Assembly: GCF_041248615.1 (NCBI RefSeq)
Contig: NZ_CP158426.1
Source: Escherichia coli
GTDB taxonomy: Bacteria > Pseudomonadota > Gammaproteobacteria > Enterobacterales > Enterobacteriaceae
Reading direction: 5' to 3' (one strand)
DNA length: 64,000 nucleotides
Shown here: positions 1 to 64,000 of the stretch, piece by piece
Numbering within the stretch: the first letter of the stretch is position 1
Layout of the letters: the number at the start of each line of letters is the position of its first letter
The notes under the pieces: generated by a model
What the model saw: the letters and a program-made list of their open reading frames with translations, nothing else
The model's database searches: none
Told to the model about the DNA's origin: nothing
Program-made: the position numbers and the translations under genes

Positions 1-9950: not shown

Positions 9951-11711
9951 TCAGTTAGCGATAAAACGCTTCTCGTCTGTCAGTACTTGCAATAACAAAC
10001 TTAACTGTGGTTTTTCATCTTTCACTCTTTCACCACGTAAGTTGTAAGTACGGTATTTACCGTTATTGTTCAGCACCAGCGTCTTTTTCGGGGTGGTAAT
10101 TGCCAGCGTATCGTTATCCGCGGCGGTAACCCAGTAATGACGGCGTTGAGAGTTGAACAAATCCTGACCTTGCGAATATTCGCTGGCAGGTGTGCTGACA
10201 TGTAGCAGGCGTTGCATCAGCGTCGTCATCAGATCGGTATGATCAGTCAGAGCATTAATACGCTGCGCCGGCGTACCTGGCCAGTGAATCACTAATGGCA
10301 CCTGCAGATGACCGTGGGACCAGTCAAAGGTTTCTTCCTCTTCGCTCAGTGGAATACCCCGACCGGCAGTGATAATCACCACCGTATTGTCCAGTTTGCC
10401 AGAATCACGCAGTGCATTGAGCACGCGGTTGATCTGGTCATCGACATTGCTTGCCGCCCGGCTATATTTCCGTGCAAATGCCTGCTGATTGCTGTCGTCA
10501 ATGTTAGTGCCATTGAAAGAGACCCACGAGAACCAGCGGTTATCTTCTTGTGCGTAGCGGCCCAGCCAGTTGATCCACTGCGTGGCGGTCTGCTCGTCGG
10601 ATTGGGTGCGTACGCTCGGCATCGAGAAATCTGACAACAATGCCTGGCGATACAGCGGGCTGGTAAAGCCATCTGACGAGAATAACCCCAGCTGATAGCC
10701 TTGCTGATTAAGCGCAGTAATTAATGCCGCAGGCGTACGGGTCGACAGAATGCCGTCCATATAGCTCGGCGAGATGCCATAGAACAGGCCAAAGATGCCG
10801 TTGTCTGTAGTGTTGCCGGAGCTCATATGGCGCGTGAACGAAATATTTTGCTCAGCAAAACCTGCCAGCGCAGGCATCTGCTTCTCGAAGCGTGAGTAGT
10901 TCAGGCCATCGACAGTAATCAACAAGACATTCTGCCCGGTGCCCATATCGCGATAGCGCAGTTCGCTTAACGGATACTGAACGGAAACGGCGTCTGGATT
11001 ACCTTGCTCAATAAGACGGCGTTGATACTCCTGCGCATCAAGCAGACCATGCTTCTCAAGAAAACGTCGCGCCGTCATCGGGTACGAAAGAGGCAGGTTA
11101 GCGCGCTGCATGGTGATCGGGCGATAGAAGTTGGCATCGGCCCAGATATACACCACATGCGAGGCGATAAAGGCGATAAATAAGAATGCGGCCAGCGGGC
11201 GCGCGAAGCGCCGACGACGCGTCAGGCTGCGTAGCTTTTGCCAGCTCCACGTCGCAAACACCAGTTCAAGCAATAAAATAACCGGCACGCTGATGAACAT
11301 CAGCTGCCAGTCGCGCGCCATCTCATTTTCGTCTGGGTTGATAACCAGTTGCCAGACGATGGGATTAAGATGGAGATGGAAACGAGTAAAGACTTCGCTA
11401 TCGATCAGTAATAGCGTCATTCCCGCCGTTGCCAGAATGACGGACAAAAACCTCATCAGCCTCTGGGAGCCGACGATAAAGGTCAGCGGGAAGAGGATCA
11501 GCAAGTAGGTGGCGAACACCAGGAAGCTGAAATGGCCGATAATGCTTACGTAGGAATAAATGCGACCAGCAAGCGTTGTCGGCCAGTCGGCGATAAACAG
11601 GTAACGGCTGCCAATGACGAGCGAAAGCAGAATATTGAACAGTGCAAACCAGTGCCCCCAACTGACCATCTGGGAGACTTTTTCACGGTAGCGCTGACGA
11701 TGAGTTACCAT
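9951..11711 (-). CDS. yejM: Inner-membrane protein YejM/PbgA (sulfatase-like periplasmic domain)
   Basis: 586-aa ORF with N-terminal TM helices. Confidence 0.93.
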   Translation of the reverse strand: MVTHRQRYREKVSQMVSWGHWFALFNILLSLVIGSRYLFIADWPTTLAGRIYSYVSIIGHFSFLVFATYLLILFPLTFIVGSQRLMRFLSVILATAGMTLLLIDSEVFTRFHLHLNPIVWQLVINPDENEMARDWQLMFISVPVILLLELVFATWSWQKLRSLTRRRRFARPLAAFLFIAFIASHVVYIWADANFYRPITMQRANLPLSYPMTARRFLEKHGLLDAQEYQRRLIEQGNPDAVSVQYPLSELRYRDMGTGQNVLLITVDGLNYSRFEKQMPALAGFAEQNISFTRHMSSGNTTDNGIFGLFYGISPSYMDGILSTRTPAALITALNQQGYQLGLFSSDGFTSPLYRQALLSDFSMPSVRTQSDEQTATQWINWLGRYAQEDNRWFSWVSFNGTNIDDSNQQAFARKYSRAASNVDDQINRVLNALRDSGKLDNTVVIITAGRGIPLSEEEETFDWSHGHLQVPLVIHWPGTPAQRINALTDHTDLMTTLMQRLLHVSTPASEYSQGQDLFNSQRRHYWVTAADNDTLAITTPKKTLVLNNNGKYRTYNLRGERVKDEKPQLSLLLQVLTDEKRFIAN

Positions 11712-11730
11712 AACCTGTTATCTGTTTCCC

Positions 11731-11958
11731 TTAGTGCGCTTTGTCTTCGTTGATAGAGGACTGTAAGGCGCGGGCAAAAGAGTTGGCAATTGCCTGGCGT
11801 TGGGCCGGGGCAATGCTGGTGTTGATAAGGTTAGTGACCATGTTGCCTAACACCATCAGGGAAAGGTCGGTCGGAGCCTTATGTTTTTCCAGTACGTTGA
11901 GCAGCTCTGCGAGCAATTGTTCAACCTGTTCATCACTGTAGCGGGAAATTTGTGGCAT
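11731..11958 (-). CDS. yejL: Small protein YejL (UPF0352)
   Basis: 75-aa ORF immediately upstream of yejM on same strand. Confidence 0.88.
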
Positions 11959-12139
11959 AAATCGAAATCAGTTAGTTGATGAAAGGGCAACATATTACCG
12001 TAGCAACGGTTTTTTTTCTGCTTTTTTATGCGTTAAATCATTCTCGTTACGCCGCCTTCTGTAAAATGACCGCCATCTTTTATTGCGTCGCTTAACCGGC
12101 GGTGGTTGAATACCGCCCGGTCTTAAAGGAGAGTTTATC

Positions 12140-13147
12140 ATGAGTCTGGATATCAACCAGATTGCTCTGCACCAGCTTATCAAGCGTGATGAGCAGAACC
12201 TTGAGCTGGTGTTGCGCGATTCATTGCTGGAACCGACGGAAACCGTCGTTGAGATGGTGGCAGAACTGCATCGGGTCTATAGCGCCAAAAATAAAGCTTA
12301 CGGCTTGTTTAGCGAAGAGAGTGAACTGGCGCAGACGCTGCGTTTACAGCGTCAGGGCGAAGAGGACTTTCTGGCATTTAGCCGCGCGGCAACCGGTCGC
12401 CTGCGTGACGAATTAGCGAAATATCCTTTTGCTGACGGTGGATTCGTGCTGTTTTGCCACTATCGCTATCTGGCGGTGGAGTATTTGCTGGTGGCAGTTC
12501 TGAGCAATCTGAGCAGTATGCGCGTTAACGAAAATCTCGACATCAACCCAACTCATTATCTTGATATCAATCATGCAGATATTGTTGCGCGTATCGATTT
12601 AACCGAATGGGAAACCAATCCAGAGTCGACCCGCTATCTCACTTTCCTGAAAGGACGAGTAGGGCGCAAAGTGGCGGATTTCTTTATGGATTTCCTCGGT
12701 GCCAGCGAAGGGTTAAACGCGAAAGCGCAAAACCGTGGGCTGTTGCAAGCGGTTGATGATTTCACTACCGAAGCACAACTGGATAAAGCAGAGCGACAGA
12801 ACGTGCGCCAGCAGGTTTATAGCTACTGTAATGAGCAGCTGCAGGCAGGCGAAGAGATTGAACTGGAATCGCTGTCGAAAGAGCTGGCAGGCGTCAGCGA
12901 CGTGAGTTTCACGGAGTTTGCGGCTGAAAAAGGCTACGAACTGGAAGAGAGCTTCCCGGCAGACCGTAGCACACTGCGTCAGTTGACGAAGTTTGCCGGT
13001 AGCGGCGGTGGCTTGACTATTAACTTTGATGCGATGCTGTTGGGCGAACGGATTTTCTGGGATCCGGCGACCGATACCCTGACCATTAAAGGCACGCCGC
13101 CGAACCTGCGCGATCAATTGCAGCGCCGGACGTCCGGCGGCAATTAA
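12140..13147 (+). CDS. yejK: Nucleoid-associated protein YejK (NdpA)
   Basis: 335-aa [22 protein letters not shown]... Confidence 0.93.
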
Positions 13148-13166
13148 TCGGTTTTGTGTTCTGAAT

Positions 13167-13200
13167 GCCAGATGCGGCGTGAACGCCTTATCTGGCCTGC
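13167..13200. repeat. REP (repetitive extragenic palindromic) element
   Basis: GCCAGATGCGGCGTGAACGCCTTATCTGGCCTGC. Confidence 0.8.
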
Positions 13201-13241
13201 AAAAAATAGCAATACCGTAATCAGGCATAATTTGCAGAGAC

Positions 13242-13270
13242 AAAAAACCCCGCCGGAGCGGGGTTTTTTA
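13242..13270. terminator. Bidirectional intrinsic terminator shared by convergent yejK and rplY
   Basis: AAAAAACCCCGCCGGAGCGGGGTTTTTTA. Confidence 0.85.
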
Positions 13271-13285
13271 CAACTTATTCAGCAA

Positions 13286-13678
<393 letters not shown>

Positions 13679-13694
13679 TCAATCAAAACTACCA

Positions 13695-15455
13695 TTAACC
13701 GCGTAATTCGTGTGCCCGACGAAAACGACCTTCGTAATCGAACACTTTTTCACGCACTTGCCAGTACTGACCTTTCATGCGGGCGACGACAAAATCCGGG
13801 TGTCGCAGTAATGCTTGCTGGGCGAGGATATCGGCGGCGGTGATCCAGCGCAGAGGGATGCCCGGTGTGCGCGTATGCGGACGGATAAAAAGTTGTTCGA
13901 AGGCGGTACGCTGGGCGGGCGTTTGTAGACGGAAACGCTCACTCACATCCGCGCCGTCTTCATCGTAATAGGTGATTTTCAACCATTCGCCTTTCTCGTC
14001 GTGCCCATGCTGCAAAGACATGCCGCTACAGCGTAATACCAGCGCGTCTTTCAGTCGTAGCGCCGCTTTTAACATATCATCCGGATCAACCAGTACGGTG
14101 TCACATTCGCGGCAGCGGCGGGCGGCAATATCGTTTTCCGCGTTACATTGCGGGCAATTTTTAAAACGGAAACGGAAATCACACTGTTCTCGATGACCGT
14201 CGTCATCTTCAAACCATCCCTGACAGCGGCGACCAAAGTGTTCAATCAATGTCCCGTCGGCGGTCGTTTTCCCCCAAAAGGTGTTGGCAAAACCGCAGGC
14301 AGGGCAGAAAACCTGTACCGGAACGTTGTCACTTTTGCCTTTCGGTGTACCAACTTCCGGCGCGTAGAGATCGTGAGGGTTACCCGCATAATCAAGAATT
14401 AAGCAATCAGTCTTGCCTGGAGCGAGACGCAGACCGCGCCCGACAATTTGTTGGTAAAGACTCACCGATTCGGTAGGGCGCAGAATGGCGATAAGATCGA
14501 CGTGCGGGGCGTCAAATCCGGTGGTCAGTACCGCGACGTTGACCAGATAGCGAAAACGCTGGGCTTTAAAATCTTCAATTAACACATCGCGCTCAGCGCC
14601 GGGTGTGTCTCCAGTAATCAGTGCAGCATCTTCGGCAGGCAGCAGTCCCACTATCTCCTTGGCGTGTTCAACGGTGGCGGCGAAAATCATCACTCCTTTA
14701 CGCTTTTCGGCGAACTCCATAATCTGGCTGATGATGTGGGGGGTAATACGTTGCTGTTTTTTCAGCTCACGGTTGAGATCGGCTTCACTGAACAAACCGT
14801 TACTCTGTGCCTGCAAGCGGCTGAAATCGTATTGCACTACTGGCATATCCAGCCGTTCTGGCGGTGTCAGATAGCCGTGTTTAATCATATAACGCAGCGG
14901 CAGCTCATAAATGCAGTCACGGAAAAGGGCTTTCTCATCCCCGCGTACCATGCCGTGATAATGGAACTGATAAATCCAGCCTTTGCCCAGTCGAAAAGGC
15001 GTGGCAGTCAGCCCCAGCAGGCGTAAGTGGGGATTCACTTTGGTCAGGTGAGTGAGGATTTGCTGATACTGGCTCTCTTCATCGTCACCAATACGGTGGC
15101 ATTCATCGACAATCAACAGCGAAAATTCACCCTGAAAGGCATCAAGATTACGGGCGACCGACTGCACGCTGCCAAATACCACTTTACCGTGGCTCTCTTT
15201 GCGCTTTAGCCCGGCGGCAAAAATATCGGCTTCCAGCCCCAGCGCCTGATATTTTGCATGGTTTTGCGCCACCAGTTCTTTAACGTGTGCCAGCACCAGC
15301 ACGCGACCACGAGCCAGCCGCGCCAGTTCCGCTATCACCAGGCTTTTACCTGCACCGGTGGGCAGCACGATGACGGCAGGGGTTTTATGACGACGAAAAT
15401 GGTTGAGCGTGGCATCCACGGCTTCTTGCTGATATGGGCGGAGTGTAAAAATCAT
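13695..15455 (-). CDS. radD: Superfamily 2 helicase RadD (YejH)
   Basis: 586 aa; Walker A PTGAGKS, DECH box, C-terminal Cys cluster. Confidence 0.93.
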
Positions 15456-15604
15456 GGTCTCGCGTAGGTAGATTATTCTGCTAATAGTATGCCACGGATC
15501 TTTTTCCCTTGAGGGAAGTTATTAGACCGCTATACTGGGCAGACAACAGTTCAGATTTTCGGGTCATTACCCGACCTCCGTTTTTTACAGGCAAAATCAC
15601 ACAC

Positions 15605-16300
15605 ATGCGACTTGATAAATTTATCGCACAGCAACTCGGCGTTAGCCGTGCTATTGCCGGGCGTGAAATCCGCGGCAATCGTGTCACCGTCGATGGCGAA
15701 ATCGTCCGTAATGCAGCGTTCAAACTGCTCCCTGAACATGATGTCGCTTACGATGGCAACCCGCTGGCGCAGCAACACGGTCCACGTTACTTCATGCTCA
15801 ATAAACCTCAGGGCTATGTTTGCTCCACGGACGACCCGGATCACCCAACGGTGCTCTATTTTCTTGATGAACCGGTAGCGTGGAAACTGCACGCTGCAGG
15901 GCGTCTGGATATCGATACCACCGGTCTGGTACTAATGACAGATGATGGTCAGTGGTCGCACCGCATTACTTCTCCGCGCCATCATTGCGAGAAGACCTAT
16001 CTGGTGACGCTGGAATCACCCGTAGCTGACGATACGGCAGAGCAATTTGCTAAAGGCGTGCAGCTGCATAACGAAAAAGATCTCACTAAGCCGGCGGTGC
16101 TGGAAGTGATTACCCCAACGCAGGTTCGTTTGACCATCAGCGAAGGGCGTTATCATCAGGTGAAACGTATGTTCGCCGCCGTGGGTAACCATGTGGTTGA
16201 GCTGCATCGTGAACGTATTGGCGGCATTACGCTGGATGCTGATTTAGCTCCCGGTGAATATCGTCCGTTAACTGAAGAAGAAATTGCCAGCGTCGTCTAA
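15605..16300 (+). CDS. rsuA: 16S rRNA pseudouridine(516) synthase RsuA
   Basis: 231 aa from ATG at 15605 ([16 protein letters not shown]...); S4 domain. Confidence 0.93.
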
Positions 16301-16327
16301 CTTTTCAATGACTTTCAGGAGCCCGTT

Positions 16328-17518
16328 GTGACCACCCGACAGCATTCGTCGTTTGCTATTGTTTTTATCCTTGGCCTGCTGGCCATGTTGATGCCGCTGT
16401 CGATTGATATGTATCTGCCCGCGCTACCGGTAATTTCAGCGCAGTTTGGCGTACCGGCAGGCAGTACGCAGATGACCCTCAGTACTTATATTCTGGGCTT
16501 TGCGTTGGGGCAGTTAATCTACGGGCCGATGGCAGACAGCTTCGGGCGTAAGCCGGTGGTTCTTGGCGGTACGCTGGTGTTTGCCGCCGCCGCGGTGGCG
16601 TGTGCGTTGGCACAAACCATCGATCAGCTGATTGTGATGCGTTTCTTCCACGGTCTGGCTGCGGCTGCGGCCAGCGTGGTTATCAACGCTTTGATGCGTG
16701 ATATCTACCCGAAAGAAGAGTTCTCGCGGATGATGTCGTTTGTCATGCTGGTGACGACCATTGCACCGCTGATGGCACCGATAGTTGGCGGCTGGGTGCT
16801 GGTGTGGCTGAGCTGGCATTACATCTTCTGGATCCTCGCTGTGGCGGCGATTCTGGCTTCGGCAATGATCTTCTTTCTGATCAAAGAAACCTTACCACCG
16901 GAGCGTCGCCAGCCTTTTCACATTCGTACTACTATTGGTAACTTTGCGGTGCTGTTCCGTCATAAGCGTGTCCTGAGTTATATGCTTGCCAGTGGTTTCA
17001 GCTTTGCCGGGATGTTCTCGTTCTTAAGCGCCGGACCGTTTGTCTACATTGAAATTAACCACGTCGCGCCGGAAAACTTTGGTTATTACTTTGCGCTAAA
17101 CATTGTTTTTCTGTTCGTGATGACTATCTTTAACAGCCGCTTCGTTCGCCGCATTGGCGCGTTAAATATGTTCCGCTCGGGGTTGTGGATACAGTTTATT
17201 ATGGCGGCGTGGATGGTCATCAGTGCGCTGCTGGGGCTGGGATTCTGGTCGCTGGTGGTTGGCGTTGCGGCGTTTGTGGGCTGCGTGTCGATGGTGTCAT
17301 CTAATGCGATGGCGGTCATTCTGGATGAGTTTCCCCATATGGCGGGAACGGCATCTTCGCTGGCAGGAACCTTCCGTTTCGGCATAGGGGCAATTGTTGG
17401 CGCATTACTTTCTCTTGCGACCTTTAACTCTGCATGGCCGATGATTTGGTCAATTGCATTCTGCGCAACCAGCTCCATTCTCTTCTGTCTGTACGCCAGT
17501 CGGCCGAAAAAACGGTGA
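16328..17518 (+). CDS. bcr: MFS multidrug efflux transporter Bcr (bicyclomycin resistance)
   Basis: 396-aa 12-TM ORF, GTG start. Confidence 0.92.
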
Positions 17519-17531
17519 TCTATTGCACAAC

Positions 17532-17558
17532 GAGGAAGCTAAAAGGCTTCCTTTGTTG
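17532..17558 (+). terminator. Intrinsic terminator after bcr
   Basis: GAGGAAGCTAAAAGGCTTCCTTTGTTG. Confidence 0.7.
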
Positions 17559-17850
17559 ATGCATGTCAACCACAAATCCATCATTCCCCCGATATATGTT
17601 TATTTTATGTAAAATCAATTTATGTAAAAAGTCACATCATTGTAGTTAAAAAGGTTGAGTTAGATCGCAGAAACGGGTACATATAGCCCCGCAAACGTGA
17701 CCACGCCCGCAGATATTATTTAAATCAGAGCCATAGAGGCCACGCTGGCGAGGCATCAATCTTTACGATCTGTATAAAGACGGATTGTTGATGATGTGTT
17801 AAAATTGATGTAAACAAATTGTGAAGTAAATGTGCTTCCGGGGAAAATAA

Positions 17851-18195
17851 GTGACTTCATTACAACTCTCAATCGTCCATCGACTGCCGCAGAACTATCG
17901 CTGGTCTGCTGGTTTCGCAGGTTCGAAGGTTGAACCGATTCCGCAAAATGGACCGTGCGGTGACAACAGCCTGGTGGCGCTTAAATTGCTTAGCCCGGAT
18001 GGTGATAATGCATGGTCGGTGATGTACAAACTAAGCCAGGCGTTAAGCGACATCGAAGTTCCGTGTTCGGTGCTGGAGTGTGAAGGTGAGCCGTGCCTGT
18101 TTGTAAATCGCCAGGACGAGTTTGCAGCAACATGCCGATTGAAAAATTTTGGTGTGGCAATTGCCGAACCCTTTTCAAACTACAATCCTTTTTAA
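17851..18195 (+). CDS. yejG: Uncharacterized protein YejG
   Basis: 114-aa [21 protein letters not shown]..., GTG start. Confidence 0.85.
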
Positions 18196-18198
18196 GCG

Positions 18199-19788
18199 TC
18201 AGCTCAACGCCAGTAGCTGACGCGTATACTCCTGCTGCGGTGCGGCAAACACGCGCGCGCACGGTCCTTGTTCCACTACTTCCCCTTGTCGCAGTACGAT
18301 AACCTGATGACATAACGCGCGGACAACGTGCAAATCGTGGCTGATAAACAAATAGGCCAGTTGATGCTTTTGTTGCAATGATTTCAATAGCGTCAATATT
18401 TGCGCCTGTACCGTTTTGTCGAGTGATGATGTCGGTTCATCGAGTATGATCAGCGAGGGCTTAAGAATTGATGCCCTGGCAATCGCAATACGTTGCCGCT
18501 GACCACCAGAGAACTCCGCTGGATAACGGTGGCGTGTTTCAGGATCTAATCCCACTTCATGCATCACGGCTATCACTTGTTGTTCGCGTTGTGCGGCAGA
18601 AAGCGTCGGCTGGTGAACCCGTAAGCCTTCCTCAATAATTTGCAAAACGTTGAGTCGTGGGTTGAGTGAGGAGTTTGGATCCTGAAATACCACCTGAATG
18701 CGATGACGAATAGGTAACAGCTGGCGGCGATTTAAATTTTGCAGTGGCTGACCGTCAAAGATGATGCTGCCCTGAGAATTAATCAGTCGCAGCAGCGCCA
18801 GTCCCGTCGTGCTTTTCCCGGAACCGGACTCGCCCACTAAACCCAGTGTTTCACCCGCCCGTAGCGTAAAACTGATGTTTTTCACCACCACATTATGATC
18901 CACAATGCGCTTCAAAATCCCTTTGCGAATGGGGAAGGCAACCTGAAGCTGTTCAACATCCAGCAACGTTGAGGCAGGTTCTGGCAATGGCACCGGGTCG
19001 CCTGACGGTTCACTGTTGAGTAGCTTTTGTGTGTAAGGATGAGTGGGTGAGGCAAATAGCGTAGCGGCGTTATTTTGCTCGACACAGCGACCGTTTTGCA
19101 TTACCGCCACGCGATGGGCCAGTTTTCTGACAATGCTGAGGTTATGAGTAATAAACAGCATACCCATATTCAGCTCGCCTTGCAGTTCGCGCAACAGCTG
19201 TAAAATCTGCGCCTGGACAGAGACGTCCAGTGCGGTGGTTGGTTCATCGGCAATTAATAATTCCGGTCGCGTTAACAGCGCCATCGCAATCATCACCCGC
19301 TGGCGTTCGCCGCCGGAGAGCTGATGCGGATAATCTGTCAGCCGTTTTGCCGCCTGGCGGATACCGACGCGATCAAGGCAGTTAAGAATTTCGCCACGAG
19401 CCGCTTCCCGACGCATCCCGCGGTGGAGTGAAAGCACTTCATAAAGCTGTTTTTCCAGGGTATGCAATGGATTTAATGACACCATCGGCTCCTGAAAAAT
19501 CATGGCGATCTTATTACCGCGTACACCGCGCAACGTTTGATCGCTGGCATGAAGCAGCGATTCGCCATGAAAACGAATATCGCCGGAGAGATATTCAACC
19601 GGCGGGGAAGGGAGCAGGCGTAAAATTGACAGCGCGGTAACGCTCTTACCTGAACCAGACTCACCCACCAGCGCCAGCGTTTCGCCAGCCTCAATCTGTA
19701 GTGAAACATCATTGACTACTGTGCGTACGGTTTGCTGATGGCGAAAACCCACCGACAAATTTTCAATCGCTAACAGAGTTTGCGTCAT
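18199..19788 (-). CDS. yejF: Peptide ABC transporter ATPase YejF (two ABC domains)
   Basis: 529 aa from ATG at 19788 ([13 protein letters not shown]...); two Walker A motifs GESGSGKS. Confidence 0.93.
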
Positions 19789-19789
19789 G

Positions 19790-20815
19790 CTACACCGCCT
19801 TATTAGGATCAAATGCGTCGCGGACGGCTTCACCAATAAAGATCAGCAAAGACAACAATATCGCCACCGACAAGAAGGCGGTGATCCCAAGCCACGGGGC
19901 CTGAAGGTTATTTTTCCCTTGTAACAGCAGTTCGCCGAGTGACGGTGAACCGAGCGGCAGACCGAAGCCGAGGAAATCGAGTGAGGTCAGGGTGGTTATC
20001 GAACTACATAAAATAAACGGTAAAAAGGTGAGGGTAGCGACCATGGCATTTGGCAACATATGACGCAGGATGATACTGCGATCGCTGACGCCAAGCGCCT
20101 GCGCCGCGCGGATGTAGTCGAAATTACGGGTACGTAAAAACTCCGCCCGCACCACGCCGACCAGACTCATCCAGCCAAACAAGACGGTAATTACCAGCAG
20201 CCACCAGAAGTTAGGCTGTACGACGCTGGAAAGTAAAATAATCAAAAACAGCGTCGGCATCCCCGACCATACTTCAATAAAACGTTGCCCCCAGAGATCG
20301 ACTTTACCGCCGTAATAGCCTTGTAGCGCCCCCGCCAGCACGCCCATCACGCTGGAGCAGAGGGTCAGCATCAGGCCAAACAGAACTGAGATCCGCGTGC
20401 CATAGAGAATACGTGCCAGCACATCGCCGCCATTGGCATCCGTTCCCAGCCAGTTTTGCCGGGAGGGTGGGGAGGGGAAGGGCTTGTCGGTAGAAAAGTT
20501 GATACTGGTAGCGCCAAAGCGAATCGGTGCCCACAGTACCCAGCCTTTATCTTCCAACCGCTGTTTCAGCCACGGGTCCTGATAATCAGCCTGGCTTGCC
20601 AGCGGGCCGCCAAAATCGCTTTCGCTGTAGTTTTTCAACAACGGGAAATACCAACTGCCGTCATAACGCACCAGCAACGGTTTATCGTTGGCGATCAGTT
20701 CAGAACACAAACTCAAACCAAACAAAACGAGGAAAATCCATAACGACCAGTAGCCGCGACGGTTATGACGAAAACGCGCCCAACGGGCCTGATTGACGGG
20801 GCTGAGTCGCGACAT
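19790..20815 (-). CDS. yejE: Peptide ABC transporter permease YejE
   Basis: 341-aa ORF, polytopic. Confidence 0.92.
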   Translation of the reverse strand: MSRLSPVNQARWARFRHNRRGYWSLWIFLVLFGLSLCSELIANDKPLLVRYDGSWYFPLLKNYSESDFGGPLASQADYQDPWLKQRLEDKGWVLWAPIRFGATSINFSTDKPFPSPPSRQNWLGTDANGGDVLARILYGTRISVLFGLMLTLCSSVMGVLAGALQGYYGGKVDLWGQRFIEVWSGMPTLFLIILLSSVVQPNFWWLLVITVLFGWMSLVGVVRAEFLRTRNFDYIRAAQALGVSDRSIILRHMLPNAMVATLTFLPFILCSSITTLTSLDFLGFGLPLGSPSLGELLLQGKNNLQAPWLGITAFLSVAILLSLLIFIGEAVRDAFDPNKAV

Positions 20816-21909
20816 TAACGTCCCTCAAAATCTATACGCGGATCGACCAGCGTATAGCTGATATCACTGACAATATTCAGCAGCAGGCCAATCAGGGTGA
20901 AAATATACAAGGTACCAAACATTACAGGATAATCGCGCGAGACGGTCGCTTCGTAGCCCAGTAAGCCAAGACCATTGAGTGAAAACATCACCTCAATCAG
21001 CAGCGAGCCGGTAAAAAACATGCTGATAAACGTCGCCGGAAAACCGGCAATCACCAGCAGCATGGCGTTGCGGAACACATGTTTCCAGAGAATATTTTTT
21101 TCACTTACCCCTTTCGCACGGGCGGTCACCACGTATTGCTTGCGCACTTCATCAAGGAATGAGTTTTTTGTCAGCATGGTCAGCGCCGCAAAGCCGCCAA
21201 TCACTGTCGCCAGCACCGGCAGCGTGATATGCCACAGATAATCGGTGATTTTCTGATACCACGGCAGCGAATCAAAGTTAGCGGAAACCAGGCCGCGTAG
21301 AGGGAACAGGTCGAAATAGCTGCCGCCCGCGAAGAAGACAATCAGCAGGATGGCAAACAAAAAGGCCGGAATGGCGTAGCCGATGATGATAAATGCGCTA
21401 CTCCAGACGTCAAAGCGGCTCCCATTATAAACAGCTTTGCGAATGCCTAACGGAATCGACACCAGATAGATAATCAGCGTGCTCCACAATCCGAGGGTGA
21501 TGGAAACCGGCAGACTGTCTTTAATCAGCGTCAGCACCGAGGCGCTGCGAAACAGGCTATCGCCAAAATCAAAGCGGATGTAGTCCCAGAGCATTTTGAA
21601 GTAACGTTCGTGGATCGGCTTATCGAAACCGTAGCGATGAGTGATCTCGGCGATCACTTCTGGATCTAATCCGCGTCCGCCACGGTAATTACTGTCGCTG
21701 ATATTGCCGACGCCCGTTTGCGCATGGCTGGCGCGAACACCTTCACCGCCTGCGCCGGGTAATACTCCGGCATTACCAAACTCAATGGCGGCGATGGCCT
21801 GGTCGACCGGACCGCCAGGCGCAATTTGCACGATGAAAAAGTTGATAGTGATAATCGCCCATAACGTTGGGATCACCAGCAACAGACGGCGAATCAGATA
21901 AGCGCCCAT
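20815..21909 (-). CDS. yejB: Peptide ABC transporter permease YejB
   Basis: 364-aa ORF, polytopic. Confidence 0.92.
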
Positions 21910-32591: not shown

Positions 32592-33722
32592 ATGTTCCAG
32601 TTATCCGTACAGGACATCCATCCGGGCGAAAAGGCCGGAGACAAAGAAGAGGCGATTCGCCAGGTCGCTGCGGCGCTGGTGCAGGCCGGTAATGTAGCTG
32701 AAGGCTACGTCAATGGCATGCTGGCGCGCGAACAGCAAACCTCTACGTTCCTCGGCAATGGTATTGCTATTCCACACGGCACTACCGACACCCGCGATCA
32801 GGTGCTGAAAACCGGCGTTCAGGTATTTCAGTTCCCGGAAGGCGTCATCTGGGGTGACGGCCAGGTAGCGTACGTGGCGATCGGTATTGCTGCCAGCTCG
32901 GATGAACATCTGGGCCTGCTACGCCAGCTGACCCACGTACTGAGCGATGATTCCGTTGCTGAACAACTGAAGTCAGCAACAACAGCAGAAGAACTTCGCG
33001 CATTGCTGATGGGCGAAAAGCAGAGTGAGCAGCTGAAGCTCGACAACGAAATGCTGACGCTGGATATCGTCGCCAGCGATCTGCTGACTCTTCAGGCGCT
33101 GAACGCTGCACGTCTGAAAGAAGCGGGGGCAGTTGACGCCACTTTCGTCACCAAAGCCATCAATGAACAACCGCTGAACCTCGGACAGGGAATCTGGCTG
33201 AGCGATAGCGCCGAAGGCAATCTGCGTAGCGCGATTGCGGTAAGCCGTGCGGCAAATGCTTTTGATGTGGACGGCGAAACGGCAGCCATGCTGGTGAGTG
33301 TGGCGATGAATGACGATCAGCCCATCGCGGTTCTTAAGCGTCTCGCTGATTTGTTGCTCGACAATAAAGCTGACCGCTTGCTGAAAGCGGATGCGGCAAC
33401 GTTGCTGGCACTGCTGACCAGCGATGATGCGCCGACCGATGACGTGTTAAGCGCGGAGTTTGTGGTGCGCAATGAACACGGCCTGCATGCTCGTCCAGGT
33501 ACCATGCTGGTCAATACCATTAAACAATTTAACAGTGATATTACCGTGACAAACCTTGATGGCACCGGCAAACCGGCAAACGGACGTAGTCTGATGAAAG
33601 TTGTGGCACTTGGCGTTAAGAAAGGTCATCGCCTACGCTTTACCGCCCAGGGTGCAGATGCTGAACAGGCGCTGAAAGCAATCGGCGACGCTATCGCTGC
33701 TGGTCTTGGGGAGGGCGCATAA
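32592..33722 (+). CDS. fruB: Fructose PTS diphosphoryl transfer protein FruB
   Basis: 376-aa ORF. Confidence 0.94.
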
Positions 33723-34660
33723 TGAGCAGACGTGTTGCTACTATCACCCTTAATCCGGCTTATGACCTTGTTGGTTTCTGCCCGGAAATTGAACGCGGCG
33801 AAGTGAACCTGGTGAAAACCACCGGTCTGCATGCGGCGGGTAAAGGCATCAACGTGGCCAAAGTGTTAAAAGACCTGGGAATTGATGTCACTGTTGGCGG
33901 CTTCCTCGGTAAAGACAATCAGGATGGTTTTCAGCAACTGTTCAGCGAGCTGGGCATTGCCAACCGTTTCCAGGTTGTACAGGGGCGCACCCGAATTAAC
34001 GTTAAGCTGACGGAAAAAGACGGCGAAGTGACCGACTTCAACTTCTCGGGTTTTGAAGTCACCCCCGCCGACTGGGAACGCTTTGTGACTGATTCTCTGA
34101 GCTGGCTCGGTCAGTTCGATATGGTCTGTGTCAGCGGAAGCTTACCGTCAGGCGTCAGCCCGGAAGCGTTCACCGACTGGATGACTCGCCTGCGTAGTCA
34201 GTGTCCTTGCATTATCTTTGATAGTAGCCGTGAAGCGTTAGTAGCAGGTTTGAAAGCGGCACCGTGGCTGGTGAAACCTAACCGCCGCGAGCTGGAAATC
34301 TGGGCAGGCCGTAAACTGCCTGAAATGAAAGATGTGATTGAAGCTGCACATGCGCTACGTGAACAAGGTATTGCGCATGTTGTTATTTCACTGGGTGCCG
34401 AAGGCGCGCTTTGGGTTAATGCCTCCGGCGAATGGATCGCCAAACCACCGTCAGTCGATGTCGTAAGCACCGTTGGCGCAGGGGATTCTATGGTTGGTGG
34501 CCTGATTTATGGCTTGCTGATGCGTGAATCCAGTGAACACACACTGCGTCTGGCGACAGCTGTTGCAGCCCTGGCGGTAAGTCAAAGCAATGTGGGTATT
34601 ACCGATCGTCCGCAGTTGGCCGCAATGATGGCGCGCGTCGACTTACAACCTTTTAACTGA
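33722..34660 (+). CDS. fruK: 1-phosphofructokinase FruK (pfkB family)
   Basis: 312-aa ORF; start overlaps fruB stop. Confidence 0.94.
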   Translation: MSRRVATITLNPAYDLVGFCPEIERGEVNLVKTTGLHAAGKGINVAKVLKDLGIDVTVGGFLGKDNQDGFQQLFSELGIANRFQVVQGRTRINVKLTEKDGEVTDFNFSGFEVTPADWERFVTDSLSWLGQFDMVCVSGSLPSGVSPEAFTDWMTRLRSQCPCIIFDSSREALVAGLKAAPWLVKPNRRELEIWAGRKLPEMKDVIEAAHALREQGIAHVVISLGAEGALWVNASGEWIAKPPSVDVVSTVGAGDSMVGGLIYGLLMRESSEHTLRLATAVAALAVSQSNVGITDRPQLAAMMARVDLQPFN

Positions 34661-34676
34661 CAGCAGGAGAGGCATA

Positions 34677-36368
34677 ATGAAAACGCTGCTGATTATTGAC
34701 GCTAATCTCGGTCAGGCACGCGCCTATATGGCGAAGACCCTGCTGGGCGCGGCGGCGCGAAAAGCAAAACTGGAAATCATCGACAATCCGAACGACGCTG
34801 AAATGGCGATTGTTCTCGGTGATTCCATCCCGAACGACAGCGCGCTGAACGGTAAAAATGTCTGGCTGGGCGATATTTCCCGGGCAGTTGCGCACCCTGA
34901 GCTGTTCCTGAGTGAAGCCAAAGGCCATGCGAAACCTTACACTGCGCCGGTCGCTGCGGCAGCACCGGTTGCCGCCAGCGGTCCGAAACGCGTAGTTGCG
35001 GTGACTGCTTGCCCGACTGGCGTAGCACACACCTTTATGGCGGCTGAAGCCATTGAAACCGAAGCGAAAAAACGTGGCTGGTGGGTGAAAGTTGAAACCC
35101 GTGGTTCTGTTGGCGCGGGTAATGCAATCACCCCTGAAGAAGTAGACGCAGCGGATCTGGTGATTGTGGCGGCAGATATTGAAGTGGATCTGGCGAAATT
35201 TGCTGGTAAACCGATGTATCGCACCTCTACCGGTCTGGCGCTGAAGAAAACCGCGCAGGAACTGGATAAAGCGGTTGCTGAAGCAACGCCGTATGAACCG
35301 GCGGGCAAAGCTCAAACAGCGACCACTGAAGGTAAGAAAGAGGGTGCAGGCGCTTACCGTCACTTGCTGACGGGCGTCTCTTACATGCTGCCGATGGTCG
35401 TTGCAGGTGGTCTGTGTATCGCGCTTTCTTTTGCTTTTGGTATCGAAGCGTTTAAAGAGCCGGGTACGTTGGCAGCGGCGCTGATGCAGATTGGTGGTGG
35501 TTCAGCCTTTGCGCTGATGGTGCCGGTACTGGCAGGTTATATTGCCTTCTCCATTGCCGATCGTCCGGGTCTCACGCCGGGTCTGATTGGCGGTATGCTG
35601 GCGGTCAGCACTGGTTCTGGCTTCATTGGCGGTATTATTGCGGGCTTCCTGGCTGGTTACATTGCGAAGTTAATCAGTACGCAATTGAAACTGCCACAGA
35701 GTATGGAGGCGCTGAAACCGATTCTGATCATTCCGCTAATTTCCAGTCTGGTGGTCGGTCTGGCGATGATCTACCTGATCGGTAAACCGGTTGCTGGCAT
35801 TCTCGAAGGGTTGACTCACTGGCTGCAGACCATGGGGACTGCGAATGCGGTTCTGCTGGGGGCGATCCTCGGTGGCATGATGTGTACTGACATGGGCGGT
35901 CCGGTAAACAAAGCAGCGTACGCGTTCGGTGTGGGTCTGCTGAGTACTCAAACCTATGGCCCGATGGCGGCGATTATGGCGGCAGGTATGGTGCCACCGC
36001 TGGCAATGGGCCTGGCAACAATGGTGGCGCGTCGCAAATTCGACAAAGCGCAGCAGGAAGGGGGCAAAGCCGCTCTGGTATTGGGACTGTGCTTCATTTC
36101 GGAAGGTGCAATTCCGTTTGCTGCTCGTGATCCGATGCGTGTGCTGCCGTGCTGTATCGTGGGTGGGGCGCTGACTGGCGCAATCTCAATGGCGATTGGT
36201 GCGAAACTGATGGCACCGCACGGTGGTCTGTTTGTTCTGCTGATCCCTGGCGCGATTACGCCGGTATTGGGTTACCTGGTAGCCATTATTGCCGGTACGC
36301 TGGTGGCGGGTTTGGCCTATGCCTTCCTGAAACGTCCGGAAGTGGACGCAGTTGCGAAAGCAGCGTAA
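34677..36368 (+). CDS. fruA: Fructose PTS EIIB'BC component FruA
   Basis: 563-aa ORF. Confidence 0.94.
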   Translation: MKTLLIIDANLGQARAYMAKTLLGAAARKAKLEIIDNPNDAEMAIVLGDSIPNDSALNGKNVWLGDISRAVAHPELFLSEAKGHAKPYTAPVAAAAPVAASGPKRVVAVTACPTGVAHTFMAAEAIETEAKKRGWWVKVETRGSVGAGNAITPEEVDAADLVIVAADIEVDLAKFAGKPMYRTSTGLALKKTAQELDKAVAEATPYEPAGKAQTATTEGKKEGAGAYRHLLTGVSYMLPMVVAGGLCIALSFAFGIEAFKEPGTLAAALMQIGGGSAFALMVPVLAGYIAFSIADRPGLTPGLIGGMLAVSTGSGFIGGIIAGFLAGYIAKLISTQLKLPQSMEALKPILIIPLISSLVVGLAMIYLIGKPVAGILEGLTHWLQTMGTANAVLLGAILGGMMCTDMGGPVNKAAYAFGVGLLSTQTYGPMAAIMAAGMVPPLAMGLATMVARRKFDKAQQEGGKAALVLGLCFISEGAIPFAARDPMRVLPCCIVGGALTGAISMAIGAKLMAPHGGLFVLLIPGAITPVLGYLVAIIAGTLVAGLAYAFLKRPEVDAVAKAA

Positions 36369-36378
36369 TAAAAGGTGT

Positions 36379-36409
36379 GTTGCAGGGCAGAAATTTTCTG
36401 CCCTGCAAC
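36379..36409 (+). terminator. Perfect 14-bp hairpin after fruA (probable terminator)
   Basis: GTTGCAGGGCAGAAATTTTCTGCCCTGCAAC, weak U-tract. Confidence 0.6.
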
Positions 36410-36524
36410 ATTTGATGCGCGCAAAGAGAATGACCGGTTTGTGAATGTAATTTTATGAATTTAAATGGTTTTATCTTTTAGTGGAAACCTGAAACTTTCA
36501 TCAAACACTAAGGTTATTTCCTCA

Positions 36525-36553
36525 AGGGCAGATTAATTTCTGCCCTTTTTTAT
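36525..36553 (+). terminator. Second intrinsic terminator in fruA-psuK spacer
   Basis: AGGGCAGATTAATTTCTGCCCTTTTTTATT. Confidence 0.7.
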
Positions 36554-36791
36554 TGTTCCTGTTCTGTGCATCCCGTCACAAATTCTCCGTTTTTATAATT
36601 CAGGCATTTAATCGCGTTTTGTGAGCCTGCTCAAATCTGCCCATTTTGCCTCTCTGGCGGTAATTTACTTTACGTAAAACATGCATACTATGAGCACATG
36701 TTTAAATATGAACACATGTTTAAACCATCTTTGCAGTATCTATATTCTTGTGGATTGACAGGATTGGTAATTTTTTACCAGAGGACGTGCT

Positions 36792-37733
36792 ATGCGCGAA
36801 AAGGATTATGTCGTAATTATAGGTTCGGCGAATATTGATGTCGCCGGATATTCACATGAATCATTAAATTATGCGGATTCAAATCCAGGTAAAATAAAAT
36901 TTACGCCTGGTGGAGTAGGGCGCAATATTGCACAAAACCTGGCGTTGCTGGGGAATAAAGCCTGGCTACTGAGCGCAGTAGGAAGTGATTTTTATGGTCA
37001 ATCGTTGCTAACGCAAACAAATCAATCTGGTGTTTATGTCGATAAATGCCTGATTGTGCCGGGAGAAAATACGTCGAGCTATTTATCATTACTCGATAAT
37101 ACCGGTGAAATGCTGGTTGCTATAAATGACATGAATATTAGCAACGCTATTACAGCTGAATATCTCGCACAGCACCGTGAATTTATTCAGAGGGCAAAGG
37201 TCATTGTCGCAGACTGTAATATCAGTGAAGAGGCACTGGCATGGATTCTGGATAATGCTGCCAACGTACCCGTATTTGTCGATCCGGTTTCAGCGTGGAA
37301 ATGTGTCAAAGTGCGCGACCGTCTAAATCAGATCCACACTCTCAAGCCAAACCGCCTTGAAGCGGAAACCCTGAGTGGGATTGCGCTGTCAGGGCGTGAA
37401 GATGTGGCAAAAGTTGCTGCCTGGTTCCATCAACATGGCCTGAACCGACTGGTATTGAGCATGGGCGGCGACGGCGTTTATTACAGTGATATCAGCGGTG
37501 AAAGTGGTTGGTCTGCGCCGATCAAAACCAATGTCATTAATGTTACCGGAGCGGGCGATGCCATGATGGCGGGACTTGCTTCGTGTTGGGTAGACGGAAT
37601 GCCGTTTGCCGAATCTGTTCGTTTCGCACAGGGATGTTCGTCAATGGCGCTCTCCTGTGAATACACCAATAACCCCGATTTATCGATTGCCAACGTTATA
37701 TCGTTAGTGGAGAACGCAGAATGTCTGAATTAA
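36792..37733 (+). CDS. psuK: Pseudouridine kinase PsuK (YeiC; pfkB family)
   Basis: 313-aa ORF. Confidence 0.92.
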   Translation: MREKDYVVIIGSANIDVAGYSHESLNYADSNPGKIKFTPGGVGRNIAQNLALLGNKAWLLSAVGSDFYGQSLLTQTNQSGVYVDKCLIVPGENTSSYLSLLDNTGEMLVAINDMNISNAITAEYLAQHREFIQRAKVIVADCNISEEALAWILDNAANVPVFVDPVSAWKCVKVRDRLNQIHTLKPNRLEAETLSGIALSGREDVAKVAAWFHQHGLNRLVLSMGGDGVYYSDISGESGWSAPIKTNVINVTGAGDAMMAGLASCWVDGMPFAESVRFAQGCSSMALSCEYTNNPDLSIANVISLVENAECLN

Positions 37734-38659
37734 AAATTTCCCCTGAATTATTACAAATTTCCCCGGAAGTGCAGGACGCTTTAAAAAACAAAAAACCGAT
37801 CGTGGCGCTGGAATCGACCATTATTTCTCACGGGATGCCGTTCCCACAAAATGCCCAGACCGCAATTGAAGTTGAAGAAACTATTCGTAAACAGGGCGCT
37901 GTACCTGCCACTATCGCCATTATTGGCGGCGTGATGAAAGTGGGTTTAAGCAAAGAAGAAATTGAATTGCTGGGTCGTGAAGGGCATAACGTGACCAAAG
38001 TTAGTCGTCGCGATTTACCTTTTGTTGTTGCCGCAGGGAAAAATGGCGCAACCACCGTTGCTTCAACGATGATTATTGCGGCGATTGCCGGAATTAAAGT
38101 ATTTGCCACTGGGGGAATTGGTGGAGTGCATCGCGGGGCGGAACATACCTTCGATATTTCTGCCGATTTGCAAGAGCTGGCAAATACTAATGTCACCGTT
38201 GTTTGTGCCGGGGCGAAATCTATTCTCGATTTAGGATTAACCACTGAGTATTTAGAAACTTTCGGTGTACCGCTAATTGGCTATCAGACCAAAGCGCTGC
38301 CTGCGTTTTTCTGCCGCACCAGCCCGTTTGACGTCAGCATTCGTCTCGACAGCGCCAGCGAAATTGCCCGTGCAATGGCGGTGAAATGGCAAAGCGGGCT
38401 GAACGGTGGCCTGGTGGTGGCAAATCCGATCCCGGAACAGTTTGCGATGCCGGAGGAATCTATCAATGCAGCCATAGATCAAGCCGTTGCCGAAGCCGAA
38501 GAGCAGGGCGTTATTGGTAAAGAAAGCACACCGTTCCTGCTGGCTCGTGTTGCTGAACTGACTGGCGGTGACAGCCTGAAATCCAACATCCAACTGGTGT
38601 TCAACAACGCCATTCTGGCGAGCGAAATTGCCAAAGAATACCAGCGTCTCGCGGGTTAA
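37721..38659 (+). CDS. psuG: Pseudouridine-5'-phosphate glycosidase PsuG (YeiN)
   Basis: 312-aa ORF; 13-nt overlap with psuK. Confidence 0.92.
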   Translation: MSELKISPELLQISPEVQDALKNKKPIVALESTIISHGMPFPQNAQTAIEVEETIRKQGAVPATIAIIGGVMKVGLSKEEIELLGREGHNVTKVSRRDLPFVVAAGKNGATTVASTMIIAAIAGIKVFATGGIGGVHRGAEHTFDISADLQELANTNVTVVCAGAKSILDLGLTTEYLETFGVPLIGYQTKALPAFFCRTSPFDVSIRLDSASEIARAMAVKWQSGLNGGLVVANPIPEQFAMPEESINAAIDQAVAEAEEQGVIGKESTPFLLARVAELTGGDSLKSNIQLVFNNAILASEIAKEYQRLAG

Positions 38660-38752
38660 TTTCTGACGGGCAGAAAGCCGTCGCCCGTACTGATCATACA
38701 TACCAAAACCTGGCGCTGACGCCGGGTTTACTGGCATGAAGGGAAAATCATT

Positions 38753-40003
38753 ATGGATATAATGAGAAGTGTTGTGGGGATGGTGGTGTTACTGGCAATA
38801 GCATTTCTGTTGTCAGTGAATAAAAAGAGCATCAGTTTGCGCACGGTTGGAGCCGCGCTGCTGCTACAAATCGCCATTGGCGGCATCATGCTCTATTTTC
38901 CACCAGGAAAATGGGCGGTAGAGCAGGCGGCATTAGGCGTTCATAAAGTGATGTCTTACAGTGATGCCGGTAGCGCCTTTATTTTTGGTTCATTGGTCGG
39001 GCCGAAAATGGATGTCCTGTTTGATGGCGCGGGCTTTATCTTCGCCTTTCGCGTACTCCCGGCGATTATCTTCGTCACTGCGCTCATCAGCCTGCTGTAC
39101 TACATTGGCGTGATGGGGCTGCTAATCCGCATTCTTGGCAGTATTTTTCAGAAAGCCCTCAACATCAGCAAAATCGAATCTTTTGTTGCGGTTACCACTA
39201 TTTTCCTCGGGCAAAATGAGATCCCGGCGATCGTAAAACCGTTTATCGATCGCATGAATCGCAACGAGCTATTTACGGCAATTTGTAGCGGGATGGCGTC
39301 CATTGCCGGTTCGATGATGATTGGTTATGCCGGAATGGGCGTACCAATTGACTACCTGTTAGCGGCATCGCTGATGGCGATCCCTGGTGGTATTTTGTTT
39401 GCACGTATTCTTAGCCCGGCCACCGAGCCTTCGCAGGTCACATTTGAAAATCTGTCGTTCAGCGAAACGCCGCCAAAAAGCTTTATCGAAGCGGCGGCGA
39501 GCGGTGCGATGACCGGGCTCAAAATCGCCGCTGGTGTAGCGACGGTGGTAATGGCGTTTGTCGCAATTATTGCGCTGATCAACGGCATTATCGGCGGAAT
39601 TGGCGGCTGGTTTGGTTTCGCCAATGCCTCTCTGGAAAGTATTTTTGGCTATGTGCTGGCACCGCTGGCGTGGATCATGGGTGTGGACTGGAGTGATGCC
39701 AACCTGGCGGGTAGCCTGATTGGGCAGAAACTGGCGATTAACGAATTCGTCGCTTACCTGAGTTTCTCCCCATACCTGCAAACGGGCGGCACGCTGGAAG
39801 CGAAAACCATTGCGATTATCTCCTTTGCGCTTTGTGGTTTTGCTAACTTTGGTTCTATCGGTGTTGTCGTTGGGGCATTTTCGGCTATTTCGCCAAAACG
39901 TGCTCCGGAAATCGCTCAGCTTGGTTTAAGGGCGCTGGCAGCAGCAACGCTTTCCAACCTGATGAGCGCGACCATTGCCGGGTTCTTTATTGGTTTAGCT
40001 TGA
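38753..40003 (+). CDS. psuT: NupC-family nucleoside transporter PsuT (YeiM)
   Basis: 416-aa polytopic ORF. Confidence 0.92.
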   Translation: MDIMRSVVGMVVLLAIAFLLSVNKKSISLRTVGAALLLQIAIGGIMLYFPPGKWAVEQAALGVHKVMSYSDAGSAFIFGSLVGPKMDVLFDGAGFIFAFRVLPAIIFVTALISLLYYIGVMGLLIRILGSIFQKALNISKIESFVAVTTIFLGQNEIPAIVKPFIDRMNRNELFTAICSGMASIAGSMMIGYAGMGVPIDYLLAASLMAIPGGILFARILSPATEPSQVTFENLSFSETPPKSFIEAAASGAMTGLKIAAGVATVVMAFVAIIALINGIIGGIGGWFGFANASLESIFGYVLAPLAWIMGVDWSDANLAGSLIGQKLAINEFVAYLSFSPYLQTGGTLEAKTIAIISFALCGFANFGSIGVVVGAFSAISPKRAPEIAQLGLRALAAATLSNLMSATIAGFFIGLA

Positions 40004-40010
40004 GTGTCAT

Positions 40011-40050
40011 TGCCGGATGTACGCGCTTATTAAGCGTCACATCCGGCAAT
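40011..40050. repeat. REP element
   Basis: TGCCGGATGTACGCGCTTATTAAGCGTCACATCCGGCAAT. Confidence 0.8.
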
Positions 40051-40071
40051 CGCGCTATTGCAGATTATTTT

Positions 40072-40731
40072 TTACTGCATCATCCCGGAGAATTTATTCT
40101 CCGGGTCCATCTCCAGCGCCAGTCCTGACAACTGCTTTCTGTTTTTAATTAGATATCCTTTCTTGCTTTTAATTAATAAACCGTCGTGAATGAATTGCGC
40201 GAGAACATATAAAAGATGTCGATAAGAAACGCCTAAATACTCTGCCGCTTGCGTATGCTTTTCGTGATAAAGATCACCTTCTTGTGAGAGTAATATAAAA
40301 GCTGCCAGGCGATTCACTAACGGAAATGATTGATTCTGAGTTAAAGAAACAATATTGCGATAATTTTTATGGCTTAAACTAACGCAGAGTTTTCGTAAAA
40401 ATAGTGTGTCGTTTAATAACAGCGGGCGGTAATGTTTCATAGGGAGCGCAAGACACCAACACTCTTCAATAGCCTGTACCGCACGCGGTTCATGGTCTTT
40501 ATCTATTAACTCAATCTCACCAATAAAACAGGGGGCGGCAAAGAAATCGATCAGCGACACGCGACCATTAGCTAGCGTGGCGTAAAGCCTGGCGCGGCCT
40601 CGCGTCAGGTAAAACAGCCAGGACGGCTGTTGCCCTTCCTGCACAATGTAGTCACGCGCTAAAAAATGAAACAACCGCGTATCGGCTGAAACATCCGTTG
40701 AAAAGCAATCCTTAAACGCGGATTCACTCAT
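40072..40731 (-). CDS. yeiL: CRP/FNR-family transcriptional regulator YeiL
   Basis: 219 aa from ATG at 40731 ([10 protein letters not shown]...); ORF extends 13 codons upstream. Confidence 0.88.
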
Positions 40732-40899
40732 CAATTGCTGCTTAAGATCATTATTGTGGATTTCTTTCACGATGTTTATCCGCTATGAGATTTCTCATAT
40801 TTAGCATACGTACGCTGTTGTTAAGATTCAATCATCGGCCCGGTCGAATTTTCTTTGCTGTAGAAAAAATAACGCAACTGGAAACAGAGGAAATAAACA

Positions 40900-41841
40900 A
40901 TGGAAAAGAGAAAAATTATTCTGGATTGTGATCCGGGTCATGATGATGCTATTGCCATAATGATGGCTGCGAAACATCCGGCGATTGATTTATTAGGTAT
41001 CACTATTGTGGCGGGTAATCAGACGCTTGATAAAACATTAATTAATGGCCTGAATGTTTGCCAGAAACTGGAGATTAATGTTCCGGTTTATGCGGGGATG
41101 CCGCAGCCAATTATGCGTAAACAAATCGTTGCCGATAATATTCACGGAGAAACCGGACTGGATGGCTCGGTATTCGAGCCACTGACCTGTAAAGCTGAAA
41201 GCACCCATGCGGTGAAATACATCATCGATACTCTGATGGCAAGCGATGGCGATATCACTCTGGTACCGGTTGGTCCGCTTTCAAACATCGCGGTGGCAAT
41301 GCGGATGCAGCCTGCAATTCTGCCGAAAATCCGTGAAATAGTGCTGATGGGCGGCGCTTACGGTACAGGTAACTTCACGCCGTCTGCCGAGTTCAACATC
41401 TTTGCCGACCCGGAAGCCGCACGCGTGGTGTTCACCTCCGGTGTTCCGTTGGTGATGATGGGCCTCGATCTCACCAACCAGACTGTTTGCACCCCGGACG
41501 TGATTGCTCGGATGGAAAGGGCAGGCGGCCCCGCCGGAGAGCTGTTCAGCGACATCATGAATTTCACTCTAAAAACGCAGTTCGAAAACTACGGCCTGGC
41601 TGGCGGCCCGGTGCATGACGCCACCTGCATCGGTTATCTGATTAACCCTGATGGCATTAAAACCCAGGAGATGTACGTCGAAGTGGACGTCAACAGTGGC
41701 CCTTGCTATGGGCGTACTGTCTGCGACGAGCTGGGCGTTCTTGGCAAGCCCGCTAATACCAAAGTCGGCATCACTATTGATACCGACTGGTTCTGGGGAT
41801 TAGTCGAAGAGTGCGTGCGCGGCTACATCAAAACCCATTAA
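40900..41841 (+). CDS. rihB: Pyrimidine-specific ribonucleoside hydrolase RihB
   Basis: 313 aa; N-terminal DCDPGHDD motif. Confidence 0.93.
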
Positions 41842-41940
41842 GTGTTGATAACAAGCCGGGTCAGTATCGCAAGATGCAGGCCCGGCTATTTCTGATGGGC
41901 AGAAAGCCGTCGCCCAAAATGGCATGAAGAGATAATAACT

Positions 41941-43191
41941 ATGGATGTCATGAGAAGTGTTCTGGGAATGGTGGTACTGCTGGCAATTGCATTTTTACTG
42001 TCAGTAAACAAGAAGAAGATCAGCCTGCGTACTGTCGGTGCGGCGCTGGTATTACAGGTCGTGATTGGCGGGATTATGCTTTGGTTACCGCCAGGGCGTT
42101 GGGTCGCAGAAAAAGTCGCTTTTGGCGTCCATAAAGTGATGGCGTACAGCGATGCAGGTAGCGCTTTTATCTTCGGTTCGCTGGTCGGGCCGAAAATGGA
42201 CACCTTATTTGATGGCGCAGGATTTATCTTTGGCTTCAGGGTATTACCGGCAATTATCTTCGTTACAGCACTGGTGAGTATTCTCTACTACATCGGTGTG
42301 ATGGGGATCTTAATTCGCATTCTCGGCGGTATATTCCAGAAAGCATTGAATATCAGCAAGATTGAGTCATTCGTCGCGGTCACTACCATTTTCCTCGGGC
42401 AAAACGAAATTCCGGCAATCGTCAAACCCTTTATCGATCGTCTGAATCGCAATGAATTATTTACAGCGATTTGTAGCGGGATGGCCTCGATTGCTGGTTC
42501 GACAATGATTGGTTACGCCGCACTGGGCGTGCCTGTGGAATATCTGCTGGCGGCATCGTTAATGGCGATCCCCGGCGGGATCTTGTTTGCCCGCCTGTTA
42601 AGCCCGGCTACGGAATCTTCGCAGGTTTCCTTTAATAACCTCTCTTTCACCGAAACACCGCCAAAAAGCATTATTGAAGCCGCCGCTACAGGGGCAATGA
42701 CCGGACTGAAAATCGCAGCAGGTGTGGCGACAGTGGTGATGGCATTTGTTGCAATAATTGCGTTGATTAACGGTATTATCGGCGGCGTTGGCGGCTGGTT
42801 TGGTTTTGAACATGCCTCGCTGGAGTCCATTTTAGGTTACCTGTTGGCCCCACTGGCGTGGGTGATGGGGGTTGACTGGAGTGATGCGAATCTTGCCGGA
42901 AGTTTGATTGGACAGAAGCTGGCAATAAATGAATTTGTCGCTTACCTCAATTTCTCACCTTATCTGCAAACAGCTGGCACTCTCGATGCTAAAACCGTGG
43001 CGATTATTTCCTTCGCGTTGTGCGGTTTCGCTAACTTTGGTTCTATCGGGGTGGTGGTTGGCGCATTTTCTGCGGTTGCGCCACACCGTGCACCGGAAAT
43101 CGCCCAGCTTGGTTTACGCGCGCTGGCGGCGGCGACACTTTCTAACCTGATGAGTGCCACCATTGCAGGATTCTTTATTGGCTTAGCGTAG
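41941..43191 (+). CDS. nupX: NupC-family nucleoside transporter NupX (paralog of psuT)
   Basis: 416-aa ORF, roughly 80% identical by eye to the psuT product. Confidence 0.92.
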   Translation: MDVMRSVLGMVVLLAIAFLLSVNKKKISLRTVGAALVLQVVIGGIMLWLPPGRWVAEKVAFGVHKVMAYSDAGSAFIFGSLVGPKMDTLFDGAGFIFGFRVLPAIIFVTALVSILYYIGVMGILIRILGGIFQKALNISKIESFVAVTTIFLGQNEIPAIVKPFIDRLNRNELFTAICSGMASIAGSTMIGYAALGVPVEYLLAASLMAIPGGILFARLLSPATESSQVSFNNLSFTETPPKSIIEAAATGAMTGLKIAAGVATVVMAFVAIIALINGIIGGVGGWFGFEHASLESILGYLLAPLAWVMGVDWSDANLAGSLIGQKLAINEFVAYLNFSPYLQTAGTLDAKTVAIISFALCGFANFGSIGVVVGAFSAVAPHRAPEIAQLGLRALAAATLSNLMSATIAGFFIGLA

Positions 43192-43203
43192 TGCGCGAGT
43201 TAT

Positions 43204-43241
43204 GAGCCGGATAAGATGTAGTCAAGCGTCGAATCCGGCAA
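43204..43241. repeat. REP-like palindromic element
   Basis: GAGCCGGATAAGATGTAGTCAAGCGTCGAATCCGGCAA. Confidence 0.7.
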
Positions 43242-43246
43242 CATTG

Positions 43247-44335
43247 TTACACCATCGGCACTAATGAAAGCGCGTTATCGGCAGACAGGGTAGGGTTGTT
43301 TAAGCTGCCGCTGGCGCGTGAAATTGCCGCGCAGGCCATCGCAAAACGGGCGCTGTCACGGAAATTGTTTCCCTCCAGAAAGCTATATACCAGGCCCGCC
43401 ATAAAACCATCGTCAGCACCAAAACTGTCTACTGTCGTATGCGCTGGCGCTGTCAGCAAAAATTGCTCTCCATTCTTTTCGCTGCAATAAACTGACTCAT
43501 CGGGCAAATAAACAAACAGTTGCTGAACGCCTTGCTGATGCAACGCATTCACTGCGGTATTACGGTCAGCATCGCTGGTGATCGCCTGTCCCCATAAAAT
43601 TTCCAGCTCCGGTAAAGTGGGTTTCAGGGTGTGAATATGCGCCAGCCAGTGTTTGATTTTGCCCGCTTTGAATTCTGAAACGGTATCGACAAACACCGGG
43701 ATTTCATCAGCGAGGGTAAAGACCCACTCCAGCGCCTCGGCTGTCAGGTTGCAATCAGCCAGTACCACGCCCGCATGACGAAGTAAATCGCGCGACCCGT
43801 TCAGTAGTTGCGGTGTCAACTGATCCAGCAGATGGGTATCGTTAATCGCCAGCACGATTTGATCGTCTCGATTGGCAATTGCCAGATACGTCGATGTGCT
43901 TTGACCATGTAAACGAACGCAGCCGGAGACATTCACGCCGGCGCGGCGCGTTTCTTCCAGGAGCATTTCGCCATAAAAGTCATCGCCAATCACTGAAAGC
44001 AAATGGACGTCGCGGCCTAACAGCGCCAGATTGTGGGCGATATTGCGTCCAACGCCGCCTGCCGAGCAATGAATTGTACCGGGATGAGAAGCCGCTTGCG
44101 GGTAACGGATATCCGCCATCCCGCGAATATCCATATTGATTGTCCCCACCACTACGCAGTATTCCTGCTCGGTGAGAATGTAACCTTTGCCTTTAATCCG
44201 GCCTTTGCGCATTAAATCCATAATATGCGCCGCAACGCGCGAACGGCTGATTTGCAGCATATCCGCAATTTCGTTCTGCTGAATCAGCGGGTTACGCCGT
44301 AAAATTGCAAGGATCTCCTTCTCCCGGTTGTTCAT
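43247..44335 (-). CDS. yeiI: HTH + pfkB-family sugar/nucleoside kinase-like protein YeiI
   Basis: 362 aa; N-terminal ~60-aa HTH-like segment, then pfkB domain homologous to PsuK (GGVGRNIA, HTLKP). Confidence 0.9.
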   Translation of the reverse strand: MNNREKEILAILRRNPLIQQNEIADMLQISRSRVAAHIMDLMRKGRIKGKGYILTEQEYCVVVGTINMDIRGMADIRYPQAASHPGTIHCSAGGVGRNIAHNLALLGRDVHLLSVIGDDFYGEMLLEETRRAGVNVSGCVRLHGQSTSTYLAIANRDDQIVLAINDTHLLDQLTPQLLNGSRDLLRHAGVVLADCNLTAEALEWVFTLADEIPVFVDTVSEFKAGKIKHWLAHIHTLKPTLPELEILWGQAITSDADRNTAVNALHQQGVQQLFVYLPDESVYCSEKNGEQFLLTAPAHTTVDSFGADDGFMAGLVYSFLEGNNFRDSARFAMACAAISRASGSLNNPTLSADNALSLVPMV

Positions 44336-44337
44336 CT

Positions 44338-45195
44338 TCAGGCTACCGCTTTTTCAGTTTGTTGCGCTTTCAGCCAGGCGATCTCTTCTGCCCAGATATC
44401 CGGGTTGATGGTTTCAAGGATCAGCGGAATGCCGTCGAAACGGTCGTCCTGCATGATCCAGCGGAACGCATCATGACCGATATTGCCTTCACCGAGGCTA
44501 TGATGGCGGTCAACGCGGCTGCCAAAGGTGCTTTTCGCATCGTTAAGGTGCATCCCGCGCAGATACTTAAAGCCGACAATACGGGCAAAATCCGCGAACG
44601 TTTTCTCGCATTCGGCTGGAGTACGCAAATCATACCCGGCAGCAAAAGCATGGCAGGTATCAATGCAGACGCCGACGCGGGATTTATCTTCCACGCCGTC
44701 GATAATCGCCGCGAGATGTTCGAATTTAAACCCTAAGTTACTGCCCTGACCGGCGGTGTTTTCAATCACCGCTGTCACACCTTGAGTTTTATCCAGCGCA
44801 ATGTTGATGGATTCGGCAATACGCGCAAGGCAATCCTCTTCTGAAATCTGCATCAGATGGCTGCCAGGGTGGAAGTTGAGCAAAGAAAGCCCCAGCTGTT
44901 CGCAACGCTGCATTTCATCTATAAACGCATCGCGCGATTTTTCCAGAGCTTCAGCGACCGGATGTCCGAGGTTAATCAGATAACTGTCGTGGGGAAGAAT
45001 TTGCGCCGATGTGTAGTGATATTTTTCACAGGCGGCTTTGAATTCATCGATGGTTTGCGTCGTGAGCGGTGCGGCACGCCACTGACGTTGGTTTTTGGTG
45101 AACAAGGCAAACGCGGTTGCGTCGATTTCAGCGGCGCGAATTGCGGCATTTGCCAGACCGCCAGCAGCACTAACGTGCGCTCCAATGTATTTCAT
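44338..45195 (-). CDS. nfo: Endonuclease IV
   Basis: 285-aa [16 protein letters not shown]... Confidence 0.95.
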
Positions 45196-45268
45196 GCGAG
45201 GACTCCTGTTAAACCCGCTGGAGGAAAACGGTAATGATAGCGGGTTAACAGGAGCAAGATGTAGTGGT

Positions 45269-46318
45269 TTATGCGATGACGCTTTGAATCACATAGTTAA
45301 TCGCACCACCACCAACAATCAGCCAGGCAAACAGTACCAGTGCCATCAGCAGAGGTTTCGCCCCGGCTTTTTTCAGTGCGCTGACGTGAGTGGTCAGACC
45401 CAGCGCCGCCATCGCCATTGCCAGCAGGAAGGTATCCAGCGTTACCAGCATGTTCACCACGCTCTGCGGTAACAGGTGGAACGAGTTAAAGATGGCAACT
45501 ACGATGAACAAGATGGCAAACCACGGAATAGTGATTTTGCTTTTCTCGCCGCTGTTCGCCCCAGACAGCTGTTTAACACGCGCCGCCAGCAGGATGAGGA
45601 ACGGAGCCAGCATCATCACGCGCAGCATTTTGGAAATAACTGCTGCGTTTTCCGCATCCGGGCTGATGGCATGACCTGCCGCCACCACCTGCGCCACTTC
45701 GTGCACAGTAGAACCAATGTAGATACCGAAAGTTTCCGGACTAAACCATTGAGACATCAGCGGATATATCGCCGGGTAGAGGAAAATCGCCACGGTCCCG
45801 AAGATAACAACGGTTGCAACAGCCACGGTTACTTTACTGGCTTCCGCTTTCACTACCGGCTCAGTCGCCAGTACCGCGGCAGCACCACAGATACTGCTAC
45901 CGGCACCGATCAACCAGCTGGTGTGCTTATCCAGACCAAACACTTTCTGCCCCAGGAAGCAAGCCAGCAGGAAGGTACTGGACAGCGTCAGCACGTCAAT
46001 GATGATCCCACTGATACCGACATCGGCAATTTGCGAGAACGTCAGACGGAAGCCATAAAGAATGATACCCAGACGTAATAAATATTGCTTGGCAAACAGC
46101 ACACCACCGTCACAGCTTTTCCAGATGTGCGGATAGATGGTGTTGCCTAAAACCATCCCCAACAAGATTGCGAGGGTGAGGGCACTAAACCCGGCACCCG
46201 CAACCGCGGGAATGGAACCACCCCACAGGGCGACCCCGGTGATAACTGCACTCAGGGCTAACCCCGGAATAAAATGCCACAGTGTACGATGTTGTTTCTG
46301 TAAGGTGATATTCGTCAT
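45269..46318 (-). CDS. yeiH: UPF0324 inner-membrane protein YeiH
   Basis: 349-aa polytopic ORF, divergent from yeiE. Confidence 0.9.
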
Positions 46319-46416
46319 AACCCTCTCCTTTAACCGGGCATAAGGTTACGACTAACTGGTTTAAAAATAAAATTGATTATATATTTATAATTAATCTTTA
46401 TAAGTGGTAAGCGACT

Positions 46417-47298
46417 ATGCACATCACCCTCCGGCAGTTGGAAGTTTTTGCAGAAGTATTGAAAAGTGGATCAACCACCCAGGCGTCGGTGATGCTGGCG
46501 TTGTCGCAATCAGCAGTGAGCGCAGCCTTGACCGACCTGGAAGGGCAGCTTGGCGTGCAACTGTTTGATCGCGTGGGGAAAAGACTGGTAGTTAATGAAC
46601 ACGGGCGACTGCTCTATCCGCGTGCGTTGGCACTGCTTGAACAGGCGATCGAAATCGAACAACTGTTTCGCGAAGACAACGGTGCGATTCGTATCTATGC
46701 CAGTAGTACCATCGGTAACTACATTCTGCCTGCAGTCATTGCCCGTTATCGCCATGATTATCCGCAGTTGCCGATTGAACTTAGCGTTGGGAACAGCCAG
46801 GACGTGATGCAAGCGGTGCTGGATTTCCGCGTTGATATTGGCTTTATTGAAGGACCGTGCCACAGCACTGAAATCATTTCTGAACCGTGGCTGGAAGACG
46901 AGCTGGTGGTTTTCGCCGCGCCGACTTCGCCATTGGCTCGTGGTCCGGTCACCTTAGAACAGCTGGCCGCTGCGCCGTGGATCCTGCGTGAACGCGGCTC
47001 CGGCACGCGGGAGATTGTCGATTATCTGTTGCTGTCACATTTACCGAAGTTTGAGATGGCGATGGAATTAGGTAACTCCGAGGCAATCAAACATGCGGTG
47101 CGTCATGGGTTGGGAATTAGTTGCCTGTCGCGGCGGGTGATTGAAGATCAATTGCAGGCAGGCACATTAAGTGAAGTTGCGGTCCCTCTGCCGCACCTGA
47201 TGCGTACGTTGTGGCGTATACATCATCGGCAAAAACACCTTTCCAACGCGCTACGGCGCTTTCTGGACTATTGCGATCCCGCGAATGTACCGCGTTAA
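46417..47298 (+). CDS. yeiE: LysR-type transcriptional regulator YeiE
   Basis: 293 aa; N-terminal HTH. Confidence 0.92.
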
Positions 47299-47502
47299 GT
47301 TGCTGTACAAGAACATGCTGGTGCTGTGTCGATTTCGTGACGCAGCGCCCTCAGCATGCATTCGCCAGAAAAGAGATTGGCTGCTTTACTTATAATCCCT
47401 GGGCGATCATGAAGGTGTCTTATAACCGTGTATTTCTGCCGGAAGGATTGCCAATCGTCTGCTACAATCGCGCCTCATTTTTAAGATGGATAGCATTTTT
47501 GT

Positions 47503-48972
47503 ATGGGTTCCGAAACTAAAACTACAGAAGCGCCGGGCTTACGCCGTGAATTAAAGGCGCGTCACCTGACGATGATTGCCATTGGCGGTTCCATCGGTAC
47601 AGGTCTTTTTGTTGCCTCTGGCGCAACGATTTCTCAGGCAGGTCCGGGCGGGGCATTGCTCTCGTATATGTTGATTGGCCTGATGGTTTACTTCCTGATG
47701 ACCAGTCTCGGTGAACTGGCTGCATATATGCCGGTTTCCGGTTCGTTTGCCACTTATGGTCAGAACTATGTTGAAGAAGGCTTTGGCTTCGCGCTGGGCT
47801 GGAACTACTGGTACAACTGGGCGGTGACTATCGCCGTTGACCTGGTTGCAGCTCAGCTGGTCATGAGCTGGTGGTTCCCGGATACACCGGGCTGGATCTG
47901 GAGTGCGCTGTTCCTCGGCGTTATCTTCCTGCTGAACTACATCTCAGTTCGTGGCTTTGGTGAAGCGGAATACTGGTTCTCACTGATCAAAGTCACGACA
48001 GTTATTGTCTTTATCATCGTTGGCGTGCTGATGATTATCGGTATCTTCAAAGGCGCGCAGCCTGCGGGCTGGAGCAACTGGACAATCGGCGAAGCGCCGT
48101 TTGCTGGTGGTTTTGCGGCGATGATCGGCGTAGCTATGATTGTCGGCTTCTCTTTCCAGGGAACCGAGCTGATCGGTATTGCTGCAGGCGAGTCCGAAGA
48201 TCCGGCGAAAAACATTCCACGCGCGGTACGTCAGGTGTTCTGGCGAATCCTGTTGTTCTATGTGTTCGCGATCCTGATTATCAGCCTGATTATTCCGTAC
48301 ACCGATCCGAGCCTGCTGCGTAACGATGTTAAAGACATCAGCGTTAGTCCGTTCACCCTGGTGTTCCAGCACGCGGGTCTGCTCTCTGCGGCGGCGGTGA
48401 TGAACGCAGTTATTCTGACGGCGGTGCTGTCAGCGGGTAACTCCGGTATGTATGCGTCTACTCGTATGCTGTACACCCTGGCGTGTGACGGTAAAGCGCC
48501 GCGCATTTTCGCTAAACTGTCGCGTGGTGGCGTGCCGCGTAATGCGCTGTATGCGACGACGGTGATTGCCGGTCTGTGCTTCCTGACCTCCATGTTTGGC
48601 AACCAGACGGTATACCTGTGGCTGCTGAACACCTCCGGGATGACCGGTTTTATCGCCTGGCTGGGGATTGCCATTAGCCACTATCGCTTCCGTCGCGGTT
48701 ACGTATTGCAGGGACACGACATTAACGATCTGCCGTACCGTTCAGGTTTCTTCCCACTGGGGCCGATCTTCGCATTCATTCTGTGTCTGATTATCACTTT
48801 GGGCCAGAACTACGAAGCGTTCCTGAAAGATACCATTGACTGGGGCGGCGTAGCGGCAACGTATATTGGTATCCCGCTGTTCCTGATTATTTGGTTCGGC
48901 TACAAGCTGATTAAAGGAACTCACTTCGTACGCTACAGCGAAATGAAGTTCCCGCAGAACGATAAGAAATAA
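47503..48972 (+). CDS. lysP: Lysine-specific permease LysP (APC family)
   Basis: 489-aa polytopic ORF. Confidence 0.94.
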   Translation: MGSETKTTEAPGLRRELKARHLTMIAIGGSIGTGLFVASGATISQAGPGGALLSYMLIGLMVYFLMTSLGELAAYMPVSGSFATYGQNYVEEGFGFALGWNYWYNWAVTIAVDLVAAQLVMSWWFPDTPGWIWSALFLGVIFLLNYISVRGFGEAEYWFSLIKVTTVIVFIIVGVLMIIGIFKGAQPAGWSNWTIGEAPFAGGFAAMIGVAMIVGFSFQGTELIGIAAGESEDPAKNIPRAVRQVFWRILLFYVFAILIISLIIPYTDPSLLRNDVKDISVSPFTLVFQHAGLLSAAAVMNAVILTAVLSAGNSGMYASTRMLYTLACDGKAPRIFAKLSRGGVPRNALYATTVIAGLCFLTSMFGNQTVYLWLLNTSGMTGFIAWLGIAISHYRFRRGYVLQGHDINDLPYRSGFFPLGPIFAFILCLIITLGQNYEAFLKDTIDWGGVAATYIGIPLFLIIWFGYKLIKGTHFVRYSEMKFPQNDKK

Positions 48973-48992
48973 GTTTCCTCCCTTCCTTGCTA

Positions 48993-49018
48993 AGCCCTCT
49001 CAACCGAGAGGGCTTTTT
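48993..49018 (+). terminator. Intrinsic terminator after lysP
   Basis: AGCCCTCTCAACCGAGAGGGCTTTTT. Confidence 0.85.
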
Positions 49019-49065
49019 CAATTCCATTTCCCTGACAAATCATGCGGATATAAAATTTAACATTT

Positions 49066-49098
49066 GGATTGATAATTGTTATCGTTTGCATTATCGTT
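49066..49098. promoter_or_regulatory. Fur box(es) in cirA promoter
   Basis: TGGATTGATAATTGTTATCGTTTGCATTATCGTT, overlapping GATAAT-type hexamers. Confidence 0.7.
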
Positions 49099-49263
49099 AC
49101 GCCGCAATCAAAAAAGGCTGACAAATCAGAGGCTGTTCCGGCTTTCTGGGATGATCACCTGCATACAAATAAGTCCACCGCGATGCTGCCGTACGCAAGG
49201 GGACGTAAAGAAGATGTGAGCGATACCCATTTTATTTTCGTAGTTACCTCATGGAGATATGGA

Positions 49264-51243
49264 ATGTTTAGGTTGAACCCTTTCGTACGGGTCGGGCTGT
49301 GTTTGTCCGCTATTTCTTGTGCATGGCCTGTGTTAGCGGTCGATGATGATAGCGAAACGATGGTTGTCACTGCATCTTCCGTTGAACAAAACCTTAAAGA
49401 TGCACCTGCCAGTATCAGCGTCATTACCCAGGAAGACCTGCAGCGAAAACCGGTACAGAATCTGAAGGATGTCCTCAAAGAAGTGCCTGGCGTACAACTG
49501 ACGAACGAAGGGGATAACCGTAAGGGCGTTAGTATTCGTGGTCTGGACAGCAGCTACACCCTGATTCTCGTCGACGGTAAACGCGTTAACTCCCGCAATG
49601 CCGTCTTCCGCCACAATGATTTCGATCTGAACTGGATCCCGGTCGATTCCATCGAACGTATTGAAGTGGTTCGTGGCCCGATGTCGTCGCTGTACGGCTC
49701 CGATGCGCTCGGCGGTGTAGTGAATATCATCACCAAAAAAATCGGTCAGAAATGGTCGGGTACCGTTACCGTCGATACCACCATTCAGGAACATCGCGAT
49801 CGCGGTGATACCTATAACGGTCAGTTCTTTACCAGTGGACCATTAATTGATGGTGTGCTGGGAATGAAAGCTTACGGCAGCCTGGCAAAACGTGAAAAGG
49901 ATGACCCGCAAAACTCAACGACCACCGATACCGGAGAAACGCCGCGTATTGAAGGATTCTCCAGCCGCGACGGCAATGTCGAATTTGCCTGGACACCGAA
50001 TCAAAATCACGATTTTACTGCCGGATACGGTTTCGACCGTCAGGATCGTGATTCCGACTCGCTGGACAAAAACCGCCTGGAACGCCAGAACTACTCCGTC
50101 AGCCATAATGGTCGTTGGGATTACGGCACCAGCGAACTGAAATACTACGGTGAGAAAGTCGAGAACAAAAACCCTGGCAACAGCAGCCCGATAACTTCCG
50201 AAAGCAATACGGTCGACGGCAAATACACGTTGCCGCTGACGGCGATTAATCAGTTTCTCACGGTTGGCGGTGAATGGCGTCACGACAAACTTAGCGATGC
50301 GGTGAACCTGACCGGGGGAACCAGCTCCAAAACATCTGCCAGCCAGTACGCGCTATTTGTTGAAGATGAATGGCGGATCTTCGAGCCGCTGGCGCTGACG
50401 ACCGGCGTGCGTATGGACGATCACGAAACCTACGGTGAACACTGGAGTCCGCGTGCCTACCTGGTTTATAACGCCACCGACACCGTAACGGTGAAAGGGG
50501 GCTGGGCGACGGCATTTAAAGCACCTTCTCTGTTGCAACTTAGCCCTGACTGGACGAGCAATTCCTGCCGTGGCGCATGTAAGATTGTGGGTAGCCCGGA
50601 TCTGAAACCAGAAACCAGCGAAAGTTGGGAACTGGGGCTTTACTACATGGGCGAAGAAGGCTGGCTGGAAGGGGTGGAATCCAGCGTGACCGTTTTCCGT
50701 AACGATGTGAAAGATCGTATCAGCATCAGCCGTACGTCTGACGTCAACGCTGCACCGGGCTACCAAAACTTTGTTGGTTTTACAGCGAACGGTGTGCCGG
50801 TATTTAGCTACTACAACGTTAACAAAGCACGTATTCAGGGCGTGGAAACCGAACTGAAAATTCCGTTCAACGATGAATGGAAACTGTCGATCAACTACAC
50901 CTACAACGATGGTCGTGATGTCAGCAACGGCGAAAACAAACCGCTATCCGATCTGCCGTTCCATACTGCTAACGGTACGCTGGACTGGAAACCGCTGGCA
51001 CTGGAAGACTGGTCATTCTATGTTTCTGGTCACTATACCGGGCAGAAACGAGCCGACAGCGCGACGGCTAAAACACCGGGCGGTTATACCATCTGGAATA
51101 CCGGCGCGGCCTGGCAGGTGACTAAAGACGTCAAACTGCGCGCAGGCGTGCTGAACCTTGGCGACAAGGATCTCAGTCGTGACGACTACAGCTATAACGA
51201 AGACGGACGTCGTTACTTTATGGCAGTGGATTATCGCTTCTGA
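49264..51243 (+). CDS. cirA: TonB-dependent catecholate siderophore/colicin I receptor CirA
   Basis: ATG at 49264 ([25 protein letters not shown] signal peptide); TonB-box region; terminal F. Confidence 0.92.
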
Positions 51244-51252
51244 TGAGAAGAT

Positions 51253-51268
51253 GCCCGGCGAACCGGGC
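51253..51268. terminator. Hairpin between convergent cirA and yeiG
   Basis: GCCCGGCGAACCGGGC; no clear U-tract. Confidence 0.45.
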
Positions 51269-51274
51269 GGACTT

Positions 51275-52144
<870 letters not shown>

Positions 52145-52368
52145 TCATCATACCGTTTATTCAATGTGCTGTGAGTAACTTTCACTTCCGTATTTGCATA
52201 ACGATGTTTTAACATCTGCTGATGAAAGGCAGCGGCAATTACAATAATTATCGCTGTGAATACTGGATTATGTGCGCCGCCTCACGCACAATAATCAGGC
52301 TGTAAATCAGCTTAATAACTTTGCCCCCACGCAGGGCGGAGGCGTCACACCTGCAGGAGAAATCATAA

Positions 52369-53037
52369 ATGCCATCACTCAGTAAAGAAGCGGCCCTGGT
52401 TCATGAAGCGTTAGTTGCGCGAGGACTGGAAACACCGCTGCGCCCGCCCGTGCATGAAATGGATAACGAAACGCGCAAAAGCCTTATTGCTGGTCATATG
52501 ACCGAAATCATGCAGCTGCTGAATCTCGACCTGGCTGATGACAGTTTGATGGAAACGCCGCATCGCATCGCTAAAATGTATGTCGATGAAATTTTCTCCG
52601 GTCTGGATTACGCCAATTTCCCGAAAATCACCCTCATTGAAAACAAAATGAAGGTCGATGAAATGGTCACCGTGCGCGATATCACCCTGACCAGCACCTG
52701 TGAACACCATTTTGTTACCATAGATGGCAAAGCGACGGTGGCTTATATCCCGAAAGATTCGGTGATCGGTCTGTCAAAAATTAACCGCATCGTGCAGTTC
52801 TTTGCCCAGCGTCCGCAGGTGCAGGAACGTCTGACCCAGCAAATTCTCATTGCGCTACAAACGCTGCTGGGCACCAATAACGTGGCTGTCTCTATCGACG
52901 CGGTGCATTACTGCGTGAAAGCGCGTGGCATCCGCGACGCAACCAGTGCCACAACAACGACCTCTCTTGGTGGATTGTTCAAATCCAGTCAGAATACGCG
53001 CCACGAATTTCTGCGCGCTGTGCGTCATCACAACTGA
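52369..53037 (+). CDS. folE: GTP cyclohydrolase I
   Basis: 222-aa ORF. Confidence 0.94.
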
Positions 53038-53053
53038 TTAAAAGGCAGGAACC

Positions 53054-54211
53054 ATGGAGCGCAACGTCACGCTCGATTTTGTTCGCGGCGTCGCCATTCT
53101 GGGGATCCTGCTATTAAACATCAGCGCCTTTGGGCTACCAAAGGCGGCTTATCTCAATCCCGCCTGGTACGGCGCTATTACGCCGCAGGATGCATGGACC
53201 TGGGCATTTCTCGATCTCATCGGCCAGGTGAAATTCCTCACGCTTTTTGCGCTGCTGTTTGGTGCGGGCCTGCAAATGTTGCTGCCCCGTGGCAGACGCT
53301 GGATCCAGTCGCGGTTAACGCTGTTAGTCTTGCTGGGCTTTATTCACGGTTTATTGTTCTGGGACGGCGATATTCTGCTGGCTTACGGGCTGGTGGGCTT
53401 AATCTGCTGGCGGTTGGTGCGCGATGCGCCATCAGTAAAAAGCCTGTTTAATACCGGCGTAATGCTTTATCTGGTGGGGCTTGGCGTTTTGCTGTTATTG
53501 GGGCTGATTTCCGACAGCCAGACCAGCCGCGCCTGGACGCCGGATGCATCGGCTATTTTGTATGAAAAATACTGGAAGCTTCACGGCGGCGTTGAAGCGA
53601 TCAGTAATCGTGCCGACGGTGTTGGTAACAGTTTACTGGCACTGGGCGCACAGTATGGCTGGCAACTGGCAGGGATGATGCTCATTGGTGCGGCGTTGAT
53701 GCGCAGCGGCTGGCTGAAAGGGCAGTTCAGCTTACGTCACTATCGTCGTACTGGTTTTGTGCTGGTGGCGATTGGGGTGACCATTAACCTTCCTGCCATC
53801 GCCCTGCAATGGCAGCTGGACTGGGCGTATCGCTGGTGTGCCTTCTTACTTCAAATGCCGCGGGAACTGAGTGCGCCGTTTCAGGCGATTGGCTATGCGT
53901 CGCTGTTTTATGGCTTCTGGCCGCAATTAAGCCGCTTTAAGCTGGTGCTTGCGATCGCCTGCGTCGGACGGATGGCGCTGACCAACTATCTATTGCAAAC
54001 GCTGATTTGTACCACGCTTTTTTACCACCTCGGTTTGTTTATGCATTTTGACCGCCTGGAGCTGCTGGCGTTTGTTATTCCGGTATGGCTGGCGAATATC
54101 CTCTTCTCTGTTATCTGGCTGCGTTACTTCCGCCAGGGGCCGGTGGAATGGCTCTGGCGTCAGTTAACTTTGCGTGCTGCCGGACCGGCAATATCTAAAA
54201 CATCAAGATAA
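53054..54211 (+). CDS. yeiB: DUF418-family inner-membrane protein YeiB
   Basis: 385-aa polytopic ORF. Confidence 0.9.
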   Translation: MERNVTLDFVRGVAILGILLLNISAFGLPKAAYLNPAWYGAITPQDAWTWAFLDLIGQVKFLTLFALLFGAGLQMLLPRGRRWIQSRLTLLVLLGFIHGLLFWDGDILLAYGLVGLICWRLVRDAPSVKSLFNTGVMLYLVGLGVLLLLGLISDSQTSRAWTPDASAILYEKYWKLHGGVEAISNRADGVGNSLLALGAQYGWQLAGMMLIGAALMRSGWLKGQFSLRHYRRTGFVLVAIGVTINLPAIALQWQLDWAYRWCAFLLQMPRELSAPFQAIGYASLFYGFWPQLSRFKLVLAIACVGRMALTNYLLQTLICTTLFYHLGLFMHFDRLELLAFVIPVWLANILFSVIWLRYFRQGPVEWLWRQLTLRAAGPAISKTSR

Positions 54212-54242
54212 CGATCTGGATCACATTCGTTAACAAAATGGC

Positions 54243-54276
54243 TGTAACCGTTTCCATTGCTGTGACTCGATTCACG
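54243..54276. promoter_or_regulatory. GalR/GalS-type operator-like palindromes upstream of galS
   Basis: TGTAACCGTTTCCA and GTGACTCGATTCAC. Confidence 0.5.
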
Positions 54277-54352
54277 AAGTCCTGTATTCAGTGCTGACAA
54301 AATAGCCGCCAGCAAGCAGTCATTTACTGCAATCTCATAACAGGTAGTGAAT

Positions 54353-64000: not shown

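Follow-up and report, generated by a model that had tools for sequence, protein, structure and literature searches.

A duplicated terminator hairpin after fruA in Escherichia coli: one working terminator and one U-less stem-loop in the 3'UTR

Two hairpins with a common stem core stand in series past the end of fruA, in the gap between the fructose operon and the co-directional psuKGT genes. An initial annotation of this DNA offered two readings of the arrangement, a tandem terminator or a short independent transcript ending at the second hairpin. The locus raises the question of which hairpin ends the fruBKA transcript, and of how the pair arose.

Where the fruBKA transcript ends

Within the window (the whole 64-kb stretch of E. 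coli DNA analysed), fruB (32592-33722), fruK (33722-34660) and fruA (34677-36368) of the fru operon lie on the + strand, followed on the same strand by psuK (36792-37733), psuG (37721-38659) and psuT (38753-40003). The 563-aa ORF at 34677-36368 is annotated fruA in identical or near-identical E. coli records, in keeping with the placement of the hairpins after this gene; one record, NZ_OW967178.1, matches the window at 100% identity across 551 bp. By sequence and ORF list, the fruA stop codon TAA is directly followed by a second in-frame TAA (36366..36371, + strand), and the hairpin pair lies within the first 185 nt of the 423-bp fruA-psuK gap. The common core GGGCAGA...TCTGCCC that had been noted for the two stems was borne out: GGGCAGA-N3-8-TCTGCCC has only two matches in the 64-kb window, at 36385-36403 and 36526-36545, against a shuffled expectation of 0.00. 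The distance between the hairpins, first given as about 115 bp, is 112 nt from stem to stem and 141 nt from core start to core start.

Hairpin 1 (h1; 36377..36411, + strand) was characterized by folding, comparison and Term-seq. The perfect 14-bp stem with a 3-nt loop at 36379-36409 is present as first described, and RNAfold adds two more for a total of 16 pairs (36377-36392 with 36396-36411), of which the outermost is G-U. Its energy is -27.9 kcal/mol (z = -6.8), a fold equalled in 0 of 200 shuffles; the minus strand folds at -26.6 kcal/mol. The core of h1, AGGGCAGA..TCTGCCCT, occupies 36384-36405, and the stem is longer because GCAACA (36405-36410) complements the upstream flank TGTTGC (36378-36383). 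No T-run directly follows h1 on the + strand: the tail is CATTTGATG in the window allele, TCATTGGATG in most alleles and GATGATGAC in the B2 type, and a U-tract at h1 is absent from every two-hairpin allele. A terminator scan did not call h1 on the + strand and called it on the minus strand only. The U-tract immediately 3' of the stem that marks an intrinsic terminator is thus missing at h1.

Hairpin 2 (h2; 36524..36547, + strand), delimited by fold, conservation and alignment, has a 9-bp stem (36524-36532 with 36539-36547) with at least 5 G-C pairs, a 6-nt loop and an energy of -15.5 kcal/mol (z = -4.75). The clean T-run ascribed to it is indeed there, as a T6 tract at 36546..36551 (+ strand), so that a GC-rich stem-loop runs directly into five or more U. 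Among 13 non-B2 alleles neither the stem of h2 nor its T-run varies, and the loop alone differs; T5-T6 follows h2 in all two-hairpin alleles.

A mapped RNA 3' end coincides with this second hairpin. Published K-12 Term-seq data list a 3' end at 2259536(-) with 28,730 reads (Adams et al. 2021 eLife supp. file 1; PMC7815308), and the sequence around it reads ..CTGCCCTTTTT[T]ATTGTTCTGT, also given as ..GGGCAGATTATTTTCTGCCCTTTTT[T]ATTG (PMC7815308). When K-12 coordinates are carried over by the psuK start (2259296 = window 36792) and a 1-nt K-12 deletion, this position is window 36551, the last U after h2, and the end therefore falls within the U-tract of the K-12 allele, which is the allele that the evidence concerns, not that of the window strain. 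By its position in the file (third sheet), the end probably belongs to the M63-glucose culture. It was classed as 'orphan', a class that includes long 3'UTRs according to the authors, 'primary' ends being those no more than 50 bp from a gene end (PMC7815308). A hypothetical end at h1, 42 nt past the fruA stop, would be classed as 'primary' for fruA. The tables for LB OD 0.4, LB OD 2.0 and M63 contain no fruA entry and no 22596xx coordinate (PMC7815308), in LB and M63-glucose cultures in which fruBKA is not fully induced and a weak h1 end could fall below threshold.

We conclude that h2 and its U6 tract are the working terminator of fruBKA, and that the transcript is released at window 36551, which gives fruA a 3'UTR of 183 nt. 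With neither a U-tract nor a mapped 3' end, h1 does not qualify as an intrinsic terminator. A Rho-affected region is also reported close by, at 2259533(-), about window 36554 (supp. file 2; PMC7815308), where bicyclomycin raises downstream reads from 28 to 97 with upstream reads steady at 44 and 43 (PMC7815308). Because the downstream count exceeds the upstream count, we read this signal as a psuK-side effect: Rho may act there on psuK-side transcripts.

Origin of the hairpin pair

To place the pair among its relatives, we inspected the DNA 3' of the fruA stop at 80 fruA loci across Enterobacterales, 79 of them outside E. coli. Most of the 79 carry a single terminator-like hairpin 15-30 nt past the stop. 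A stem GGGCAGAG..CTCTGCCC followed by T5-T8 occurs in Citrobacter, Enterobacter soli, Klebsiella indica, Leclercia (L031) and Silvania, and many further loci have the same stem core. Also found 3' of fruA in C. amalonaticus, E. soli, Kosakonia, Leclercia, UBA3516 and Entomohabitans is psuK, with a fruA-psuK gap of 275-294 bp at 7 of 8 psuK-linked non-Escherichia loci versus 410-457 bp in Escherichia, a difference of about 135 nt. At seven psuK-linked loci, from C. amalonaticus, E. soli, Kosakonia, Leclercia and UBA3516, h2 with its T-run and downstream flank aligns to the lone terminator and to the DNA upstream of psuK, so that h2 is conserved at the orthologous position. What Escherichia alone has in this alignment is an insertion between the stop codon and the conserved terminator, consisting of h1 and the spacer. 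The core of h1 begins 15 nt 3' of the fruA stop, and that of the single terminator of Citrobacter L005 begins at 16 nt.

The single terminator elsewhere and the shorter psuK-linked gap together indicate that the terminator hairpin was duplicated in Escherichia. We conclude that h1 and h2 are paralogous copies of the one enterobacterial intrinsic terminator of fruBKA. From the alignments, copy 1 (h1) appears to have kept the upstream context, and copy 2 (h2) the U-tract and the downstream context. As a separate observation, in C. koseri (L096 1143-1250) the terminator after fruA has had its 5' arm replaced by a two-REP BIME.

Within E. coli the gap exists in two types. A full-length window-type spacer is found in 4,229 genomes and a B2-type gap in 1,194, together 5,423 of 5,426; the latter, about one-fifth of E. 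coli genomes, include UTI89, ST131 and the type strain ATCC 11775. Both hairpins are present in all 16 alleles read. UTI89 and the window are 98.4% identical through fruBKA to 36341, 47-57% identical in the gap and about 87% identical over psuKGT. The breakpoint is sharp and lies 27 nt before the fruA stop, the last 8 FruA residues differ, and the dimorphism spans window 36342 to at least 40311. PsuK of the B2 type clusters with E. albertii and E. fergusonii, that of the K-12 type with Shigella and Escherichia sp. E2562, and the B2-type allele is common to E. albertii and E. fergusonii. The outer stem of h1 is TGTTGC/GCAACA in the window versus TCATCATC/GATGATGA in B2 and E. albertii, where h1 folds at -25.8 to -30.2 kcal/mol. 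The spacer of B2 and E. albertii is a two-REP BIME that recurs at no more than 12 sites per genome; since a REP consensus has no copy in the window, its REP/BIME identity rests on the multi-copy matches and on reading of the sequence. E. fergusonii has the same flanks with one hairpin and a T-run, and either lost the second copy or shows that both allele families duplicated independently. In the same species (L101 785-1200) we also noted an insert of about 150 nt past the terminator that resembles an ERIC/IRU element.

The stem of h1 varies among alleles. Over 10 two-hairpin alleles its energy ranges from -15 to -30 kcal/mol. In an alignment of 9 K-12-type alleles, pair 36380/36408 is broken in 5 of the 8 others, so that the perfect long stem is a feature of the window strain's lineage only; the O157 allele has a further mismatch within the core, at 36384/36404. 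The core itself is kept in 13 non-B2 alleles, with pair 36382/36406 being G-C, A-T or T-G by allele and pair 36391/36397 changing from A-T to G-C in allele L004. Across the 9 K-12-type alleles 88% of cells are paired and two pairs have changes on both sides, with 3 of 500 shuffles as high; covariation is modest. Template switching at a DNA palindrome is able to mimic such compensatory change in the absence of selection.

The spacer between the hairpins (36412..36523, + strand), examined by genome searches and allele alignment, is AT-rich, single-copy and poorly conserved. The AT-richness reported at first is correct, at 30-36% G+C as against 56-60% in fruA, though the remainder of the gap has 32-42%, so this composition is not unusual for its setting. 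The window-type spacer occupies one site per genome in 4,230 E. coli genomes, 4,229 of them at full length, and was not found outside Escherichia in the cross-genus alignment. None was found on true plasmids or in phages, the 'plasmid' matches being Mb-sized records or large fragments that resemble chromosomal DNA. It diverges by about 6% from K-12 and about 30% from L004 and evolves faster than the rest of the gap; 36650-36790, by contrast, hardly varies among alleles. We conclude that the spacer is filler without conserved sequence.

Several candidate identities for the spacer were tried and rejected. A mobile repeat is ruled out by its single copy in E. coli and the absence of a true plasmid or phage match, and a REP/BIME by the single site per genome and the 30-36% G+C, with no multi-copy GC-rich imperfect palindromes. 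As an eroded B2 BIME it scores z of about 0 in both orientations, and as decayed fruA 3' end or h2-downstream DNA its local alignment scores equal the shuffle means. As to coding, the earlier statement that no ORF lies between the hairpins is sound for ORFs of at least 30 aa. A 23-aa ATG ORF at 36465-36536 (+) was set aside: it has no Shine-Dalgarno, and its start codon is lost in L004. The 48-aa hypothetical protein WP_001300063.1 (36607..36461, minus strand), annotated in some RefSeq genomes, was likewise dropped; its frame is interrupted by stop codons in the window and in 11 of 12 other alleles compared, and we therefore regard the annotation as spurious. Separately, an IS1 lies inside the spacer of NZ_CP025913.1 (L095) at about window 36434, and another within the fruA-psuK region of NZ_AP027963.1 (H16).

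Taken together, the pair is probably best explained as paralogous hairpin copies made by local duplication, of which h2 with its U6 works, h1 is a U-less 3'UTR stem-loop and the spacer is filler. The place held by h1, just past the fruA stop, is the ancestral one. The duplicated unit would comprise the end of fruA, its flank and the hairpin, and its right edge likely lay between the hairpin and the T-run, a position that would explain the U-less h1, its ancestral distance from the stop and the downstream flank of h2. DNA was interposed between h1 and the U-tract, so that h1 is no longer able to terminate and persists as a very stable stem-loop in the 3'UTR. The stem of copy 1 may then have been extended, by template switching, with an inverted copy of 6-8 nt of its upstream flank. 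In both allele families the stem extension of h1 is an exact inverted copy of the flank just upstream, and an inverted flank copy is the signature of quasi-palindrome template switching. Traces of the duplicated flank itself are marginal: similarity to the fruA stop region was compared just after h1 in UTI89 (p ~0.024) and just 5' of h2 in the window (0.03) and L004 (0.06). Because the similarity of the spacer to the fruA 3' end or to the DNA downstream of h2 is not significant, the mechanism of duplication is not demonstrated.

A different origin, which we consider rather unlikely, is that a BIME/REP, ERIC or MITE element inserted into the terminator and duplicated the hairpin, only to erode later in the majority of E. 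coli. It would fit the two-REP BIME of the B2 and E. albertii spacer, the IS1 copies in the spacer region of two genomes, and two cases which show that the site attracts repeat elements, the BIME that replaces the 5' arm of the same terminator in C. koseri and the ERIC-like insert just past the E. fergusonii terminator. However, the window-type spacer is single-copy and does not significantly resemble the BIME spacer, whichever way round the two are compared. We know of no element that makes a target duplication of about 20 bp, which also counts against such a scar. The idea is one about origin alone, and does not conflict with how the preferred explanation sees function, a working h2 next to a U-less h1.

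The local duplication may have happened more than once. The two families differ in outer stem, spacer and hairpin loop, and the hairpin could have been duplicated independently in each, hairpin-templated copying having acted twice and the proximal copy then having gained a longer stem each time; we regard this as unlikely. Within each family the loops of h1 and h2 are alike (..ACATCTCTGCCC in the B2 type, ..(A/T)TTTCTGCCC in the window type), a likeness that would follow from separate duplications or from one hairpin having been copied onto the other. If copying did act twice, it would be a recurrent route to long structured 3'UTRs, and would also yield a four-arm element able to switch between terminating and letting transcription of the fructose operon run on into the pseudouridine genes.

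Roles weighed for hairpin 1 and the spacer

The first of the two readings offered initially, a true tandem terminator in which h1 stops some transcripts and h2 the rest, holds in part: both hairpins are copies of the fruBKA terminator, but a U-tract and a mapped 3' end are found at h2 only. We think termination at both sites distinctly unlikely. It could draw on the great strength of h1 as a GC-rich hairpin (-27.9 kcal/mol), on the three U near the stem in the window-allele tail CAUUUGAUG, and on the real terminator ancestral to both hairpins. Yet h1 has no U-tract, most alleles reading ..UCAUUGGAUG and the B2 type, with none, GAUGAUGACAAAC; the + strand scan does not call it, and three Term-seq conditions gave no 3' end assigned to fruA.

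The second reading, a short independent transcript, is unsupported. In its fuller form it is a small RNA made of the spacer and h2, either from its own promoter or cut by RNase E from the fruA 3'UTR, and a possible ligand of Hfq by virtue of its AU-rich stretch, terminator hairpin and U6 tail. The discrete 'orphan' 3' end at h2, with 28,730 reads in conditions not meant to induce fruBKA, would suit such a species, as would the AU-rich single-stranded stretch just 5' of the U6 terminator. That class of ends includes long 3'UTRs, however (PMC7815308), and the spacer contains no sigma-70-like promoter site by scan. Nor is a small RNA annotated here: the K-12 RefSeq annotation has no feature between h1 and h2, and an Rfam scan to E 10 gave chance-level matches only, the best scoring 20.5 bits (E = 4.2) against a gathering score of 43. 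Literature searches gave no fruA-linked sRNA, RIL-seq partner or described terminator, and the region has no entry in the text of the SMRT-Cappable-seq and Cappable-seq supplements. No conserved seed can be seen in the spacer, which varies more than any other part of the gap, differs by about 30% in L004 and gives way to a BIME in 1,194 genomes. We accordingly judge a small RNA here quite improbable, although the fruA 3'UTR may yield a processed fragment.

Very improbable is a role of h1 as a minus-strand or half-bidirectional terminator shielding fruA from psuK-side antisense transcription: the scan does call h1 on the minus strand, with tail CACCTTTTAT and a fold of -26.6 kcal/mol, but the T4 run merely complements the fruA TAATAAAA stop region and is missing in B2, E. 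albertii and E. fergusonii (flank AAGAGAAATTATG), the only promoter-like match on the minus strand is inside psuK (36844-36816), with none in the stretch from h1 to psuK, and no minus-strand ORF is intact.

In the preferred explanation, paralogous copies with h2 alone terminating, h1 may be a tolerated relic. Arms 1 and 3 are the same, as are arms 2 and 4, which allows the 3' arm of h1, if free, to pair with the 5' arm of h2. With the 5' arm of h1 withheld in silico, this pairing gave -34.0 kcal/mol, versus -37.7 kcal/mol once the h2 3' arm was available. By forming its own stem, h1 would lock its 3' arm, which would otherwise be free to compete with the terminator, and the long stem would keep that arm sequestered for clean folding of h2. 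By analogy with other U-less 3'UTR stem-loops, h1 may further stop 3'-to-5' exonucleases once the AU-rich spacer has been cut. A regulated termination switch built from the h1 and h2 arms is unlikely: the fruA stop ends 9 nt before the h1 stem, so that a terminating ribosome would open the outermost pairs only, by its footprint 2-4 of the 16 pairs of h1.

Meaning and comparison with known systems

Of the two hairpins, one is a working terminator and the other its paralogue, a stem-loop within a 3'UTR of 183 nt; the feature is ordinary and its history unusual. Elements of these kinds are known, and the pair, which is unannotated, adds a case whose evolution is mildly interesting; it leaves the current understanding of termination unchanged. 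The true end of the fruBKA transcript, 183 nt past the stop, corrects annotations that would name h1 as the terminator, and the h2 terminator accounts for a published 'orphan' Term-seq 3' end. The locus is also a small, clear case in which a terminator was duplicated and a U-tract lost, leaving a structured 3'UTR; structured 3'UTRs are known raw material for regulatory RNAs. Finally, h2 is the border that sets fruBKA off from the promoter of psuK, where adaptive mutations have arisen repeatedly in the mouse gut.

On the psuK side of that border we made several further observations. The likely psuK promoter (region 36660-36700) has a -35 TTTACT at 36664-36669 and a -10 TACTAT at 36686-36691, and the TTTAC of the putative -35 is invariant across genera. 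K-12 position 2257444 is presumably window 36666, by a coordinate offset of +1978, and an A>C change there would turn TTTACT into TTGACT. A recurrent adaptive A>C SNP at K-12 2257444 has been reported from mouse-gut evolution experiments (PMC7518454, PMC9509342). Just 3' of the putative -10, a tandem 18-bp direct repeat occupies 36692-36727 (GAGCACATGTTTAAATAT then GAACACATGTTTAAACCA); it is conserved across genera, has three units in one E. coli genome (L091) and, from its sequence, looks like an operator for some regulator. PsuK homologues of Yersinia, Serratia, Photorhabdus, Xenorhabdus and Pasteurellaceae are 362-372 aa long with N-terminal helix-turn-helix Pfam domains, and E. coli PsuK, of 313 aa, has none of these domains.

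Set beside known systems, h2 resembles the canonical intrinsic terminator in its GC-rich 9-bp stem, 6-nt loop, U6 tract and mapped 3' end, and in its conservation 3' of fruA in several genera; unlike that model, h1 shares the stem core but has neither a U-tract nor a mapped 3' end. The pair is also reminiscent of tandem terminators such as rrnB T1-T2, with two hairpins in series, an inducible operon on the 5' side and the co-directional psuKGT on the 3' side. In contrast to rrnB T1-T2, the distal h2 alone terminates by sequence and Term-seq, and the two hairpins are duplicates of each other, not independent terminators.

A trp-type attenuator (1:2, 2:3, 3:4) likewise has four segments, here with arm 3 repeating arm 1 and arm 4 repeating arm 2, and a 2:3 pairing that excludes the terminator 3:4 is possible at fruA in silico when the 5' arm of h1 is withheld. 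The fruA element comes after a gene, not before one, its 2:3 pairing is weaker than 3:4 (by the two energies given above) and 1:2 is far stronger, and between the stop at 36368 and the stem at 36377 and around them no leader peptide or ligand-binding fold that could serve as a sensor was seen. The 3'UTR-derived Hfq-dependent small RNAs CpxQ, SdhX and DapZ share with this 3'UTR an AU-rich stretch, a terminator hairpin and a tail of at least 6 U; unlike them, the fruA 3'UTR has no conserved seed, promoter-like site or reported Hfq association, and its spacer is replaced in one-fifth of E. coli genomes.

The closest parallels to h1 itself are of two kinds. REP/BIME stem-loops of 3'UTRs and intercistronic regions are known as 3' exonuclease barriers; h1 is like them in being stable, U-less and within a 3'UTR, and the B2-type allele has a real BIME between its hairpins. 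It differs in being single-copy and in bearing no resemblance to the REPs of the B2 spacer, and a stabilizing role is putative. Quasi-palindrome template-switch mutations form the second parallel: for h1 the mechanism is putative and known from its signature in the sequence only, but that signature, a stem extension that exactly inverts 6-8 nt of the upstream flank, is present in both allele families.

Follow-up and report, generated by a model that had tools for sequence, protein, structure and literature searches.

The tandem repeat upstream of psuK in Escherichia coli is very probably a conserved cis-regulatory element made of two boxes, and we propose that it belongs to a previously undescribed operator family, that of regulators in which a winged helix-turn-helix (HTH) is fused to a PfkB kinase domain (YeiI and the HTH-PsuK proteins). 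The conserved element appears from alignments to be neither the repeated 12-mer nor its ACATGT core but a 12-bp palindromic box, rAACA-NN-TGTTy, which is present twice. The best candidate for the protein that binds it, assigned by linkage, is YeiI. In the reading that we favor (probability roughly 0.6), YeiI dimers would repress psuK-psuG-psuT and pseudouridine would release them. To the fuller account, in which YeiI is a pseudouridine-sensing repressor of the PfkB fold that split from a duplicated HTH-PsuK enzyme-autorepressor and has the twin psuK boxes as its operator, we give even odds.

The window, by which we mean the whole 64,000-nucleotide stretch of DNA that was analyzed, has the gene order fruB-fruK-fruA, spacer, psuK, psuG, psuT, yeiL, rihB, nupX, yeiI, nfo. 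Its 423-bp fruA-psuK spacer (36369-36791) is 100% identical to that of isolate 362 (NZ_OW967178) and 95.3% identical to that of K-12. The first gene of the operon, psuK (36792-37733, plus strand), encodes pseudouridine kinase, a PfkB protein without an HTH according to Pfam; it is followed on the same strand by psuG (37721-38659), for pseudouridine-5'-phosphate glycosidase, and psuT (38753-40003), for a nucleoside transporter. Two regulator candidates lie on the minus strand: yeiL (40072-40770), which encodes a CRP/FNR-family protein (Pfam) and is a rival candidate for binding the boxes, and yeiI (43247-44335), whose 362-residue product combines a winged-helix HTH_24 domain with PfkB (Pfam) and is proposed, from its linkage and residues, to be the box-binding regulator. 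The psu operon seems to be tightly switchable, since PsuG abundance shifts by up to log2 -6 across proteomes (PMC11039860). Under ciprofloxacin, RecA is needed for PsuG and PsuK levels, and both fall alongside SOS proteins in recA mutants (PMC11039860). A constitutive RpoD promoter is listed for yeiI (PMC3946193), and the sole entry for psu genes in the gSELEX papers is an RpoS-type peak within psuG.

A search of the window finds exactly two copies of CACATGTTTAAA, at 36695-36706 and 36713-36724, confirming the exact 12-bp direct repeat upstream of psuK reported in a preliminary description of this DNA. That description had the region right but its start, 36696, one base late, and it gave 17 bp from centre to centre where the distance is 18 bp, measured from starts as well as from centres; its placement about 70 bp upstream of psuK agrees with a repeat that ends 68 bp before the ATG (36792). 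The true repeat is larger, a gapless head-to-tail tandem of 18-bp units on the plus strand, TATGAGCACATGTTTAAA (36689-36706, holding box O1) and TATGAACACATGTTTAAA (36707-36724, holding box O2), which are identical at 17 of 18 positions (repeat search; TRF score 65). The repeat by itself is only mildly unusual, because a first-order Markov model predicts 0.135 exact repeats of at least 12 bp within 30 bp per 64-kb window, against two observed; it is conservation, rather than chance rarity, that makes the case for it. ACATGT does occur in both copies, as had been described, but only incidentally: it is centred 1 bp away from the symmetry axis of the conserved box, and the orthologous boxes of Salmonella, Enterobacter, Yersinia, and Shewanella do not contain it. 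The search for other occurrences of the 12-mer that had been suggested, run within the window and extended to the box, gave no further intergenic copy near yeiL, rihB, nupX, yeiI, or nfo. An identical core at 21073 sits within an ORF.

Within E. coli, we compared the repeat region with a collection of 5426 complete genomes by megablast. Of the 4212 genomes in which a 64-bp block containing both units (36663-36726) is present, 3708 (88%) carry it with 100% identity. The spacer around the block differs by 5-10% among E. coli genomes; over its whole 423 bp, only 7 genomes match the window at 99% identity or more, and 1790 match it at 90-95%. Likewise, among eight diverse strains the spacer varies at many positions and the repeat-containing block is invariant. 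The block is the best-conserved part of the spacer and, on these comparisons, appears to be under purifying selection. A test for copy-number polymorphism was negative, both units being present in the 4206 of 4212 genomes that cover at least 80% of the block; at most six lack full-length coverage, and one engineered strain, UC4316, has a single unit, having lost exactly the other. A variable-number tandem repeat, that is, a slippage locus, was therefore rejected. One Escherichia clade has an 11-bp deletion downstream of O2 and keeps the boxes.

The remaining genomes, about 1200 of the 5426, give no megablast match to the block. SF-166, the single strain examined among them, has a divergent, E. 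albertii-like haplotype in which O1 reads GAACATGTGTTT and O2 reads GAACACGTGCTC followed by TAAT; judging from this one inspected genome, about 22% of E. coli genomes may carry such a degenerate ancestral box pair. The SF-166-type haplotype keeps two boxes and lacks the exact repeat, which is confined to one Escherichia haplotype shared with three cryptic Escherichia clades. The exact identity of the 12-mers is absent from the same approximately 22% of E. coli genomes, E. albertii, Citrobacter, Salmonella, and Enterobacter, and it is best read as a recent, lineage-specific homogenization of two older boxes. The preliminary description had made its proposal depend on the repeat not being degenerate in close orthologs; the literal repeat is degenerate there, but the two-box architecture is not.

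The boxes of the window, defined by alignment and motif scan, are O1, GAGCA-CA-TGTTT (36692-36703), and O2, GAACA-CA-TGTTT (36710-36721), 18 bp after it. Relative to AAACANNTGTTT, O1 has two mismatches and O2 has one. The central dinucleotide of the box is free, and the TTTAAA of unit 2 is likewise unconserved. A possible third, half-only box, AAACA-TG-CATAC (36677-36688), is uncertain in the alignment: its AAAACA is invariant in the Enterobacteriaceae, but it lies 15 bp before O1, off the 18-bp register. Orthologous loci were collected by anchoring on PsuK (Citrobacter, Buttiauxella, E. albertii, and a Raoultella-labelled MAG) or on YeiI (Enterobacter and Salmonella), and the region from a CRP-like site (36620-36635) to the second box aligns without gaps in Escherichia, Citrobacter, Buttiauxella, Enterobacter, and Salmonella. 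The orthologs of O1 are perfect 5-2-5 palindromes in Salmonella (AAACATATGTTT), Enterobacter (AAACAGATGTTT), and Buttiauxella, as are the distal box of Yersinia and the second box of Shewanella. The right half of O2 is degenerate (TGCTC-TAAT) in the non-Escherichia Enterobacteriaceae and in the SF-166 haplotype of E. coli, the second box of Salmonella being very degenerate; in E. albertii the second box is a perfect GAACATATGTTC.

Beyond the Enterobacteriaceae, in Shewanella TTAAACAAAAGTTTGC is followed by the perfect palindrome GCAAACATATGTTTGC at a spacing of 19 bp, and the pairs of Aliivibrio and Pasteurella are spaced by 19 and 18 bp, respectively. In Yersinia and Serratia the pair is 18 bp apart and ends 5 nt before the second Met of the ORF as called, where translation truly starts, and an additional single box lies about 250 bp upstream. 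Xenorhabdus has only one distant box, and Affinibrenneria, with a convergent yeiI, has the full box architecture too. In all, 10 of 12 gammaproteobacterial genera have a box pair upstream of the psu operon. Counted by region, and leaving Affinibrenneria aside, pairs 18-19 bp apart turn up in 11 of the 13 stretches upstream of psu operons and nowhere in 214 kb of flanking DNA. Matches to AAACANNTGTTT with at most one mismatch number 14 in 4.2 kb of psu upstream sequence versus 14 in 196 kb elsewhere (Poisson, 4e-19). Four loci fetched once the motif had been fixed all match (5 matches versus 0.09 expected, P=5e-8).

We infer from this comparative genomics that the boxes are operators. The earlier suggestion of a tandem operator for a dimeric regulator thus gains support for its two-box design, but the unit is a 12-bp palindrome and not a direct-repeat half-site, and therefore one dimer would be expected per box and two per pair. 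Similarly, the conservation check upstream of psuK orthologs that had been called for recovers two boxes 18-19 bp apart and recovers neither ACATGT nor the identity of the 12-mers.

The gene that accompanies the boxes points to YeiI. In all sampled loci of the non-Escherichia Enterobacteriaceae, the gene convergent with psuT is yeiI and never yeiL; psuT is followed directly by yeiI, with no yeiL nearby, in E. albertii, Citrobacter, Buttiauxella, Enterobacter, Salmonella, and Affinibrenneria. Among the sampled loci, the insertion of yeiL-rihB-nupX between psuT and yeiI is found only in Escherichia. In Yersinia, Serratia, Xenorhabdus, Pasteurella, Shewanella, and Aliivibrio, an HTH-PfkB gene is the first gene of an operon with psuG and usually then psuT; these six genera have no separate psuK, and the HTH-PsuK gene is the only kinase gene found in the operon. 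Conversely, three psuK-psuG-psuT loci that lack an HTH-PfkB gene within 6 kb, those of Aeromonas, a Pasteurellaceae MAG, and 'Bartonella sp.', are also devoid of boxes. At the level of genera, then, boxes are present in 12 of 12 with an HTH_24+PfkB gene, either convergent with psuT or first in the operon, and in 0 of 3 without such a gene within 6 kb. No other transcription-factor family common to these psu neighborhoods was found. The preliminary description had named YeiI and YeiL as candidates; gene linkage favors YeiI, and YeiL is unlinked to the boxes outside Escherichia. YeiI homologues are widespread, and there is no box upstream of yeiI/nfo in E. coli or Salmonella. Our literature search returned no paper linking YeiI, YeiL, or another factor to psu genes.

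YeiI is a fusion of an HTH_24 winged helix (E=1e-10) and a PfkB kinase domain (Pfam) and has been described as uncharacterized (PMC9061257, PMC12506659); we found no characterized transcription factor of HTH-PfkB architecture. Its HTH is 66-72% identical to the HTHs of distant HTH-PsuKs (about 70% for Yersinia), versus 38-47% for its kinase domain, and the recognition-helix region ISRSxVAxHI is conserved, matching the conserved box. Between kinase domains, identity is 60% for PsuK and the Yersinia HTH-PsuK, 47% for YeiI and the Yersinia HTH-PsuK, and 38.5% for YeiI and PsuK, and the nearest relatives of PsuK outside the Enterobacteriaceae are mostly HTH-fused. This pattern of identities fits the duplication of a bifunctional HTH-PsuK, after which PsuK would have lost its HTH and YeiI would have become a sensor-regulator.

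The residues that contact pseudouridine in PsuK are N14, D16, S30, Y97, N112, M114, N143, and K170 (PMC9061257). YeiI retains seven of the eight (N14, D16, S30, Y97, N112, N143, and K170), with M114 replaced by T as in the rest of the YeiI clade, and also K185 and the catalytic D256, so that by its residues it would have a pseudouridine-binding pocket of the PUKI type. The HTH-PsuKs keep N14, D16, S30, Y97, N112, N143, K170, K185, and D256. In contrast, the GAGD motif of the anion hole and catalytic base, kept in PsuK and all six HTH-PsuKs, is GADD in the YeiI of E. coli (both haplotypes), Enterobacter, and Salmonella, so that YeiI does not carry this mark of a catalytically active PfkB kinase; the G-to-D change could alter ligand binding besides catalysis. 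PsuK forms a beta-clasp dimer whose quaternary structure alters greatly when pseudouridine binds (PMC9061257). By analogy, such a change is a plausible allosteric switch for the N-terminal HTH domains, which none of the solved structures spans.

The likely main promoter, P1, was placed by alignment on the plus strand at 36664-36691, with a -35 of TTTACT (36664-36669), a 16-bp spacer, and a -10 of TACTAT (36686-36691), matching the consensus at 8 of 12 positions. The homologous site in E. coli SF-166 and E. albertii is TTTACA-N16-TATTAT (10/12) and abuts box 1. From P1, transcription is predicted to start at about 36698, inside O1, with O2 then at about +13 to +24. Alignment also reveals a CRP-like site, TGTGAgcctgcTCAAA (36620-36635, centre 36627.5), about -70.5 from this putative start, which is a class I position for CRP; its distance to the boxes is constant, with no gaps, throughout the sampled Enterobacteriaceae, and similar sites occur in other genera. 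An alternative promoter-like sequence, P2 (36719-36746, plus strand; -35 TTTAAA in the O2 flank, 16-bp spacer, -10 TATATT, 9/12), is the only one flagged on the plus strand by a promoter scan of the window, P1 being weak at 8/12. P2 is specific to the main Escherichia haplotype, and the 11-bp deletion of one clade breaks its -35/-10 spacing. Farther downstream, a stem-loop (TGGTAA-tttt-TTACCA, 36765-36780, plus strand) abuts the Shine-Dalgarno sequence GAGGA (36781-36785), and its arms co-vary weakly between genera. A sigma-54 promoter, suggested by the resemblance of this palindrome to TGGCA-N-TTGC, was rejected: its spacing differs by 1 nt from genus to genus, the GC is missing from the E. 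coli copy, and a leader would have no space.

The placement of the boxes bears on the direction of control. Four genera have the boxes downstream of the promoter region and ahead of the ATG: in Pasteurella, Yersinia, and Serratia box 2 ends 4-5 nt before the ATG, and in Aliivibrio it abuts the Shine-Dalgarno sequence. The distance from O2 to the elements downstream varies, the 11-bp deletion in one clade included. Boxes that abut a promoter-like site, reach the ATG in other genera, and tolerate a variable downstream distance fit repression by occlusion or roadblock. If P2 is the real promoter, on the other hand, the boxes would be centred near -37 and -55, where activators typically bind as well. 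With an 18-bp spacing, two dimers would sit on different faces of the helix.

In the mechanism that we propose, YeiI dimers would bind the adjacent palindromic boxes O1 and O2 at the psuK-psuG-psuT promoter. Because the boxes lie over and just past the likely P1 start and overlap the -35 of P2, their occupancy would block RNA polymerase and repress the operon. Pseudouridine, or its 5'-phosphate, would enter the conserved kinase pocket and change the quaternary shape of the dimer, as in PsuK, releasing the DNA, and the CRP-like site about 70 bp upstream could place the operon under catabolite control as well. In Yersinia, Serratia, Xenorhabdus, Pasteurella, Shewanella, and Aliivibrio, HTH-PsuK is predicted to autoregulate its operon via the same boxes. 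Duplication in the Enterobacteriaceae would then have given rise to PsuK, an enzyme that lost the HTH, and YeiI, which kept the HTH and whose GAGD became GADD.

The boxes could instead be bound by a regulator common to these Gammaproteobacteria that is unlinked to the operon or that we did not consider, YeiI being a kinase paralogue with a vestigial HTH. We regard this as unlikely, though it is the most credible of the alternatives: the linkage of YeiI is circumstantial, and the box resembles the motifs of PsrA, PrfA, and Gram-positive LexA. To our knowledge, E. coli has neither PsrA nor PrfA. The RecA dependence of PsuG and PsuK levels under ciprofloxacin (PMC11039860) would also agree with an unlinked regulator. 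However, away from psu promoters the boxes are no more frequent than background, which would not be expected of a global regulon; they are gone from the three psu loci that have no HTH-PfkB gene within 6 kb; and the YeiI HTH is better conserved than the kinase domain, which would be unexpected for a vestige. As to SOS control, E. coli LexA recognizes CTGT-N8-ACAG, and no such box was found by reading 36369-36791 or the orthologous promoters; the RecA dependence is probably indirect. The consensuses of Cra, ArgR, NsrR, OmpR, ArcA, and KdgR were compared with the repeat by eye, and none fits both the spacing and the conserved positions. It is also rather improbable that YeiI works at the same boxes in the opposite sense, activating P2 (TTTAAA / TATATT) when bound to pseudouridine, in a class-II-like arrangement with the boxes near -37 and -55. 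Tandem sites abutting a -35 are typical of activators, the -35 of P2 is supplied by the O2 flank, and P2 alone was flagged on the plus strand (9/12). Yet P2 exists in one Escherichia haplotype only, and the 11-bp deletion of one clade destroys its -35/-10 spacing with the boxes kept; moreover, four other genera place the boxes between promoter and ATG, which would be senseless for an activator site, and the CRP-like site would fall at about -125.

A dimer of YeiL is a very unlikely occupant of the boxes. Its gene comes directly after psuT in E. coli, the literature search gave no targets for it, and the box can be read as a 5-N2-5 palindrome (or 5-N4-5, TGAAC-N4-GTTyA) like some CRP/FNR sites (PrfA and FNR). 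Nevertheless, at least 11 genera keep the boxes in a psu neighborhood without yeiL; no gene with a cNMP-binding or HTH_Crp domain lies near the boxes in the loci from Yersinia through Shewanella; and named YeiL homologues are patchy, none from the Yersinia-through-Shewanella genera appearing among the best 120 matches. Wherever the next gene is visible in Escherichia (the window and SF-166), yeiL is divergent from rihB, which is a likelier target, and the yeiL-rihB spacer is without a box. Still less probable is a functionless origin of the repeat, as an 18-bp slippage duplication, a chance AT-rich repeat, or a mere promoter element of the -35 or UP-like kind. The units are head to tail and identical at 17 of 18 positions, as if fresh, exactly one has been lost from an engineered strain, and close exact 12-mer repeats are not vanishingly rare (0.135 expected per window); but both boxes are older than the homogenization, as shown by pairs 18-19 bp apart in 10 genera, and no part of the spacer is better conserved than the block, of which no more than 6 of 4212 genomes lack full-length coverage. 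The least probable reading is a role in RNA, a 5'-UTR hairpin (GUUUAAAUAUG / CAUGUUUAAAC) acting on stability or translation. An imperfect inverted repeat is present, the single strand folds at -7.2 kcal/mol (z=-2.2), and the region would be transcribed if P1 is in use. The stem, however, is weak and AU-rich, and its pairing needs the TTTAAA of unit 2, which is unconserved outside one haplotype. The sole match in an Rfam covariance-model search was sub-threshold (E=0.77) and lay on the fruA terminator.

If repression by YeiI proves true, it would provide a function and a DNA target for an uncharacterized transcription-factor candidate of E. coli, one that a 2025 paper lists among proteins wrongly called a second pseudouridine kinase by machine-learning predictors. 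It would also explain the switching of the pseudouridine salvage operon and offer a case of an enzyme-regulator fusion resolved by duplication into an enzyme and a regulator. In addition, the natural pseudouridine-responsive pair of promoter and regulator would be a ready-made biosensor; engineering of strains to make pseudouridine for mRNA medicines is under way, and no sensor is described in the papers on that work.

Several known systems resemble the proposed one in part. The closest look-alikes of the box are the PrfA site (TTAACA-NN-TGTTAA), the PsrA site ((C/G)AAAC-N2-4-GTTT(G/C)), and the Gram-positive LexA site (GAAC-N4-GTTC), which share with it an AACA/TGTT or GAAC/GTTC palindrome of the same size; the psu boxes differ in being confined to psu promoters, and the resemblance is a lead rather than membership. 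The architecture of the psuK promoter, with its positions as predicted here, recalls lac and gal, which have palindromic operators over or after the start, an upstream CRP site, and a catabolite inducer. Unlike lac and gal, however, the psuK boxes are directly adjacent (18 bp) and not at looping distance, and the regulator is not of the LacI/GalR family.

NagC and Mlc, of the ROK family, are local repressors of catabolic and transport operons that work with CRP at palindromic, often paired operators. Like YeiI as proposed, they join an N-terminal HTH to a domain homologous to a pathway kinase. YeiI has no sequence relationship to ROK proteins (Pfam): its fold is that of the PfkB ribokinases, not ROK/ASKHA, and the type of HTH, the box, and the ligand (pseudouridine) would also differ. 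The closest solved relative of the YeiI kinase domain is PsuK, or PUKI (PDB 7VTD, 7VVA; E=1e-67 over residues 55-359). The two share the pseudouridine contacts except M114 (T in YeiI), the catalytic Asp, and the beta-clasp dimer region; YeiI differs in adding a 54-residue winged HTH, in carrying G255D and M114T, and in a kinase domain that is only 38.5% identical. Finally, BirA and NadR combine enzyme activity and an HTH that represses the cognate operon in one polypeptide, as is predicted for the HTH-PsuKs, which keep GAGD and, in Yersinia, Pasteurella, and Shewanella, account for the only kinase gene of the psu operon. The enzyme families differ from those of BirA and NadR, and in E. coli the two roles are apparently split between PsuK, which has no HTH, and YeiI, which carries GADD.

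Strain variants alter the psuK promoter region at or near its two palindromic boxes, the putative operators O1 (36692-36703) and O2 (36710-36721). UC4316, a lambda-Red-engineered STEC derivative, lacks exactly one 18-bp repeat unit (equivalent to window 36695-36712) and retains a single box. This loss is probably the result of spontaneous slippage, and the strain offers a ready-made variant with one putative operator. In strain 2017.06.04CC, IS1 is inserted between O2 and psuK, after window 36741. The match in ER1709 is confined to 36732-36791, adjoining fruB, an arrangement in the sequence that suggests a deletion with its endpoint just past the boxes.

Two deeply diverged haplotypes of the region, comprising the fruA-psuK spacer (36369-36791) and yeiI (43247-44335, minus strand), are found within E. 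coli. The spacer has no megablast match in ~22% of E. coli genomes, and in 2012 of 5422 genomes the identity of yeiI with the window copy is no higher than 80-90%. SF-166, the single genome examined from the non-matching group, has an E. albertii-like spacer with a REP-like insert; its YeiI is 85% identical to that of the window at the protein level, and its nupX is a remnant. Several Enterococcus species encode homologs of YeiL (40072-40770, minus strand) at 58-60% identity, which is unusually high for a comparison of Gram-negative with Gram-positive proteins and suggests horizontal transfer.

The spacer also contains further elements outside the boxes. Immediately after the fruA stop codon is a hairpin that forms a perfect palindrome with 16-nt arms (36378-36410), followed by a T-tailed terminator hairpin (36524-36547). 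The two have GGGCAGA...TCTGCCC in common, 141 bp apart, and the 113 bp separating them are conserved in E. coli. A CRP-like site, TGTGAgcctgcTCAAA (36620-36635), is marked by sequence conservation; its distance to the boxes is constant and gapless in all Enterobacteriaceae sampled, and in Pasteurella, Yersinia, and Xenorhabdus, too, CRP-like sites precede the psu operon. Directly adjoining the psuK Shine-Dalgarno sequence is a stem-loop, TGGTAA-tttt-TTACCA (36765-36780), which may be a 5'-UTR structure. Its arms covary weakly across genera (TGGCA/TGCCA in others), E. albertii having an intermediate G.U pair, and its loop is 4-5 nt long; a sigma-54-like reading of this element was rejected.

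In Yersinia, Serratia, and Xenorhabdus, an additional single box is present ~250 bp upstream of the HTH-fused psuK (in regions 7700-8000 of L022, 7700-8000 of L023, and 5700-6000 of L024, respectively), with a CRP-like site ~72 bp farther upstream. The leader motifs CTTACGATC and CTTTACT are common to these upstream regions. The distal region may serve as an additional promoter/operator, or it may form a structured leader.

Within the window, the only exact 12-mer close direct repeat besides that of psuK is AAGCGTGCCGGA, at 5218 and 5234 (5218-5245; 16 bp apart). The core of O2 recurs in GGAACACATGTTTCCA (21072-21087), within a minus-strand ORF of 364 aa, where it has probably arisen by chance.

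No E. coli LexA box was seen in the psuK promoter. In ciprofloxacin-treated recA mutants, the most strongly under-expressed proteins include PsuG and PsuK, with log2 fold changes as low as -6, together with classical SOS proteins (PMC11039860). The effect of RecA on PsuG and PsuK may be indirect, via pseudouridine released by RNA breakdown.

Follow-up and report, generated by a model that had tools for sequence, protein, structure and literature searches.

The 64-kb window, the whole stretch of DNA that was analysed, carries the E. coli gene order fruA-psuK-psuG-psuT-yeiL-rihB-nupX-yeiI. The two intergenic regions of interest are bounded as follows.

38659: end of psuG
38753: start codon (ATG) of psuT
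41841: end of rihB
41941: start codon (ATG) of nupX

PsuT and NupX are CNT-family nucleoside transporters that share 88.7% protein identity, and their coding sequences are 78.6% identical overall and 52% identical at third codon positions. The psuT and nupX operons both handle pyrimidine ribonucleosides (PMC11241209). The RefSeq annotation holds no RNA or regulatory feature in the psuG-psuT or rihB-nupX intergenic region, and a promoter and terminator scan called no site at either leader. The two genes are weakly expressed, and their leaders have no entries in the eLife 2021 3'-end map or in SMRT-Cappable-seq; the literature searched contained nothing on the regulation of psuT or nupX.

The neighborhood of the two operons varies among genomes. 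The yeiI gene (43247-44335, minus strand) encodes a PfkB sugar kinase with a fused N-terminal HTH domain, and PsuK belongs to the same Pfam family. In many genera yeiI lies tail-to-tail with the transporter gene (after psuT or nupX in loci L086, L087, L093-L096, L098, and L099), and it is missing at some loci that carry the hairpin described below; its product is a candidate nucleoside-sensing regulator. REP-like palindromes of the GCCGGATG...CATCCGGC type lie directly 3' of psuT (40004-40071) and nupX (43192-43246) and give weak, sub-threshold naRNA4 matches in Rfam. In E. coli 13C1065T (L084), IS1 stands in place of most of psuG through the 5' part of rihB, and in E. coli PMV-1 (L082), nupX is reduced to a short pseudogene fragment.

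Two exact matches to TTTCTGAYGGGCAGAAAGCCGTCGCCC occur in the window, a C form at 38660-38686 in the psuT leader and a T form at 41889-41915 in the nupX leader, and no further match was found in the 64 kb at ≤3 mismatches, where 0 were expected (100 shuffles). The first-pass annotation was right to place this motif in both leaders, with its nupX coordinates (41887..41912) 2–3 nt off. Over these 27 nt the two leaders are identical at 26 positions, compared with 52% identity at third codon positions, and no 27-nt window in the comparison of the psuT and nupX coding sequences reaches 26/27. The similarity of the motif is far above the neutral level. A survey of 5,426 complete E. coli genomes gave a median of two occurrences per genome, in the psuT and nupX leaders, so the motif is not a dispersed repeat. 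The leaders align at the motif and again from GGCATGAAG to the start codon, and the psuT leader has about 46 additional bases between these two blocks. The statement that both leaders end with GGCATGAAG holds in the window (38733-38741 and 41921-41929) but not beyond it, as K-12 nupX reads GACATGAAG and several genera lack GGCATGAAG.

Leaders were taken upstream of PsuT and NupX orthologs, giving 26 distinct hairpin-region sequences in a gap-free alignment (A2) from E. albertii, Citrobacter (4 leaders), Klebsiella michiganensis, K. spallanzanii, Enterobacter, Leclercia, Kluyvera, Buttiauxella, Superficieibacter, Entomohabitans, and several E. coli strains; the sample comes from some 10 genera in a single family and over-represents E. 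coli. The E. coli sequence allows three mutually exclusive helices, here termed H1, H2 (the fold of the earlier reading), and H3. H3 (ACGGGC/GCCCGT with an 11-nt loop) is 94.9% paired across the sample, with changes on both sides in 3/6 pairs (A-U/G-C, C-G/U-A, and G-C/A-U), 0/500 shuffles reaching the observed value, and slid controls at 34–53%. H2 (GACGG/CCGTC) is 76.9% paired, with both-side changes in 0/5 pairs and 490/500 shuffles reaching the observed value. H1 (TTTCTG/CAGAAA) is 66.7% paired, with both-side changes in 3/6 pairs, 0/500 shuffles, and slid controls up to 55%; it was rejected as not conserved across genera. RNAalifold recovered H3 independently in both leader types, and H3 is the MFE or a near-MFE structure in 22 of the 26 leaders, with an energy of -8 to -12 kcal/mol in most species. 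It is weakened in the psuT leaders of PMV-1 and E. albertii (-5.6 kcal/mol) and in nupX of E. coli 13C1065T, where the 3' arm reads GCCAAA. In a metagenomic psuT leader that lies beside a transposase gene (L097, 2405-2500), G-to-A changes create A·C mismatches in H3 and in the second hairpin, HP2, which may reflect relaxed selection or an assembly error.

H2 as the functional hairpin, with its 8-nt loop, is highly improbable. GACGG (38665-38669) is indeed complementary to CCGTC (38678-38682), the C/T difference between the leaders does yield a G-U pair in that fold, and all three polymorphisms within E. coli preserve its pairing through G·U. For the isolated 27-mer, H2 is also the MFE structure, and it is the centroid of the longer E. 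coli fold; H3 is not chosen when the longer psuT leader is folded as a single sequence. However, the H2 stem fails the test of conservation in orthologous leaders, as its values above show. In Citrobacter, Klebsiella, Enterobacter, Kluyvera, and Leclercia the stem is broken: outside Escherichia only 2–4 of its five pairs can form, at an energy near or above 0. Its 3' arm falls within the H3 loop, and H2 excludes H3, the covarying helix. In E. coli the two overlapping helices are nearly iso-energetic (-8.5 kcal/mol for H2 and -10.1 kcal/mol for H3), and the comparative data alone choose between them. Because H3 is the conserved structure, the C/T difference is not a retained wobble but half of a C-G to U-A compensatory exchange, the partner having changed from G to A. 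A fold read from a single genome can thus be wrong although the motif is right. The proposal of an RNA element survives as a selected RNA stem-loop in both leaders, with the GACGG/CCGTC drawing replaced. The view that the hairpin lacks a U-tract and is no terminator was confirmed, since H3 is followed by ACTGATCA and the terminator scan was negative. Among other pairings considered, an outward extension of H3 by two pairs is unsupported, and of the inner loop pairs the G·U of loop positions 2 and 10 is the sole consistent one, the others being ambiguous. An H-type pseudoknot of H1 and H2 was rejected: the loops that would connect the helices are too short, and neither helix shows conservation.

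The hairpin and its flank comprise the following features.

38660-38665, plus strand: 5' flank TTTCTG, common to both E. coli leaders, which can pair with CAGAAA (38671-38676) in the alternative H1
38666-38671, plus strand: 5' arm of H3, ACGGGC, in the psuT leader (covariation, RNAalifold)
38672-38682, plus strand: H3 loop AGAAAGCCGTC, 11 nt in 26/26 distinct leaders (alignment A2)
38683-38688, plus strand: 3' arm of H3, GCCCGT, in the psuT leader (covariation, RNAalifold)
41895-41917, plus strand: nupX copy of H3, ATGGGC-AGAAAGCCGTC-GCCCAA, with five pairs (41896-41900 with 41912-41916), the MFE structure

The H3 stem is a G+C-rich helix of 6 bp with the consensus RYRGGY/RCCYRY. A covariance model scores the psuT leader (38664-38690) at 39.9 bits on the plus strand versus 8.7 bits on the minus strand, and the nupX leader (41893-41919) at 37 bits. 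The second pair is U-A in nupX and C-G in psuT. The E. coli nupX leader is polymorphic in length: the window (41889-41940) and K-12 carry the shorter form, in which the outer H3 pair is A·A, and strain SCPM-O-B-8794 (L001, 6138-6201) has 12 additional bases, GCCCATAACGGGATCAGACCTGACATG, that restore the sixth pair. The full 6-bp form ATGGGC...GCCCAT is found in this strain and in Buttiauxella. Within the loop, G at positions 2, 6, and 9 is nearly invariant and T at position 10 is invariant; positions 2 and 10 are G-U in 24 leaders and A-U in 2. In nupX of Enterobacter and Leclercia, the loop has become self-complementary and gives a 12-bp hairpin of about -20 kcal/mol, which suggests that hairpin stability outweighs loop identity. 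The TTTCTG flank is specific to Escherichia in the leader alignment across genera. The psuT and nupX leaders of E. coli share the loop AGAAAGCCGTC and the flank TTTCTGA, both Escherichia-specific, and nupX orthologs of other genera have the loop AGTRAGYGGTC and different flanks. A short gene-conversion patch between the two E. coli leaders therefore probably accounts for some of their 26/27 identity. Judged from the alignments, what is deeply conserved is the stem, along with the length of the loop and a few of its bases.

The pattern of change in H3 points to RNA on the sense strand. The paralogous leaders read ACGGGC/GCCCGT versus ATGGGC/GCCCAT in E. coli, and ACGGGC/GCCCGT versus ACAGGC/GCCTGT in E. 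hormaechei; paralogs in one genome thus differ by compensatory changes, and therefore pairing matters and base identity does not. RNA is favored over DNA, since a single DNA-binding protein would not tolerate such differences between paralogs and a helix would. At the five inner pairs in the 26 leaders, every non-Watson-Crick combination is G·U or U·G on the plus strand, except one G·A (13C1065T), and no A·C was found there on that strand. Since G·U on the plus strand would be A·C on the other strand, the sense-strand RNA is the favored molecule. H3 lies 23 to 64 nt from the ATG and 6 to about 60 nt from the upstream stop codon, and these variable distances are evidence against promoter geometry or direct Shine-Dalgarno occlusion. 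On this comparative evidence, H3 is very probably a selected sense-strand RNA hairpin.

Around H3, the leaders contain the following features.

38689-38705, plus strand: CA-rich, G-poor single-stranded linker, with ATCA-N3-ATACC conserved in long-form leaders (alignments)
38706-38729, plus strand: second hairpin HP2, AAACCTGGCG-CTGA-CGCCGGGTTT (RNAalifold and single-sequence fold)
38733-38752, plus strand: psuT GGCATGAAG (38733-38741), Shine-Dalgarno AAGGGA (38739-38744), and spacer to the ATG
41854-41887, plus strand: hairpin AGCCGGGTC...GGCCCGGCT 3' of the rihB stop codon, adjoining the nupX motif copy upstream (fold and sequence)
41921-41940, plus strand: nupX GGCATGAAG (41921-41929), Shine-Dalgarno AAGAGA, and spacer to the ATG

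The long form of the leader, of roughly 93 nt, consists of H3, the CA-rich linker, HP2, and the Shine-Dalgarno region, and occurs in every psuT leader as well as in nupX of K. spallanzanii (long-form loci L003-L005, L086, L092, L095, and L098). Long leaders are 65–82% identical between genera, even between paralogs, and 4-fold synonymous sites are 37–46% identical. Purifying selection acts on the leader as a whole. Most nupX leaders derive from the long form by deletion, having lost HP2 and kept H3; HP2 is absent from the E. coli nupX leader. According to RNAalifold, HP2 has 9 pairs, nearly all of them kept and with one-sided changes only, and 7 of them are G/C-rich. It is terminator-like yet followed by only 3–4 U (3' sequence TTTACTGG, 4 U in 8). 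The CA-rich linker (ATCA-N3-ATACC-AAAA) could be a candidate loading site for an sRNA, Hfq, or Rho, perhaps a rut site or the target of a GcvB-type sRNA. The psuT start codon lies within a small A-U-rich hairpin, CATTAT-GGAT-ATAATG (38747-38762), which is predicted for every long-form leader; its conservation is uninformative because it overlaps conserved codons.

H3 is an undescribed leader hairpin of ordinary structure whose distribution within Enterobacteriaceae is narrow. When presented with a held-out metagenomic leader, the covariance model recognized it at 27.3 bits, and no further copies were found in the window and about 640 kb of related loci; a 15.9-bit match at 6955-6974 was rejected as lying within IS1-like sequence. 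A cmscan of 36000-44500 against Rfam 15 (E ≤ 10) gave no match at either leader. More distant CNT genes lack H3, including psuT of Serratia and Hafnia (73% protein identity). At four loci from Serratia, Hafnia, and Klebsiella sp. BIGb0407 (L006-L009), there is an unrelated, longer conserved hairpin, CCTGAAAGG...CCTTTCAGG, about 60–110 nt upstream of the transporter ATG and preceded by a conserved box, TTAAGTTTTA(T/C)CC. This hairpin may be an analogous leader element with its own promoter.

Several resemblances and alternative readings of the leaders were rejected. An 8-codon upstream ORF that begins at the GGCATGAAG ATG is either missing or frame-shifted in Citrobacter (L004) and K. michiganensis, and an open frame running beyond the psuG stop codon has a register relative to H3 that differs among genera. 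The TTTCT flank could serve as an anti-Shine-Dalgarno sequence in Escherichia only. Resemblance to the lambda boxB hairpin, the IRE, the tRNA T-arm, and RAT was rejected by sequence, as were DeoR, CytR, PurR, and CRP sites. For the RfaH ops/JUMPstart element (GGCGGTAGnnTG, non-template strand), the best likenesses are AGCGGTCGCCCG in other genera and AGCCGTCGCCCG in E. coli, neither of which has A at position 7 or T at position 11, and there was no JUMPstart match in Rfam.

Our best explanation for these observations, which we hold tentatively and at a little less than even confidence, is a sense-strand mRNA hairpin within a conserved leader that would act in cis after transcription and set the output of the transporter. 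The leader travels with the cistron of a CNT-family transporter (psuT or nupX), downstream of the gene for an enzyme (psuG or rihB) in the same operon. The H3 module would belong to the transporter cistron, because it was duplicated together with that cistron. It would act post-transcriptionally as a static structural module, with no switch, and may tune the amount of transporter relative to the upstream enzymes. The hairpin would most likely serve as a boundary or protective structure in the processing and decay of the intercistronic mRNA, or else insulate the translation-initiation region, perhaps together with a bound factor. A stability or processing mechanism specifically is possible but rather doubtful. 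What was found is a stem-loop kept as RNA structure between cistrons, as in an operon-internal stabilizer or processing hairpin. Against a stability role, a hairpin of -8 to -12 kcal/mol would be a weak barrier to exonucleases, and no conserved RNase E-type site was seen next to H3 when the aligned leaders were inspected. The psuT leaders of E. coli and Citrobacter do have an RNase E RN↓WUU site 5' of H3, but it was rejected for lack of conservation elsewhere. We favor a structural role, given that some lineages have strengthened the stem and discarded loop identity, and that the position of the hairpin is flexible.

The main rival to a structural role is a protein or sRNA partner, because the loop length is fixed and loop bases are conserved. 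H3, the CA-rich linker, or both would then be the operator for a trans-acting protein or sRNA that represses or activates psuT and nupX translation or antitermination according to pyrimidine nucleoside status, a reading we consider unlikely but serious. The constant 11-nt loop with its nearly invariant G, G, G, and U suggests specific recognition rather than a passive hairpin. The loop G·U wobble kept in 24/26 leaders, the conserved single-stranded linker, and the shared substrates of the two operons point the same way. However, no candidate gene for an RNA-binding protein is linked, yeiL and yeiI are each missing at some hairpin loci, nupX of Enterobacter and Leclercia lost most loop identities and kept the hairpin, and the lack of any further covariance-model copy in the window or the fetched loci gives no sign of a regulon. 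An inverted repeat with regulator genes nearby could also be read as a palindromic DNA operator, ACGGGC-N11-GCCCGT, for a dimeric factor such as YeiL or the HTH-kinase YeiI. This is very unlikely: the half-sites are not conserved but covary, and they are unlike in the two leaders of a single cell, the intermediates are of the G·T type on one strand only, start-codon spacing varies by 40 nt, no promoter-like site is nearby, and neither regulator gene is consistently linked.

The remaining alternatives concern the leader as a whole or its origin. In an attenuator, which we regard as decidedly unlikely, HP2 would be a weak intrinsic terminator that limits read-through from psuG to psuT, with H3 as an accessory. 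HP2 does have a G+C-rich stem followed by UUU(U) in the psuT leaders of five genera and in one nupX leader, yet the 3–4 U of this tract pair with an A-tract conserved upstream, HP2 went uncalled in the terminator scan, most nupX leaders lack HP2 and keep H3, and no antiterminator pairing that would compete with it was found. Transporter genes are the commonest context of riboswitches, and a structured leader of ~93 nt that lies upstream of transporters and is conserved far above the neutral level would suit a riboswitch-like sensor of a pyrimidine nucleoside or catabolite. Such a sensor is nonetheless very improbable. RNAalifold gives static hairpins only, and neither RNAalifold in both leader types nor inspection of the alignments revealed a conserved alternative pairing of H3 with HP2 or the Shine-Dalgarno sequence. 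In addition, the leader is small, short nupX leaders do without half of it, the loop is remodeled in some lineages, and the element has no Rfam match at E ≤ 10 and a narrow distribution. It is similarly quite improbable that the whole ~93-nt leader is a new Enterobacteriaceae regulatory RNA that senses a pyrimidine nucleoside signal and gates PsuT and NupX synthesis; the signal would be pseudouridine, uridine, or a catabolite, sensed directly or via a dedicated RNA-binding factor. Finally, the shared motif could be a functionless relic of duplication and recent gene conversion, as the Escherichia-specific loop and TTTCTGA flank in both leaders fit a short conversion patch. Conversion cannot account for compensatory changes across ten genera, or for 65–82% leader identity where synonymous sites are saturated; the covariation and the leader identity have largely refuted this reading already, and we give it almost no weight. 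Attenuator, riboswitch, DNA operator, and relic are all less likely than a structural role or a specific partner.

As a structural hairpin of the mRNA, H3 can be compared with several known systems. The REP stem-loops between malE and malF are intercistronic hairpins that set differential expression within an operon, and H3 is likewise a stem-loop without a U-tract between the cistrons of a soluble enzyme and a membrane transporter. However, REP and BIME elements have hundreds of extragenic copies per genome, and H3, with only two, is not a REP. Its stem is also far shorter (6 bp, about -10 kcal/mol), its loop length and several loop bases are conserved, and it was duplicated along with the downstream gene. 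Stabilizer hairpins of the ompA 5' UTR type must sit at the very 5' end of the RNA. H3 resembles them as a small leader hairpin that precedes the ribosome-binding site, with a spacing to the start codon that varies, but no start or cleavage site is known or predicted just upstream of it. With intrinsic terminators H3 shares a G+C-rich hairpin (4–5 G-C pairs in the stem), and the missing U-tract sets it apart. Protein-binding operator hairpins in mRNA leaders include the ribosomal-protein operators and the BglG/SacY RAT sites. H3 likewise combines a covarying stem with a fixed loop size and a few fixed loop bases, but it has no sequence resemblance to RAT or Rfam families and no known partner, and some lineages have lost its loop identity.

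Even in E. coli, the best-annotated bacterium, H3 is absent from Rfam, from the RefSeq features, and from the literature searched. The psuKGT and rihB-nupX operons are poorly understood salvage routes for pseudouridine and pyrimidine nucleosides. With its six base pairs and natural compensatory variants, H3 offers a precise, mutable handle on a putative post-transcriptional control of the PsuT and NupX transporters.

Follow-up and report, generated by a model that had tools for sequence, protein, structure and literature searches.

Can two diverged transporter genes that lie in direct orientation on the E. coli chromosome recombine with each other and delete the genes between them? The question arises from a 64,000-nucleotide stretch of E. 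coli DNA (the window), matched at 100% by NZ_LT599825.1, in which RefSeq names the two genes psuT and nupX. The earlier note had described two NupC-family genes of 416 codons in direct orientation about 3.2 kb apart, and open reading frames and Pfam domains bear this out. psuT (38753..40003, + strand; also annotated in RefSeq) is the last gene of psuK-psuG-psuT, and nupX (41941..43191, + strand) is recognizable from its identity to psuT; the starts are 3,188 bp apart. Both genes encode 416-aa CNT/NupC-family transporters, with Nucleos_tra2_N, Gate and Nucleos_tra2_C all above the Pfam cut-offs. The pair brackets yeiL (40072..40770, - strand), encoding a CRP/FNR-type regulator (cNMP_binding and HTH_Crp_2), and rihB (40900..41841, + strand), encoding a pyrimidine ribonucleoside hydrolase (IU_nuc_hydro). 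The flanks are psuG on the left (37721..38659, + strand) and yeiI on the right (43247..44335, - strand; HTH and PfkB kinase). RefSeq annotation agrees with the open reading frames for all four of these genes, as does Pfam for yeiL, rihB and yeiI.

The two genes align without gaps over their whole length, with 983 of 1251 nucleotides identical (78.6%) and zero indels. The estimate of roughly 80% identity in the earlier note thus holds for the DNA; the proteins are closer, at 369 of 416 residues (88.7%). Third codon positions account for 201 of the 268 nucleotide differences, and identity at these positions is 52%. The 3' part is better conserved (81-84%) than the 5' part (76-77%). The nucleotide alignment contradicts the claim of long stretches of identical DNA, since the six longest tracts in the window are 20, 19, 19, 17, 17 and 14 bp. 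The 20-bp tract, GCTAACTTTGGTTCTATCGG, lies at 39842..39861 in psuT and at 43030..43049 in nupX (both + strand). No tract of at least 23 bp is present in the window, but such tracts occur elsewhere: nine further intact loci have tracts of 23-38 bp, with 38 bp the longest in K-12-type strains, and L115 and SCPM-O-B-8794 have tracts of 98 bp and 137 bp, respectively. The minimal efficient processing segment (MEPS) of E. coli is quoted as 23-90 bp in PMC3758752.

Homology between the genes starts about 20 nt before each ATG and stops at the stop codons, with the addition of a 28-nt leader box upstream of each gene. The box of nupX (41888..41915, + strand) is identical to that of psuT (38659..38686, + strand) at 27 of 28 positions, and its core is CGGGCAG-N3-G-N2-GTCGCCC. 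Only this core is conserved; a palindrome in the box, TTTCTG-N5-CAGAAA, varies among alleles and genera. An Rfam scan of the locus (E <= 1) gave no match. There are no Chi sites in or between psuT and nupX, and the nearest is at 36299, in fruA.

The predicted loss of yeiL and rihB with formation of a chimeric transporter has occurred in nature, in 5 of 5,426 complete E. coli genomes. A junction probe, scored as a match when at least 80% of it was covered, matched 391 of these genomes. In 386 the match was a separate locus at about 75% identity, and in five it was the native locus, in which psuG, one transporter and yeiI span 2,851 or 2,902 bp, a length accounted for exactly by the probe and 1,051 bp of gene. 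The five loci (L004-L008) lack yeiL and rihB and keep a 416-aa open reading frame. When their variable sites were painted by gene of origin, each was psuT-type at the 5' end and nupX-type at the 3' end, with five different switch points, all in register and all within the last 40% of the gene. psuT, the upstream copy, contributed the 5' part of every fusion, and nupX, the downstream copy, the 3' part; psuG and yeiI are kept in all.

Wider data extend the set to 22 fused loci with 11 distinct sequences, representing at least about 8 independent events. These additional fusions came from an identical-protein look-up and are thus biased toward crossover intervals already known. All 22 are 1,251-bp hybrids, perfectly in register and in frame, and yeiL and rihB are missing wherever the record includes the flank. 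Identical copies of the fusion proteins are found on 29, 6, 6 and 4 contigs, nearly all in the fused context. At least 24 independent contigs share the CFSAN004176 junction exactly, and other fusions were found again in isolate, Logan and metagenome assemblies. The hybrid proteins score for the full three-domain set, as their parents do. The reciprocal duplication, carrying a nupX-5'::psuT-3' hybrid, had no true match in the 5,426 genomes, the only match (BA92) being a shorter locus; duplications are unstable, and this absence is therefore weak evidence. A literature search by present and former gene names, incomplete in its coverage, turned up no description of these fusions. The psuT::nupX fusion is a textbook kind of event with an ordinary mechanism, newly documented at this locus.

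Several of the fusions can be traced to the base. Four were rebuilt with zero mismatches, each from the psuT and nupX of a single intact relative. The EH10-18-47 fusion consists of K-12 alleles exchanged in a 23-bp tract (925-947 of the gene), and that of SY019 consists of 118UI alleles exchanged in another 23-bp tract (757-779). In 11PC, AMSCJX02 alleles were exchanged in a 5-bp tract between two 29-bp tracts. The fusion in L114 and L116 again consists of K-12 alleles, exchanged in a 20-bp tract (1090-1109) that is the same as the longest tract of the window. For CFSAN004176 and E203449 the best parents still leave 5 and 16 mismatches, which makes the exchange tracts assigned to them (13 and 5 bp) provisional. 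The mapped tracts lie at gene positions 757-779, 925-947, 965-977, 1084-1109 and 1198-1202, in different allelic backgrounds, and their window equivalents all fall within 39509..39954 of psuT and 42697..43142 of nupX (gene positions 757-1202, + strand). A random in-register junction would fall inside a tract of at least 23 bp with a chance of 0.05-0.07, and the enrichment of exchanges in long tracts is marginal (Fisher p = 0.06, three unbiased exact cases). The crossovers cluster toward the 3' end (p about 0.01, 5 events), a pattern that could also stem from selection for functional hybrids.

The paralogs also exchange sequence without deletion, and conversion patches exist in both directions. 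In the intact locus of L115, positions 1090-1187 of psuT are a nupX-type patch, 98 bp identical to the strain's own nupX, with psuT-type sequence on both sides. Conversely, the nupX of SCPM-O-B-8794 ends in psuT-type sequence and shares a 137-bp identical tract with the psuT of that strain. Two 3'-end haplotypes are present in all four combinations of psuT and nupX.

How did the pair come to be neighbors? The earlier note implied a simple local duplication, a history that the comparisons do not favor: psuT and nupX are not each other's closest relatives. psuT is orthologous and syntenic in E. albertii and Citrobacter and is 82-91% identical to the psuT genes there, as against 79% to nupX, and nupX is only 77-79% identical to every sequence compared. 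Among the matches listed, a single transporter, directly adjoined by yeiI, occupies the site in E. albertii and in three Citrobacter, and a yeiL-rihB-nupX-like module stands on its own in Superficieibacter. Given the one-gene layout of E. albertii and Citrobacter, nupX probably arrived together with yeiL and rihB as an inserted module. The direction of the change, insertion in E. coli versus clean loss elsewhere, is judged from few outgroup genomes among the matches listed. We considered whether the layout in E. albertii and Citrobacter might itself represent old fusions and rejected this, as their gene is psuT-like to the 3' end. The two E. coli proteins differ in function: NupX supports weak uptake of uridine and cytidine, and PsuT takes up none of the tested nucleosides (PMC11241209).

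Although recombination between psuT and nupX occurs, to call the locus a likely hotspot for it is an overstatement. The fusion accounts for 0.09% of complete genomes; 5,418 of 5,426 keep the yeiL-rihB interval, and eight lack a megablast match to it. The commonest structural variant, in about 18% of genomes, is a 1,138-bp deletion within nupX in ATCC 25922-type strains (gene positions 65-1202; 42005..43142, + strand), which has a 3-nt microhomology and is unrelated to the fusions. IS1-linked deletions are also found. Structural variation at the locus comes mostly from mechanisms other than psuT-nupX recombination.

We propose, with a probability of about 0.8 that leaves aside any role of RecA, that rare, homology-guided ectopic exchange between these diverged paralogs has produced both the fusions and the conversions. 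psuT and nupX would be ancient, functionally diverged CNT paralogs that became neighbors when the yeiL-rihB-nupX module came between psuT and yeiI in the E. coli lineage. The two genes, direct repeats in register at a spacing of 3.19 kb and an identity of about 79%, would then be open to rare non-allelic recombination, beginning at short tracts of perfect identity, which are concentrated in the more conserved last 40% of each gene. Where no crossover results, conversion patches would be left in psuT or nupX. Crossover or deletion outcomes would remove exactly one repeat unit (psuT-3', yeiL, rihB and nupX-5') and leave a psuT-5'::nupX-3' hybrid that encodes 416 aa in frame and comes under the control of the psu operon, restoring what may be the ancestral four-gene layout, psuK-psuG-transporter-yeiI. 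We suspect that cells can do without RihB and NupX and for that reason tolerate the deletion. We would also expect the window strain, with its 20-bp tract, to offer a less favorable substrate than strains of the K-12 type (38 bp) or the SCPM type (137 bp).

Which pathway carries out the exchange is a separate matter. We lean, with modest confidence, toward RecA-dependent homeologous recombination at the lower limit of MEPS, normally suppressed by mismatch repair. Counting against a RecA step, the exchanges took place in tracts of 5-23 bp, no longer than the lower end of the MEPS range as quoted in PMC3758752. The fusions might instead have arisen without RecA, by slippage, template switching or single-strand annealing between short homologies (5-23 bp) that lie in register on one chromosome or on sister chromosomes. 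The short tracts (5, 13, 20 and 23 bp, with a window maximum of 20 bp) and their marginal enrichment speak for such an origin, and the neighboring nupX deletion, which needed only 3 nt of microhomology, indicates that events of this kind occur here. Yet register and reading frame are perfectly kept in every one of the 22 fused loci, and the conversion patches (98 and 137 bp) carry donor sequence over many mismatches, a sign of heteroduplex or templated repair between psuT and nupX. Moreover, the efficiency of RecA-independent deletion drops steeply with the distance between repeats, and these are 3.2 kb apart. We regard a RecA-independent origin as possible but doubtful. Two other readings of the single-transporter genomes are very improbable. 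Repeats can collapse during assembly and several records are chromosome-level WGS assemblies, but genes that are 79% identical, with identical runs of at most 38 bp, are too divergent to collapse into one. The five genomes also come from five laboratories, the fusions recur across assembly types, and the number of genomes without a yeiL-rihB match, on the count alone, is large enough to include all five. Similarly, the module might never have been present, or the locus might have been replaced from a donor like E. albertii or Citrobacter, which naturally have the single-transporter layout; the deep allelic diversity at the locus does suggest imports. However, the hybrids are mosaics of E. coli psuT and nupX alleles, exact in four cases, and the E. 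albertii gene, psuT-like throughout, is only 79-86% identical to nupX at its 3' end.

Conversion and deletion might also be steps of one process, in which conversion creates at least 100 bp of 3' identity, RecA-dependent deletion follows, and the switch point marks the edge of the earlier conversion. The intact loci with 98- and 137-bp tracts have the form of such precursors, and a metagenome scaffold, L112, holds an SY019-type hybrid (1 mismatch) followed by psuT's own downstream flank and then by yeiL, rihB and nupX-5'. Nonetheless, a direct probe found the L112 arrangement in 0 of 5,426 complete genomes, where the best full-length match (91%) was the same as that of ordinary loci. We set L112 aside as a conversion intermediate, as complete genomes give it no support, and misassembly across the 36-38 bp that the two genes share at their ends may have created the scaffold. 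Nor did the E203449 fusion descend from L115, from which it differs at 50 positions in 1,961 nt upstream, and unconverted parental alleles explain four fusions exactly. A two-step origin thus seems unlikely to us. More broadly, and only tentatively, psuT and nupX may undergo a slow cycle of concerted evolution in their 3' third. Sporadic patches, about 100-140 bp in length and perhaps as much as about 470 bp, would for a time lift identity tracts well above MEPS and so license RecA-dependent deletion. Most natural fusions would then be conversion-primed, each undoing the ancient module insertion, and the risk of deletion would vary by orders of magnitude among E. coli lineages, depending on the alleles that each now carries. 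We think this rather improbable.

Homology-guided ectopic exchange, the reading that we prefer, has well-known counterparts. The fusions resemble Lepore-type hybrids formed by non-allelic homologous recombination (delta-beta globin, opsin and CYP21, and the rrn, IS and rhs deletions of bacteria): the parents are paralogs in direct orientation, the hybrid begins as the upstream copy at its 5' end and switches in register to the downstream copy, exactly one repeat unit and the intervening DNA are lost, and the events recur with breakpoints that differ within the homology. Unlike typical bacterial substrates, however, psuT and nupX are far more diverged (about 79% identical, with tracts of at most 38 bp in most strains), and the reciprocal product was not found in the 5,426 genomes. 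In Salmonella, tufA and tufB are held nearly identical through frequent conversion. The short donor patches in intact psuT/nupX loci, in both directions, are of this kind, but here conversion is occasional and limited to the 3' end, and identity between the genes still stands at about 79%. MEPS-limited homeologous recombination edited by mismatch repair (Shen and Huang 1986, as summarized in PMC3758752 and PMC8918686) is matched by the rarity of the fusions, which fits suppression by mismatch repair, and by the two exact exchanges in 23-bp tracts, the lower bound quoted for E. coli in those summaries; it is not matched by the exchanges in 5-13-bp tracts. Within the CNT family (E. coli NupC, NupX and PsuT/YeiM, and vcCNT), PsuT, NupX and the hybrids share the full three-domain architecture, whereas PsuT and NupX form a clade apart from NupC and differ functionally from each other (PMC11241209).

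The locus reveals no new kind of system. It does provide a clean natural series for recombination between diverged repeats, from intact alleles with tracts of 20 to 137 bp through two-way conversion patches to at least eight independent in-frame fusions with breakpoints that can be mapped to the base. With this series one could quantify the control that tract length and mismatch repair exert on deletion rates in wild E. coli. The presence of yeiL, rihB and nupX is also unreliable in the species, as nupX is missing from about 18% of genomes and all three genes from rare lineages, and the hybrid transporters are prone to ambiguous annotation as psuT or nupX. Both properties bear on pan-genome calling and on studies of the uptake of nucleosides and nucleoside drugs.

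The psuT and nupX genes of E. coli have fused repeatedly in nature, with loss of the DNA between them. In the window, the gene order is fruA, psuK, psuG, psuT, yeiL (minus strand), rihB, nupX, yeiI, nfo and yeiH (the last three on the minus strand). psuT (38753..40003) and nupX (41941..43191) are both on the plus strand and, as the earlier note had it, both open reading frames encode 416 amino acids and enclose yeiL and rihB. A domain search found the complete concentrative nucleoside transporter set (Nucleos_tra2_N, Gate and Nucleos_tra2_C) in both PsuT and NupX. Between them, yeiL (40072..40770, minus strand) encodes cNMP_binding and HTH_Crp_2 domains, and rihB (40900..41841, plus strand) an IU_nuc_hydro domain.

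We searched for fusions with a junction probe in which the 3' end of psuG and the first 100 nt of psuT are linked to the final 100 nt of nupX, followed by yeiI. A joint match to both halves is possible only where the 3.19-kb unit has been lost. Of 5,426 complete E. coli genomes, 391 had a single matching place that spanned at least 80% of the probe; 386 of these places are a different locus with about 75% identity (the second cassette described below), and five are the native locus. The five fused genomes are CFSAN004176 (human, USA), 11PC (mink, China), SY019 (human, South Korea), E203449 (human, Mali) and EH10-18-47 (human, Laos). All five have the order fruA-psuK-psuG, one 416-amino acid transporter gene, yeiI and nfo, and lack yeiL and rihB. 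Painting the genes at positions diagnostic for psuT or nupX revealed a psuT-type 5' end and a nupX-type 3' end in each, with five different switch points, and we conclude that these are five independent events. The chimeric transporter and accompanying deletion predicted by the earlier note are thus real and recurrent. The term "hotspot", however, was too strong: fusions are present in 0.09% of complete genomes, the yeiL-rihB interval is kept in 5,418 of the 5,426, and the window is a weak substrate.

Further fusions were found outside the complete genomes. An identical-protein look-up in a large protein collection placed the four distinguishable hybrids on 29, 6, 6 and 4 contigs, nearly all of them with the fused context. 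Together with the five complete genomes there are 22 fused loci with 11 distinct fusion-gene sequences, representing at least about eight independent events. Because the look-ups needed an identical protein, the additional events are biased towards the same crossover intervals. Fused loci come in two sizes, 2,851 and 2,902 bp, because K-12-type strains have an extra 51-bp REP-containing insertion in the nupX-yeiI gap. Collapse of the two paralogs during assembly is ruled out by the recurrence of fusions in isolate, Logan and metagenome assemblies. Probing of the 5,426 complete genomes yielded no hybrid of the reciprocal duplication type.

The two genes align without indels and are identical at 983 of 1,251 nucleotides (78.6%) and 369 of 416 amino acids (88.7%). 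Third codon positions hold 201 of the 268 nucleotide differences and are only 52% identical, indicating that both genes are under purifying selection and that their divergence is ancient. The final 40% of the gene is 81-84% identical between the copies, against 76-77% for the 5' part. Homology stops at the stop codons and reaches about 20 nt upstream of each ATG; beyond a 41-nt indel there is a 28-nt box identical at 27 positions (38659-38686 and 41888-41915). The "long stretches of identical DNA" that had been noted by eye do not exist in the window, where the longest identical tract is 20 bp (39842-39861 and 43030-43049), followed by tracts of 19, 19, 17, 17 and 14 bp. In other strains, the longest tract shared by the two genes is 23-38 bp, 98 bp or 137 bp; the K-12 pair has its longest tracts at gene positions 1150-1187 (38 bp) and 925-947.

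Breakpoints were reconstructed using as parents a panel of intact loci and the nearest intact relatives of each chimera. Three of the five fusions could be rebuilt with zero mismatches: EH10-18-47 by exchange in a 23-bp tract (gene positions 925-947) between the psuT and nupX of K-12, SY019 by exchange in a 23-bp tract (757-779) between the two genes of 118UI, and 11PC by exchange in a 5-bp tract (1198-1202), located between two 29-bp tracts, from the genes of AMSCJX02. For CFSAN004176 (crossover at 965-977) and E203449 (1084-1088), the best available parents are imperfect, with 5 and 16 mismatches, respectively. Another fusion, at the fused loci L114 and L116, is an exact K-12 psuT::nupX joint with the exchange in a 20-bp tract (1090-1109). 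All five crossovers in complete genomes fall within this better-conserved final 40% (p ~0.01 if uniform). A random in-register junction has a 5-7% chance of landing in an identical tract of 23 bp or more, and the enrichment in long tracts for the three unbiased exact cases combined (p = 0.06) is suggestive, not decisive.

The interaction between psuT and nupX also yields non-crossover, gene-conversion products. In one isolate assembly with a complete, intact locus (L115), psuT contains a nupX-type patch with psuT-type sequence on both sides, in which 98 bp (1090-1187) are identical to its own nupX. In SCPM-O-B-8794, the 3' end of nupX is psuT-type, with 137 bp (1078-1214) matching its own psuT exactly. 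The last codons and the sequence immediately downstream exist as two haplotypes, and all four psuT/nupX combinations were seen among 14 strains. In L112 (ENA ERZ28644420 scaffold_3191, 118-3812), the last ~470 bp of psuT are nupX-type, with one mismatch to the SY019 fusion gene, and are followed by psuT's own flank, a split yeiL, rihB and the 5' part of nupX. This metagenome scaffold could represent a large conversion intermediate or a chimera created during assembly; its arrangement is absent from the complete genomes, and we therefore treat the conversion as unconfirmed.

What is directly seen are hybrids joined in register, exchanges within short tracts of identity, conversion patches and a 3'-end bias. 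As the source of the fusions we suspect RecA-dependent homeologous recombination, usually subject to editing by mismatch repair, and we give this a probability of about 0.55-0.6. The tract length quoted as needed for efficient recombination in E. coli (MEPS) is 23-90 bp, depending on the pathway (PMC3758752), and exchange between diverged sequences is aborted by mismatch repair (PMC8918686). The RecA-dependent, edited route fits the rarity of the events and the two exact exchanges at 23 bp, the lower bound of the quoted range. RecA-independent template switching on short homologies is less likely but a serious alternative. A two-step route, in which conversion first primes the pair, may contribute. 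There is no Chi site in or between the two genes. If RecA-dependent recombination is responsible, the window strain would be among the poorer substrates, because its longest identical tract is 20 bp.

The pair is not a recent tandem duplication, psuT being closer to the E. albertii and Citrobacter genes than to nupX. E. albertii and three Citrobacter species have a single transporter in the order fruA...psuK-psuG-psuT-yeiI-nfo-yeiH, and Superficieibacter electus has a stand-alone module of yeiL (minus strand), rihB and a nupX-like gene. Identity of E. coli psuT is 88-91% with the E. albertii gene and 81-83% with the Citrobacter genes, whereas nupX shows 77-79% with each of these genes and with psuT; the split therefore predates the divergence of Escherichia and Citrobacter. 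Because the single gene of E. albertii stays psuT-like right up to the 3' end, we rejected the idea that it is an old fusion. The most economical reading, with few outgroups among the species matches listed, is that the E. coli lineage acquired its present layout when psuT and yeiI became separated by a yeiL-rihB-nupX module. Fusions would then bring back the older four-gene layout.

Mechanisms other than psuT-nupX fusion account for most of the structural variation at the locus. ATCC 25922-type strains (~967 records, roughly 18% of complete genomes) have a 1,138-bp frameshifting deletion within nupX (gene positions 65-1202; window 42005-43142), which formed through a 3-nt microhomology (TAA); the intact allele of strain 3-72 allows an exact reconstruction. 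IS1-linked deletions are found in TOK-001 (L024, 4288-5749), ET734 (L025, 3469-4930) and strain 8600 (L010, 2835-4018). By annotation, IS1 adjoins a 3' remnant of nupX of the same length (750 nt) in TOK-001 and ET734, and the leftward loss differs (rihB, or yeiL and rihB); in strain 8600, IS1 replaces the region from the 3' part of psuG through the 5' part of rihB. The yeiL-rihB interval of BA92 (H143, NZ_CP176406.1 1728864-1730661) is short by ~440 bp and encodes a truncated hydrolase. PD007 (L023, 5352-6602) has an internal stop in nupX, and the nupX of JNE23-001 (L020, 5348-6580) is 18 bp shorter.

Allelic divergence at the locus is also unusually high for E. coli. From psuK to rihB, the window (36663-42007) is only 89.6% identical to ATCC 25922 (L001), and psuT alleles (L001, L015, L018, L019 and L026) differ by up to ~10%, which equals the distance between E. 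coli and E. albertii (88-91% identity). Strain 4238 is a mosaic of both allele classes. A second cassette with a compact four-gene layout (psuK, psuG, a CNT transporter gene and an HTH/PfkB kinase gene on the minus strand), ~75% identical to the native genes, is present in ~386 genomes and on 6-7 plasmids, on IS-flanked or island DNA. Examples are strain 10 (L009, 3841-8152), CUPS04 (L011, 3841-8151) and plasmid NZ_CP173464 (H40).

Several noncoding elements accompany the genes. The motif CGGGCAG-N3-G-N2-GTCGCCC lies upstream of psuT (38666-38686) and nupX (41895-41915). It is conserved ahead of the genes for PsuT/NupX-type transporters in E. coli, E. albertii, Citrobacter, Superficieibacter and the mobile cassette, far more strongly than synonymous sites in the genes. 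Serratia and Hafnia lack the motif, and Rfam gave no match to it; an operator or an RNA element are possible roles. Only psuT-type leaders have a GC hairpin followed by UUU (38707-38727), which the nupX leader lacks because of the 41-nt indel. REP-like palindromes (GCCGGATG...CATCCGGC) are located 3' of both transporter genes (40004-40071 and 43192-43246). On the 3' side of fruA, a perfect 16-nt inverted repeat (TGTTGCAGGGCAGAAA / TTTCTGCCCTGCAACA; 36378-36410) is probably the fruA terminator, and the GGGCAGAAA that it has in common with the leader box is apparently a chance overlap.

The class of mechanism is a textbook one, and no earlier report of psuT::nupX fusions was found in the literature searched. 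The hybrid proteins differ from parental PsuT by 0 to 13 residues, that of 11PC being identical to PsuT. In published assays, uptake of uridine and cytidine by NupX was weak and PsuT transported no nucleoside tested; the label of PsuT as a pseudouridine transporter comes from operon association only (PMC11241209). Loss of nupX is evidently tolerated, since the ~18% of E. coli with the internal deletion already lack it. A fusion results in loss of YeiL, RihB and NupX function, and a PsuT-like transporter is kept under psu-operon control.

Follow-up and report, generated by a model that had tools for sequence, protein, structure and literature searches.

Among the elements found in divergent promoter regions, operators of CRP/FNR-family regulators are a known kind. 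At promoters subject to class II activation by CRP and FNR the binding site is located near position -41.5 and a -35 hexamer is lacking, and an FNR site is also found at the start site of the fnr promoter itself. The CRP-family activator PrfA of Listeria recognizes a 14-bp palindrome, the PrfA box (TTAACA-N2-TGTTAA), which is usually centred at -41.5. The recognition helix of E. coli CRP reads S-R-E-T-V-G-R, and its DNA-contacting residues are numbered R180, E181 and R185. Transcription of the E. coli gene yeiL is reportedly RpoS-dependent, activated by Lrp and IHF and repressed by FNR, and the gene is said to be positively autoregulated from a start site nearer to the ATG annotated in K-12.

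In E. coli, YeiL is the third protein of the CRP/FNR family and is listed among only five Fe-S transcription factors of this bacterium; it is annotated as an activator in EcoCyc and RefSeq. RegulonDB assigns to it one regulated gene, one operon and one binding site, which is located upstream of yeiL. The yeiL promoter of Anjum, Green and Guest (2000) and of RegulonDB concerns the same gene and the same intergenic region as those studied here, and autoregulation by YeiL has already been proposed. For E. coli the divergent gene rihB has been described as physiologically silent (PMC2898832). YeiL is absent from a 2023 review of the Rih hydrolases.

Comparison of the yeiL-rihB palindrome with known operators

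The window, that is, the whole stretch of 64,000 nucleotides of E. coli DNA that was analysed, contains the gene order psuT (38753-40003, + strand), yeiL (- strand), rihB (40900-41841, + strand) and nupX (41941-43191, + strand). Between yeiL and rihB the sequence does not differ from that of K-12 MG1655, and window positions are converted to K-12 positions by subtracting them from 2296086. The features on which the comparison is based are the following.

40784..40799, no strand: palindrome, proposed YeiL box TATGAGATTTCTCATA (on the yeiL strand: TATGAGAAATCTCATA), 16 bp, centre at 40791.5
40072..40770, - strand: yeiL coding sequence with GTG start, 232 aa (open reading frame, conserved N-terminus, PGAP annotation)
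40900..41841, + strand: rihB, pyrimidine nucleoside hydrolase (PF01156), proposed target (annotation and Pfam)

A sequence-only reading of this DNA had noticed a 6-2-6 inverted repeat at 40785-40798. The 14-mer ATGAGATTTCTCAT is indeed found there, and the perfect repeat takes in a further base at either end, which makes it 7-2-7 (TATGAGA-TT-TCTCATA) at 40784-40799. That reading had also judged that the repeat does not fit CRP or FNR sites, which would have a wider spacing. This is wrong: read as TATGA-N6-TCATA the repeat has the geometry of a CRP site, and read as ATGAG-N4-CTCAT it has that of an FNR site. The TGA-N6-TCA spacing of CRP/FNR-family operators (here TATGA-GATTTC-TCATA at 40784-40799) was the same in all 79 loci that could be evaluated (see below).

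The palindrome shares with a CRP site (TGTGA-N6-TCACA) the identical spacing and, as predicted below, a class II placement at -41.5, and it matches the CRP core at 8 of 10 bases in E. coli and at 9 of 10 in the form present in Firmicutes (TATGA-N6-TCACA). It differs from a CRP site in that A stands in place of the G at position 2 of TGTGA, in every locus in the promoter-proximal half and in E. coli in both halves. A further difference is that the inner GA..TC bases, free in CRP sites, are invariant here, and the site is conserved in Firmicutes. With both replacements, and being absent from the Footprint-seq list mentioned below, the E. coli sequence does not qualify as a CRP site.

The likeness to the FNR box (TTGAT-N4-ATCAA) consists of a 14-16 bp inverted repeat with a TGA-N6-TCA core and a dimeric binder of the CRP/FNR family, binding by YeiL being a prediction. 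It extends to cysteines suited to an Fe-S cluster, to a site near -41.5 at activated promoters, and to a site that covers the start point of the regulator's own gene, activation and both start points being predictions in the case of YeiL. The half-site is nevertheless ATGAG and not TTGAT, so that ATGAG-N4-CTCAT scores only 6 of 10 against the FNR consensus and is not an E. coli FNR site; the FNR helix reads E-T-I-S-R where YeiL has Y-R-H-L-L-Y, and here a single site would serve two overlapping divergent promoters. A third parallel is PrfA: this CRP-family regulator has a short, near-perfect palindrome dedicated to it, which takes the place of the -35 box at its targets, and it has an autoregulatory role. 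Its box, however, has another sequence, and PrfA governs a multi-gene virulence regulon, in contrast to one site per yeiL locus.

Conservation of the palindrome

Perfect 7-2-7 repeats were present nine times in the 64-kb window, as compared to 4.7 +/- 2.0 in dinucleotide shuffles, and 10% of the shuffles of the 168-bp region contained a perfect repeat with 7-nt arms and a spacer of 0-6 nt. By itself the palindrome is statistically unremarkable in the window, and its significance rests on conservation.

A scan using one genome per species yielded 80 loci encoding YeiL relatives of 43-97% identity, from Enterobacterales, Enterococcus, Lactobacillaceae, Lachnospiraceae, Clostridium, Cohnella, Peribacillus, Sebaldella, Pelosinus and others, representing at least four phyla. 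The sequence T-ATGAGA-WW-TCTCA-Y-A was located directly upstream of the yeiL homologue in each of the 79 loci having upstream DNA, one of which (L056) carries a weaker copy. An exact site also adjoins the gene for a YeiL homologue that is only 32% identical. Hence the conservation in orthologous intergenic regions that the sequence-only reading had proposed as a check was observed in 79/79 evaluable loci, and its suggestion that some regulator has a site in this divergent promoter region is strongly supported by these comparative data. Since the loci share ancestry and the cassette can move horizontally, the 79 cases do not amount to 79 independent events.

Positions that had not been used in selecting the sites were near-invariant as well (T in 76/77, A in 77/77, T in 77/77 and A in 72/77), and the flanking intergenic DNA, promoter boxes excepted, was unalignable and not conserved. 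The central dinucleotide is AA, TT, AT or TA, and the site thus occurs in either orientation, which speaks for a site in DNA and against an RNA stem. Within the E. coli population the 44-nt stretch around the site was identical in 4712 of 5397 records; in the one variant record that was examined the change is at 40810, beyond the palindrome. A chance palindrome without function would agree with the unremarkable statistics within the window, but it is exceedingly improbable in view of the cross-phylum conservation at fixed spacing in 79/79 loci; a chance origin is ruled out by the comparative data only.

Each 8.6-kb locus contained one site, and no second site of at least 13 bits was detected in ~650 kb of yeiL loci or in the 64-kb window. 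A pattern search allowing three mismatches and a weight-matrix scan revealed no further copies of the box in the window, including the regions before psuT, psuG/psuK and nupX; in the weight-matrix scan the palindrome scored 28.9 bits and the next-best sequence 5.1 bits.

The association was also analysed in the reverse direction, by searching metagenomes for the exact 16-mer of the Firmicutes and sampling 80 matches. Nine of these were located within 200 nt upstream of a yeiL-like gene and had the same layout. The other 71 were not beside such a gene, 44 of them lying inside long reading frames, and those inspected were without the promoter layout. These non-yeiL matches are the background expected in a very large collection, and the 80 matches sampled revealed no extra members of a YeiL regulon. 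A site is therefore not predicted by the 16-mer alone, and the association goes from the gene to the site and not from the sequence alone. On one metagenome contig (L099, 537-574) two boxes are present in inverted orientation, 6 nt apart (TATGAGAAATCTCACA-tgtgtt-TGTGAGATTTCTCATA), beside a YeiL-like gene whose product is 46% identical.

The start codon of yeiL

According to the K-12 annotation yeiL starts at the ATG at 40731 (219 aa) and rihB at the ATG at 40900. Several observations are at odds with this yeiL start. YeiL homologues are usually called at a length of 232 aa, and the first 13 residues obtained when reading from the GTG at 40770 (MKEIxNxxLKQQL) are conserved from Escherichia to Enterococcus. 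At residue 14, where the K-12 model places the initiating Met, nearly all other genera have Ile or Leu, as do certain lineages of Escherichia. In addition, RefSeq/PGAP records place the start at GTG 40770, and in Firmicutes the longer yeiL start is preceded by a strong Shine-Dalgarno sequence (AGGAG). Because of the conserved N-terminus, the replacement of Met14 elsewhere, the PGAP start and the Firmicute Shine-Dalgarno sequence we took yeiL to be 40072-40770, and the K-12 model is probably 13 codons too short (window 40729-40770, - strand).

The 54 bp between repeat and yeiL and the 168-bp intergenic region given in the sequence-only reading depend on the K-12 start codon, which is probably mis-annotated. 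Both values hold for the K-12 model (ATG 40731) but not for the GTG start at 40770, with which the 16-mer ends 13 nt ahead of the start codon, in an intergenic region of 129 bp. Constructs based on the short yeiL model may have missed the conserved N-terminus or misplaced the promoter.

A promoter scan of E. coli alone gave as its only match a promoter-like sequence, TAAACA-17-AATAAT, at 40778-40750 (- strand), within the 232-aa frame and just upstream of Met14. Its AATAAT corresponds to an Asn-Asn codon pair, and among the Enterobacterales loci compared it is restricted to Escherichia, for which reason we set this sequence aside as the promoter of the family. It is possible that in E. coli it functions as an internal promoter giving a shorter YeiL isoform, and Met14 is rare outside Escherichia.

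Predicted promoters on the two strands

Comparison of the loci gave predicted promoter boxes on both strands.

40803..40808, - strand: predicted yeiL -10, TATGCT (in Firmicutes TATACT, TACAAT or TATAAT), from sigma70-like promoter comparison
40826..40831, - strand: predicted yeiL -35, TTGAAT, with a 17-nt spacer; TTG conserved, T at -32 in 74/77
40795..40796, - strand: predicted yeiL transcription start, G/A within the palindrome, from the position of the -10
40819..40827, + strand: predicted rihB extended -10, TGT-TAAGAT (hexamer 40822-40827), the best -10 on the divergent strand
40833..40834, + strand: predicted rihB transcription start, from -10 placement and sequence

On the yeiL strand the consensus reads TTGAAT-17 nt-TATACT-(3-5 nt)-ATGAGAAATCTCAT, and the -10 of the best sigma70-like promoter ends 3-5 nt ahead of ATGAG in 57/78 loci. 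Assuming the customary distance of 7 nt between -10 and start, transcription of yeiL is predicted to begin at about G3/A4 of ATGAGA; the palindrome would then cover roughly -3 to +13, centred on +5.5. In E. coli strain 12690 (NZ_CP074977.1; locus L083) a copy of ISVsa5, of the IS4 family, is inserted a few bases past the palindrome, at the equivalent of ~40807; it sits within the predicted yeiL -10 and splits the YeiL box from rihB.

On the rihB strand most Firmicutes have a perfect TATAAT as -10, Citrobacter and relatives have TATGAT, and Escherichia has a degenerate TAAGAT. The conserved ATTATA that follows the yeiL -35 on the yeiL strand is the TATAAT of the rihB strand. The predicted yeiL and rihB promoters overlap back to back, the yeiL -35 lying upon the rihB -10 and discriminator. 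Using the best -10, the centre of the palindrome is at -41.5/-42.5 of the predicted start of the divergent gene in 63/79 loci. At the corresponding -35 position the sequence is ATTTAG (40799-40804) or ATTCAG, matching a -35 hexamer at 1 of 6 bases, and the divergent promoter thus combines a recognizable -10 with an absent -35, as found at class II promoters. The start-site supplements of Ettwiller 2016 and Kim 2012 have no entry in this region.

The distances from the site to the promoter boxes are fixed on both strands and that to the start codon is variable, which connects the element with the initiation of transcription rather than with the ribosome-binding site. This bears on the view that the repeat acts as RNA, folding into a hairpin at the 5' terminus of the yeiL message (or in a transcript that is antisense or runs upstream of rihB) with an influence on stability or translation. 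The 16-mer can be folded as a 6-bp stem with a 4-nt loop (-4.4 kcal/mol), which beats all 200 shuffles, and it is positioned just upstream of the ribosome-binding site. However, the stem sequence is invariant, with no compensatory changes or covariation; a frequent T-to-C change at position 14 (32/77) breaks the outer pair on the yeiL strand, and the predicted yeiL start falls inside the left arm. With the variable start-codon and fixed promoter-box distances added, such a hairpin is very improbable. A structured RNA element was likewise rejected, since covariation was lacking and Rfam gave no match to the element near threshold.

YeiL as the most likely binder

YeiL contains a cNMP-binding-like domain (PF00027, 4e-14) and a Crp-type helix-turn-helix (PF13545, 3e-6). 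The segment GV(S/T)YRHLL(Y/F)V, which aligns to the S-R-E-T-V-S-R recognition helix of a CRP-family protein of solved structure, is invariant in 80/80 loci and also in the 32%-identical relative with the exact site. In YeiL, Tyr, Arg and Tyr (Y-R-x-x-x-Y) would stand for R180, E181 and R185 of CRP, which is in keeping with a site that has the geometry of the family and other specificity bases. Four cysteines (81, 104, 106 and 129) are also conserved, in agreement with the Fe-S character ascribed to YeiL.

The cognate regulator expected of a CRP/FNR-family operator is present, as yeiL adjoins the site in every locus. Because the site travels with yeiL across phyla and is invariant where the helix is invariant, YeiL is the most likely binder. 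The sequence-only reading had instead thought of another regulator, which is unlikely for the same reasons.

Binding by a different protein (CRP, FNR or some other) with YeiL uninvolved could be envisaged from the resemblance of TATGA-N6-TCATA to the CRP core (8/10) and from the effects of FNR, Lrp and IHF said to act on yeiL. We consider it improbable, given that the site is invariant beside yeiL homologues in Firmicutes, Fusobacteriota and Negativicutes, that YeiL is the only regulator seen with the site in every locus, and that the inner GA..TC is invariant though CRP does not need it. Moreover, the in-vitro CRP Footprint-seq table has a CRP site inside yeiL and none in the intergenic region (PMC12871828). 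The CRP site listed in that preprint, at K-12 position 2255813, is CGTGATAAAGATCACC at 40263-40278, within the yeiL coding sequence.

Genes divergent from yeiL

In about 50/80 loci, Firmicutes included, the gene divergent from yeiL is a rihB homologue (69-99% identity), which in Enterobacterales is followed by a nupX-type transporter gene. When E. coli is compared with Firmicutes, RihB is 69-86% identical (86% in Hungatella hathewayi) and YeiL 50-65% (loci L020, L024-L050 and others). These sequence comparisons make it clear that the yeiL-rihB cassette has crossed between phyla by horizontal transfer.

A distant clade of YeiL-like proteins (L051-L081) has retained the operator and the promoter layout, and there the divergent gene varies. 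The commonest partner encodes a class I SAM methyltransferase of ~210 aa (Methyltransf_11), and the others an NT5C-type nucleotidase, a DUF6198 membrane protein and a 394-aa protein without Pfam match; examples from this clade are L067 3239-3883, L073 3278-3853 and L075 3225-3911.

In the window, psuT (38753-40003) and nupX (41941-43191) are ~88%-identical paralogues in the same orientation that flank yeiL-rihB, and in many other Enterobacterales only the nupX/psuT-type copy downstream of rihB is present. This arrangement suggests a rihB-nupX operon with a later duplication or insertion.

Proposed regulation of yeiL and rihB

Considering all of the above, the palindrome is likely to be an operator of YeiL through which this protein would activate rihB in class II fashion and limit transcription of yeiL. 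We infer the identity of the binder, the start positions and the direction of each effect from sequence. A YeiL dimer would bind TATGAGA-WW-TCTCATA via its invariant helix (S/T)YRHLL(Y/F), and the single site would serve the two overlapping back-to-back promoters. Positioned at -41.5/-42.5 of the divergent promoter, with its good -10 and no -35, YeiL would switch on rihB as a class II activator; the class II layout is read from the good -10, the lack of a -35 and the centre at -41.5/-42.5. On about -3 to +13 of the yeiL promoter, YeiL would at the same time hinder its own transcription, and RNA polymerase recruited to the rihB promoter would cover the yeiL -35/-10 region. An activator-dependent promoter with a decayed -10 (TAAGAT) fits the silence of rihB in E. 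coli (PMC2898832).

The direction of these effects could be otherwise. In many loci the divergent promoter has a perfect -10 with G at -14, which could permit activator-independent transcription, and at a promoter working independently of an activator YeiL bound at -41.5 could repress instead of activate. YeiL could then be a pure repressor at its operator, keeping both promoters off, from its position over the -35 region of the divergent promoter and over the yeiL start, until a redox, Fe-S status or ligand signal releases it. The overlap of the site with the predicted yeiL start is in line with this, as are the perfect TATAAT boxes of many divergent promoters, which are often preceded by G or TG and might need no activator, and the silence of rihB in E. 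coli under laboratory conditions (PMC2898832). The tight placement at -41.5/-42.5 (63/79) together with the lack of a -35 hexamer is, however, the signature of class II activation, and YeiL is annotated as an activator in EcoCyc and RefSeq. We therefore regard pure repression as rather unlikely.

Activation of rihB combined with limitation of yeiL, the reading that we prefer, departs in two respects from what is said of the yeiL promoter. Autoregulation is reportedly positive, which conflicts with the autorepression predicted here, and the reported start is nearer to the K-12 ATG than in our model.

A wider reading, for which we see about as much reason to believe as to doubt, is that yeiL, its operator and the two promoters form a self-contained, horizontally mobile switch of ~60 bp. 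It would have been exchanged between Firmicutes and Enterobacterales along with the gene that it controls, which is rihB or, in other clades, the gene for a SAM methyltransferase, an NT5C nucleotidase or a DUF6198 membrane protein. Upon an Fe-S/redox or ligand signal, a single dimer would redirect transcription from yeiL towards the divergent gene. If this holds, the palindrome would be the first defined YeiL box and its divergent gene the first direct YeiL target, and the silence of rihB would be explained by its decayed -10 and its dependence on YeiL. In the literature searched, a search outside of which Anjum et al. (2000) and the RegulonDB site record fell, we found no description of a YeiL box sequence, its cross-phylum invariance, its -41.5 relation to rihB, a mobile yeiL-rihB cassette or the correction of the start codon.

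A precise operator provides a predicted direct target of YeiL, rihB and then nupX, and a clear, testable promoter model. The motif of the YeiL box can be used in genome scans to define the regulon, and the long-open question of the targets of YeiL becomes directly testable.

Other elements in the intergenic region

An FNR-like box, TTGAATCTTAACAA, is located at 40831-40818 (- strand), 19 bp from the palindrome, and matches TTGAT-N4-ATCAA at 8 of 10 positions. It shares bases with the predicted -35 of yeiL and with the predicted -10 of rihB, and could suit the FNR repression of yeiL that has reportedly been seen. Several Clostridia have an even better match to the FNR box at the same place, for example TTGAATTATATCAA.

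The predicted rihB leader opens, at 40835-40857 (+ strand), with a terminator-like hairpin (TCGGCCCGGTCGA) followed by ATTTTCTTTG, and a TTTTCTTTG run in this leader is conserved in most Enterobacterales. The hairpin and the run may constitute an attenuator or a pyrimidine-sensing tract.

Follow-up and report, generated by a model that had tools for sequence, protein, structure and literature searches.

BirA, NadR and the archaeal RbkR each couple an N-terminal helix-turn-helix (HTH) or winged HTH (wHTH) to a pathway enzyme, with the ligand of the enzyme controlling DNA binding. In the ROK repressors Mlc and NagC, in NrtR (Nudix) and in Bacillus subtilis PurR (PRT fold), an HTH is joined to an enzyme-fold sensor that still binds its ligand but whose catalytic motifs have been lost. 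A literature search for a bifunctional enzyme-repressor based on the PfkB fold found no example, and a search for pseudouridine kinases with a helix-turn-helix returned nothing relevant. Within the PfkB family, the NXXE motif binds Mg2+ and phosphate, and the glycine of the GXGD motif forms the anion hole. The PfkB-fold pseudouridine kinase of Escherichia coli is PsuK, also called YeiC (EcPUKI; structures 7VTD, 7VVA and 7VKP). Its base-recognition hallmarks are the hydrophilic residues Ser/Thr30, Asn143 and Lys170 (PMC9061257), and GXXG forms a small ATP-binding loop (PMC9247573). YeiI, encoded nearby, has been listed among hypothetical transcription factors (PMC6055005), and its machine-learning assignment as a second pseudouridine kinase has been criticised (PMC12506659). 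Its function is given as unknown (PMC9061257, PMC12506659), and yeiI is among the remaining uncharacterised genes of E. coli K-12, annotated as a generic sugar kinase.

The window analysed here is a stretch of 64,000 nucleotides of E. coli (RefSeq assembly GCF_041248615.1, contig NZ_CP158426.1) carrying yeiI, nfo and the psuK-psuG-psuT operon (Table 1). The features of yeiI and nfo are real and far above chance, yet already annotated. The yeiI locus, here 100% identical to that of E. coli NZ_LT599825.1, is carried by 5421 of the 5426 complete genomes of this species under the RefSeq name 'yeiI: sugar kinase'. The full-length ORF is intact in 5420 of the 5426 and extends over at least 8 genera; occasional broken alleles exist, such as that of strain H33. 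YeiI also scores 809 bits on the NCBIfam equivalog NF007416 ('sugar kinase'), whose cutoff is 561. An earlier note, made from the sequence alone, described yeiI as adjoining rihB and nupX and as starting 2 bp past the nfo stop on the same strand. Both statements are correct: nupX converges on yeiI, and the TGA of nfo ends at 44338 with the ATG of yeiI beginning at 44335. The convergent yeiI/nupX spacer, 55 bp here versus 106 bp in K-12, holds a REP-like hairpin that could serve as a transcript end or stabiliser.

Table 1. Features of the yeiI locus and of its proposed target in the 64-kb window
Feature	Position	Strand	Remarks
CRP-like site, putative psuK promoter	36620-36635	+	TGTGA-N6-TCAAA; read by eye from conserved blocks
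-35, putative psuK promoter	36664-36669	+	TTTACT; read by eye from conserved blocks
-10, putative psuK promoter	36686-36691	+	TACTAT; read by eye from conserved blocks
Operator-like palindrome 1	36690-36705		ATGAGCACATGTTTAA; 9.1 bits; fifth-best site in 64 kb
Operator-like palindrome 2	36708-36723		ATGAACACATGTTTAA; 16.4 bits; best match of the 64-kb window
psuK-psuG-psuT operon	36792-40003	+	Pfam PfkB, Indigoidine_A and nucleoside-transporter domains; proposed YeiI target
yeiL-rihB-nupX block	40072-43191	yeiL -, rihB +, nupX +	lineage-specific insertion between psuT and yeiI
rihB	40900-41841	+	pyrimidine nucleosidase
nupX	41941-43191	+	nucleoside transporter; convergent on yeiI
REP-like hairpin	43202-43244	-	yeiI/nupX convergent spacer (55 bp); RNA fold -15.3 kcal/mol, z -2.0
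yeiI CDS	43247-44335	-	362 aa; ORF listing and translation; RefSeq 'yeiI: sugar kinase'
PsuK-like PfkB domain, residues 58-348	43292-44164	-	phosphoryl-transfer motifs altered
Winged helix-turn-helix, residues 1-57	44165-44335	-	recognition helix about residues 31-43, ISRSRVAAHIMDLMRKG
nfo stop/yeiI start junction	44336-44337	-	2-bp gap, TGA AG ATG
nfo (endonuclease IV)	44338-45195	-	285 aa; Pfam AP_endonuc_2, E 8.5e-69; RefSeq; upstream of yeiI

The N-terminal segment of about 60 residues that the earlier note had taken for HTH-like is borne out by the domain search. The peptide MNNREKEILAILRRNPLIQQNEIADMLQISRSRVAAHI is the true N-terminus, and residues 1-48 match Pfam HTH_24 (PF13412; E 1.2e-10; 41.2 bits, above the cutoff of 21.9), followed by a PfkB domain at residues 58-348 (PF00294; E 2.9e-66; 224 bits, where the cutoff is 25.8). 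In the AF2 model, helices span residues 3-14, 20-27 and 31-43 and are accompanied by a beta hairpin (pLDDT 88.8). The top 50 Foldseek matches in the PDB are all Lrp/AsnC, MarR or LexA-type DNA-binding domains, for example AdcR (TMq 0.88, rmsd 0.9 A), with E values of only 0.07-0.3 for a query of 58 residues. A PDB sequence search with the same 58 residues gave marginal matches only (E 0.04-1). Pfam and the structural matches agree on a wHTH, and the modelled segment is of the DNA-binding type. Across 46 family members, R31 and A35 of the recognition helix are invariant, and S32, H37 and I38 almost so. The YeiI HTH is 84-91% conserved between genera, and 48-72% identical to the HTHs of psuG-linked fusions. 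A paper on LeuO treats YeiI as a LysR-type regulator; the Pfam domains disagree, and YeiE was most likely meant there.

The remainder of YeiI is a PsuK paralog, as the earlier note had proposed, with 40% identity to PsuK over 307 aa (E 4e-78). Its model superposes on the E. coli pseudouridine kinase structure 7VTD with a TM of 0.96 and an rmsd of 1.8 A, and the leading Foldseek matches of the domain are EcPUKI and ribokinases (TM 0.85-0.96). The two proteins share GGVGRNIA (YeiI 93-100, PsuK 40-47), which contains the family-invariant, sugar-contacting GGxGxN motif, and HTLKP (YeiI 235-239, PsuK 182-186). Of the nine residues that contact pseudouridine in crystals of EcPUKI, YeiI keeps eight, given here with the YeiI residue in brackets: N14 (N67), D16 (D69), S30 (S83), Y97 (Y150), N112 (N165), N143 (N196), K170 (K223) and D256 (D309). 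The ninth, M114, is T167 in YeiI. All three base-recognition hallmarks (S83, N196 and K223) are thus present, and they are invariant. Four pocket-side substitutions (L25Y, D29A, M107T and M114T) are fixed in all YeiI proteins, so that YeiI may bind something other than plain pseudouridine.

The catalytic residues are conserved only in part. The catalytic base D309 and E243, which is the NXXE Glu, are nearly invariant, whereas three elements have changed: the NXXE Asn, the GXXG loop and the GXGD Gly. PsuK N187 corresponds to T240 in the YeiI sequence T240-L-P-E243; this Asn is replaced in 10 of 10 aligned YeiI proteins (by Thr, or by Ala in Entomohabitans), and is present in every PsuK and in 35 of 36 aligned fusions. 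PsuK G225-G-D-G228 aligns with P278-D-E-S281, and neither Gly occurs in any YeiI. The GXGD motif reads G306-A-D308-D309, with G255 replaced by Asp in 10/10 YeiI proteins and retained as Gly in 36/36 fusions. The YeiI consensus is (A/V/S)S(H/N)PG, K(P/M)(T/A)xx(E/D) and GADD, with GxxG absent from every YeiI. The fusions share 71 conserved columns in the kinase domain, of which YeiI keeps 54 and has fully replaced ten, including N187, G225, G228 and G255. With catalytic D309 and E243 retained, the new Asp308 could belong to a rewired active site. YeiI scores 259.8 bits against the pseudouridine kinase equivalog NF007355, for which the cutoff is 540, and yeiI is convergent to psuT and so not co-transcribed with psuG. 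Because the ATP/Mg machinery has been rewritten (TXXE, loss of GXXG, GADD), YeiI is probably a poor kinase or no kinase. Nor is it a redundant one, since a psuK mutant is unable to use pseudouridine (PMC12506659).

Between two E. coli allele classes, dN/dS is 0.105 for yeiI (at a dS of 0.9) and 0.115 for the kinase-like domain, values low enough to indicate purifying selection and maintenance of the gene, and 2-4 times those of neighbouring genes. This constraint on the kinase-like domain (omega 0.115), together with the near-invariance of D309 and E243, would suit an active bifunctional kinase retuned to a modified (for example, methylated) pseudouridine or to another nucleoside, with the HTH responding to substrate or product. 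The substitutions D29A, M114T, L25Y and M107T lie near the base pocket and fit a change of specificity, and the G-to-D and N-to-T replacements might compensate for one another in metal binding. Even so, we regard this reading as unlikely. NXXE, GXXG and the GXGD glycine are altered together in YeiI, yet canonical in the fusions (NXXE Asn in 35/36) and in HTH-less PsuK. The three pseudouridine-recognition residues are unchanged, and the only partner glycosidase or hydrolase conserved beside yeiI is psuG.

Across bacteria, psuK usually encodes an HTH fused to a PfkB domain. Outside the core Enterobacteriaceae, psuG lies directly downstream of the HTH-PfkB gene in 60 of 68 loci, from Firmicutes to Yersinia, with the fusion gene standing first in the psuK-psuG operon. 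The remaining eight comprise Xenorhabdus paralogs, a truncated contig and one short Aeromonas locus. In the alignment, every psuG-linked fusion carries DSNPG, KPNxxE, GxxG and GAGD (the NXXE Asn in 35/36). Enterobacteriaceae PsuK has no HTH; its promoter and tandem palindromes are retained, and a separate yeiI is present. The order nfo>yeiI><psuT-psuG-psuK holds in all 13 loci of Enterobacteriaceae. In a rare accessory island of Salmonella, yeiI><psuT-psuG-psuK occurs as one block, and of nfo no more than a remnant of the 3' end is left. In a distance tree with bootstrap, PsuK groups with the Yersinia-type fusions (bootstrap 80), and YeiI is a long-branched sister within the Enterobacterales clade (bootstrap 94). 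The conserved partner of yeiI is psuKGT, and not rihB or nupX.

The promoter of psuK contains a candidate target for YeiI. A palindrome, AAACAnnTGTTT, often in tandem at 17-19 bp, accompanies HTH-psuK genes, and its ACAnnTGT core is enriched 28-fold in the 160 bp upstream of them (4.3 vs 0.16 per kb). A matrix trained solely on such sites from other taxa finds two palindromes upstream of E. coli psuK, 18 bp apart. Random 64-kb sequences hold 0.157 sites as good as palindrome 2, and a tandem pair arose in 0 of 300. The region of palindrome 1 is kept in Citrobacter, Enterobacter and E. albertii amid an otherwise diverged spacer, and orthologues of palindrome 2 reach 16.7-20.1 bits in Klebsiella, with one of 21.8 bits in the Salmonella island. 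Palindrome 1 is weak in E. coli, and Enterobacter and one Citrobacter have degenerate copies only (below 11 bits). The putative psuK promoter (36620-36691, plus strand), where a consensus scan stayed under its threshold of 9/12, has blocks conserved over Escherichia, Citrobacter and Enterobacter. The same order of -35, -10 and operator recurs before the HTH-psuK genes of Yersinia, Serratia, Hafnia and Photorhabdus.

Elsewhere in the window, the matrix found no motif upstream of rihB, yeiL, nupX, nfo or yeiH, so that of these genes psuK alone is preceded by it. Matches at 45561 (in yeiH, 12.5 bits) and 46655 (in yeiE, 10.8 bits) lie inside genes and were taken as chance. The simpler pattern GARCAYRTGYTY, with one mismatch allowed, is not enriched in the window (9 occurrences against 8.2 expected), and its only other exact match, at 21073, falls within coding sequence, where the flanks are missing. 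In a BLAST search of 5426 E. coli genomes, the 47-bp tandem operator had one chromosomal locus in nearly all of the genomes that matched (median 1, at most 2 places per genome), and no second near-identical target was seen. An Rfam search of 36000-46500 returned no match to any RNA family; the conserved leader of psuK thus belongs to no known class of riboswitch. In Aeromonas, a different recognition helix goes with a differently spaced motif, ACAAACGTTTGT, which also resembles LacI-family sites; other regulators can thus occupy psu promoters.

The earlier note had suggested that YeiI might be a metabolite-sensing regulator of a second modified-nucleoside salvage module, rihB-nupX, arranged as a mirror of psuK-psuG-psuT. 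The first half of that idea survives as our best reading, while the proposed target does not. In its favour, the genes are adjacent in E. coli, and they encode a nucleoside transporter (nupX) and a pyrimidine nucleosidase (rihB). However, yeiL-rihB-nupX separates psuT from yeiI in E. coli, Phytobacter and Entomohabitans alone, and yeiI directly abuts psuT-psuG-psuK in E. albertii, Citrobacter, Enterobacter, Klebsiella and Leclercia; the Salmonella island likewise lacks the block. The block is a later insertion outside the conserved yeiI module, and nupX, whose product is 89% identical to PsuT, is evidently a recent copy of psuT. The yeiL/rihB and rihB/nupX spacers contain no family operator motif, the module has its own CRP/FNR-type regulator in yeiL, and nupX runs convergent with yeiI instead of being co-oriented. 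Regulation of rihB-nupX by YeiI is accordingly quite improbable.

The junction with nfo raises the idea that YeiI acts with endonuclease IV in oxidative stress or DNA repair, for example on damaged nucleosides, and that its linkage to psuKGT is incidental. nfo belongs to the SoxRS regulon, and the gap between nfo and yeiI is 0-3 bp in 7 genera (including Escherichia, Citrobacter, Enterobacter, Klebsiella, Leclercia and Phytobacter). Since the tight junction is kept across genera, co-transcription is plausible, as the earlier note had suggested. A consensus scan, itself a weak test, found no terminator-like site on the minus strand at the junction. Over 42900-46500, the scan gave 3 promoter-like and 4 terminator-like sites, no excess over shuffled sequences, and its sole minus-strand promoter candidate within nfo upstream of yeiI is CTGCCA-16-TATGAT (44656-44629). 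Genomic SELEX gave a peak for RNA polymerase where nfo meets yeiI (PMC3946193), a hint of a separate yeiI promoter in place of pure read-through. A literature search for nfo-yeiI transcripts found nothing relevant, and the matrix scan placed no family operator upstream of nfo/yeiI, hence no sign of yeiI autoregulation. A role shared with nfo is nevertheless highly improbable: beyond the Enterobacteriaceae the HTH-PfkB gene never adjoins nfo and has psuG next to it in 60/68 loci, in the Salmonella island yeiI stays with psuTGK while nfo is reduced to its 3' remnant, and the pseudouridine-specific residues are conserved. That yeiI is instead a redundant, decaying paralog without current function, as its degenerate catalytic motifs, a dN/dS 2-4 times that of its neighbours and disrupted alleles such as that of H33 might suggest, is scarcely credible for an ORF intact in 5420/5426 E. 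coli genomes and found in at least 8 genera, with a dN/dS of 0.105 at a dS of 0.9 and an HTH 84-91% conserved among genera.

We think it somewhat probable that YeiI is a one-component, pseudouridine-responsive regulator of psuK-psuG-psuT, descended from an ancestral bifunctional HTH-pseudouridine kinase. Its domains and fold, the psuG linkage of its family, the kept pocket, the operator, the conservation of the HTH, the tree and the signature of selection all point in this direction. An ancestral kinase-repressor would have been duplicated, and its two jobs then divided between the paralogs. PsuK would have kept catalysis and lost the HTH; YeiI would have kept the HTH and the nucleoside pocket, with its ATP/Mg machinery rewritten. 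Dimerisation of YeiI through a beta-clasp, as in PsuK, would place two wHTH domains on each palindrome, where they would overlap the psuK transcription start and repress psuK. Pseudouridine, bound through Ser83 of the partner subunit, would close the dimer in the way seen in PsuK (66 to 51 A), releasing the DNA. Expression of yeiI itself would be low, through read-through from nfo and translational coupling. In its fullest form, which we advance tentatively, YeiI would be the first PfkB-fold pseudokinase transcription factor, a pseudouridine sensor that arose when an ancient kinase-repressor (HTH-PsuK), present in several phyla, was split into a pure enzyme (PsuK) and a pure regulator, and in which the closure documented for PsuK would release the AAACAnnTGTTT operators of psuKGT.

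The annotation of yeiI and the presence of HTH and PfkB domains were already known; the psuG linkage of HTH-PfkB genes, the shared operator, the motif losses of YeiI and its partnership with psuKGT are new here. The hypothesis is specific in naming a ligand (pseudouridine), a 34-bp target (36690-36723), an effect (repression of psuKGT) and residues (T240, P278-S281 and D308). If it is true, a missing regulator of bacterial pseudouridine catabolism would be supplied, together with a clean natural case of enzyme and repressor jobs split between paralogs, and the PfkB fold would join those recruited as sensor domains of transcription factors. By extension, the HTH-PsuK fusions found from Firmicutes to Proteobacteria would be enzymes that regulate themselves and control how the most abundant RNA modification is salvaged, and the regulator would be useful to the engineering of pseudouridine production in E. 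coli (PMC10552469, PMC13090712). If it is wrong, yeiI remains an ordinary annotated paralog.

Among the known systems, BirA, NadR and RbkR have a layout like that of YeiI on different folds (biotin ligase, NMN adenylyltransferase/ribosylnicotinamide kinase and CTP-dependent riboflavin kinase, respectively), and a faint match to the BirA HTH appears in the Shewanella fusion. Mlc/NagC, NrtR and PurR display the pattern that the motifs of YeiI suggest, again on unrelated folds; for YeiI, the loss of catalysis is read from its motifs and would be the counterpart of theirs. With PsuK, YeiI has in common the PfkB fold, the ribose ligands N14/D16, the catalytic Asp, S30/N143/K170 and the neighbourhood. 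It differs by an added wHTH of 57 residues, by TXXE, GADD, M114T and D29A, by the absence of GXXG, and by lying outside the psuG operon, and it does not replace PsuK genetically (PMC12506659). Closest of all in architecture are the HTH-PsuK fusions of Yersinia, Serratia, Hafnia, Photorhabdus, Shewanella, Vibrio, Chromobacteriaceae and Clostridia, named variously 'pseudouridine kinase' or 'PfkB family carbohydrate kinase', whose recognition helix is near-identical and whose psu promoters carry the YeiI-family type of palindrome. These fusions are probably both enzyme and autoregulator. They keep the canonical kinase motifs and are the sole psuK of their operon, whereas YeiI stands separately behind nfo with its motifs altered.

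The yeiI feature is already annotated, as 'yeiI: sugar kinase' in RefSeq and as 'putative sugar kinase YeiI' in K-12, with a dedicated NCBIfam equivalog (NF007416); what is new here is a proposed functional assignment and a proposed enzyme/regulator split. The surrounding 2.4-kb stretch is 100% identical to NZ_LT599825.1 and is found in 5421 of 5426 complete E. coli genomes. YeiI has been described as 'uncharacterized' and as the nearest relative of the E. coli and Arabidopsis pseudouridine kinases (PMC9061257), and appears on a list of hypothetical transcription factors (PMC6055005). A 2025 critique notes that machine-learning tools call it a pseudouridine kinase, yet a psuK mutant alone cannot use pseudouridine (PMC12506659). 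Our literature search found no YeiI target, YeiI ligand or nfo-yeiI transcript.

Features of the yeiI-psuK region, in window coordinates
Feature	Position	Strand	Length or sequence
nfo	44338-45195	-	285 aa
yeiI	43247-44335	-	362 aa
yeiI/nupX convergent spacer	43192-43246		55 bp
rihB-nupX-yeiL block	40072-43191		
psuK palindromes	36690-36705 and 36708-36723		
CRP-like site	36620-36635		TGTGAGCCTGCTCAAA
Matrix match inside yeiH	45561-45576		CCAGACAGCTGTTTAA
Region divergent in strain TUM13754	43247-44335 + 36287-40003		

YeiI joins an HTH_24 domain (residues 1-48; Pfam, E 1.2e-10, above the curated cutoff) to a PfkB domain (residues 58-348; E 2.9e-66), and shares 40% identity with the HTH-less pseudouridine kinase PsuK across 307 residues (E 4e-78). 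The earlier note had read the gene in this way, as an HTH-kinase fusion paralogous to psuK, and both points hold; the N-terminal peptide, GGVGRNIA and HTLKP that it quoted are all present in the translation. In a full-length AlphaFold2 model (46-sequence alignment, pLDDT 91, pTM 0.83), the kinase-like part superposes on the E. coli pseudouridine kinase 7VTD with a TM of 0.96 and an rmsd of 1.8 Å. A structural search of the PDB with this model returned no entry spanning HTH and kinase together. Modelled alone, the N-terminal 58 residues form three helices and a beta hairpin (pLDDT 88.8), and their top 50 structural neighbours are all DNA-binding winged-helix domains (Lrp/AsnC, MarR, LexA and similar; TM at most 0.88), with E-values of 0.07-0.3 that are weak because the domain is so small. 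The predicted structure thus indicates a DNA-binding fold, contrary to what would have refuted the earlier note's reading.

In crystal structures of PsuK (EcPUKI), ribose is bound by N14 and D16, and D256 acts at O5′ as catalytic base; the nucleobase is lined by Y97, N112 and M114 and read by three hallmark residues, N143, K170 and, contributed by the partner subunit, S30 (PMC9061257); GXXG is a conserved small ATP-binding loop (PMC9247573). YeiI keeps eight of nine pseudouridine contacts (N67, D69, S83, Y150, N165, N196, K223 and D309), the sole change being M114 to Thr. Alignments place DSNPG, KPNxxE, GxxG and GAGD in all HTH-less PsuK and in all psuG-linked fusions, the HTH-PfkB genes heading psuK-psuG operons outside the core Enterobacteriaceae. 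All YeiI carry (A/V/S)S(H/N)PG, KPTxxE (KMAxxD in Entomohabitans) and GADD, and the ATP-loop glycines are absent from every one (e.g. YLPDESV). The 36 fusions are at least 85% conserved at 71 kinase-domain columns; YeiI agrees with them at 54 of these, and every YeiI has a replacement at ten (L25Y, D29A, M107T, M114T, N187T, S223Y/C, G225x, G228S, G255D and T292I/L, in PsuK numbering).

In the ribokinase family, the NXXE Asn aids Mg2+/phosphate binding and the GXGD glycine provides the anion hole. Set against these roles, the motif pattern suggests that YeiI has retained nucleoside binding, while phosphoryl transfer is impaired or rewired. The catalytic residues are conserved only in part: the NXXE Asn, GXXG loop and GXGD Gly are replaced in all YeiI, but the catalytic Asp and NXXE Glu remain, so that YeiI may still have kinase activity. 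Those two residues speak for the main rival explanation, that YeiI still works as a kinase but on an altered substrate, which the replaced motifs lead us to regard as rather unlikely. We reject assignment as a pseudouridine kinase because YeiI lacks the GXXG loop and the Asn of NXXE, scores 260 bits against an NCBIfam cutoff of 540 and stands outside the psuG operon, and the literature genetics are also contrary.

Genomic context links this family to pseudouridine catabolism. A protein search found the HTH-PfkB architecture in Enterobacterales, Pasteurellaceae, Shewanella and Vibrionaceae, and we compared 80 loci, scanning one genome per species and annotating by tblastn with the window's own proteins. 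Outside the core Enterobacteriaceae, psuG lies directly 3′ of the HTH-PfkB gene in 60 of 68 loci, often followed by psuT, an adjacency also borne out by gene calls. These taxa include Yersinia, Serratia, Hafnia, Photorhabdus, Xenorhabdus, Gilliamella, Aquitalea, Vogesella, Paludibacterium, Shewanella, Aeromonas, Vibrio, Enterovibrio, Grimontia, Ferrimonas, Hahella, Algicola and Clostridia/Oscillospiraceae; the other eight loci are Xenorhabdus paralogs, a truncated contig and one short Aeromonas locus. Xenorhabdus genomes (L033, L035, L037, L043, L050, L054) hold two or three HTH-PfkB paralogs, and the extra copies, which are not beside psuG and keep canonical KPNxxE and G(A/S)GD, may be kinase-regulators for other nucleosides.

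Escherichia, Citrobacter, Enterobacter, Klebsiella, Leclercia, Phytobacter and Entomohabitans share the order yeiE< >yeiH >nfo >yeiI <psuT <psuG <psuK, and their PsuK lacks the HTH. Only E. coli, Phytobacter and Entomohabitans have the rihB-nupX-yeiL block between yeiI and psuT. Since NupX is 89% identical to PsuT and the block is confined to these three taxa, it is a late insertion with a duplicated transporter; nupX is frameshifted in E. coli strain TUM13754. Rare Salmonella strains carry yeiI><psuT-psuG-psuK as one block on an accessory island, next to transposases and a RelB/ParE pair. Taken together, these contexts identify psuKGT (psuK-psuG-psuT) as the conserved partner of yeiI. The Salmonella island (L086 1-19095, Salmonella enterica GCA_010633625.1) also holds a thymidine/pyrimidine-nucleoside phosphorylase-like gene, and ~30 bp left over from the nfo 3′ end directly precede its yeiI, which indicates that the yeiI-psuTGK cassette was mobilised from an Enterobacteriaceae chromosome.

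In a neighbour-joining tree of the kinase domain (301 columns, 100 bootstraps, FruK outgroup), YeiI, PsuK and Yersinia-type fusions fall within one Enterobacterales clade (94%), where the YeiI clade (100%) is the long-branched sister of a group (80%) uniting Yersinia-type fusions with HTH-less PsuK (100%). Mean identities are 41% for YeiI-PsuK, 48% for YeiI-Yersinia type and 58% for PsuK-Yersinia type. Together with a common promoter and operator layout, these relationships suggest that HTH-less PsuK is the positional descendant of HTH-PsuK, having lost its HTH, and that YeiI is a diverged paralog that retained it. Between two E. coli allele classes, yeiI has a dN/dS of 0.105 at a dS of 0.92 (HTH 0.054, kinase-like domain 0.115), so the gene is maintained by selection.

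These classes belong to two deeply diverged haplotypes. In 3360 genomes yeiI matches that of the window at 95% identity or more, in 2012 at 80-90% (about 81%) and in only 2 at values between, and K-12-type psuK is detected by megablast in 4226 of 5426; the unequal counts imply that recombinant haplotypes exist. Against TUM13754 (L002, NZ_CP134362.1), dS is 0.92 for yeiI and 1.30, 0.60 and 0.56 for psuK, psuG and psuT, vs 0.03-0.08 for the flanking nfo, yeiH and yeiE, and divergence ends sharply at the nfo stop codon. Values of 0.9-1.3 are about as high as between E. coli and Salmonella. The divergent yeiI alleles cluster with E. albertii in the tree, and either ancient introgression or balancing selection could account for them.

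In Yersinia, Serratia, Hafnia and Photorhabdus, the region before HTH-psuK shows a conserved -35 TTTACT and a -10 and, after these, two near-repeats, ACAAAC(G/A)CATGTTTAAA. Across the 68 loci, the core ACAnnTGT occurs at 4.3/kb in the 160 bp upstream of HTH-psuK vs 0.16/kb elsewhere, nearly always flanked as AAACA/TGTTT and often in tandem pairs 19 bp apart, in taxa including beta-proteobacteria and Anaerotruncus; other Firmicutes have the variant AAGCAnn(n)GCTT. The spacer 5′ of HTH-less psuK (E. coli, E. albertii, Citrobacter, Enterobacter) is poorly conserved overall, but retains a CRP-like TGTGA-N6-TCA(A/T)A, a -35 TTTAC(T/A), a -10 and two palindromes GA(G/A)CA(C/T)(A/G)TG(T/C)T(T/C), 18 bp apart. 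The CRP-like site precedes the inferred psuK start by ~70 bp, and its conservation as TGTGA-N6-TCATA in Escherichia, Citrobacter and Enterobacter suggests catabolite control of pseudouridine catabolism.

An operator matrix trained solely on non-Enterobacteriaceae HTH-psuK sites (consensus ACAAACATATGTTTGT) has its best match across the whole 64-kb window at 36708 (16.4 bits; 0.157 such sites expected per 64 kb of random sequence), and the site at 36690 ranks fifth (9.1 bits). No tandem pair arose in 300 simulations of random sequence. For the orthologous sites the matrix gives 16.7-20.1 bits (Klebsiella) and 21.8 bits (Salmonella island), and the tandem element is essentially single-copy (median 1, maximum 2 places per E. 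coli genome). An Rfam search of the psuK-nfo region matched no family. Across the HTH-PfkB family the recognition helix (ISRSxVAxHIMxL) hardly varies, and the YeiI HTH is 48-72% identical to those of psuG-linked fusions. HTH-PsuK is the only protein conserved beside the palindrome motif from Firmicutes to Proteobacteria, and YeiI is the only Enterobacteriaceae protein carrying this HTH. The earlier note's metabolite-sensing regulator thus gains support from the HTH, the kept pocket and the psuK palindromes, but its proposed target, a second salvage module at rihB/nupX, is very improbable despite its proximity, being a late insertion with no comparable matrix site upstream of rihB or nupX. Such sites are also absent upstream of nfo, yeiH and yeiL.

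The second-best match (12.5 bits) lies inside yeiH, ~365 bp upstream of nfo, and is conserved in K-12 and TUM13754; we treat it as chance, although it could be relevant if YeiI feeds back on yeiH-nfo-yeiI. In Yersinia, Serratia and Hafnia (L003 8001-8030; L018, L021-L023), an in-frame upstream ATG within the first operator would add MFKNKQVSxM, and gene callers start P0065 and P0074 there; because this stretch is conserved at the nucleotide level and looks regulatory rather than coding, the annotated HTH-psuK start may be wrong. Aeromonas (L053-L081) conserves another element, GACAAACGTTTG(C/T)AA plus GGATGTTTGTCTATG, about 40 bp before HTH-psuK, and its recognition helix (ISRSALASHISSL) differs too; either the spacing of the operator half-sites changed in step with the HTH, or control passed to a LacI-type regulator.

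We speculate, with slightly more confidence than doubt in the whole package, that YeiI is a pseudouridine-responsive dimeric repressor of psuKGT, with CRP adding catabolite control. The observed basis is its architecture, fold, retained pocket, altered ATP/Mg motifs, psuKGT linkage and the tandem palindromes at the psuK promoter. YeiI would dimerise through a beta-clasp like that of PsuK, setting two wHTH domains on each palindrome, and two dimers would cover about -8 to +26 of the inferred start near 36698 and block transcription. Pseudouridine bound between subunits, with the partner Ser83 touching N1, would trigger closure. In PsuK, closure on substrate is from 66 to 51 Å (PMC9061257); a similar movement in YeiI would shift the HTH pair and release the DNA.

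Expression of YeiI itself is probably tied to nfo. Exactly two bases lie between the nfo TGA (ending at 44338) and the yeiI ATG (starting at 44335), as had been noted earlier for these same-strand genes. Stop and start are 0-3 bp apart in E. coli (both alleles), E. albertii, Enterobacter, four Citrobacter, Phytobacter, two Klebsiella and Leclercia, and only Entomohabitans has a longer gap; so far as sequence can tell, this makes nfo-yeiI co-transcription likely. Reading of the junctions revealed no strong Shine-Dalgarno before the yeiI ATG, which fits translational coupling and a low YeiI level. A REP-like hairpin (-15.3 kcal/mol, z -2.0) lies 3′ of yeiI. The yeiI/nupX spacer in which this one hairpin lies is 55 bp here vs 106 bp in K-12, and at about 69% identity in the alignment it is the least conserved stretch against that otherwise near-identical strain. 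A genomic SELEX survey reported a site for sigma-70 RNA polymerase where nfo meets yeiI (PMC3946193), so an additional promoter may lie inside nfo. We see no functional logic for a superoxide link and regard the nfo-yeiI linkage as positional, although nfo is a SoxRS regulon member and yeiI might consequently rise under superoxide stress.

What results is a specific proposed role, open to experiment, for a functionally uncharacterised E. coli gene, together with a neat evolutionary example, but no new principle. By analogy, YeiI would be closest to enzyme-linked one-component regulators, for which our literature search found no PfkB-based example. BirA, NadR and RbkR are each enzyme plus repressor, and the psuG-linked HTH-PsuK relatives appear to resemble these. 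ROK repressors, NrtR and B. subtilis PurR keep an enzyme fold as a sensor, and it is these that YeiI itself would most resemble.
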